NCBI GenBank assembly: GCA_029838215.1
Contig: JALGVI010000020.1
Coordinates: 1-37,810, forward strand
Reading direction: 5' to 3'
From: Candidatus Helarchaeota archaeon
GTDB taxonomy: Archaea > Asgardarchaeota > Lokiarchaeia > Helarchaeales > RDOG01
DNA: 37,810 bases
Part shown: in pieces, positions 1 to 37,810 of the stretch
Position numbering within the stretch: the stretch's first letter is position 1
Layout: every line of letters begins with the position of its first letter
Notes under the pieces: generated by a model
What the model saw: the letters and a program-made list of their open reading frames with translations, nothing else
What the model was told of the DNA's origin: nothing
The model's database searches: none
Position numbers and translations under genes: made by a program

Positions 1-1
1 G

Positions 2-79
2 AACGCCGCAAGGAACATCGCAAGGCGCGGGCAGGACGCATGGGACGAATTCGCCGCCGCCATTGGTGCTTCCACCTGA
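2..79 (+). mobile_element. tnpB: 3' end (partial, runs off window) of a TnpB/IS200-IS605-family (Cas12f-like) RuvC nuclease gene
   Basis: Frame 2 reads NAARNIARRGQDAWDEFAAAIGAST*, matching the C-terminal RuvC-III signature D-x-N-A-A-x-N-I of TnpB/Cas12f. The catalytic Asp would lie just outside the window. The segment is much more GC-rich than the surrounding DNA. Confidence 0.7.
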
Positions 80-92
80 CGAAAAACATTAA

Positions 93-100
93 TTATAAAT
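93..100 (+). promoter_or_regulatory. Putative archaeal TATA box for the downstream structured RNA
   Basis: TTATAAAT with purine-rich GAAAAA upstream (81-86). It lies ~20-25 nt before the first hairpin at 118/119. Confidence 0.45.
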
Positions 101-117
101 AAAATCATCATCATCAT

Positions 118-210
118 GGCGCACCCCCAAGGTGCGCGTTTCCGTCTTCTGATGGGACGGAACTCCCTTGGACGAGGACGTGTCTCCCGGCATGTCCATT
201 AATGTCCAAG
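118..210 (+). ncRNA. Structured non-coding RNA, candidate omega/reRNA or IS right end
   Basis: Three stems: GCGCACC/GGTGCGC (119-137), TTCCGTCT/GGACGGAA (140-162), and nested CTTGGACG/TGTCCAAG (167-210) enclosing GGACGTGTC/GGCATGTCC (176-197). Four G-U pairs form only on the + strand. Confidence 0.65.
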
Positions 211-292
211 TTTATACCATCAGTTATATAGGATAAAATTATCTAATGCTTAACTTTTTTATATTTTCCACTATGAACGACTTGTTAAGTTT

Positions 293-1111
293 TTATTGCC
301 TCGCGGTTACTTGAAACAGCCAAGTCGAAGCAATGGTGAATACGATTCCCAATATAATTAAAATCGGAAATGTAAACCCGATTGGCCAACTGCTACCCGG
401 TAATAACCAAAATCTTAGTGCATTTGTAGCAATATTTAATGGATTTAACGTATGCATGTTAAATAAAGGCAAGCCGACTATTGCTAGATTATCGGGAAAG
501 ATAACATCGGACGTGAAGAACAATGGCATTGCGATGATGCTCGTGACCAAAAAATATGTTTCAGAATCCCGAAAGAGCGATGAAAGAAGGCTCATGAAAC
601 CTCCAACAAATAAGCTGGCAAAAACGATCGTAACTGAAAGGCCAATGATTGAGATAAAAATCCCTAATGCACCAAGTGGCGTTACGAAAAGCATTGTTCC
701 ACGTTTTACGAAAATTGCCATTAACAATCCCGTAACCAATACACCAATCCCTTGGTAAAAGGCGCGAAATGCTCCCGAAAGCGAGTTTCCAAGAATTATT
801 GCAATTCTAGGGGCAGAAGAAACCAAAATTTCCTCTTGAAATCCAATCTCACGATCATTCACTATGGCAAATGCGGAGAATTGAGAAGCAAAAAATACGC
901 TCATTATCATTACCCCCGCCACTAAATAATCAAACAAGCCCGGGAGAAGTGAATCCAAACCAAAACCAAATGCAATTAAGAGCAAGATGGGCAATCCAAA
1001 CTGTCCCACGAGTATGACCTTGTGTCTAATAATTCGAAGAAGCTGACGTTCTGTTATTGCCCAAACCGATGAAATTAAATGCTTTGTACGGTCTAATAAT
1101 GTTTCTTCCAT
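293..1111 (-). CDS. ABC-2 type exporter permease
   Basis: About six hydrophobic segments, DREIGFQEEILVSSAPR ABC-2 motif, LNP near the C-terminus. Directly follows the ATPase gene. Confidence 0.92.
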   Translation of the reverse strand: MEETLLDRTKHLISSVWAITERQLLRIIRHKVILVGQFGLPILLLIAFGFGLDSLLPGLFDYLVAGVMIMSVFFASQFSAFAIVNDREIGFQEEILVSSAPRIAIILGNSLSGAFRAFYQGIGVLVTGLLMAIFVKRGTMLFVTPLGALGIFISIIGLSVTIVFASLFVGGFMSLLSSLFRDSETYFLVTSIIAMPLFFTSDVIFPDNLAIVGLPLFNMHTLNPLNIATNALRFWLLPGSSWPIGFTFPILIILGIVFTIASTWLFQVTARQ

Positions 1112-1114
1112 TTT

Positions 1115-2164
1115 TTATCGCCTCCTCCTATGTCTGAAGCCGCGTGTCTTTCCGCTTAGTTGTTCGTTCCGCATGCGGATCTTCCAAAGTTCTTCACCAT
1201 GTTCATCTTGATCACGAAGACCACGTCCGGTATGTTCTATGAAAACGTCCTCCAAGGTCGGTTTGTTGATTTGCACGGACTTGAACTTGAGTTTATTCAT
1301 GGTTCCGCGTGAAATGATTTCAGGGATGGCTTCCTCGGCAGGTATCGAAACCATTATTCGGTAAGTATCCGTATTTTCCATTGATGTTTGTTTTATGGGA
1401 ATTATATCCGTAATAAAGTCTAAACCATCACCAATTGCTTCTTTCGTGAGTTCGCCATGGCTCAATTTAACTTCAACATATTCTGAGCCAATTTGTGCCT
1501 TCAACTGCTTGGGATGGTCGATCGCAATTATCTTGCCGTGGTCTATGATCGCCACCTTATTACAAATCTCTGCCTCATCAATGTAATGAGTTGTCATAAA
1601 AATCGTGATTTCCTCTTCCTTGTTAAGCCGTTGGATGTAGTCCCAAATGCGACGGCGATTTTGAGCATCCAAACCGAGTGTCGCTTCGTCTAAAAACAAT
1701 ATTTTGGGATGAAATAATAAACCGCGCGCAATTTCTAATCTCCGTTTCATGCCACCAGAATAATGACGGACGAGATCATCCTTTCGATCAAGCAAATCGA
1801 CTAAATTGAGAATATCTTCTATTCTCTGCTTCCTTCTATCTTTGCTCATGTTGCCAAGTCGTGCAAAAAAACGCAGGTTTTCATAACCGGTTAATAAATC
1901 ATCCAAAACAATTGATTGAAAAACAATCCCAATATATTTTCTAACTTTTGTCGGTTGGGAAAGAACATCGTATCCAAAAACCTTCGCAATGCCACTCGTA
2001 GGTCGAAATAACGTGCAAAGTATCGAGATTGTTGTTGATTTTCCGGCACCGTTAGGACCCAACAAGGAGAAAATTTCACCTTCTTCAACGTCAAAAGTAA
2101 CGTGATCCACGGCAACCAATTGCTTGAACTTTTTAACCAGATCTTTACATTCAATGACTTTCAA
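1115..2164 (-). CDS. ABC exporter ATP-binding protein (DrrA-like)
   Basis: Walker A GPNGAGKST, signature YSGGM, Walker B ILFLDE, H-loop TTHY. Confidence 0.95.
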   Translation of the reverse strand: MKVIECKDLVKKFKQLVAVDHVTFDVEEGEIFSLLGPNGAGKSTTISILCTLFRPTSGIAKVFGYDVLSQPTKVRKYIGIVFQSIVLDDLLTGYENLRFFARLGNMSKDRRKQRIEDILNLVDLLDRKDDLVRHYSGGMKRRLEIARGLLFHPKILFLDEATLGLDAQNRRRIWDYIQRLNKEEEITIFMTTHYIDEAEICNKVAIIDHGKIIAIDHPKQLKAQIGSEYVEVKLSHGELTKEAIGDGLDFITDIIPIKQTSMENTDTYRIMVSIPAEEAIPEIISRGTMNKLKFKSVQINKPTLEDVFIEHTGRGLRDQDEHGEELWKIRMRNEQLSGKTRGFRHRRRR

Positions 2165-2312
2165 TTTTAATTCATCTTTGTTTTATTTTGTTGATTTCCA
2201 ACTGATGATTAACCTGAATTTCAATTTAAAAAATAATTTTTACGAGTTTCTGATTCCTGAAGAAAACGTAACAAACCTGACTTATTAATCATTATATTCT
2301 GGAATTGATAAT

Positions 2313-3371
2313 CTATGAATGACATCGTTCCTTAAGCATAATTGCACCTTGAGGACATCCATATTTTGGTGATGCACACATTCCACAACCAAAGCATCGG
2401 TTGGGATTTACCTTGGCTTTCCAGTTTCCCGTGTGTTGTTTTCTAATCTCATACCATGACGGCGGGTCCTTACGAATCTGTAGTCCCCAACCATTACGAT
2501 GTTCGGAATAATCATAAAATTTCAGTTTTATGACTTCTTTGTCTTCTTTTAACGGATCAACAATAGTTCCATCATCGTTCATCTTTAAAATGGCTCTAAA
2601 ACGGCATCGTTCGTTAATGCATTTAAAACAACCAATACACTTGTCGGGATCAATTTCCGCCACGAATGTGGTTTGTTGAATTATAGGTGTGGCAAATTGC
2701 CGAAATTCACGAAAACTTATGCAGCAACAATCACAACAGCAACAGATGTGATATACATTATCTTTATTTGGGTATGTCAAGGCCATCTTAATGAGCGCAT
2801 GCTTATCGGTCAAGTCCAACCAGTCTTCGAGTTCTTCTCTTGAAAGCCTTGAATAATTGGAATTATTTTCCAATGATTTTGAAACGTCCTGTGCCCAGCC
2901 AATCGTAAGGCAAGTCATTAATGGATTATCGCAATGCTTTATGATCTGACGGCAGAAGCACGGACCGATAAAAACTGCGGGAAACATCTCAACCAACTGT
3001 TCTATCGCCGCCTTATCGATGAGGACATTTTGGACATTCATTTTATGCTCAATTCTGATGGTCTTTCCTGTTTCTGGGCGTAAAGAAGGATGAATTGCCC
3101 CTAAATGCGGCACGGGACGAAACTTCCATCGCTTTGCTATTCCTCTCATGAAATATTTTTCAAGCTTCGGATGAATTTTTCCGAGTAAAAAAGCGATGCA
3201 GATGATGGGAATTTCCAATAATCGACCATAAAACAAGCTCCTCAGTTGGTTGCCGCTCATTGGAACTCTTGCACGATGAAAAGTATTGATTGCCAGATTA
3301 TACCAAGCCGGATTTTCAGGATCCGTTCTTTTTTGCCTGAAGAATCCCTTTGTCTTGCCTTTCTGAACCAA
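2313..3371 (-). CDS. Cys-rich 4Fe-4S ferredoxin-domain protein
   Basis: CFCR...C...C, ICCCCDCCC, and two CxxCxxC...C(P) motifs (CIGCFKC, CFGCGMC...CP). Start (TTG) is uncertain. Confidence 0.8.
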   Translation of the reverse strand: MVQKGKTKGFFRQKRTDPENPAWYNLAINTFHRARVPMSGNQLRSLFYGRLLEIPIICIAFLLGKIHPKLEKYFMRGIAKRWKFRPVPHLGAIHPSLRPETGKTIRIEHKMNVQNVLIDKAAIEQLVEMFPAVFIGPCFCRQIIKHCDNPLMTCLTIGWAQDVSKSLENNSNYSRLSREELEDWLDLTDKHALIKMALTYPNKDNVYHICCCCDCCCISFREFRQFATPIIQQTTFVAEIDPDKCIGCFKCINERCRFRAILKMNDDGTIVDPLKEDKEVIKLKFYDYSEHRNGWGLQIRKDPPSWYEIRKQHTGNWKAKVNPNRCFGCGMCASPKYGCPQGAIMLKERCHS

Positions 3372-3472
3372 TTAGACGACCTCAGAGATCTTTTTATTGA
3401 TCATACTTTAAGGAGAAATAATTTAAGATTATTATCTATTCCTGAGTAATTTATATCCCATTTCATAAATTA

Positions 3473-5500
3473 TTGAAAATAAAAAGAGATGAAATATTGC
3501 CTAAATTTAAGCTCCGTGCAGATTATTCCCCAACAGGTGATCAACCAGATGCCATCAAGCAATTAGTCAATGGATTAAATAAGGGATACAAGTATCAAAC
3601 ATTATTAGGTGTTACAGGATCAGGCAAAACCTTCACAATGGCTAACATAATTGAGAAAGTACAACGTCCCATACTTGTTTTGAGTCATAATAAAACTTTG
3701 GCAGCTCAATTGTGGCGGGAATTCAAGGAATATTTTCCTGAAAATGCAGTCGAATATTTTGTCTCATATTATGATTATTATCAACCGGAAGCATACATGC
3801 CACGAACTGACACTTACATCGCAAAAGAAACTTCAATCAATGCTGAAATAGAAAAATTGCGGCAATCAGCCACGGTAAGTCTCATGAGTCGAAGGGATGT
3901 CATAGTTGTGGCTTCCGTTAGTTGCATATACGGATTGGGATCTCCATCGTATTACAAACGCATGATGGTCTTGCTTAAAAAAGGCCAGGTAATTAATCGA
4001 AAAGTGCTTTTCAAAAGTCTCGTGGATATTCAATATGAACGAAATGACATGGGATTTGACAGAGGAAAGTTTCGCGTGAGAGGCGACACCATTGATATTT
4101 TTCCCACGTATTATGGGGATAATGTCATCCGAATTGAGATGTTTGGAAACGAAATTGAAAATATTAGCGAAATTGATTTTTTAAAGGGTGAAATTATTCA
4201 AGACTTGCCTCAAATCGCCATTTTTCCCGCACGGCATTATGTAGTTCCTGAAGACATGATTCAAAAAGCCATTAAGAACATTAGGACGGAGCTTGATGAA
4301 CGTCTGGCAGAATTGAAAGCACAAAATAAACTTATCGAACATCAGCGTTTAGAAGAACGCGTGAACTTTGACATTGAGATGCTCGAAAATATGGGGTATT
4401 GCACGGGAATTGAAAATTATTCTCGGTTCTTTGATGATCGTGTTCCTGGTGATCCACCCTTCACTCTTTTGGACTATTTTCCTGAAGATTTTATCTTGTT
4501 CATCGATGAAAGTCATGAAACCATACCACAAGTCCGAGGGATGTACTGGGGAGATAAGAGCCGTAAAGATAATTTAATAGATTACGGATTTCGCTTACCA
4601 GCCGCACGTGACAATAGACCGCTAACGTTCGAAGAGTTCGAAGAACGATTAAACCAGGTGATATTTGTCTCTGCAACACCTGCAGAATACGAACTCGAGC
4701 ATAGTACGCAAGTCGCAGAACTCATCGTCCGCCCTACGGGGTTGCTAGAACCCGAGATAATAATGCGACCCATAAAAGGACAAATCGATGATACCATTGC
4801 TGAAGCTAATAAACGAGTTCAGAAAAATGAACGTGTCTTGATCACGACCCTTACTAAAAGAATGGCAGAAGAACTCACGAATTATCTTCAAGACCTCGAA
4901 ATAAATGCCCGTTACCTCCATTCCGAAATTGGAACAATCGAGAGAATGCAGATATTGCGCGAATTGCGGTTAGGGACACAAAATGATGGTTTCGACGTGT
5001 TGGTCGGGATCAACCTACTCCGAGAAGGGTTGGATCTCCCAGAAGTCTCTCTAGTATGCATTTTGGATGCTGACAAAGTCGGTTTCCTACGATCCGAAAT
5101 GGCTTTAATTCAAACTGCGGGCAGGGCTTCCAGAAATCTCAATGGTCAAGTCATAATGTATGCAGATAAAATGACGGACGCACTCACGAAAGCCATAAAC
5201 GAAATCTCCCGACGACGAAATAAACAAATTGCCTACAATAAAAAGCACGGGATCAAACCCCGTACAATTATTAAGCCCATTCAAGATGCACTCCCCATTA
5301 CAATGAAAGAAATTGACAAAACATTCGAAATCGCAGCCGAAGACATGGAAATGGTCATGCACGTTCTGGAAAAACAAATGAAAGAAGCCGCGGATAATTT
5401 AGAATTTGAGAAAGCCGCACTCCTGCGTGACCGAATTTTCGACCTAAAAAGCCAAATGAATCCAAAACGAAAGAAGAAAAAAAGAAAAAAAAATATGTAG
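3473..5500 (+). CDS. uvrB: Excinuclease ABC subunit B
   Basis: [24 protein letters not shown] beta-hairpin, [19 protein letters not shown]-terminal UVR domain [11 protein letters not shown]. Confidence 0.98.
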
Positions 5501-5512
5501 GCTCACGATTAA

Positions 5513-6019
5513 TTAAATAAAATACTGCTGGTGGTCAATACGTATTCGATCATATGCCACCTGATCAAGAACTCCCCTTTCATTTTTGTAATTCTTTATG
5601 AGTAAGTCTAAAAGTGTTAAGATTTCATCTCCCGTATTTCCTCTCAACTCACTTAGAAAAATCTCAAATGAATGATCGGCATAAGCAAGCCGAGTGCTCA
5701 CTAGAATATGAGCAAGAACATGACATTCGTAATCAATTAGTTGTTCTAATGGGAGTGTCTCATCTTCAGGTAAAGATTTCGAGATGACTTGATCGTAGAG
5801 TTCTTCATATCGGTGTTTAATATGTTTACCAAAACCCATTTCTAATAAAATGTTGATCATTCGCACGTTAGAACCGCTTTTAAACGTTTTCTGATCTCTT
5901 GATTCAAGAGACTTAATGATCTTTGTGATATATTCGTCGAACAGCTTGATAAATTTTGATCTCACTTCATGTATTTGCAAAAATGCAGAGATCATTTCTG
6001 TATCTGTAAGTTTCATCAT
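5513..6019 (-). CDS. Hypothetical helical protein
   Basis: 168-aa ORF with protein-like composition, co-oriented downstream of the methyltransferase. No motif recognised. Confidence 0.7.
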   Translation of the reverse strand: MMKLTDTEMISAFLQIHEVRSKFIKLFDEYITKIIKSLESRDQKTFKSGSNVRMINILLEMGFGKHIKHRYEELYDQVISKSLPEDETLPLEQLIDYECHVLAHILVSTRLAYADHSFEIFLSELRGNTGDEILTLLDLLIKNYKNERGVLDQVAYDRIRIDHQQYFI

Positions 6020-6139
6020 TAAAACCTCAAAAATTCACCATTAAATTCAAACAAAAAGAAGATCCTGCATGTATTGAAGAGATCATTAATAATAAGATTT
6101 CTTGAGACAGGAAAAAAAATGAAAGGAAAGTGATTTAAC

Positions 6140-7198
6140 TCAAAAATTCAACGGGAAACGTCCAAACTTCTTTCCAGCATTAATTAAAGCCCAAATGTTT
6201 GCACTGGGAGTTCCCACGGCAATATCGCAAGCAGTACTCAGGCAAAAACGACCACCATCACCTGCTTGCTTGATACATTCGAGTGCCTCCTTCTCTACGT
6301 CTGATGGCTTCCCTCGTAATAACGTCGTCGTCGAAACGTTACCCAACGTGATGATCATTTTCTTGGAAAATACTTCCTTTGCCTTTTTCAAGGAAACATC
6401 ATCAACACTCATTATTAAAAGACCCCGAAGTCGAGCCAAGTCCTTCAAAATCCCATCGACATCACCACAGATGTGGAGTAGAATGCCTATTGTGTTGACT
6501 TTCCGAATGATTTTTTTCAAGTACGGGAATGCGAATTCGCGGAAAAATTCGGGCGAAATGCAGGAACATGACGCCGTTGGTTCGGCAATGCCAACCCCTA
6601 GTAAACCCTGCTCTATCTGGGCATTTAAAAATTCAATTATGGTATCGGTGATGATTCCCAAAGCCTCGTGCACGACATCAGGTTGCCGTATCATTGCACG
6701 CATTAGATTCTCCATCCCAAAAACGCTTCCCGCAGCAGTAATTGGACCTTCAGAACCACCTGAATAAAGAATGTTCTTTACGTTAGCATATTTTTCAGCA
6801 AAGTACTTACCTGCTTGTATTACAACCGGCATTCTACCTGCAGAATGTGGATCCAAGACTTCAAGTTTCGTAACGTCATCGAGCGTCTTTAAAAACTCTT
6901 CCTCAAACATTGGAATCGTGGCTTGTTCGTAAGTCAACTTTGTACCAAAGGCTTCACCAACGACATTCAAATCGCATAAGGATATGGCGAATGGAAGGTC
7001 GAACTTATTTCGCACGAAAATTTGAGCCTTTGCCAAATTCTTCGGGTCTTTCATTATTTGTGGGGCGGGTATTCCACTGGTCTTATGATACTCGTTGATG
7101 GCATATCCCAAACTGATGGGAAAACTTGGAATTCGTCCTCCATCCTTTCCCAAAAGACCATTCAATAATTCCTGATCTTCGAAAATTTCGTGAATCAC
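6140..7198 (-). CDS. Methylcobamide:thiol methyltransferase, MtaA/CmuA (uroporphyrinogen decarboxylase) family
   Basis: GRMPVV, GPITAA, EPTAS, LHICG, STACD zinc-ligand motifs. GTGA overlap with the upstream corrinoid-protein gene. Confidence 0.88.
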   Translation of the reverse strand: MIHEIFEDQELLNGLLGKDGGRIPSFPISLGYAINEYHKTSGIPAPQIMKDPKNLAKAQIFVRNKFDLPFAISLCDLNVVGEAFGTKLTYEQATIPMFEEEFLKTLDDVTKLEVLDPHSAGRMPVVIQAGKYFAEKYANVKNILYSGGSEGPITAAGSVFGMENLMRAMIRQPDVVHEALGIITDTIIEFLNAQIEQGLLGVGIAEPTASCSCISPEFFREFAFPYLKKIIRKVNTIGILLHICGDVDGILKDLARLRGLLIMSVDDVSLKKAKEVFSKKMIITLGNVSTTTLLRGKPSDVEKEALECIKQAGDGGRFCLSTACDIAVGTPSANIWALINAGKKFGRFPLNF

Positions 7199-7848
7199 GT
7201 GGAACTTCCTCCAAAATATTCGTCCAGTAACCGTTGAGCCATGTTCGCATCCTTTGCATAAAAATCAGCACCAATCTCTTCTCGGAATTTGTCATCAACA
7301 GCGGCTCCACCGATTATAATTTTTAGTTTATCTCGAAGTCCTGCATCGTTTAATTTTTTCATTACATCTTTCATGCTCTCTAAAGTGGGTGTCATCATGG
7401 TGGACATCGCCAGAACATTAGCATTATTCTCCTTAATCGTGTTGATAAATGTTTCAGCTTTAACGTTTCTTCCGCAATCAACACACTTGTAACCGCTAGC
7501 TTCGAGAAAATATCGAGTAATGGTCTTTCCAATTTCATGAATATCTCCATGCACGGTACCTATTACTACCGTTGCTTTGTATGAAATGTCGCCTTCTTTT
7601 AATTTTTCTTGAAGAATTTCCATTCCCACGCGGCATGCATCAGCAGAAATTATAATTTCCGGCAGGAAATATTCCTTGCTTTCATATTTCTCTCCAACAA
7701 TCTGCATTCCTTTTGCCAAACCTTCAAGTATCGCTTTTTTTGGCGGGATATTTTCTTTAATAGCTTTATTTGAAAGCTCGATTACCGATTCTTCATTTCC
7801 TTCTATAACAGCATTTCGTAGACCGTGAATAACATCCAAAAATACCAC
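7195..7848 (-). CDS. Corrinoid (B12-binding) methyl-accepting protein, MtaC/MttC-like
   Basis: Helical cap domain (GM..VG..YE..EYFLPE), GDIHEIGK cobalamin motif, IIGGAA. True start may be TTG at 7839. Confidence 0.93.
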   Translation of the reverse strand: MVFLDVIHGLRNAVIEGNEESVIELSNKAIKENIPPKKAILEGLAKGMQIVGEKYESKEYFLPEIIISADACRVGMEILQEKLKEGDISYKATVVIGTVHGDIHEIGKTITRYFLEASGYKCVDCGRNVKAETFINTIKENNANVLAMSTMMTPTLESMKDVMKKLNDAGLRDKLKIIIGGAAVDDKFREEIGADFYAKDANMAQRLLDEYFGGSST

Positions 7849-8007
7849 CTAGTTTTTTATTAATTCATTAAAGATTATAAATTGACCTAAAAACACCCCA
7901 TTTTAATCAATTAATGATTTTTCGATTTTTTCATGTCGTCAGTAATATTTTTTAAACAAATTTCTAATCTAACGGCAGGAAATCCAAACCGGTTCAGTGA
8001 TTCTTGA

Positions 8008-10935
8008 ATGAATAAATTGGTAATTAAAGGAGCCCGGGAACATAACCTGAAAAATTTCGATTTAGAGATACCTAGAGATAAATTCATAGTTATTACGGGT
8101 ATATCGGGATCTGGTAAATCTTCACTTGCATTTGATACAATATATGCAGAAGGTCAGCGTCGATATGTAGAATCGTTGTCTGCTTATGCTCGTCAATTCT
8201 TAGGAAAAATGTTAAAACCAGATGTTGAATCAATCGAAGGTTTATCTCCAGCAATCGCTATCGAGCAGCGAGCATTATCCCATAATCCCCGCTCCACGGT
8301 CGGCACGGTTACTGAAATCTATGATTATTTAAGATTGTTGTTCGCAAGGATAGGAAGACCACATTGTCATCTATGCGGACGTCCAATTGCAAGACAAACA
8401 GTGCAGGAAATTGTCGATCAGGTGTTGTCATTTGAAAGAGGATCAAGAATCATCATTCTTTCACCACAAATACGTGGACGTAAGGGTCATTATGCCAAGT
8501 TATTTCAAGATTTGAAAAAGAAAGGTTTTGTCCGCGTGAGAGTTGATGGAGAAATTATTCCATTGGCATCTCCCATCAAGCTTGATAAGAATAAAAAACA
8601 TGATATCGAAATTGTCGTTGACAGGTTAGTCATTTCAGAAGAAGTTGAAAGGCAACTTACTGATGCTATTGAAACAGCATTGAATTTTGGAAATCGTGTC
8701 GTGTCCATTCTCGTTCTTGATCAAAATGATCCTCGCTGGAACAAGGAACTAATTTTTAGCGAAAATCTCGCCTGCGTGCATTGTGGTATTAGTTTTGAGG
8801 AATTAAATCCAAGAAATTTCTCATTCAATACACCATTCGGCAGCTGTCCCGTGTGCGAGGGCTTGGGCGTTAAAAAAGAGATTGACATGGGCCTTTTAAT
8901 TCCGGACGATACGCTCTCAATAAATCAAGGTGCCATCAGTGCATTAGGGGAAAATCGAAATACGTATTTCTTTCAAATGGTTCGATCGGTTGCTGAGCAT
9001 TATAACATCGATTTAGATAAGCCGTTTCGGGAGTTGACCAAAAAAGAAAGAGACATCATCCTAAATGGTTCTCCTGATATAATTCACTTCAAACTAGGGC
9101 GCGAAGGTGAGAATGTCTATGAGTTTCGGCGGAAATATGAAGGCGTCATCAATAACATGCAACGTAGATATCGCGAAACAAAATCGGAATGGTCTCGAGA
9201 ATTGACCGAAAGCTTCATGCAGGAACGAACTTGCCCGGCGTGTAATGGGAACCGACTTCGCCCAGAATCACTTTCGGTTCGTATAGGCAAGCATAATATA
9301 ATGGATCTTTGCCACGTTCCACTAATAGAATTACCCTCAATAGTCAATGAAATAAAATTGAATGATCGCGAAAAAATAATCGCAAAAGATGTCCTGAAGG
9401 AAATTAAAAATCGCATTCAATTTTTATTAAATGTGGGGCTTGGATACATCACGTTAGATAGAATGGCGAGCACTCTTTCTGCTGGTGAATCGCAACGTAT
9501 TCATTTGGCCACCCAAATCGGTTCAAACTTGGTCGGTGTTTTATATGTTCTTGATGAACCGTCAATCGGATTACACGCACGTGATAATGAAAGACTCTTA
9601 AACACGCTAGAAAAATTGAGAGATCTCGGAAATACGGTATTGGTCGTCGAACACGATCATGCAACTATAGAACGTTCGGATTTTGTAATTGATTTGGGTC
9701 CTGGAGCTGGTGAAAATGGAGGTTATGTCGTTGTTGCAGGATCACCAGAAGACGTAAAAAATTGTGAAGAATCCATAACAGGACGATTTTTAAGTGGAAA
9801 GGAAGAAATAGAAATTCCCGCGATGAGACGAAAAGCCCTCGATTGGATAGAGATCCGAGGTGCCAGGCACCATAACTTAAAAAACATAACGGTAAAGATC
9901 CCTCTTGGTGTATTTACTTGTGTCACGGGCGTTAGCGGTGCGGGTAAAAGCACCCTGATAAATGACATTCTATATAATCAATTAGCAAGCGAAATCAATG
10001 ATGCTTCGCTGATTCCGGGAGACCACGATGTCATAGTAGGAACCGAAAAAATAGACAAAATAATTAACATCACGCAAGCTCCGATAGGACGAACAACTCG
10101 AAGTAATCCTGCAACGTATTCAAAAGTTTGGGACGAAATACGAAAGGTTTTTGCTGAAATCAAAGAATCCAAACTTCGAGGCTATAAGCCCGGACGATTC
10201 AGTTTTAACGTGCAGGGCGGCCGATGTGAAGCCTGTCAAGGTGATGGTCTCATAAAAATTGATCTCGTCTTTTTAGCCCCGGTATTCGTGCCGTGCGAAG
10301 TTTGTAAAGGTGCAAAATACAATAGAGAGACCTTGGAAATCAAATTTAAGGAGAAAAGCATTGCAGATGTCCTAAACATGAGCGTAGATGAAGCATTGGA
10401 TTTCTTTAGTGCTTATCCTAAAATACGGCGTATTCTCCAAACACTCCAAGATGTAGGTCTTGGTTACATTAAATTAGGACAGTCAAGCCCTGTTTTAAGT
10501 GGTGGCGAAGCACAGCGCGTGAAATTAGCCCGAGAACTTTCTAAAAGATCGACAGGACGGACGCTCTATCTCTTGGACGAACCAACCACAGGTCTTTCGA
10601 CCTATGATATCAAAAAATTGCTGAATGTATTGCAGGTCTTGGTCGATAAAGGGAACACGGTTTTAGTCATTGAACATAACTTAGACGTGATAAAATCCGC
10701 AGACTATATCATTGATCTCGGTCCTGAAGGTGGAACGGATGGCGGTCAAGTAGTCGCAACGGGAACTCCAGAGGAAGTATCAAAGACGAATACGCATACC
10801 GGTAGATTCCTAAAAAAGATAATCCAGTCCGAAAAATTAAGCAATCCTACAAGCAAATCAATTTCAAAAACGCAACCAATCGTTAGATCTTCGAAAAAAA
10901 GCAAACCAAAAAAAAAGAGGAAAAACAAAAAATGA
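8008..10935 (+). CDS. uvrA: Excinuclease ABC subunit A
   Basis: GAREHNLK, two Walker A ([16 protein letters not shown]), [16 protein letters not shown] signatures, zinc-finger CxxC pairs. Confidence 0.98.
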
Positions 10936-10950
10936 ATTTTCCTTGAGAAT

Positions 10951-11235
10951 TTATTTCTTCGTTAGGGTTATTTCGATCGTTGAAACGGAGAAGTTTCCTC
11001 GATCCTTGCTTTCAATGGTCTCTGTGCCTGTTTTGATATCAACGATTTCTATCTGCCCTTGCATGAATTTCGTCCTGAGAATTTCTGCAACATCTACGGC
11101 TCTGGAAATGGCACGACCTCTAGCCTTTATAATAATCTCCTTAGATTTTTCACCTTGAATTATGGCAAAACAAGCCATCACATAATTCATGGCGGGTTTT
11201 TGTCCAATAAATACCACGTTTTCGTCCTTACTCAT
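10951..11235 (-). CDS. albA: DNA/RNA-binding protein Alba
   Basis: VFIGQKPAMNYV, IIIKARGRAISRAVDVAE, VSTIEITL. Confidence 0.96.
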   Translation of the reverse strand: MSKDENVVFIGQKPAMNYVMACFAIIQGEKSKEIIIKARGRAISRAVDVAEILRTKFMQGQIEIVDIKTGTETIESKDRGNFSVSTIEITLTKK

Positions 11236-11437
11236 AATCTCATCTCACTTTTGTCGTTTGAAATTTTTGAGTCCGAGTTTCAATATAACCCGTTTACTTA
11301 GACAATTGTGTTTATTTCCTGCATTCAGAGAATGTTATAGGAAATCCCTGAAGAAAATTCTTCAAGCAAAAAAACAACAACCAAAGCATTATATAAATAA
11401 ATTCGTTCATGAGCTGAAGTATTGGTCTAGATCTTTT

Positions 11438-12592
11438 CTATTTCGTTTTGTAAACATTGAAAATTTTACATTGAGGAATACTTGTTAATCGCTGAAGTGC
11501 AACGTTAATCGCTTGAAATGAAGAATCAATTCCAATCCAACGCCTCTTCAATTGTTCTGCCGCAACAAGGCTGGTGCCAGAACCCGCAAAAGCATCTAAT
11601 ATAACATCGCCCTCATTGGAAGATGCAGAAATTATCAATTTTAACATCTCAAGATTCTTTTCTGTTGGATATGAAGGATATGGAGCATCCTTATACATCC
11701 ACACATCCTGCTTCTTCTTTCCCTTCTTAACATATTCATCAGCATAAATGATCTTTCGGGGATTTCCTGTCTTGGACCATTCAATTAAACCCTTCTGGTC
11801 AAGATCTTCCAGTACGTCTGGGGAATAACGCCAATGACGTCCCTTTGGTGGTAACTTTCCCCGCCATGGTTGACCAGTTGGGCCATTCTTGGTCTCACCC
11901 GGCGCGTGAAGTGGGTTTGTTGTATACATTCGACCATTCTTATCTCTCCTCGGAAATAATCGAAGAAGATCCTCCTCCGTAAAAGAATCTCGGGGGTCAT
12001 TCCAAATATATTTTCTCGTTTTTGAGTAAAAATAGATCACGTCTTTATAATTACCGTATGCTTTTCGGGCAAAGTTTTTCGGATTGCATTTAATTCGGGA
12101 AATATCATTAATATAACGCTCGGGTCCAAAAACTTCATCCAAAATAATCTTAACATAATGTCCTACCTTTGAATCCACGTGAACATAGATTGAACCATCA
12201 TCAGCCAATAACTCACGCATCAAGATCAAGCGATGTCGCAAGAATTCTAAATATTCGGGACCGCTTAATTTGTCTGCATAAGCCACGGCATCTTTATCAC
12301 TCATGCTGATAGTTGCGGTTCGTTCTTTACCGATCTTGAAATCTTTTTTAGTAGCGAATGGTGGATCAATATAAATCAACTTCACCTTGTTTTTCAGTTT
12401 AGGATCTTGAAGTAATGTCTTCAAAACGTTTAAACAATCGCCATGTATCAAAAAATTGTTCCACTCATCTGATGTTTTTTTTTCTCCTGCCATTTTCTCA
12501 ATTTTTAGATTTGCCATTGGTGTCGAACTCAATACTTCTGCCTTGGAAAGCTTACCAAGATAAGTGAGTTTAATTCCATTCATGTGGATCAC
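11438..12592 (-). CDS. Amino (N6-A/N4-C) DNA methyltransferase, beta class (Mod-like)
   Basis: Motif IV LIYIDPPF precedes motif I ILDAFAGSGTS, plus YPTEKN. Start may be ATG at 12583. Confidence 0.92.
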   Translation of the reverse strand: MIHMNGIKLTYLGKLSKAEVLSSTPMANLKIEKMAGEKKTSDEWNNFLIHGDCLNVLKTLLQDPKLKNKVKLIYIDPPFATKKDFKIGKERTATISMSDKDAVAYADKLSGPEYLEFLRHRLILMRELLADDGSIYVHVDSKVGHYVKIILDEVFGPERYINDISRIKCNPKNFARKAYGNYKDVIYFYSKTRKYIWNDPRDSFTEEDLLRLFPRRDKNGRMYTTNPLHAPGETKNGPTGQPWRGKLPPKGRHWRYSPDVLEDLDQKGLIEWSKTGNPRKIIYADEYVKKGKKKQDVWMYKDAPYPSYPTEKNLEMLKLIISASSNEGDVILDAFAGSGTSLVAAEQLKRRWIGIDSSFQAINVALQRLTSIPQCKIFNVYKTK

Positions 12593-12595
12593 GAT

Positions 12596-13186
12596 TTAAA
12601 GACTTGGATTTATTAAGAGAAATTGGCTTGCCAACGTCGCAACGATGAAAACCACGGCAAGCGCGCTCAAGAATATGACATCAACCTTCTGGTAGGAACC
12701 ATCAAAGACTTTTATCCCCCAAATAAAGGTCAGGGACAATGCAATGCTGGTAAAAACAACCTCCTTGACAGGGTACCATGCGGTAGGAAAGAAAATCTTG
12801 AAAAATAAATTAATCGGCTCATCAGGTAACTGAAAAAATTGAAGAAACGAATTCACGGCACATTGATATAAAGATGGAATCCAAAACCAGCAAAGAAATA
12901 TGTTTGTAAGTCGGAAAAACTTCAAGAGCCTGGATGTAAGAAGAATCACCCCGCCTATTGCCACGACAAGAATGACACCTCCAAGAGGACCTAAGAGATT
13001 TAACGCTAAATCAACGGCGACGTTTCCCCATCGTTCATGCATGATGGCAACGTGTAAATAAATTCCAATCGCATATAAAATAAAACCTCCAAAAGCAAAG
13101 GCATTCAAGAGATTTACCTTAAATTCTGTCGTTAAAACTTCTTGTTCATGATCCGTTGGTGAATCATTCGTTAAATTCACGCTCAT
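12596..13186 (-). CDS. Hypothetical multi-pass membrane protein
   Basis: About five hydrophobic segments. Stop lies 3 nt before the methyltransferase ORF. Confidence 0.8.
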   Translation of the reverse strand: MSVNLTNDSPTDHEQEVLTTEFKVNLLNAFAFGGFILYAIGIYLHVAIMHERWGNVAVDLALNLLGPLGGVILVVAIGGVILLTSRLLKFFRLTNIFLCWFWIPSLYQCAVNSFLQFFQLPDEPINLFFKIFFPTAWYPVKEVVFTSIALSLTFIWGIKVFDGSYQKVDVIFLSALAVVFIVATLASQFLLINPSL

Positions 13187-13320
13187 TTACTTTCCTTCCT
13201 TAACGAAATAATTGACCTAATTCGATATTTAACAATGCGAGGAAGAACATAAAAACTGAAAGCTTCTTTAATACTTTAGTACAAATCTTAAGTGCAATTC
13301 ACGATCAACATGAAGGGATT

Positions 13321-13773
13321 TTGATGGTAAATATAAAGATTCGTGCTTCTAGAATAGAGGACATCGATGAACTGAAAGCATTAATGAGATCCTTGACGGA
13401 ATACTTCAAGCGACCTTTTTACGAAAAACAATGGATAATGGATATCAAATATAAATTTGAATCTGCACCGGAATCTATTATTGTTGCAGAAGATACAGAA
13501 AACAATGAACTTGTCGGCATGATACTTGTTGATATCGGTCGCGATCCTTACTCTGGAGCAATAATTGCTCAATTAAACAATTTCATCGTGAAGAAGGAAT
13601 GGAGGGGTAAGGGAATCGGCTCAAAACTCATTCAACGTGCTATTGAACTATGTCGAGACAAAAAGGTCAAAGAAATTCATACTAATGCTCGCAAAGAAAT
13701 TGATGAATTATTGCTTCTATTCGAGAAATTTGACTTCGTGGAAAGTCATGTTGTCATGAAACTCGAATTATGA
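13321..13773 (+). CDS. GNAT-family N-acetyltransferase
   Basis: Acetyl-CoA motif A FIVKKEWRGKGIGSKLI, late LFEKFDF motif. Confidence 0.92.
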   Translation: MMVNIKIRASRIEDIDELKALMRSLTEYFKRPFYEKQWIMDIKYKFESAPESIIVAEDTENNELVGMILVDIGRDPYSGAIIAQLNNFIVKKEWRGKGIGSKLIQRAIELCRDKKVKEIHTNARKEIDELLLLFEKFDFVESHVVMKLEL

Positions 13774-13783
13774 ATCTATTTTA

Positions 13784-14305
13784 TTAAATCCTATAGGTTG
13801 GACCAAACAATACCGTGATTTCATCTTTTAGTTTTTGAACTTGACCCCTTATTTTATTTGATCTTATAAAAGAATCGATCTTATTGATTACAAGTTGATA
13901 GAGCATTTCAAACTCAAAACGTGATTCGTATGAATCATCCCGCGTGGCAAGCGTTGTAATGGCCAAGTTAAGGCGTTGAATTTCAAATCGAACTTTTTCC
14001 AATTCATCCTCGAATTTCGTGGGATTAATGGCAGGTATTGTTTCTGAAATATCCATTTCAACCAACCTACGAATGAATTGTGATAGTGTTTCCCCGTATT
14101 TGTTCTTTGCATGTTCCATCCAACGTGCTTTCTCCACCCTTTTTAAACGAATAGTTACAAACGTCCCAAGACCTTGCGTTTTCTTCAATTTCTTCAACCA
14201 ACCAAATTTCGTGTCAAGGTTCTGTATTGATTTTTGTCTAGACAATAACAGAACCATATATAAATTAAATCTTGAACTGTTTGCTACAAAATATTCACTT
14301 AACAA
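13784..14305 (-). CDS. Ribbon-helix-helix (CopG-like) DNA-binding protein with coiled coil
   Basis: FVTIRL (strand) - helix - GETLSQFIRRLVE (helix B) pattern. The real start is probably TTG at 14197 or 14188 rather than 14305. Confidence 0.6.
   Translation of the reverse strand: MLSEYFVANSSRFNLYMVLLLSRQKSIQNLDTKFGWLKKLKKTQGLGTFVTIRLKRVEKARWMEHAKNKYGETLSQFIRRLVEMDISETIPAINPTKFEDELEKVRFEIQRLNLAITTLATRDDSYESRFEFEMLYQLVINKIDSFIRSNKIRGQVQKLKDEITVLFGPTYRI
14234..14245. promoter_or_regulatory. Perfect 12-bp palindrome TTGTCTAGACAA, candidate operator
   Basis: Self-complementary. Lies between the probable RHH start and TATATAAA (14257-14264) in the divergent RHH/vhuA region. Confidence 0.45.
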
Positions 14306-14348
14306 CTCAGTTAAAATCCATTAGAAACGTTAATGGAATGAGTCTAAC

Positions 14349-15659
14349 ATGTCAAAAACAATCAAAATCGATCCAGTCACGAGACTTGAAGGTCACGGTG
14401 CGATTACAATTAAACTCGGACCGGGCAATAAAGTCGAGGACGTGCAATATAATATTACATCGACACGCTTCTTTGAAAAGTGGTTCGAAGGTCGCAAGGC
14501 AGAAGACGTGCCACGGATGGCTCCAAGGATTTGTGGTATTTGTCCAATTCCACATCACTTGGCATCTACAAAAGCGGTTGAAGCTGCCTTTGGCATAACA
14601 CCCCCACGACCGGCATTGAAGCTTCGTGAATTGATGATCAACGCCAAACAAATCTCATCTCACGTGCTTCACATTGCTGCACTACAATTACCCGATCTAC
14701 TCGTTGGACCTTTTGCTCCTAAAGAAAAACGAAACGTGGTTACCGTTATCAACGCCCTTCCGGATATTGGTAAGGCTGTTTTCGAAGCAATGCGATTTGG
14801 TCAGGAACTCTGTGCTTCCATTGGTGGAAAGTCAGTTCATCCTGTATCCGCAATTGCTGGCGGAATGACAAGCCCGTGGAGTGAAGAAAAACGTGATCAA
14901 TTCTTGAAAGCCATTCCGCGTGTTGTCGAAATCGGCAAGGTTGTAGTCGATTTGGGTAATAAGCTAGTACAAGATTATCTTGACGTGATCACGAAAGTAG
15001 GAAATGTCCCAACATATTACTTTGGTCTGGTAAACGATAAAAAAGAAATGACCATTTGGGATGGTAATTTACGCGTTATGGCTCCCGATGGCAAAATCGT
15101 CGTGGATGAACATCCTTCAAAATATCTCGAATTTCTAGGTGAACACATACCCAATTATTCTTATGCAACGCACATTTACTACAAAGGCGCAGGATATCCT
15201 GACGGCATCTGGCGTGCAAATTGTTTAGCACGTCTGAACGTTGCAGAAAAAATGCAAACGCCATGGGCACAAGAACTACTTGAGGAATTCCGCAAGACAG
15301 TCGGTCGTCCGTGTCACTTAAACTTTGCATACGTTTGGGCCCGCATCATTGAAACAATCCAAGCCGTTGAAAAATGCAAGATCCTCATGGAAGATCCGGA
15401 AATCGTTTCAACAGACGTGAAACTGGCAGACGTTGAACCAAAAGCTGGCGTTGGCGTCGGTTGTGTTGAAGCACCGAGAGGTAACCTGATACACAATTAT
15501 TGGACAAACGATAAAGGCATCGTTACAAAAGCCAATTTGGTCGTTGCAACCAATAATAACATTGCAGGCATTCAAAAATCACTCTTGCACGTGGCAAAAC
15601 AAGTCTTCGAAGATAAAGCCCATGAGAGTCTCAAACTCCCTGAACCCATGATAAAATAA
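14349..15659 (+). CDS. vhuA: Group 3c [NiFe(Se)] hydrogenase large subunit, lacking the C-terminal L2 motif
   Basis: IDPVTRLEGH, L1 RICGICPIPH, VEAPRGNLIH. Ends ...LPEPMIK with no DPCxxC. Confidence 0.95.
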   Translation: MSKTIKIDPVTRLEGHGAITIKLGPGNKVEDVQYNITSTRFFEKWFEGRKAEDVPRMAPRICGICPIPHHLASTKAVEAAFGITPPRPALKLRELMINAKQISSHVLHIAALQLPDLLVGPFAPKEKRNVVTVINALPDIGKAVFEAMRFGQELCASIGGKSVHPVSAIAGGMTSPWSEEKRDQFLKAIPRVVEIGKVVVDLGNKLVQDYLDVITKVGNVPTYYFGLVNDKKEMTIWDGNLRVMAPDGKIVVDEHPSKYLEFLGEHIPNYSYATHIYYKGAGYPDGIWRANCLARLNVAEKMQTPWAQELLEEFRKTVGRPCHLNFAYVWARIIETIQAVEKCKILMEDPEIVSTDVKLADVEPKAGVGVGCVEAPRGNLIHNYWTNDKGIVTKANLVVATNNNIAGIQKSLLHVAKQVFEDKAHESLKLPEPMIK

Positions 15660-15680
15660 TCTTAAAATTAGGTGAAAAAC

Positions 15681-15833
15681 ATGAGCGAAGAAATTCCTGA
15701 AGGACTCCTGAACCTTCTTGAAATGGTCGTTCGCAATTATGACTGCTGACTATCGTGCGCAGCACATTTGACCATCATTGATGAAAATGATAACGTAATT
15801 GTCGAAAAAGATATCGTCATTGGTTCAGGATGA
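15681..15833 (+). CDS. vhuU: Selenocysteine-containing hydrogenase small peptide VhuU (50 aa, Sec at codon 23)
   Basis: MSEEIPEGLLNLLEMVVRNYDC-U-LSCAAHLTIIDENDNVIVEKDIVIGSG*. In-frame TGA at 15747-15749 sits at the L2 Ni-ligand position. GGTGA RBS at 15671. Supplies the motif missing from vhuA. Not in the ORF track. Confidence 0.93.
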
Positions 15834-15871
15834 TTCGCGTCCGAAAGCAAGGCTGGACGCGGGGACGAACC
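15822..15871 (+). ncRNA. Eukaryote-like (Asgard-type) SECIS element
   Basis: Helix I GGTTC/GAACC; core AUGAU/GGAC with tandem G.A/A.G; helix II TCGCGTCCG/TGGACGCGG; apical AAA plus GC-AAG-GC ministem. Confidence 0.88.
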
Positions 15872-15891
15872 CACGCCTGGGTTGAACCAAC

Positions 15892-15905
15892 TTTTTTCTT
15901 TTTTT
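15892..15905 (+). terminator. T-rich archaeal terminator after vhuAU
   Basis: TTTTTTCTTTTTTT immediately downstream of the SECIS region. Confidence 0.55.
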
Positions 15906-16024
15906 CCTGTTTTCTCATAAATTGCTATAAAATAAATAATTCTTTTGCATCATCAGCTCCCATTATAAGCGATCCATCACAATATATCAAAAAACACGGA
16001 AAGAATTGAAAAAAAATATGAGGA

Positions 16025-16534
16025 TTGATTAATATGCCATTTCTACCTGAATGGGAAGTTCCCGAAGAACGAGCAAAAGATTATAAAAAATTACAAGAAG
16101 CCTTTTGCGAAGGCGAAGAACCTATTGCCGCTTGCAAAATGATGAGCAATGGTGTTGAAGGATTTGGAGTTCTGACGAATCAAGCATTTTATTGGGCTCC
16201 GCATCACTCTGGCTGGACCAAGTTTGCTGCATATACTAGTTCAGGATCATCTGGAGCCGCAGCACGAAGGGCCATGAGAAGTAATGAAGAAAAAGCAAAC
16301 GAACTTAAAAGCATTGCTGAAGTCGAAATCAAAGGAAACGGAATGATGAACATAAAATGGAAAAAAATCGATAAGAAAACTGGTGAATTCGTAACAAATA
16401 AAAAAGGAGAATTCAAAACAATAAAAACTAAATACGTTCTATTACGTCCGAAAAAAATCGATAAGAAAACTTGGAAAAATCAACGAGATCAATTCGGAGA
16501 ACTTGTCAAGAAAGCCATTGCAGATTCAAATTAA
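16025..16534 (+). CDS. Hypothetical protein, possibly PH-like fold
   Basis: GFGVLTNQAFYW resembles the xLxLTnxRlif strand of bacterial PH-like domains and there is a C-terminal helix. Start likely ATG 16034. The fold call is weak. Confidence 0.65.
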   Translation: MINMPFLPEWEVPEERAKDYKKLQEAFCEGEEPIAACKMMSNGVEGFGVLTNQAFYWAPHHSGWTKFAAYTSSGSSGAAARRAMRSNEEKANELKSIAEVEIKGNGMMNIKWKKIDKKTGEFVTNKKGEFKTIKTKYVLLRPKKIDKKTWKNQRDQFGELVKKAIADSN

Positions 16535-16694
16535 ATATTTTTTTACTTGGAATGATAATAAACAAATTTCCTCTTTTTTTCTTACAAATCTTAATTTCGT
16601 AAGCTAATTTTTTAACAAATGAATGACAAAAAAGAATACGTTGGAGGATTCTTTAAGACCTTATAAAATTTAAGATTAAAAATTGGTGAGCTAA

Positions 16695-16976
16695 ATGAAA
16701 TTGGATTTAAATAACGTTAATGAAACAAAGGCGCGACTCAAGGATTTGATAACTCTCGCCGAAAAGCAAACTTGCGATCAGATCAACATAGATGAACTAA
16801 AACAAATATTAGAAGAAATTGGTGCGAGTTCCGAACTCATGGTAAAATATGAAGACATTTATGATGATGCTGCTGATGCACTCATGCTCGCTGGAATCAC
16901 GGCAGAAGAATGTTCCTGCGATCCCTTACGGAAACACATTCCTAAAGATAAGGAAAAACTTGATCCCAATGCCTAA
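16695..16976 (+). CDS. Small acidic hypothetical protein
   Basis: 93 aa, GGTGA RBS upstream, T-rich tract downstream. Confidence 0.75.
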   Translation: MKLDLNNVNETKARLKDLITLAEKQTCDQINIDELKQILEEIGASSELMVKYEDIYDDAADALMLAGITAEECSCDPLRKHIPKDKEKLDPNA

Positions 16977-17104
16977 AATGTAAGAAAATGAAGTTTCTTA
17001 CTTAATTTTTTCCCTTTTTTTATTTCAGATCCGTTCTTGTAAAATTCAAATACTTGAAAAGGAAAAATAAATCAATCTTGAAATACATTTATTTTATTCA
17101 TTAA

Positions 17105-17761
17105 TTGTTGGAATTTAATATGTCAAAGAAAACAAGGAAACCGAGAAAAACGCCCAAGAAAACAACAAACACTAAGAAAGATAACGAAACAAATGGTATA
17201 AATAAGGCAGATATGGCTAAGAAACTTTACGACCAAGCATCGGAGTTAAGGAAAAATGGAAAATACGCAGATGCGATTCCTATTTATCAGAAATCCTTGA
17301 ATCTTTCACCAAATAACCCATCAACACTGAATGATATGGCTTGGACTTATTATTTGATGGGAGAATATGAAGATGCCATCCGATATGCCGAAATTGCATT
17401 AGATATTGCTCCGACAAAAGGTTTTATCTGGGATACTCTCGCCTGTGCTTATTTCCAATTGGGAGATATTGATAAATCATGGCAGTGTTTCGAACAAATG
17501 AAACGCGTTGATCCTACTGAAAAAGGAACTGTAGAAATATATCAACGAGTCAAAAAACTAATCCAACCGAAACGCGCTTTCTTTAGTCACAAGGGAAGAA
17601 AAGGAAGCATCAAAGAACAGACAGCACGCGTTCTTGAACCATTTTCAAATAATACAAAAGCAATTTTAGCAATCATCATTATTGCTAGTGGGATTCTTCT
17701 CATTCATAACGTGATATTGGGAATTTATCTATTGCAAACATTTCTTGCCATCATTTTATAG
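17105..17761 (+). CDS. TPR protein with C-terminal membrane anchor
   Basis: About three TPR repeats (YADAIPIYQKSLNLSP, YEDAIRYAEIALDIAP) and a hydrophobic C-terminus. Start likely ATG 17120. Confidence 0.85.
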   Translation: MLEFNMSKKTRKPRKTPKKTTNTKKDNETNGINKADMAKKLYDQASELRKNGKYADAIPIYQKSLNLSPNNPSTLNDMAWTYYLMGEYEDAIRYAEIALDIAPTKGFIWDTLACAYFQLGDIDKSWQCFEQMKRVDPTEKGTVEIYQRVKKLIQPKRAFFSHKGRKGSIKEQTARVLEPFSNNTKAILAIIIIASGILLIHNVILGIYLLQTFLAIIL

Positions 17762-17763
17762 AT

Positions 17764-18720
17764 TCACGGTCCCGTTTGCACGTTTAAAAGCGGCTCACCA
17801 CTCATCAGCCGTCTGATATTTTCAATAATTCCCGAAATGATTCGATCATGACTTTCTACGGTGCTCCCTGCCACGTGCGGCAATGAAATAACATTTTCTT
17901 TGAATAAAGGATCGTCTGGATCCTCTGGTTCGTTCCAATAAACATCAAGACCGGCACCGGCAATGATCTTATTTTTTAAGGCAAAATATAAAGCATCCTT
18001 CTGAATGATCGGTCCGCGAGCCACGTTTATGATAAATGCAGTTGGTTTCATCAAGCGTAATTCACGTTCCCCAATTAATCCGCGTGTTTCTGGTGTTAGA
18101 GGCGCGTGGATAGAAACAAAATCAGAGTTCTTGAGTATGAAATCAAGATCGGTTTTTTCGCCTAAAAACTTCAGTTTAAATCCGCATTTAACAATGGAAG
18201 AGAGTTGCCGTTTTATTGCAAATATCTTCATCCCAAATGCAGCAGCACGTCTTGCAAGATCCGTCCCTGATTGCCCAAAACCAATTATTCCCAAAGTCTT
18301 ACCTTCAAGCTCTGTGCCGATTGGCCAGCCCAGCCTTCGTGCTTGAAAGGAATCGCGCGCTTCGTTAAATCTTTTTGCCAAAGCCAAAATTAAAAAGAAA
18401 GCCGCCTCCGCTACGGATTGATGATTTGTTCCCGGCGTGTTTGCGACGAGAATTTGCCGGGCACTTGCGGCTTCAAAATCCACGCCTTCAAGTCCCACGC
18501 CAAACTGATGAATCAACTTGAGCCGAGTGGCGGCATTAATGATTTGAGCATCAATTTGTTCCATCGTGGGAATGAGAACATCTACGTCTTTAACCTGTTC
18601 TACAAGAGGACGTGTTGAGTCCTGATAAATAAAACTCACACCAGAGAGTTCATTTTCCAATCTAAGACGTAATTTTTCAGCAGCACGTCGCCAACCATCA
18701 CCGCACCAAATAACTTTCAT
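17764..18720 (-). CDS. D-isomer-specific 2-hydroxyacid dehydrogenase
   Basis: GIIGFGQSG, SIHAPLTPET, INVARG, DVYWNEP, LPHVAG. Confidence 0.94.
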   Translation of the reverse strand: MKVIWCGDGWRRAAEKLRLRLENELSGVSFIYQDSTRPLVEQVKDVDVLIPTMEQIDAQIINAATRLKLIHQFGVGLEGVDFEAASARQILVANTPGTNHQSVAEAAFFLILALAKRFNEARDSFQARRLGWPIGTELEGKTLGIIGFGQSGTDLARRAAAFGMKIFAIKRQLSSIVKCGFKLKFLGEKTDLDFILKNSDFVSIHAPLTPETRGLIGERELRLMKPTAFIINVARGPIIQKDALYFALKNKIIAGAGLDVYWNEPEDPDDPLFKENVISLPHVAGSTVESHDRIISGIIENIRRLMSGEPLLNVQTGP

Positions 18721-18725
18721 TTGAA

Positions 18726-19631
18726 TCAGTCCAACGTAATCAATGAATTGAGATAATTAATGATCTTACCTGCGACATTACCATGCTCAGTTGAATCTTT
18801 TAAGGTTTTTTCTGCGCCACGAAAACCAATAAACGGATTTATCTCTAGTAAATAAAGTGTCCCATCCTTGCTTGGAAGAGTATCAAGCCCAAAGATTACG
18901 AGACCCGTGAGTTCCTGAATTTTTTGAGCAACTTCACGTGATTGTCGTAGATGCTCATCGATATTTGGATCAATTCTCCGTATTTCGTCCTTAGTCTTAC
19001 CGTGACCACCCTGATGCAGGTTGTGGCGAAAATCCTCCTTAGAATAGCGCATGAATTGAATGGGTTTTTCAGGTCCAATCATGATCGTGCGAATATCATA
19101 GTCCAAGTTGTCCACGTATTCTTGCAAGAGCAAAATTTTATACTTCCTGAAAAGCGATTGAAGTCCTGCCTCATCCTTCAAGGAAACCAAAGTTATATCC
19201 TCGCCAAGCCCCCCTATCATGGGTTTGAACACGTATTTTTTATCTTGATCGAGTTTTTTGATAACGGCTGAAAAGCAGGTGCCAATATAAGTCTCCGGCA
19301 TTTTAATGATTATGCTCAAGTGTTTCTTCCAGAAAAAATAAAAACTCATCTTATCACAAATCTTTAGCGCATGTGATGAAGGAATCACCTTGCATCCTTC
19401 AAGCTCAAGAGTTTCAATCACGTTTAAAAGATATATCACGGAATGCGGAATAAATAAATCAAGAGATGCCCGTATTAGACAAATCTCAGGGATCGTTGGA
19501 AGAGGAAATACCAAATCTTCAAGCGAATAAAAAGAATAAGAAATTTCATGGAAAGCCGCTTCTTCCTTAAGTCGGCGAAATTCATGCGTATCTTTTCCGA
19601 TTATCCAAACATCGTCTCGCTTGACATTCAC
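18726..19631 (-). CDS. RimK-family ATP-grasp ligase (possibly MptN/CofF-like cofactor glutamate ligase)
   Basis: VFKPMIGGLG, LLQEYV, DIRT, FRHNLHQGG, FGLD, LLEIN. Divergent from mtd. Confidence 0.85.
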   Translation of the reverse strand: MNVKRDDVWIIGKDTHEFRRLKEEAAFHEISYSFYSLEDLVFPLPTIPEICLIRASLDLFIPHSVIYLLNVIETLELEGCKVIPSSHALKICDKMSFYFFWKKHLSIIIKMPETYIGTCFSAVIKKLDQDKKYVFKPMIGGLGEDITLVSLKDEAGLQSLFRKYKILLLQEYVDNLDYDIRTIMIGPEKPIQFMRYSKEDFRHNLHQGGHGKTKDEIRRIDPNIDEHLRQSREVAQKIQELTGLVIFGLDTLPSKDGTLYLLEINPFIGFRGAEKTLKDSTEHGNVAGKIINYLNSLITLD

Positions 19632-19825
19632 TCCTGAAACCCCACGTGATGAGATGATAAACCACGGATCTTATTCATTAATAAAAATACTCCATCAATG
19701 AAAATTCAATTGATCACTTGGCAAAATGATTTTAAGTTCACTTGATAACTAAAGCATATAAAATGACGGCTTTTTCTTTTAAGGGGAATTGCCAATTATA
19801 AACAGTAAAGAGAAGTTGAACGACC

Positions 19826-20656
19826 ATGATTAAGATCGGAGTCATAAAATGCGGAAATATTGGAATCTCTCCAGTTTTAGATCTTATTCTTGATGAACGG
19901 GCGGATCGAGAGGACATCGATGTTGCTGTTATCGGAAGCGGTGCCAAACTAGGTCCCGAGCAGTGTGAGGCGGCAACGCGAATAATGTTAGAGCAAGTAA
20001 AACCACAACTAATCTTATTCACGAGTCCAAATACGGCTTTGCCGGGTCCAAAGAAAGCACGAGACATGATCCAACCAACAGGCATCCCAACAATTATTTT
20101 CTCGGATAGTCCTGGAAAGAAAGCAGTTGAAGAAATTGCAGAACGTGGAATGGGTTACATGATCATTAGTGCAGATCCGATGATCGGTGCCCGACGCCCT
20201 TTCTTGGATCCTGCCGAAATGGTTCTTTTTAATTCGGATGTTCTTCGCATTCAAGCAATAACGGGAGTCATTAATTTAGTCGCTGAAACGCTAGAGGCAG
20301 TGATTGATAAAATCAAGCAAGGGCAAAAACCAGAACTGCCACAACTCGTCGTATCACGAAAGAAAGCAATTGCGGCAATGAAATTTCAAAATCCATACGC
20401 TGAAGTCAAGGCAATGGCTGCATTTGAAGCAACTAGTACCGTTGCGGGTCTAAATGTCACGGGATGCTTTAAAACAAAAGGACGTGAAGCATACATGCCA
20501 ATAGTTGGTGCTGCACATGAATTACTCAGACAAGCTGCAAAATTAGCCGATGAAGCCCGCGAATTAGAGAAAGGTGGAAACACTGTCTTTCGAATGCCTC
20601 ACGGAACTGATGGAAAAATCCTGAATAAAAAGGATTTTGTTTCAAAACCCACATAA
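19826..20656 (+). CDS. mtd: F420-dependent methylene-H4MPT dehydrogenase
   Basis: KIGVIKCGNIG, LDERADREDI, GSGAKL, DPMIGARRPFLDPAEM, NPYA. Confidence 0.96.
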   Translation: MIKIGVIKCGNIGISPVLDLILDERADREDIDVAVIGSGAKLGPEQCEAATRIMLEQVKPQLILFTSPNTALPGPKKARDMIQPTGIPTIIFSDSPGKKAVEEIAERGMGYMIISADPMIGARRPFLDPAEMVLFNSDVLRIQAITGVINLVAETLEAVIDKIKQGQKPELPQLVVSRKKAIAAMKFQNPYAEVKAMAAFEATSTVAGLNVTGCFKTKGREAYMPIVGAAHELLRQAAKLADEARELEKGGNTVFRMPHGTDGKILNKKDFVSKPT

Positions 20657-20657
20657 C

Positions 20658-20674
20658 TTTTTTTTCTTCTTTTT
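20658..20674 (+). terminator. T-rich terminator after mtd
   Basis: TTTTTTTTCTTCTTTTT immediately after the stop codon. Confidence 0.55.
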
Positions 20675-20851
20675 ATCATTTGATCTTGAATTGCATTAAA
20701 GATCTCGTTCTTGTAAATTCTCATTTTGTCTCAAAATTGGATTTTAAAACCATCTCGTCATTAGAATCTAAAAAACTATATAGAATATGGGGCTTTCATT
20801 ATACGTAAAGCTTATTTTAATAAATTAATTAAAAACGTTGAGAAAAAAATT

Positions 20852-22486
20852 TTGGGATGTTTCATGACCGAAAAACAAGAACACGAAGAAGGCGAATCAC
20901 CCGAATCAAAAGGACTTGATGCTGGTCATTTGGGTCCAATATATATATTAAGATGTTTTACTGTGGTTGGTTTATTATCACTCTTGCCATCATTTTATGT
21001 TGTTTATTTTTATTTTTGGTTTTTATTTAATATAATGCTTCCTTCAATCAATACACTTCTAGAAATAATCATATGGGTCGTTTTATCCTATCTGGTTTGT
21101 ATAGGTAGTTATTATTTAGCCATATTTGTTTCAATAGGTGTTACTAATGTATATCTATGGAAAATTAATAGGAAGACACCACCCCGGCTGGGTTCTTTCG
21201 AACACGAAATATCTAATCCCGATGTAAGAGCATGGCGCAAGCGAACGATAGTGCGCAAGTTCTGTTCATGGCTCACGGGAACTTCAAATTCTCAATGGCT
21301 GCGAAAAATCATGCTCAGGTCATATGGGATAAAAATTGGAAAAAATGTTCGGCTTGGCAAGTATATTCTGGAAGATTATTTCATGGAAATCGGAAATAAC
21401 GTGTTCATGGGTAAAAATACGGTCATCTCAGGTCATTTAATTGATCCTTACAAGTTAACCTTGAATAGAACGATCATAGGTGATAACGTCATCTTTGATA
21501 ATTGGACGGGTTGCGTGGGCACGACAATCGGTAGCAATTCAATAATACTAGGAAAAGCCACTTGTGGCATCCGTGGACAGGTTGCAAAGGGTGGCGGTAT
21601 CTACAAAGGCACGCCTTTACGCAGAATTGCCGATTCATCAATATTTTCTCCAGAACATGTCGAAAATCTTAAAGACATCATTAAAAGTCAAGAATATCTC
21701 AATTATCAGGAAGAAAGAGTTCATGAAATCGAGTTTAATGGAAAAATACTCTTGCTTTACAAGCTCATTGTTGTATTGGGAGCACTTGGAATCGCAATGA
21801 TACCTTTTCTTGCATATACAGCATTAATCATTGAAGTCTTTAAATTTCCAACGTGGATTTTTTGGATTGATCTCATAGTCATTTCATTATATCCTTTGAT
21901 CGTGCTTGCGGCCATCTTTTTGTTTGTTGGCGGTGTAGGTTTCATGACATTCAACATACTTTTTATTTATCGTATAATCTTGAATAAGGGACTGGAAGAA
22001 GGCGAATATTCCCTCACGGATCCTCGCGTGAAAGCATGGAAAACGGGTTATTTATTAAAACTATTTATAATGCGCCTGATTCATGAATCACCAATGGCAT
22101 TTGGTGATGTCATCATTCTTCAAGCCTTTAGAAATCGCATAGCGTCAAATGTTCGCATCGTGAAATGTTTCTTCGATCCTGAATTCATCGATATAGGAGC
22201 AAATACTGAATGTGCGGCTTTTAGTATCATCCACACGCATAGAATCAAAGATGGAAAGCTCATCATTGCAAGAACGAAAATAGGTGAAAATTGTCTCATT
22301 GGAGGATTCGTTCATATTGGAGCTGGCGTGGTCGTAGGTGATAATACCATTATTGGACTGGGTGCCTATGTTCCAGATGGCGCAGTTCTTGATCCTGATT
22401 CTCTCTACCTCGGGAACCCCGCAAAAAAATATCCCAAAACAAAACTGAAAAAAACATATGAAGAAAAAGTCCGTGTCATTGACTAA
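20852..22486 (+). CDS. Membrane protein with two tandem [TM pair + left-handed beta-helix] units
   Basis: Repeated NPDVRAWR / DPRVKAWK followed by hexapeptide repeats (IGKNVRLG, IGNNVFMG, IGDNVIF / IGANTEC, IGENCLIG, VGDNTIIG). Confidence 0.8.
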   Translation: MGCFMTEKQEHEEGESPESKGLDAGHLGPIYILRCFTVVGLLSLLPSFYVVYFYFWFLFNIMLPSINTLLEIIIWVVLSYLVCIGSYYLAIFVSIGVTNVYLWKINRKTPPRLGSFEHEISNPDVRAWRKRTIVRKFCSWLTGTSNSQWLRKIMLRSYGIKIGKNVRLGKYILEDYFMEIGNNVFMGKNTVISGHLIDPYKLTLNRTIIGDNVIFDNWTGCVGTTIGSNSIILGKATCGIRGQVAKGGGIYKGTPLRRIADSSIFSPEHVENLKDIIKSQEYLNYQEERVHEIEFNGKILLLYKLIVVLGALGIAMIPFLAYTALIIEVFKFPTWIFWIDLIVISLYPLIVLAAIFLFVGGVGFMTFNILFIYRIILNKGLEEGEYSLTDPRVKAWKTGYLLKLFIMRLIHESPMAFGDVIILQAFRNRIASNVRIVKCFFDPEFIDIGANTECAAFSIIHTHRIKDGKLIIARTKIGENCLIGGFVHIGAGVVVGDNTIIGLGAYVPDGAVLDPDSLYLGNPAKKYPKTKLKKTYEEKVRVID

Positions 22487-22560
22487 AAATATCACAAAGA
22501 TTAAATCCTTGTATTCGTGTCTTTTATTTAGAATAATCGTATTATATTTTTAATTCAATT

Positions 22561-22947
22561 ATGATGGTGCAATCTTTGGACGAACATGACAAATCGGTGT
22601 TGAAAAACGGCAAAAAAAATGCATCCGAAAAATTACCAAAAAAAGACGGCTTTAAACTCGGACAACTGAGAGGCTACACGCCAAATATGATCGAAATCAT
22701 CAACGATTCGGGATTATCCATCACGCCGTTGCCACTCAATCATGATGTAAATAACGCGTCAAACTTTGGCTTACGCGATCTTACCACGCAAAAAGTTCTA
22801 AATAAACTTAAAGAAAGCCATGAAAAAGTTCAAAACATCGAAGCACACGTGTTAAAAAGAAAAATCGGAACCACGCAAATCTTACTAATTGCACTTGCCA
22901 TTTATATCGTCATCACGGCGATACTTGTTTTCATGACATGGTTTTAA
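22561..22947 (+). CDS. Hypothetical tail-anchored membrane protein
   Basis: Hydrophilic N-terminus, short coiled coil, single TM segment at the extreme C-terminus. Confidence 0.7.
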   Translation: MMVQSLDEHDKSVLKNGKKNASEKLPKKDGFKLGQLRGYTPNMIEIINDSGLSITPLPLNHDVNNASNFGLRDLTTQKVLNKLKESHEKVQNIEAHVLKRKIGTTQILLIALAIYIVITAILVFMTWF

Positions 22948-23188
22948 ATGGCTCAACAGGTAAAGTTCTTTTTCTTTCTTCCATGTCTCTAATCGCAAGA
23001 ATCGTATCGAGTAAAAGTTCGGCATCTTCTGGAGCATGATGCTGGAGAAATCGTTTACGTGCAAGTTCGTGTACTTCATAGATGGCTTGCTGAAATAATG
23101 CAATTTCATCGAAACTAAATTCTTTGTTTCTTCGAATATCTTTTGCCCGTTTTTTTTGATATTCTCCAATGAGATCAAATTTTGTCAA
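22931..23188 (-). CDS. Small helical hypothetical protein
   Basis: 85 aa, TTG start with purine-rich GGAAGGA upstream, protein-like composition. 17-nt convergent overlap. Confidence 0.55.
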   Translation of the reverse strand: MTKFDLIGEYQKKRAKDIRRNKEFSFDEIALFQQAIYEVHELARKRFLQHHAPEDAELLLDTILAIRDMEERKRTLPVEPFKTMS

Positions 23189-23451
23189 GTAAATTCCTTC
23201 CAGTAACGTGTTTATGAATTACACGCACGACAGGAACTTGAACTTGAATAATATCCAAATATCATCGTTCAACATGCTTATTTTTAAATTTAAAACAAAT
23301 TAAGTCCATTTGTCGATTATTGTACCAATTCAATTAAATTCGCATATTTTTAATATACAAAAAACATAAAGGAAATCAATAGATATTTCTCTAATAAAAT
23401 AAATTGAGACGTGAAGAATCTTTAAATCGGCTCCTGTTAAATATTATTTGA

Positions 23452-23967
23452 GTGTTAAGAATGAAAAAGAAACAAGTTTCTTTTAAAGTCATTCTAGTTG
23501 GGGATAAAGCAGTAGGAAAGACAAGCATCTTAAAGAAATATGTGAATGATGAATTTCCTGAAAAACATGAATCCACTTGGGGCGTAAATTTAATACGAAA
23601 AGAGTTCCCTGATGGCGATAAAGGCAAAAACGTGACTTTTTGGGATATTACCAGCAATGATCTGTTTCAGGATCAACGTATTTACTATTATGAAGGTGCT
23701 GAAGCCGTGATTCTCGTCTATGATGTTACTAAACCCGAAACATTTTCCAATCTAGAAAGATGGTATGAAGAAATTGCAGCTAATTTAAAGCTAGAGAAAG
23801 AACCCATCTTTATTTTAGGAAATAAAAACGATCTTGACCAAAACATTCCGCAAAAAGCCATTCAAGAATTTACGTTCAGAATAGAAGCAAAACATTTTTT
23901 CATTTCGGCTAAAACCGGTGAGAATGTAGATAAAGTCTTCAAAAAGATAATTAATACATTTGAATAA
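23452..23967 (+). CDS. Rab/Ras-like small GTPase with degenerate G3
   Basis: G1 GDKAVGKTS, G2 STWG, G3 WDITSND, G4 NKND, G5 SAK. No CaaX tail. Start likely ATG 23461. Confidence 0.92.
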   Translation: MLRMKKKQVSFKVILVGDKAVGKTSILKKYVNDEFPEKHESTWGVNLIRKEFPDGDKGKNVTFWDITSNDLFQDQRIYYYEGAEAVILVYDVTKPETFSNLERWYEEIAANLKLEKEPIFILGNKNDLDQNIPQKAIQEFTFRIEAKHFFISAKTGENVDKVFKKIINTFE

Positions 23968-23984
23968 AAACAAAAAAAAAGAAT

Positions 23985-25757
23985 TTAAAGAAATTCTATT
24001 TCAGGATCTTCTTCGACGTAATCGCCTTCTCCTTTAATGGTATATGCAAGCGTTTCTTGACCACCAGCGGAAATGTCGCTCAATTCCCAAACCAATGAAG
24101 TGCCATCTTCGACATCGATTATTTCAGGTTTTTTCTCTTCTGGAGTCCAGCTTTTAAGCACGAATCCCTTTGGGATTAAATCCGTGACCTTGCATTTCTC
24201 AACAGGAACTTCGCCCTTATTTTGGAAGACAACATTAATTTCATACATGTCCGGTTCAGAACCAGGTCGAACCTGCTTGAATGCACGATATTTTCTTCTT
24301 ACCTGTCGTGCCGTGATCTTTACGTCGGGTAGCGAATTTTTCACGGGCTGACCAGGAGGAGTGACATTAAAATTCGCTTCTAACGGGCACCCATATTGCG
24401 CAGGTCTCGGTTCCCAAGCCTTTAATGGATAACTAATGACAATCTCATCCCCTGGATTAAGGGGTGTGCCAAATTGAGTAATGTTTGGAATATCAATCGT
24501 CAATCTGTGCTCAAGATCGGGATTGTCATTATCGGGTTCTAATTGTAAAAGCGGTCCTTTTCCTAAAGAATTCCCTGCAAGTTGAATTACAACTTGATCC
24601 AAAGAGGGAGGTTTGAAACTTGATGGAATTACATCGATGACCATTATTTTAGTAAGGGGTGCAGATCCCACATTTTTTATGGTGTCCGTTACTTTTATGT
24701 CCGTCTTTGCATGAGCAGGAACTTCTTGAGGTTCCAAGACTTTTTGAGACTCAATTGCTGCAACGGGAATGTCATCAGATTTCTTATGAATATGTCCCAC
24801 TACACGAGTGTTAAGAACTGAAAGAACTGAAAAGTCATTTGTCTTGGAAAATTTAGGTGGTGAATGACTGGTAACCTTGAAACTTTTTGACCAAACCTCA
24901 TTAGATGCTAATTCAATATATGGGTTTTCCTCAAGTGTTACCTCTTTTACTCCTTCTTTTACATGAATGACTTTCACGGTATTTAATTTCACGTCAAAAT
25001 CGCTCGTGTTTTGAAATTCAACAGTACAATCCCATTCATCTTCAGCAGCTTCATCTTTCTCAAGTGCAAAAATGCTCTCCGAAACACCAATAATGGTTGG
25101 ATTCAATTTGGATCTTTGAACTTTTTGAATTTCATAATTAACATCAATTTCGCCTGTAGGATATGGCGTTGTCTCCGTTGGGTTGGCACCTGCACGAAAA
25201 ACAAGGCTCTGCTCCTCTCCGGGTGGAATCGTTATGTCTTCCCACGAAATTAGGCGGCTTGATTCGTCAAAACTTGCATTGCCTGAAGTTGTCGATTCTA
25301 TTATGGGATTATCAAAGAAATCCAGTAGTTTTTTCTTAAGAGTAACTTTCGTGGTTGGTTGATTAGATGCATTTTTTAATGTCAATATGAACTTCGTTGG
25401 CATGCGACTGTCTAATACGAAATTCCAATTAATGTCATCACCTTTCTCAAAATAAGTGTCGACAGTTTCGGTCAATTCAATTAAAGGTCGATACGTGACA
25501 TCTTTCTCTTGGACAACATAAGTCACTTCGTTTTTTGCCTCTGGCTCTAAAGAACCGATTTTATTTTCCATCAAAGTCAGACTTGTTGATTGACTTCCTT
25601 CAAAAAAATGAACCAAGTTCCAAATTCGTTGCGATGATGATGGATTCACGGTAAGCAATTCGCCTTTTATTTCAATCGAATCTATCTTTCCTTTTCCTGA
25701 AAGTACTGTTTCCTCGGTTTCAGTTATGTTGAGAGTTATTCTCTTCGATTCGGGCAA
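23985..25757 (-). CDS. Soluble multi-beta-sandwich protein (DUF11-like repeats; N-terminus resembles a mu-homology domain)
   Basis: GGAGGT RBS before TTG. Repeated xxTxTxKNxG...VxDxIP motifs. No signal peptide or TM segment. Confidence 0.75.
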   Translation of the reverse strand: MPESKRITLNITETEETVLSGKGKIDSIEIKGELLTVNPSSSQRIWNLVHFFEGSQSTSLTLMENKIGSLEPEAKNEVTYVVQEKDVTYRPLIELTETVDTYFEKGDDINWNFVLDSRMPTKFILTLKNASNQPTTKVTLKKKLLDFFDNPIIESTTSGNASFDESSRLISWEDITIPPGEEQSLVFRAGANPTETTPYPTGEIDVNYEIQKVQRSKLNPTIIGVSESIFALEKDEAAEDEWDCTVEFQNTSDFDVKLNTVKVIHVKEGVKEVTLEENPYIELASNEVWSKSFKVTSHSPPKFSKTNDFSVLSVLNTRVVGHIHKKSDDIPVAAIESQKVLEPQEVPAHAKTDIKVTDTIKNVGSAPLTKIMVIDVIPSSFKPPSLDQVVIQLAGNSLGKGPLLQLEPDNDNPDLEHRLTIDIPNITQFGTPLNPGDEIVISYPLKAWEPRPAQYGCPLEANFNVTPPGQPVKNSLPDVKITARQVRRKYRAFKQVRPGSEPDMYEINVVFQNKGEVPVEKCKVTDLIPKGFVLKSWTPEEKKPEIIDVEDGTSLVWELSDISAGGQETLAYTIKGEGDYVEEDPEIEFL

Positions 25758-26356
25758 TTATTTACCTCCACAAATACGTCTTTAAGATTTAATTATTAGA
25801 CGCTAAATTATTTATGAGTTTCAATAGCGATAAAATGTTTTCGGTAGATCTTGTAAGTATCTTTGCCTAATTTAAGAACGACTATTAAAGAAAACAGAAT
25901 AATTTTAATAAATGATAAAATAATTGGAAAAGATATTTAACATAACGTTATTTAAAATGATATTGATTTAACATTTTGTCATCAATATGTCGAATTACTG
26001 ATTTGTTTCGAAATCCAAGTTGTAATTAATAGATCTTATCATTTTCTATTAGAATTTACCACGATCCACCAGAAAAATCTAAACAAAATAAAAAAATTGA
26101 TTCAAACGGGCAAGATATGTTCTCATCATTAAAAAGAACGGATTTGGCGCGATTTTTAAAAAATGATTCCGTATTAAAATTTGGTCACAAAAACCGTGAC
26201 ATGAGTAAAAGTAATCGGATGAGATCTCCAAGAATGGACAAAATTGAGAGCCATGACATTTTATACCCGAAAAACATATACTGACCCAAAGCTATCAAGA
26301 ATCACGCAGTTTTTTATGCAAACGGCTTAAATCTGAGAAGTAACAATCATTTAAAT

Positions 26357-27286
26357 ATGATGTCAAAAACCCTCTGGAATCCGCATGAAAAAACGGCAAT
26401 CAACCAACAACCGGATCTCGATGAGTGTCCGGAGTGTGGCTCAAAAAATATCATTCGGGACTATGTGAGGGGTGAATTAATCTGTTCCAATTGTGGAATT
26501 GTTCTTGAGGACCACATTATTGACAATTCGAGGGGTGTAAGGTCATTTTCTCCCGAGGAGAGGAATGCCCGCGATCAACATGGAAGTCCTTCTACATTAA
26601 TGCTCCCAGACAAAGGACTCTCAACCCAAATTGATAAAAAAACACCTAATAATATGAAAGCACGGGAGCGTCAAAAATTTGAGCGCATTCGTAAATGGCA
26701 AAATAGAATGACTTGGCAACAACGTAATTTAAGCATCGCCACGAATGAAATTCGCCGCTTGGCCAGCCAACTTGACCTGCCTGATAACGTTTCAGAAAGC
26801 GCTGCAAAACTTTATCGCAAGGTCTACAAAAAAGATCTTCTAAAAGGACGTAGTATTAAATGCATGGTCGCAGCGGCAGTCTACGTGGCCTGTCGACAGC
26901 AACAACTCCCAATCCCACTCTCAAAAATAGCAAGATTTACACTGGATAAAGAAAAATCCATACGCCATTGCTTACGAATCATCCAAAGAGAACTTAACAT
27001 AAAGGTGAATACGATTCATCCAAAATCCTTAATTGCTCAGATGGCAAGCCAGCTGAAGCTTTCTAATGATATCCAAAAAGATGCAACCGAAATTATAACT
27101 AAAGCTGAAAAAAAAGGAATGCTTTCGGGGAAAGATCCAAAAGGCATCGCTGCAGCTGCATTATACCTTGCATCATTAAAAAATGAAGACAGGCGCAGCC
27201 AAAATCAGGTTGCACGCGTTGCTGGCATTACAGAAGTAACTCTTCGAAATCGCTTTAAGGATTTAAATAAAGTAGCCACCATCTAA
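26357..27286 (+). CDS. tfb: Transcription initiation factor IIB
   Basis: Zinc ribbon CPECG...CSNCG, B-reader, two cyclin repeats (GRSIKCMVAAAVY, GKDPKGIAAAALY), QNQVARVAGITEVTLRNR. Confidence 0.98.
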   Translation: MMSKTLWNPHEKTAINQQPDLDECPECGSKNIIRDYVRGELICSNCGIVLEDHIIDNSRGVRSFSPEERNARDQHGSPSTLMLPDKGLSTQIDKKTPNNMKARERQKFERIRKWQNRMTWQQRNLSIATNEIRRLASQLDLPDNVSESAAKLYRKVYKKDLLKGRSIKCMVAAAVYVACRQQQLPIPLSKIARFTLDKEKSIRHCLRIIQRELNIKVNTIHPKSLIAQMASQLKLSNDIQKDATEIITKAEKKGMLSGKDPKGIAAAALYLASLKNEDRRSQNQVARVAGITEVTLRNRFKDLNKVATI

Positions 27287-27300
27287 TTCTTTTTTATTTT
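27287..27300 (+). terminator. T-rich terminator after tfb
   Basis: Near-continuous T tract filling the gap between convergent stop codons. Confidence 0.5.
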
Positions 27301-28551
27301 TCAAGATTCTTTTAATTTTTCAATTGCATTTTTTAGAATTTCTCTATAAGCGTGGTCATCACGGTCTTCTTCATAACTCATTTTTATGAATTTTTCATAA
27401 AACTCCAGTCGCTCGATGAGACTCTTACAAGGGTCATCACCAGTATATCTTGCGGTATGGTGAAAGATCTTGTTTTGATGATAAACAGGTAAAAAAGTCC
27501 ATTCAGGTAAATGCTTTCGAATATGTGTTTCCAGAATTCTATTAAGTTCCAACGTATTTTGCATTATCAATTTCTTGCGTGGAATTGTAAAATCCTTATT
27601 GTATTTAATCTCGGAACCAATGACGATGGTATGATGCTTCCGTTTAGGATCGGTCTCCACCCACATTAAAGCCATTCGACGATTATAAAACAAGGCAAGA
27701 GCGGCAGATCCTGCGGCGGTCCTACAATAATCTCCAAAAAATGGTACTAAAGGAAAATATGGATATCCTGCATCTGCAAACAAGCAAAGGATGCATTTCT
27801 TTTTCATTTCAGCATCGAGCATTTCTCGTATTTTTTTATCTCGGGCAGACTTGTCTCCTTTTGGATTCGGTATTAAAACAGTATTACCTGCTCGAATAAA
27901 TGGAACGAAACCCGCCATGGATTCAAGATCCATGACGTTGACAGCATGATGTCCCGTCATTCCAAAAAACGTATATACCAAGAAATTTGCCACGTGGGCG
28001 GATATAATAATACCACCCCTTCTCAAGACGAACTTATATAATTTCTCATCCAAAACCTTGAGGGAAACATATTTTTTCGCAAATCCTTTGACACGCAACA
28101 TTGCAGGGAAGACGAAGATGGCTTCTAATAGGTAACGAGCTAAATATCGCATGCTAGCAATCCTAAGACGCTTGACGATTTCAGGTACTCGCTCTTCACC
28201 GTATTTTTTGCGAATTCTCGAGCCCATTATTCGCTTGATATTCGTTTCAATATTATTCGATAGAAAAGGATAAGTCGCGGCTTCAATCGAAAACCATAAA
28301 ATTTCGCAAATTTTGATGAGAAATAAAGGTATCTTATGAGTAAATCGAAATAATCCATAATAATCAAGTTGCTCCATTACATAAAGCATTAGAGGATGGC
28401 CATATGGTAACGGAAATCCGCTCTTATCATCATCAATTTGTTTCATGTCAAATGAAACAATGTTTTTGAACGGATTCGACCTAAATACGTGCGATTTCAG
28501 TTTTTTTATGTATTTTTTGTGTTCTGCTTTATTCAAAAATGGCAGATTCAT
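27301..28551 (-). CDS. LpxL/HtrB/PatA-like lipid acyltransferase-family protein
   Basis: GGIIISAHVANF, LCLFAD...LVPFFG...TAAGSAALA, IRKHLPEWTF resemble LPLAT (LABLAT) motifs. Confidence 0.72.
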   Translation of the reverse strand: MNLPFLNKAEHKKYIKKLKSHVFRSNPFKNIVSFDMKQIDDDKSGFPLPYGHPLMLYVMEQLDYYGLFRFTHKIPLFLIKICEILWFSIEAATYPFLSNNIETNIKRIMGSRIRKKYGEERVPEIVKRLRIASMRYLARYLLEAIFVFPAMLRVKGFAKKYVSLKVLDEKLYKFVLRRGGIIISAHVANFLVYTFFGMTGHHAVNVMDLESMAGFVPFIRAGNTVLIPNPKGDKSARDKKIREMLDAEMKKKCILCLFADAGYPYFPLVPFFGDYCRTAAGSAALALFYNRRMALMWVETDPKRKHHTIVIGSEIKYNKDFTIPRKKLIMQNTLELNRILETHIRKHLPEWTFLPVYHQNKIFHHTARYTGDDPCKSLIERLEFYEKFIKMSYEEDRDDHAYREILKNAIEKLKES

Positions 28552-28757
28552 CGTCCTCCATTAAAAATTAAGTATCTAAAAGTGCTTTACAATATGCAAT
28601 AAACTTAGTAATTCTCGAGGTTTTAAAATTTATCTTCTAATCATGTTTTTATTGCAATATCATTTTTCAATTTCAAAATTCTACAAAAAGAAATGAATCC
28701 GATAAAATTCATCAGATTAAAAAAAAGAATAAAAGGAAAAAATATATTCTTTACTGC

Positions 28758-29894
28758 TTAGAAGCAGCGATGGATGACGCCTGGTCCAATTTCATTATAT
28801 TCCTTGCGAGTTACCCACATTTTCTGGAATGTCTTGAGACTTGCCAGAATGCTTCCTCCGATCCAAACGGAATACATCCGCTCAGGTGGAGCGATGATTT
28901 TTACCTCAACGTTTTGTGGGATGAGCTCAGAAATTTCTCTCGTGAGGCGCTCTTTCAAGCCTGGGAACATGGTTGAACCACCAGAAAGAACAACGTTTGA
29001 ATAGAGATCACGTCGCAAATCGATGTCGCACTTTGAAACTGCTTCGAAGATAACTTCATCGATGGGTGGTGATTCTTTACCAACTGCAGATGGATTGAAT
29101 ACAACCTCAGGAGCGAGAAAACGCTCAACACCGACAGTGATTGTTGCCCCATCGGGTAACATGTAGGATTTTTCCATGCCCGAAACTTTTTCAGCAAGTT
29201 TGAGTTCCTTTTCAGGATCAAGCGCAACATAACAGAGCCTTTCTTTGATATCTCTAACGATTTCTTTTTCTGCAGATGTCGTGAGAGAATAACCTCTTTG
29301 TCGAAGTAGTCGCATTAGATATTCCGTGATATCACGACCCGCTAAATCCAAACGGGAAATAGCATGTGTTAATGCAAACCCTTCATAGATAGGTACAACG
29401 TGCGTAACTCCAGTTCCTGAATCGCATACGAGTCCTGTCGTTCGCCCAGAAGCATAAAGAGAAAGAACTGCCTGCATTGCTACGTAAAGAGCCGGAACGT
29501 GGAATTCATCAAACATGATTTCACACATTTTTTCCCGGTTTGGTCGGGGATTTAGAGGGGGTTCAGTAAGAAGGCAAGGATGTACCGTCGGATCTAATCG
29601 GAGGTCCGTATAGAATGTATAATGCCAAATTTTTTCCATGGCACCCCAATCTTCTACGATACCATGCCCAACAGGGTAAGAAAGGCGGAGAACACCACGC
29701 AATTGTAATGCTTCTTCACCGATATAGTACTCCCGTTGGTAATGCTCTACGTCAGTCATGATGGACGTATATTTTGGATATCCAATTAAGGTTGGGAATA
29801 CACTTCTCGGTTGGTCCTCACCAGCGTATCCGTTCTTAGAAATACCAGTTCCGTTGTCCACAACGACTGGTTTGCTCAGAACTTCTTCTTCCAT
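28758..29894 (-). CDS. Asgard actin (Lokiactin-type)
   Basis: [73 protein letters not shown]-terminal HRCF. GGTGA RBS. Confidence 0.98.
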
Positions 29895-30254
29895 TCATTT
29901 CACCAATTTTTTATATTTCACGAAATGCGAATTTATTGAGTATTTTAATAGTGTATTGAGAGATCTCAGAATTTTTAAAGTCTTTATCAAGAATCTCTCA
30001 AGAACTTGATTTTTCTATATTGTTTTTGTCATGAATGAAATATAAGCTTGATGCATTGTCATCTATATGGATTGTAGGGATGAAATCCTTAAACCGAATG
30101 ATCAAGAGAAATGAAGAAATGAATGCTTTTCATCAATAACAATCGCCATTGGAATTTAAATGAAAAGAAAAAAATGACTGGAAATGACTTTCCTGAAAAT
30201 TTTTAAAAGAATAAATAATTCATTAATCAATTGAAATCATGATTCATTAAATCA

Positions 30255-33032
30255 TTACATGAAGAATTCAAGACTTTTCGAGCCTGTTAGTTCATTAAAG
30301 TCTATATTTAAGGAATCTAAAACCTGTTCGAATACCGATTCTACCGTATCCTTGTATTTATTATAATCTATATCACCGACATTGGCTAGCTCAAGGGGTC
30401 TAACACCTTCTGTATCCGAGGTCTTCAAAAATTCGATGAATTCACCCGTCTCAACTTTTTTACCGTGTTTTTCTAACATCCGAGCGGCCTTTACGTGTTG
30501 GGGCGTTGTTTTAACATAGCCGTCCAATGGTCTGGTAAGGGCAACTTTAAACGCAAGTTCTTTCTTTGGAATCTGTTTATTCTTCAATTTTTTTAGCACG
30601 ACTCTTAAGAGCTTTCTAATTTTATCTTTGGCAACATCGAAGTCATCCTCGGTATGCACTTCACTTAAAATGTCGATCATCTTGTAAAATGCTTTTTGAA
30701 TGTAAGGAGGTGTATTTGATTTCTTCCCGGATAGTCCTTTAATATCAACGGTTCCATCCTGATATACACCAAAATAATTTTTCTTTCTACTTGAAAGTGC
30801 AACATAACGAAATATCTTTTCCACCTCAAGATCCATCTTGAGTTCTTCAGAACTCCACCTAACGATTTCATCCATCGCCTCTTTCGTAGGATTGAGTAAA
30901 AACACGCTATCTGTATCACCATAAAGCACGGTTATTCCCATGCTTTCGGCTTTTTTCTTTGTTTGTTCAATTGCATATCGCCCACCTGCCGTAGTAGAAT
31001 CCGCAACAGGGGGACAATACAACGGAAATTGGGCAAATCCAAAAACACCGTAACTTGCATTTACAATGACTTTAAGCGTGAATTGAATTATATTAAAAAA
31101 TCTGCGTTCTAATTCCGATATCGTTTTGTCTTTTGATTTTGGTTTAAACCATCTCACCCGTAACTCTTTTAAAAGACCGATAACTAAAGACATCACTCCA
31201 ACTCTTCGAGTGCAAATCCAATAATTCGTGCCAGGCATCAAATTTTTTCTGCATTCATCATGAAGACAATTAACCGTCTCATAACTCAAGTTATAGCGCT
31301 TGATAATGCTCGGATATAAAGATGCGAAATCCAATACGGCAACGTTAAAGTAAATGCCGGGCTTTGGTTCAATGACAATTGCACCCTGATACTTCTTCCC
31401 TTTTATGATCGCAGTTGATTTTGCTTCACCTTTTATCCCTAGAATGTAATCGGGATTAGGAATAAGATAGTTTCGTTGTCTATGTTCCCAATAAAAAAGA
31501 TTCTGCAACCAAGAACTTATTCCTTGACGCGTCAAATCTTCAATCGAAAGTTTTGAAATGCGCATTAGAAGGATGATGAGATTCATGACTAGATCATCAT
31601 CAAAGGTGGTAAGCTCGAGTGTTAATTCACTATCTCTTAAACAATAATAAGAAAGCTCATTATAAGTCATCTCAAAGATTTCCTTGTCGGGATGAGCAAT
31701 TTTTGAATGTTTTAATAATTGCTGAGAAATTTCATCAAGTGAGTTCCTTCTGTATGCATTTCTAAAGGCTGAGATCTTTATGGCGCGGTTTTGGAAAAAC
31801 CTGTAAAGATCTACGTGCACTCCGTTTTTCAATAAGGTGATTTCTCGACCCAGAGTTATGGGAATGTCCTTTTTGTCAATTCCAAGATTGACTGCCCTGT
31901 TATACAGATAAAGAAAATCAAAATTGTCTCCGTTAAAAGTAAGGACAACTGGAAACTTATCAATCGTGCGAAAAGTCGAAAGCAAAAGAGATCTTTCGTC
32001 GTCAAAGTATTCTATGTGCGTGTCTAATTCAAAAATGGGGTCTCCTTCTTCAACGCCTTCACGTCTTAAAGTCAGAACCCTTTTAAAATTATCAGTACCT
32101 GCAAAAGAAACACAAATTACAGATTCTTTCGCTTGTGCCGCAGAAGGCATCTTATTTGGTTCACTAGACACTTCAATGTCGATTGCCACGCGAGAAATTG
32201 GAGGTATGGGACAAAAAAATACATCAATTAAAGATGGTAAAAAAGCCTGAAATTCGGGTGGCTCATCTTTAAACCTGTCCAATAACTCCTTACGAAAATC
32301 GGCGGAGATTTTTATCTCTTCACGTTGTATTCGATCATTCTCGTCTATGTAATAAGGAAGACCAGGAATTAAGGCATTATCATAAATATAACAATTATGA
32401 TATCGAATCCTTGCTTCCCATGCCTTTGTTCCAATGATATCCCGCAAACTATTCCGCTTGCCACCAATCGAAAGAGGATCCTTGGCAATTACTTTAATGA
32501 TGGGTATCACCTTGTCAATAATGAGATCTGTCAACTTCTTTTCTTCTAAATGATCAAAACCACGATTCTCAAAAATTGCAGGATAATCTTTCTTTAACTT
32601 CTCTTTCGAAATGCGAGTGTACAAAAAAGGCTTATGACCGGTATTATCATACCAATATTTCATCTTACCGTCTTCATATATTCCCACGTATGCTTTATTT
32701 CTCTCCCCACTATAATCAACCTTTAAAAGAACGCGCACGTGTTCTTTTTTCACGTTTATTTCTTTCCCTTTTTGTTTTACTCCGCGGTTAATATTTTGCT
32801 TATCCTCCAAGGGATCAACATTGTCTTCCCTTTTAGGAGGAATCTGTTGCGGCGTATTCAAAATAAAGTCGTTTTCAGTTTTATCGGGAGACTTTTTAAT
32901 CTCTTTTCGTTCTTTTAATTTAGACGGCTTTGAAACCTTTTTCTCTGATTTCTTTTCCTTCTTATTTTTCTTATTCCCTGATTTCGTTTTCTTTTTTTTA
33001 GTAGTCCCGTCAAAATAATCCAATAAACTCAT
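30255..33032 (-). CDS. polB1: Family B DNA polymerase, PolB1 type
   Basis: Exonuclease motifs DIE / FNGDNFD / YCLRD and polymerase motifs DFASLYPS, KxxxNASYG, YGDTDS, all intact. Long Lys-rich N-terminal extension. Confidence 0.95.
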   Translation of the reverse strand: MSLLDYFDGTTKKKKTKSGNKKNKKEKKSEKKVSKPSKLKERKEIKKSPDKTENDFILNTPQQIPPKREDNVDPLEDKQNINRGVKQKGKEINVKKEHVRVLLKVDYSGERNKAYVGIYEDGKMKYWYDNTGHKPFLYTRISKEKLKKDYPAIFENRGFDHLEEKKLTDLIIDKVIPIIKVIAKDPLSIGGKRNSLRDIIGTKAWEARIRYHNCYIYDNALIPGLPYYIDENDRIQREEIKISADFRKELLDRFKDEPPEFQAFLPSLIDVFFCPIPPISRVAIDIEVSSEPNKMPSAAQAKESVICVSFAGTDNFKRVLTLRREGVEEGDPIFELDTHIEYFDDERSLLLSTFRTIDKFPVVLTFNGDNFDFLYLYNRAVNLGIDKKDIPITLGREITLLKNGVHVDLYRFFQNRAIKISAFRNAYRRNSLDEISQQLLKHSKIAHPDKEIFEMTYNELSYYCLRDSELTLELTTFDDDLVMNLIILLMRISKLSIEDLTRQGISSWLQNLFYWEHRQRNYLIPNPDYILGIKGEAKSTAIIKGKKYQGAIVIEPKPGIYFNVAVLDFASLYPSIIKRYNLSYETVNCLHDECRKNLMPGTNYWICTRRVGVMSLVIGLLKELRVRWFKPKSKDKTISELERRFFNIIQFTLKVIVNASYGVFGFAQFPLYCPPVADSTTAGGRYAIEQTKKKAESMGITVLYGDTDSVFLLNPTKEAMDEIVRWSSEELKMDLEVEKIFRYVALSSRKKNYFGVYQDGTVDIKGLSGKKSNTPPYIQKAFYKMIDILSEVHTEDDFDVAKDKIRKLLRVVLKKLKNKQIPKKELAFKVALTRPLDGYVKTTPQHVKAARMLEKHGKKVETGEFIEFLKTSDTEGVRPLELANVGDIDYNKYKDTVESVFEQVLDSLNIDFNELTGSKSLEFFM

Positions 33033-33329
33033 TAAAAAAACTCATCCTCAAGTAATAACAGCATGAAGAATCTCCAGCACGAGTTTTATCTTCATTTGTT
33101 ATTATTTGTCTCGCATCGTTAATAAATTGAAAGAATTTGCTTTGAGATTTCTCTATAAAAATAAGATTAAAAGATTTTTTTAAAACGATAAATTTAAGTA
33201 ATCTCCAATGAATAGAAACGAATTGTCTTAAATTCACGATTCAGAAACATTGAAGAAAAGACCTTCAGATAATGAGAGAAAAATGCAGTAATTTAAGAAA
33301 AAACAATTCTTCTAAAGGTTCTGCTTGCC

Positions 33330-33719
33330 ATGAGCGAAGAAATCGAAAATATAAAAAATATTCTCGCAGAAATCCCAAAAACACTTAACCAACTCTCACA
33401 ATCCATTGATAATTCCTTTCAAAAAGTCGAAAAATATTTTTCGCTTGTAGATGATAAATTAAAATATTTAACAACAGACTTTAAGGTGCTAGAAGAATAC
33501 ATACAAAAAGAAGACAAGAAAAATTACATGCAAATCGAAGAGTTAGTAAAAAGATTAGATAACGAAATGAGAAGAATTCGACATTACTTCGATTTGGATC
33601 GACTTAACAAGACAATCCAATCAATAGTTGACCTTCAAAATCGAATGTCTTTTGATATCGATGAAAAAAAGATTCAAGAAACGTTTAAATCTATCATGGA
33701 ATTCGTGAAAAAATTATAA
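33330..33719 (+). CDS. Coiled-coil protein 1 (129 aa)
   Basis: Continuous heptad-type amphipathic helix. First gene of the co-oriented cluster. Confidence 0.85.
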   Translation: MSEEIENIKNILAEIPKTLNQLSQSIDNSFQKVEKYFSLVDDKLKYLTTDFKVLEEYIQKEDKKNYMQIEELVKRLDNEMRRIRHYFDLDRLNKTIQSIVDLQNRMSFDIDEKKIQETFKSIMEFVKKL

Positions 33720-33736
33720 AATGAGGGAAATCATGA

Positions 33737-34150
33737 ATGCGGGAAAGTATTGTCAGTTTTTTGATCAGCACAACCGAAGAAATTCAAAAGCAGGTCGAAG
33801 GTCTAGAGGAATCCATGAGAAGATTAAATGAATCCATAGACAATCTCACCGAAAAACTCACGAATACGGTAGTGGACATTTCAGAAAACTTCCAAGCACT
33901 GATATATTTAATACAATCCAGCAGAGAGGCCCAATTCAACGTGATTTTCTCAATGTTCACCAAGCACATGGAAGCACTTGAAGAAATAAGAGATGTCGCC
34001 CTAAATTTTACGGATAAACAAAAACAAGTTACGGAGGAAACTCATAAATCGTTAAATGCACTACGAAAAAAAATGTTGGATTACGAATTTCAAACGTTTA
34101 TCTTTAATTTGAAGGATTTAATAACTGAATTGAAACGAACGGGGGAATAG
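33737..34150 (+). CDS. Coiled-coil protein 2 (137 aa)
   Basis: Heptad pattern (VEGLEESMRRLNESIDNLTEKL). 17-nt gap from the previous gene. Confidence 0.85.
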   Translation: MRESIVSFLISTTEEIQKQVEGLEESMRRLNESIDNLTEKLTNTVVDISENFQALIYLIQSSREAQFNVIFSMFTKHMEALEEIRDVALNFTDKQKQVTEETHKSLNALRKKMLDYEFQTFIFNLKDLITELKRTGE

Positions 34151-34154
34151 AAAA

Positions 34155-34577
34155 GTGGATGATAATTTAAAACCCTTTATGAAAGAAGTGGTTGAATTTT
34201 TTACTGCCATGCGGGCTTCCGAAAAAGAACGATTCGAATCCATGAAGAAATTCATGAGCGAAAGCATCAATGCTCTTCGAGACGTGACTCAGGTAATTAA
34301 ACAAAATGCTGAATACCTACGTGAAAGCCTGGAAAAATTAAAGGAAATTACGATGGACAATCTAAGTGCCATCAGGACCCAATCTGGCGCGGACTCCATT
34401 CTCAAAGCACGAAAAGCTCTTGATGAAAGCCTGGAGATCTTTCAACGCACGATTCAAGTGATGGAATATCAAAAAACACTCCAAGAAATAAGTAGGTTCA
34501 TTGAAGTCAAAAAACTGAAAAAACTTGACTCAAAGCTCTCACGATTCAAACGACCGATTGAGAAAAAAGAAGAATGA
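34155..34577 (+). CDS. Coiled-coil protein 3 (140 aa)
   Basis: Heptad pattern, basic C-terminus. 4-nt gap from the previous gene. Confidence 0.85.
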   Translation: MDDNLKPFMKEVVEFFTAMRASEKERFESMKKFMSESINALRDVTQVIKQNAEYLRESLEKLKEITMDNLSAIRTQSGADSILKARKALDESLEIFQRTIQVMEYQKTLQEISRFIEVKKLKKLDSKLSRFKRPIEKKEE

Positions 34578-34613
34578 CTTTTAACATGATTTTCTTCACG
34601 TGGGGACGACTGG

Positions 34614-35123
34614 ATGGTTAATTCATTACACTCCGCAGCCATTAGCCTATTAAAAAGGTTTAGTGTAAAATTTAATTTAAGTCAAATCATTTTATTTAAC
34701 GAGAATAAAGAAATTCTATTCATTGACAAACCGATACCCATCGATGAAGAACAACTTCAAGCGTTAATTCAGGAAATTTATCCAACTATTGAAAAACATT
34801 TTTTAACTGAAGAAGAATTCCGTGGAATATTAATATCTTCAAGTCGAATTAATAAATATCTCGTAAGGTCTTCCATTCAAGATAAAAATATCTTACTTTT
34901 GGTGGAGCTTGAAGATCTAACACCACTTACAAGATCAGGATTTCATGATGAATTGCTTTTTATCTTACAACGCATCATTGAAATGATAGAAGCAAAACCA
35001 ACACCTCAGCTACAAATAACATCTAATCTGGAGAAAACAATTCAAAGATTGGAGGGAATCACTAGTAATATGCAACCACCAAAATTTCCTCAAATAAAGA
35101 GGCTGATGGAATACCTGAGATAA
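34614..35123 (+). CDS. Roadblock/longin-like domain protein
   Basis: Inferred helix-strand-strand-helix-three strands-helix order (QIILFNENKEILF ... ILISS ... YLVR ... ILLLVE ... DELLFILQRI). Confidence 0.65.
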   Translation: MVNSLHSAAISLLKRFSVKFNLSQIILFNENKEILFIDKPIPIDEEQLQALIQEIYPTIEKHFLTEEEFRGILISSSRINKYLVRSSIQDKNILLLVELEDLTPLTRSGFHDELLFILQRIIEMIEAKPTPQLQITSNLEKTIQRLEGITSNMQPPKFPQIKRLMEYLR

Positions 35124-35274
35124 TTTCGATTAAGCCAAAATTTATTATTTATCGTAATTTTCTCCCTCTTAGATGAAACAAAATAACAAAATTAATAACT
35201 TAGCATTTAGATTATAAATACTTGAGTAATTAATTTGGAAATCCGTTCTTAATGAAATTAAAGGGTGAAATGTC

Positions 35275-37275
35275 GTGTTACGTGATATTTTTGTGGTTCG
35301 GGAAAAGAAAGTCCTATTTCATAGAAAATTTGGAGACTCTGTTCCGTGGGAAACTTTGAAACCAATTCTTTTCTCGCTCTCAAATTATGTGGCTCATAGT
35401 TCAAAAGAAAAAGTTCAAAAAACCGAAATAGTCAATGCAAAATTATCATACATATATCATGAACCACTTGAAATCTTCTTTGCTTTTCTGACGGACATAA
35501 CTGATAGTAATAATTTAATTGAAAAACAACTCAAAAGAGCAAAAGAAGAATTTTTAGAGCAATTTCCTGATTCGTTGATCACGTCGAATGCCGATCCCGA
35601 AGCATTTGACACGTTTAATATAATTGCAGATTTAATTCACAAAGAACTCCGCCCAAAAATTGCTTTAGTCGGATTTTCTGGCGTGGGAAAAACAACAATC
35701 ACGCGACTGATTAAAGCTGAAGAAATTCCAATGGAACATATCCCAACAATGACTGGTGATGTGGCTACCGTAAAAATCGGTAAACTTCATTTCTTCTTAT
35801 GGGATTTTGCAGGACAAGAACAATTTTCATTTCTTTGGCCAAAATTCATTAAAGGATCAGATGCCGTCCTCTTGATAATGGATTCGACTCTTCGAAATAT
35901 TGACAAATCACGATTTTTTCTCGATCTTGTTTCAAAAGAGGTTCCTTTGGCGAGAGTCGTAGGAATTGCAAACAAACAAGACATTCCAAATGCCCTCACT
36001 CCGAAAGAGATCTCAGACATGTTAAAAATACCCGTTAAAGGAATGGTTGCAGTCGATCCAAATAATCGAGAAAAAATGATTAACATCATTTCAGAAACAT
36101 TAGGAATTACAAATGTCGTATCTCCGCTACTTAGGTCTTTCTTCGATAGGGATAAAGAAGTTGTAGAAGCTCAAGAAGCCCTTGAAAAAGGCGATTTACA
36201 AACTGCACAAGAAAAATTTGAAGCCATCGCAAATCATTCACTTGAATTGGGAGAAGAAAAACTCGCTTCAGAATTTTTTCAAAGAGCAAAGTTGATCAAA
36301 AATGCAATTATCGAGTCTAAATCTGTAACTCCTGCAAAAGAAATCGCTCAGACACAAGAAAAACCACCAGAGCCAAAACCAATCAAGGAAGAATCACAAC
36401 ACGAACCAGAATTAGAACTCGTTGTAGAAAGTTCGGAGACATCAATAAAAATAGAAGATATAAACAAACCTAAAATGGAGCAAGAACAAGAAGTAGAGCT
36501 CGTTGTTGAAAGTCCTGAACCAGTGAAAAGTCCTGAAAAAATAAGTACGTCCCAACCAGAAATGACCGTTTTGCAAAATACAACTGCAAAAGAACCAAAG
36601 ATTCCTCAGGTCGAAAACAATAAAGTGCCTGCACAAGGTGCAATTCGCTCGGAGATTGATGGCATGATCTCCAATATTGAAGCATTAAGAATATCATTGG
36701 GCAGCAATCAAGATACGGCAGCGAAACCTGCTCCTGCTGAAACAACAAAAAGTACCGCTCCATCAGAAGAGGAATTTTCTAAAGATTCTGCAAAAATGAT
36801 GGAAGACATTACAAGATTGAGAGAATCACTCCGCTCAAAGGAAGAAGAATTGGAAGCAATGTCTGCACGAGCAGAAAAAAAAGAGGAACCCACTCCAGTT
36901 CCACTTACAGAAGCTCCTACCACAAAAGAAGAAAAAATATCACCTGAAATTGGTACCGAAACTAAAGAATTAAAAGGACAACCAACTCCAGCACCAGAAC
37001 CACCTAAACCAGCTGAACCCGAAAGTGAAAAAATCGCTTCTAAAACAACTTCAGAAAAGACACCTCAGGTCGATGATTTGCAAAATCGATTGGATAAATT
37101 AAAATCTAAAAAGAAAGCAATTGAACTCGAAATCTTAGATCTTGAAAGCGATTTGAAAAATAAAGCAATCTCTCAAGACTCGTTTGATGAACAAGTCCAA
37201 TTATACAAGAAACTTAGGGATAAGCTGAATAAACAAATTCTTGAACTACGAACTAAAATGATGGAAGATTTTTAA
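35275..37275 (+). CDS. Longin + Arf-like small GTPase + MIT-like + disordered linker + C-terminal helical (steadiness-box-like) fusion protein
   Basis: DIFVVREKKVLFHRKFG longin-like start. G1 GFSGVGKTT, G2 PT, G3 WDFAGQ, G4 NKQD. EFFQRAKLIK MIT-like helix. P/E/K-rich linker. GGTGA RBS. Confidence 0.88.
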   Translation: MLRDIFVVREKKVLFHRKFGDSVPWETLKPILFSLSNYVAHSSKEKVQKTEIVNAKLSYIYHEPLEIFFAFLTDITDSNNLIEKQLKRAKEEFLEQFPDSLITSNADPEAFDTFNIIADLIHKELRPKIALVGFSGVGKTTITRLIKAEEIPMEHIPTMTGDVATVKIGKLHFFLWDFAGQEQFSFLWPKFIKGSDAVLLIMDSTLRNIDKSRFFLDLVSKEVPLARVVGIANKQDIPNALTPKEISDMLKIPVKGMVAVDPNNREKMINIISETLGITNVVSPLLRSFFDRDKEVVEAQEALEKGDLQTAQEKFEAIANHSLELGEEKLASEFFQRAKLIKNAIIESKSVTPAKEIAQTQEKPPEPKPIKEESQHEPELELVVESSETSIKIEDINKPKMEQEQEVELVVESPEPVKSPEKISTSQPEMTVLQNTTAKEPKIPQVENNKVPAQGAIRSEIDGMISNIEALRISLGSNQDTAAKPAPAETTKSTAPSEEEFSKDSAKMMEDITRLRESLRSKEEELEAMSARAEKKEEPTPVPLTEAPTTKEEKISPEIGTETKELKGQPTPAPEPPKPAEPESEKIASKTTSEKTPQVDDLQNRLDKLKSKKKAIELEILDLESDLKNKAISQDSFDEQVQLYKKLRDKLNKQILELRTKMMEDF

Positions 37276-37362
37276 AACATGTTGAATTTAAAATCTTAAT
37301 AAAGCATTAATGATCTATTAAAAATGAGCTCAATTGGAAATTAATAATAACACTTCAGATAC

Positions 37363-37752
37363 GTGATTTGCATGCCAAAAGGAATACTCATAATCAAATG
37401 GGATAATGAAATCGGAGCCATTCTGGTTTCAAAGTACCCTAAAAAATTAAAAATCACGACAAAACTCTTGACAAACATTTACGCTAATCATCGAATCGAA
37501 AGCACAGACCCAAATTTCGCCTCATTAACATTAAAAGATTCGAAAATTACAAGCTTTTTTTCGGGGCTGGGAGAGAATTTTATAGGAGAACCAAATCACA
37601 TTGTTGCTTTGGTCTTGCGTCGGGACGAAAAACCACACTTATTCAGGGAAATTCTAAAAAAAGGTGCCGCAACAATTTTATCAAACTTGAAAAACGATCA
37701 AATTGAAAAGATTCTACCAGAACTGTTCAAAGAGATGTCCAATATCTCCTAA
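37363..37752 (+). CDS. Stand-alone uDENN/longin-like protein
   Basis: GILIIKWDNEIGAILVSKYP resembles the uDENN start (FDxxxGPxlxxxyP). Start likely ATG 37372. Confidence 0.7.
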   Translation: MICMPKGILIIKWDNEIGAILVSKYPKKLKITTKLLTNIYANHRIESTDPNFASLTLKDSKITSFFSGLGENFIGEPNHIVALVLRRDEKPHLFREILKKGAATILSNLKNDQIEKILPELFKEMSNIS

Positions 37753-37810
37753 ATTATATTATTTTCAAAACAAAACTCATTTTTTTGAATTAAAGCATCA
37801 AAATCCCCGA

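Follow-up and report, generated by a model that had tools for sequence, protein, structure and literature searches.

The six co-oriented genes g1–g6 at one end of a 37,810-nt stretch of DNA from a Candidatus Helarchaeota archaeon (the window) are, with moderate confidence, best explained as one small-GTPase switch encoded alongside the platform proteins dedicated to it. Its core would consist of the Arf-like GTPase g5, which carries a longin-like domain at its N-terminus, and the divergent roadblock protein g4. Domain identities, synteny and motif conservation in this explanation are computed, and we infer all of the binding, any activity as GAP or GEF and the coupling to a membrane protein. 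Such a eukaryote-style “switch plus regulators” set in a Helarchaeota-like Asgard archaeon would provide a matched protein group for testing.

Layout of the cluster and its helical proteins

All six genes were confirmed as ORFs on the + strand (Table 1), and the co-orientation and the spacing of the first four genes described by a sequence-only reading of this DNA hold up: the gaps between successive genes from g1 to g6 are 17, 4, 36, 151 and 87 nt, the last being measured to the first-called g6 start. SD-like GAGGGA, GGGGGA, GGGGAC and GGGTGA motifs were found ~5–12 nt upstream of the g2, g3, g4 and g5 starts, respectively, and would fit internal operon genes, and the spacer between g4 and g5 could contain a terminator and a promoter. 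The divergent polB is close to the cluster in same-order relatives as well, yet its adjacency varies among them, and shared regulation of polB and g1 is therefore unsupported. Contig C49 stops 58 nt past g6, so that “six genes” is a lower bound.

Table 1. Features of the cluster and of its surroundings (window coordinates)
Feature	Position	Strand	Description
polB	30255–33032	−	divergent from g1, 297 nt away
polB/g1 intergenic region	33033–33329	.	297 nt, AT-rich, divergent
g1	33330–33719	+	129 aa, predicted all-helical (coiled-coil-like); 1 Pro, 0 Gly
g2	33737–34150	+	137 aa, predicted all-helical; class-wide tandem with g1
g3	34155–34577	+	140 aa, predicted all-helical; GTG start
g4	34614–35123	+	169 aa, putative divergent roadblock-domain protein; C-terminal helical extension ending in PxKFxxIKxL motif
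g4–g5 spacer	35124–35274	.	151 nt; T-rich stretches past g4 stop; TATA-like TTATAAATA; GGGTGA 7 nt before g5 start
g5	35275–37275	+	666 aa; GTG start
g5 N-terminal longin-like domain	35275–35628	+	aa 1–118; conserved in 21 orthologues
g5 Arf-like GTPase domain	35629–36129	+	aa 119–285; Pfam Arf 9e-20
g5 helical hairpin	36130–36324	+	aa 286–350; TPR- or MIT-like by eye; conserved in orthologues
g5 low-complexity linker	36325–37074	+	aa 351–600; rich in E, K, P, S, T (composition)
g5 C-terminal helical module	37075–37272	+	aa 601–666; conserved (alignment A9)
g6	37372–37752	+	126 aa, predicted stand-alone longin, WDxxxG(P) signature; first called 37363–37752

Just one domain in the cluster, the GTPase of g5 (Arf, E 9e-20, aa 116–252), is recognised by Pfam and NCBIfam, and the roadblock and longin assignments rest on profiles and a fold model beyond these two libraries. 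Transmembrane segments, cysteines and N-terminal glycines are absent from all six products, and no membrane anchor was found in them.

Sequence comparison indicates that g1–g3 are three distantly paralogous all-helical proteins. The hydrophobic periodicity of g1 (3.6 residues) exceeds that of shuffled sequences, and hhalign relates g1 as a distant paralogue to g2 (87%) and to g3 (78%); its one-to-one orthologues were found in L014, L016, L018, L070 and L072. For g2, 46 protein clusters were found, and the named ones all belong to Helarchaeota, Promethearchaeota or Lokiarchaeota. Matches to g3 were obtained in 38 of the 41 genomes searched, a single one in 33 of them; its same-order orthologues have 232–267 aa with a Pro-rich tail, which the g3 of the window does not carry.

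The GTPase fusion, the roadblock protein and the longin

In the g5 protein, a probable longin domain (Pfam Longin, sub-threshold E 0.069) precedes an Arf-like GTPase; a helical hairpin and a disordered linker follow, and a helical module forms the C-terminus. The solved structures nearest to its GTPase are Arl1 and Arf1 (~1e-20), and the motifs GFxGVGKTT (x = S, A or P), PTxTG, WDFAGQE and NKQD are invariant in the orthologue alignment; an Arf-type amphipathic N-terminus is absent. The linker varies in length among orthologues, the full-length proteins having 525–701 aa. The C-terminal module weakly resembles the coiled coil of CdvA: 6 of 19 orthologues matched Pfam CdvA (best E 4e-6), and PDB 9s9g was reached at 6.9e-5. 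This resemblance and the TPR- or MIT-like appearance of the hairpin would suit a reading in which the module plugs into a machine for cell division or membrane scission of the ESCRT or Cdv type. We consider such a role highly improbable: the window's own g5 C-terminus gave no CdvA match, none of the g5 family members examined matched Vps23_core, coiled-coil profiles readily cross-match, and ESCRT genes were absent from all loci examined.

From its profile matches, g4 is assigned as a very divergent roadblock protein. It gave no match in Pfam, but its family profile (A3) matched Asgard roadblocks of solved structure (2e-6) and MglB (0.014), and an hhalign comparison with the Robl_LC7 proteins of this genome gave 97%. 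The g4 of the window is linked to this family through aa 91–168 (E 2e-9); its N-terminal half could not be aligned to roadblocks by sequence, and the helix-strand-strand-helix-strand order there in a poor AF2 model (pLDDT 58.5) would be compatible with a roadblock fold. The family is rare, with only 54 representatives among 1.84 billion proteins.

The most likely start of g6 is the ATG at 37372, giving 126 aa, because 37 homologues (alignment A2) begin with MPxGI or close variants. Its AF2 model (pLDDT 91.8), with strand-strand-helix-strand-strand-strand-helix-helix order, predicts a longin: VIA-align gave Z 12.2 to the Lokiarchaeal longin 8yqg, 11.7 to GATOR1 chain 8fw5_B, 10.8 to DENND1A and 9.7 to 7o2w_A of the C9orf72–SMCR8 complex. 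The best structural matches (Z 10.4–12.2) were the Lokiarchaeal longin, NPRL2, VAMP7, DENND1A, Lst4 and FLCN, and the top Foldseek matches were GATOR1 chains. An orthologue (~200 bits) is present in most of the 41 class genomes, and W10, G15, H40, R41, an SFFSG stretch and R83 are invariant in 38 family sequences. W10-D11 and G15-(P16) sit on the hairpin joining strands 1 and 2 with the same spacing as the C9orf72 signature residues W33-D34 and G38-P39 (PMC12290439). The structural match to 7o2w_A begins at residue 1 of the model and residue 24 of the chain, and an ungapped offset of 23 would place W10 on W33; at position 16 the window's g6 has A where the family consensus is P. No Arg occurs in the g6 loop between strands 4 and 5, which we take to be the location of the Arg fingers of FLCN, NPRL2 and SMCR8. 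The roadblock (g4, supported by profile) and GTPase-fusion (g5) assignments proposed earlier essentially stand, whereas the uDENN label of g6 narrows to a longin (by model) without any cDENN or dDENN part.

Conservation of the cluster and a candidate mechanism

A close relative retains the gene order, as do further genomes of the same archaeal order after small rearrangements. All six genes were found in identical order in the close relative L072 (38–70% protein identity) and with g4 inverted in L014 and L070/L071; L016 and L018 have g1–g5 and lack the small g6, with g4 inverted in L016 and the helical genes shuffled in L018. A g4 homologue lies directly upstream of, and co-oriented with, the g5 orthologue in 16 of 20 loci from five families. 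Gene-order conservation, which the sequence-only reading had put up for checking, therefore holds within the order and gives way to a split into sub-modules at class level. Among the 41 class genomes searched, in which G001 is the only other one from the same family, g4–g5 stay adjacent, g1–g2 accompany a different g6-like longin, and g3 and g6 stand alone. In f4 and f5 genomes, the gene after the g1–g2 tandem encodes, in 16 of 20 loci, a ~300-aa protein composed of a g6-like longin and g5-type helical hairpins; g3 was separate from g1–g2 and from g5 in the f4 genomes checked, and g6 is distant from g5 in this family (280 kb in G032). The three g5–g6 pairs of G001 lie on contigs other than that of the helical trio, which adjoins a Rab-like GTPase. 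In G000, the gene for the protein closest to the ~300-aa neighbour has a 4-nt overlap with a 180-aa GTPase gene, and one ORF on C23 combines a longin of the g6 type with a weak match to a G domain (E 1e-05); in many genomes ~370-aa g6-like longins flank g5 paralogues. Since the genome contains ~70 GTPase-domain, ~20 roadblock and ~30 longin-type ORFs (~10 g6-like, ~20 g5N-like), some adjacency is expected by chance.

This dispersal of the parts, the separation of the trio from g5–g6 in G001, and the inverted g4 and shuffled helical genes would fit an alternative in which g1–g3, g4–g5, and g6 with the seventh gene and surface protein described below are separate modules with their own pathways, juxtaposed by rearrangement in one order; the 151-nt and ~90-nt spacers would also leave room for separate promoters. 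We regard this as rather unlikely, given that the relocated helical genes again adjoin a g6-like longin protein or a small GTPase, that the f4/f5 neighbour of g1–g2 reuses a g6-type longin and a g5-type helical hairpin, and that five or more independent assemblies of the order keep the full set clustered.

In relatives, the cluster extends to a seventh gene for a longer g6-like longin protein, followed in most of them by a giant membrane protein. At the edge of contig C131 of G000, the last 57 aa of a seventh-gene orthologue (75% identity) precede a protein of 2341 aa whose N-terminus is signal-like and which has a single transmembrane segment, located late in the sequence. The end of its post-transmembrane tail is homologous to the C-terminus of the L072 seventh gene, indicating that the seventh gene and the giant-protein tail end are fused in L072. 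We infer that C49 joins C131, the compared ends of which have no sequence in common.

Known roadblock and longin domains form two-fold or pseudo-two-fold dimers that dock on GTPase switch regions and set the nucleotide state, examples being MglB on MglA, the Ragulator/Rag C-terminal domains and longin GAP complexes. In the favoured explanation of one switch with its platform proteins, g4 would by analogy pair with itself or with a longin domain to control the g5 G domain, and g6 would be a second regulator of the GAP-longin type; with a WD...GP hairpin like that of C9orf72 but lacking an arginine where the finger usually lies, it probably needs a partner longin. The g1–g3 proteins may form a scaffold or effector bundle, and class-wide gene families would have been gathered into a single cluster in this archaeal order. 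The giant protein would be a single-pass surface protein, and the switch is probably coupled to it, not lipid-anchored, because the cluster of relatives continues with the seventh longin and mostly then with the surface protein.

An earlier proposal saw in the six products a self-contained complex for membrane trafficking, analogous to or a precursor of Ragulator, BORC/BLOC-1 or a DENN-type complex; this role would be assigned by pure analogy, and we find the proposal distinctly unlikely. The domain types do match (roadblock, longin, Arf-like GTPase, small helical subunits), the six-gene order is conserved within the order, and in Pfam g2 matched Snapin_Pallidin (E 0.014) and BORCS6 (E 0.066) once each, below threshold. 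However, the suggested tie of the coiled coils to BORC/BLOC-1 finds no support, as none of these families recurs over 31 g1–g3 family members, the commonest weak match of which is Baculo_PEP_C (19 of 31), a generic helical signal. Likeness to Ragulator was found in none of the features tested: the cluster has one roadblock gene versus four or more, and its products have no LAMTOR1-like Gly/Cys lipidation site, transmembrane segment, cysteine or Arf-type amphipathic N-terminus. The seventh gene and the giant protein of relatives contradict a self-contained system, and cultured Asgard cells are reported to have few or no internal membranes (PMC10933270, PMC12290439).

Relation to known systems

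Ragulator–Rag and BORC/BLOC-1 likewise bring together small roadblock and helical subunits that serve Rag or Arl8 GTPases, but none of their defining features tested was found in the cluster, and the likeness is one of parts list only. In MglA–MglB of Myxococcus and Thermus a roadblock gene likewise lies immediately beside a small GTPase gene, and the g4 family profile reaches MglB (E 0.014); in contrast, the GTPase of g5 is Arf-like and comes with a fused longin and a tail of 380 aa, and g4 is set apart by its C-terminal helical extension and its distance from canonical Robl_LC7 proteins. Two further MglB/MglA-like pairs are present in this genome, on C63 and C114. The longins of C9orf72–SMCR8–WDR41, FLCN–FNIP and GATOR1 NPRL2–NPRL3 (PMC12290439) are the best eukaryotic fold matches of g6, the family of which bears the WD and GP signatures on the strand 1–2 hairpin with C9orf72 spacing, and the client of g6 is likewise probably an Arf/Rag-like GTPase. 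Unlike them, g6 has no C-terminal DENN domain and no Arg in the strand 4–5 loop, and in the window the P of the GP signature is replaced by A.

Parallels also exist within Asgard archaea, for which Tran et al. (2024, PMC10933270) and Liu et al. (2020, bioRxiv 10.1101/2020.10.19.343400) document N-terminal longin–GTPase fusions and Arf/Rag-like GTPases fused to a longin or roadblock domain. The g5 protein has the same architecture, an N-terminal longin and an Arf-scoring GTPase, to which it adds the helical hairpin, the long linker and the conserved C-terminal module, and the large roadblock and longin gene set of these repertoires also occurs in this genome. GTPase genes of MK-D1 generally lie outside operons with roadblock or longin genes (Tran et al., PMC10933270), whereas across the present class the GTPase gene has the roadblock gene as its fixed neighbour upstream. 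In an Asgard operon predicted by Liu et al. (2020, 10.1101/2020.10.19.343400), a Rab-like GTPase is encoded with a LAMTOR1-like roadblock and a protein containing a DENN domain, and the set was proposed to act as regulators in the manner of FLCN; the shared logic is that a roadblock, a small GTPase and a longin/DENN-type protein are encoded together. The present cluster differs from that operon in that the GTPase is Arf-like with a fused longin, not Rab-like, that g6 is a bare longin without the DENN part, and that three helical proteins are added, with the seventh longin gene and mostly the giant membrane protein in relatives. The cluster is a variant of the known Asgard GTPase–roadblock–longin theme.

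The g1-g6 cluster and its gene order

On contig C49 of the 3.6-Mb assembly (170 contigs), all six co-oriented ORFs described in the sequence-only reading were present (g1 to g6), with successive gaps of 17, 4, 36, 151 and 87 nt. The divergent polB lies 297 nt upstream of the cluster, and 58 nt separate g6 from the contig end. Named homologues of the window's proteins were those of Helarchaeota and Promethearchaeota (Asgard archaea). SD-like motifs were found about 5-12 nt ahead of the start codons of g2, g3, g4 and g5. Because 37 homologues in the g6 alignment (A2) begin with MPxGI or close variants, the start of g6 is most likely the ATG at 37372, and the GTG at 37363 was dropped. A scan for sigma-70 promoters and hairpin terminators, a method not applicable to archaea, returned 13 against 14.8 expected, that is, no enrichment. 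Among public sequencing runs, none was listed as containing positions 33000-37810, RNA runs included. Cysteine, transmembrane segments and Gly2 are all absent from the six proteins encoded at 33330-37752.

Coordinates of the six cluster genes and of the other features discussed in the text
Feature	Position	Strand	Description
g1	33330-33719	+	ORF
g2	33737-34150	+	ORF
g3	34155-34577	+	ORF
g4	34614-35123	+	ORF
g5	35275-37275	+	ORF
g5 C-terminal module	37075-37272		part of g5 (alignment A9)
g6	37363-37752	+	ORF; preferred start ATG 37372
Ras/Rab-like GTPase gene	23452-23967	+	window, 171 aa
590-aa protein gene	23985-25757	-	window
Actin gene	28758-29894	-	window
polB ORF of G002	L018 66-3872	-	1268 aa
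Helical trio beside a GTPase gene	L033 (G001:C12) 7522-10778		g3, g2, g1 orthologues
Coiled-coil protein gene	L022 5202-6338		between g5 and g6
Coiled-coil protein gene	L030 5346-6401		between g5 and g6
Paralogous helical trios	L048 (G000:C165:18818-23285)		g1-, g2-, g3-like
Roadblock-GTPase operon	G000 C63:167-1159		contig end
Roadblock-GTPase operon	G000 C114:168-1146		contig end
Right edge of contig C131	G000 C131:52387-59633	-	cut g6-like longin gene (seventh-gene remnant), 2341-aa protein

The gene just past polB encodes an Asgard actin (Pfam Actin, E = 1e-132), and the actin-polB pair also stands ahead of the cluster in a close relative (locus L072). The polB ORF of genome G002 (locus L018) is 1268 aa long vs 925 aa in the window and matches in two pieces, which hints at inserted sequence, for instance an intein. 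Elsewhere in the window, a Ras/Rab-like GTPase gene (Pfam Ras, 5e-37) adjoins that of a 590-aa protein, flagged earlier as adaptin-mu-like, whose sole Pfam match is DUF11.

Loss of the gene order had been named, jointly with two other outcomes, as what would refute the module; the order was found to be kept in L072, which comes from an independent sample. There, actin and polB are followed by g1-g2-g3-g4-g5-g6 in identical order and orientation, at 38-70% protein identity. All six genes also occur in L014 and L070/L071, with g4 inverted and placed between g2 and g3; L016 contains g1-g5, and L018 contains g1-g5 reordered (g3, g1, g2, then g4, g5) and has, where g6 would be, a g6-like protein of 375 aa. 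At the class level, the set splits into sub-modules. In 16 of 20 loci, the g5 orthologue has a co-oriented g4 homologue immediately upstream; class-wide elsewhere, g1-g2 occurs as a tandem and g3 alone. In family f4, g6 is far from g5, and in G001, the sole other genome of the window's family among the 41 class genomes searched, three g5-g6 pairs lie on contigs different from that of the helical trio.

Domain composition of the cluster products

Searches of Pfam and NCBIfam with g1-g3 gave sub-threshold helical noise only. Pro and Gly are nearly absent from the three proteins, E, K, R, D and Q together make up 36-44% of residues, and a hydrophobic period of 3.6 residues stands far above that of shuffled sequences; as judged from sequence, g1-g3 are all-helical, forming either coiled coils or helical bundles. 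They are distant paralogues (hhalign g1 vs g2, 87%; g1 vs g3, 78%), and each has one-to-one orthologues in the same-order genomes. Matches to Snapin/Pallidin, BLOC1 or BORCS families were confined to g2, as single sub-threshold matches to two families (E = 0.014 and 0.066), both of which fell outside the 25 most frequent of the 171 families matched by 31 members of the g1-g3 families. Two more trios of paralogous helical genes (g1-, g2- and g3-like) stand side by side at L048 and at L047 (G001:C5), separated in G000 by a radical-SAM gene and with no GTPase gene adjacent.

For g4, no Pfam match to Robl_LC7 (PF03259) was obtained at the curated threshold, a genome-wide PF03259 search found 17 places with zero on C49, and a word-based homologue search recovered g4 itself only. 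The g4 family was therefore built from an alignment of the ORFs upstream of g5 orthologues (A3), followed by an exhaustive profile search, which yielded 54 representatives among 1.84 billion proteins. The A3 profile matched PDB entries 7yh1 (2e-6), 7f8m (1.7e-4), 9jue (1.1e-3) and MglB (0.014), the top matches (2e-6 and 1.7e-4) being solved Asgard roadblocks. By hhalign, the family scored 97.1-97.2% against the genome's own Robl_LC7 set, also with g4 omitted from the profile, and the g4 of L072 matched this set directly (2.5e-5). The roadblock call for g4 is thus borne out by remote family homology to proven roadblocks (A3 vs PDB; hhalign 97%). The window's g4 aligns to its own family via aa 91-168 only (E = 2e-9). 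AF2 modelled it poorly (pLDDT 58.5): the first five elements agree with the roadblock order (helix, two strands, helix, three strands and a final helix), aa 74-106 are unmodelled, and a fold search from this model gave only weak unrelated matches, the best of which (Z 6.1) covered aa 1-75 only. Two near-identical operons of G000, both at contig ends (C63 and C114), combine a canonical 121-aa roadblock with a GTPase of about 180 aa in the MglB/MglA manner.

The proposed GTPase fusion in g5 was confirmed as an Arf-family G domain behind a longin-like N-terminal domain: the G domain matches Pfam Arf at 9e-20 (71.2 bits vs a cut-off of 22.3), its nearest solved structures are Arl1 and Arf1, and its G1-G4 motifs are invariant among orthologues, with the longin-like aa 1-118 matching Pfam Longin at E = 0.069 only. 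Arf GTPases carry an N-terminal amphipathic helix, usually myristoylated on Gly2, and Rag/Gtr GTPases carry a roadblock domain at the C-terminus. Neither feature was found in g5: the G domain begins at aa 119 behind an N-terminus reading MLR, and downstream of it the protein consists of helical and disordered sequence without a roadblock. Rag/Gtr membership was likewise unsupported, the Gtr1_RagA match reaching 19.8 bits, below the cut-off of 22, over aa 128-184 only. A conserved helical hairpin (aa 286-350) is followed by a low-complexity linker of about 250 residues, and a further helical module of about 60 aa, likewise conserved, forms the C-terminus. Pfam searches with the hairpin and the C-terminus gave generic coiled-coil noise, with Vps23_core (steadiness-box) and the MIT family absent. 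Across the orthologues, the C-terminal module is weakly CdvA coiled-coil-like (Pfam CdvA in 6 of 19; PDB 9s9g, 6.9e-5), weak SHOCT matches occur in two (best E = 0.021), and the window's own copy matches neither CdvA nor SHOCT. Complex prediction for g5 aa 1-350 (A8) with g4 (A3) gave an ipSAE of 0.00 in two runs, performed without controls, an outcome that favours neither binding nor its absence.

The AF2 model of g6 (pLDDT 91.8) shows two strands, a helix, three strands and two helices, which is the longin topology. The best structural match (Z 12.2) was to a Lokiarchaeal longin, over 119 residues at 2.5 A; GATOR1 chain 8fw5_B (11.7), VAMP7, DENND1A, Lst4 and FLCN were also among the best, and many longins lie at Z 9.7-11.7. 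In structure comparison, the similarity of g6 to DENND1A/B is confined to the uDENN-like part. The uDENN call accordingly stands for the longin/uDENN-like fold but not for a tripartite DENN module, since this fold occupies all 126 aa and leaves no room for cDENN and dDENN. The A2 profile found nothing meaningful among PDB sequences, and hhalign detected no sequence relation of g6 to the g5 N-terminal domain, g4 or the roadblock set. Most class genomes have a g6 orthologue scoring about 200 bits, and 40 of 41 have a match at E <= 1e-10.

Over 38 sequences of the g6 family, W10, G15, H40, R41, an SFFSG stretch and R83 are invariant, D11 is nearly so, and P16 is the consensus, with A16 in the window copy; in the model, W10-D11 and G15-P16 lie on the strand 1-strand 2 hairpin. 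FLCN, NPRL2, SMCR8 and C9orf72, unlike other longins, have a GP motif on this hairpin, where strand 2 begins, and the WD motif of C9orf72 (residues 33-34) lies five residues ahead of G38-P39 (PMC12290439). The WD-to-G(P) spacing of the g6 family equals that of C9orf72, and the GP position is that of the longin GAPs. In the structural match of g6 to chain A of a C9orf72-SMCR8 entry, model residue 1 corresponds to chain residue 24, an offset that would put W10 of g6 on W33 of C9orf72. The strand 4-5 loop (aa 64-75), which we take to be the site of the catalytic arginine fingers in FLCN and NPRL2, contains no Arg in any of the 38 g6 sequences, the invariant R41 and R83 lying elsewhere. If g6 acts like FLCN/NPRL2-type longins, it would by analogy resemble the partner subunit, not the finger-bearing one.

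Genes beyond g6 and associations at moved loci

The view of the cluster as a self-contained module of six genes did not hold, as the clusters of relatives run past g6. In L072, g6 is followed by a co-oriented 485-aa gene, and in L070/L071 by a 373-aa gene and then a 1830-aa protein with FG-GAP and CarboxypepD_reg signals. These seventh genes begin with a g6-like longin (E = 5e-21); the profile of their family (A10) found nothing meaningful among PDB sequences, and Pfam gave faint winged-helix hints only. The right edge of contig C131 of the window's genome (G000) cuts a g6-like longin gene, of which the last 57 aa of a seventh-gene orthologue remain, the remnant being 75% identical to L072, a level equal to that of g2 and g6. 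Then comes a 2341-aa protein whose N-terminus is signal-like and whose single transmembrane segment lies near residue 2200. Past this segment, the end of its tail shows homology to the C-terminus of the seventh protein in L072; by this homology, the seventh protein and the tail of the 2341-aa protein are fused in L072. We infer that contig C49 joins C131 and that the GTPase switch is coupled to the 2341-aa membrane protein; no sequence is common to the ends of the two contigs.

The cluster genes also keep company after they have moved. In families f4 and f5, a protein of about 300 aa follows g1-g2 in 16 of 20 loci, its N-terminus being a g6-like longin and its remainder matching the helical hairpin of g5; its closest relative in G000 is encoded with a 4-nt overlap to the gene of a 180-aa GTPase. 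At L033, the g3, g2 and g1 orthologues adjoin a 168-aa Rab-like GTPase (Pfam Ras, 3e-52). In many genomes, g5 paralogues are flanked by g6-like proteins about 370 aa long, and one G000 ORF combines a g6-like longin with a weak G-domain match (E = 1e-05). The recurrence of such links at moved loci speaks for a functional connection of such GTPases with the helical proteins and with g6-type longins, to be read against a genome rich in these genes, with about 70 GTPase-domain, 20 roadblock and 30 longin-type ORFs. Also beside the helical trio of L033 lies a protein of 397 aa that matches the IFT52 GIFT domain (4e-14). In the related loci L022 and L030, a coiled-coil protein of 350-380 aa is encoded between g5 and g6, that of L022 having weak winged-helix-like Pfam matches at its C-terminus.

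Proposed mechanism and comparison with known systems

Domain identities, synteny and motif conservation are observed, and all binding and catalytic activity of the cluster products is predicted. The reading with the most support is a GTPase switch whose dedicated platform proteins would be the roadblock and longin products and whose scaffold would be helical, the whole probably being linked to a surface protein. An unlikely possibility, in our estimate, is a single receptor-coupled GTPase machine made up of g1-g6, the seventh longin protein and the giant surface protein with its single membrane pass. In it, g6, as a C9orf72-like WD-GP longin, would pair with another longin (the seventh protein or the N-terminal domain of g5) into a heterodimeric longin GAP acting on the Arf-like domain, with g1-g3 as a heterotrimeric helical scaffold. 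If true, it would be a prokaryotic forerunner of a CSW/FLCN/GATOR1-type regulator, caught with its client and membrane partner.

Ragulator (LAMTOR1-5) consists of a lipidated LAMTOR1 scaffold and two roadblock heterodimers. In contrast, the cluster has one roadblock gene, and its six products offer no lipidation site; because they lack transmembrane segments, Cys and Gly2, because there is one roadblock gene and because BORC/BLOC-1 families do not recur, the analogy to Ragulator/BORC drawn earlier reduces to a likeness of parts lists. With the longin GAPs (FLCN, SMCR8, NPRL2 and C9orf72), the g6 family shares the GP and WD motifs but not the arginine finger.

Asgard longin-GTPase fusions and the expansion of roadblock and longin proteins are already published (PMC10933270; 10.1101/2020.10.19.343400), as is an operon predicted to combine genes for a roadblock protein, a Rab-like GTPase and a DENN protein. 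Three findings are new here: the helical trio recurs as a partner, a 125-aa longin that is near-universal in the class bears the WD...G(P) signature, and all parts are gathered together specifically in this order of archaea. Small GTPases, roadblock proteins and longins number in the dozens in Asgard genomes, and it has been emphasised that a genome alone cannot tell which regulator serves which GTPase (PMC10933270). The cluster is no proof of Asgard membrane traffic; together with the class-wide g4-g5 pair, it provides a matched candidate set of a GTPase and its regulators, namely an Arf-like GTPase, a roadblock protein, a strongly conserved longin bearing the signature of eukaryotic GAP longins and three helical partners, with a membrane protein as a probable further member. 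Whether GP-motif Asgard longins may be GAPs for Arf-/Rag-like proteins, a question raised previously (PMC12290439), becomes directly testable with this matched set as purified proteins.
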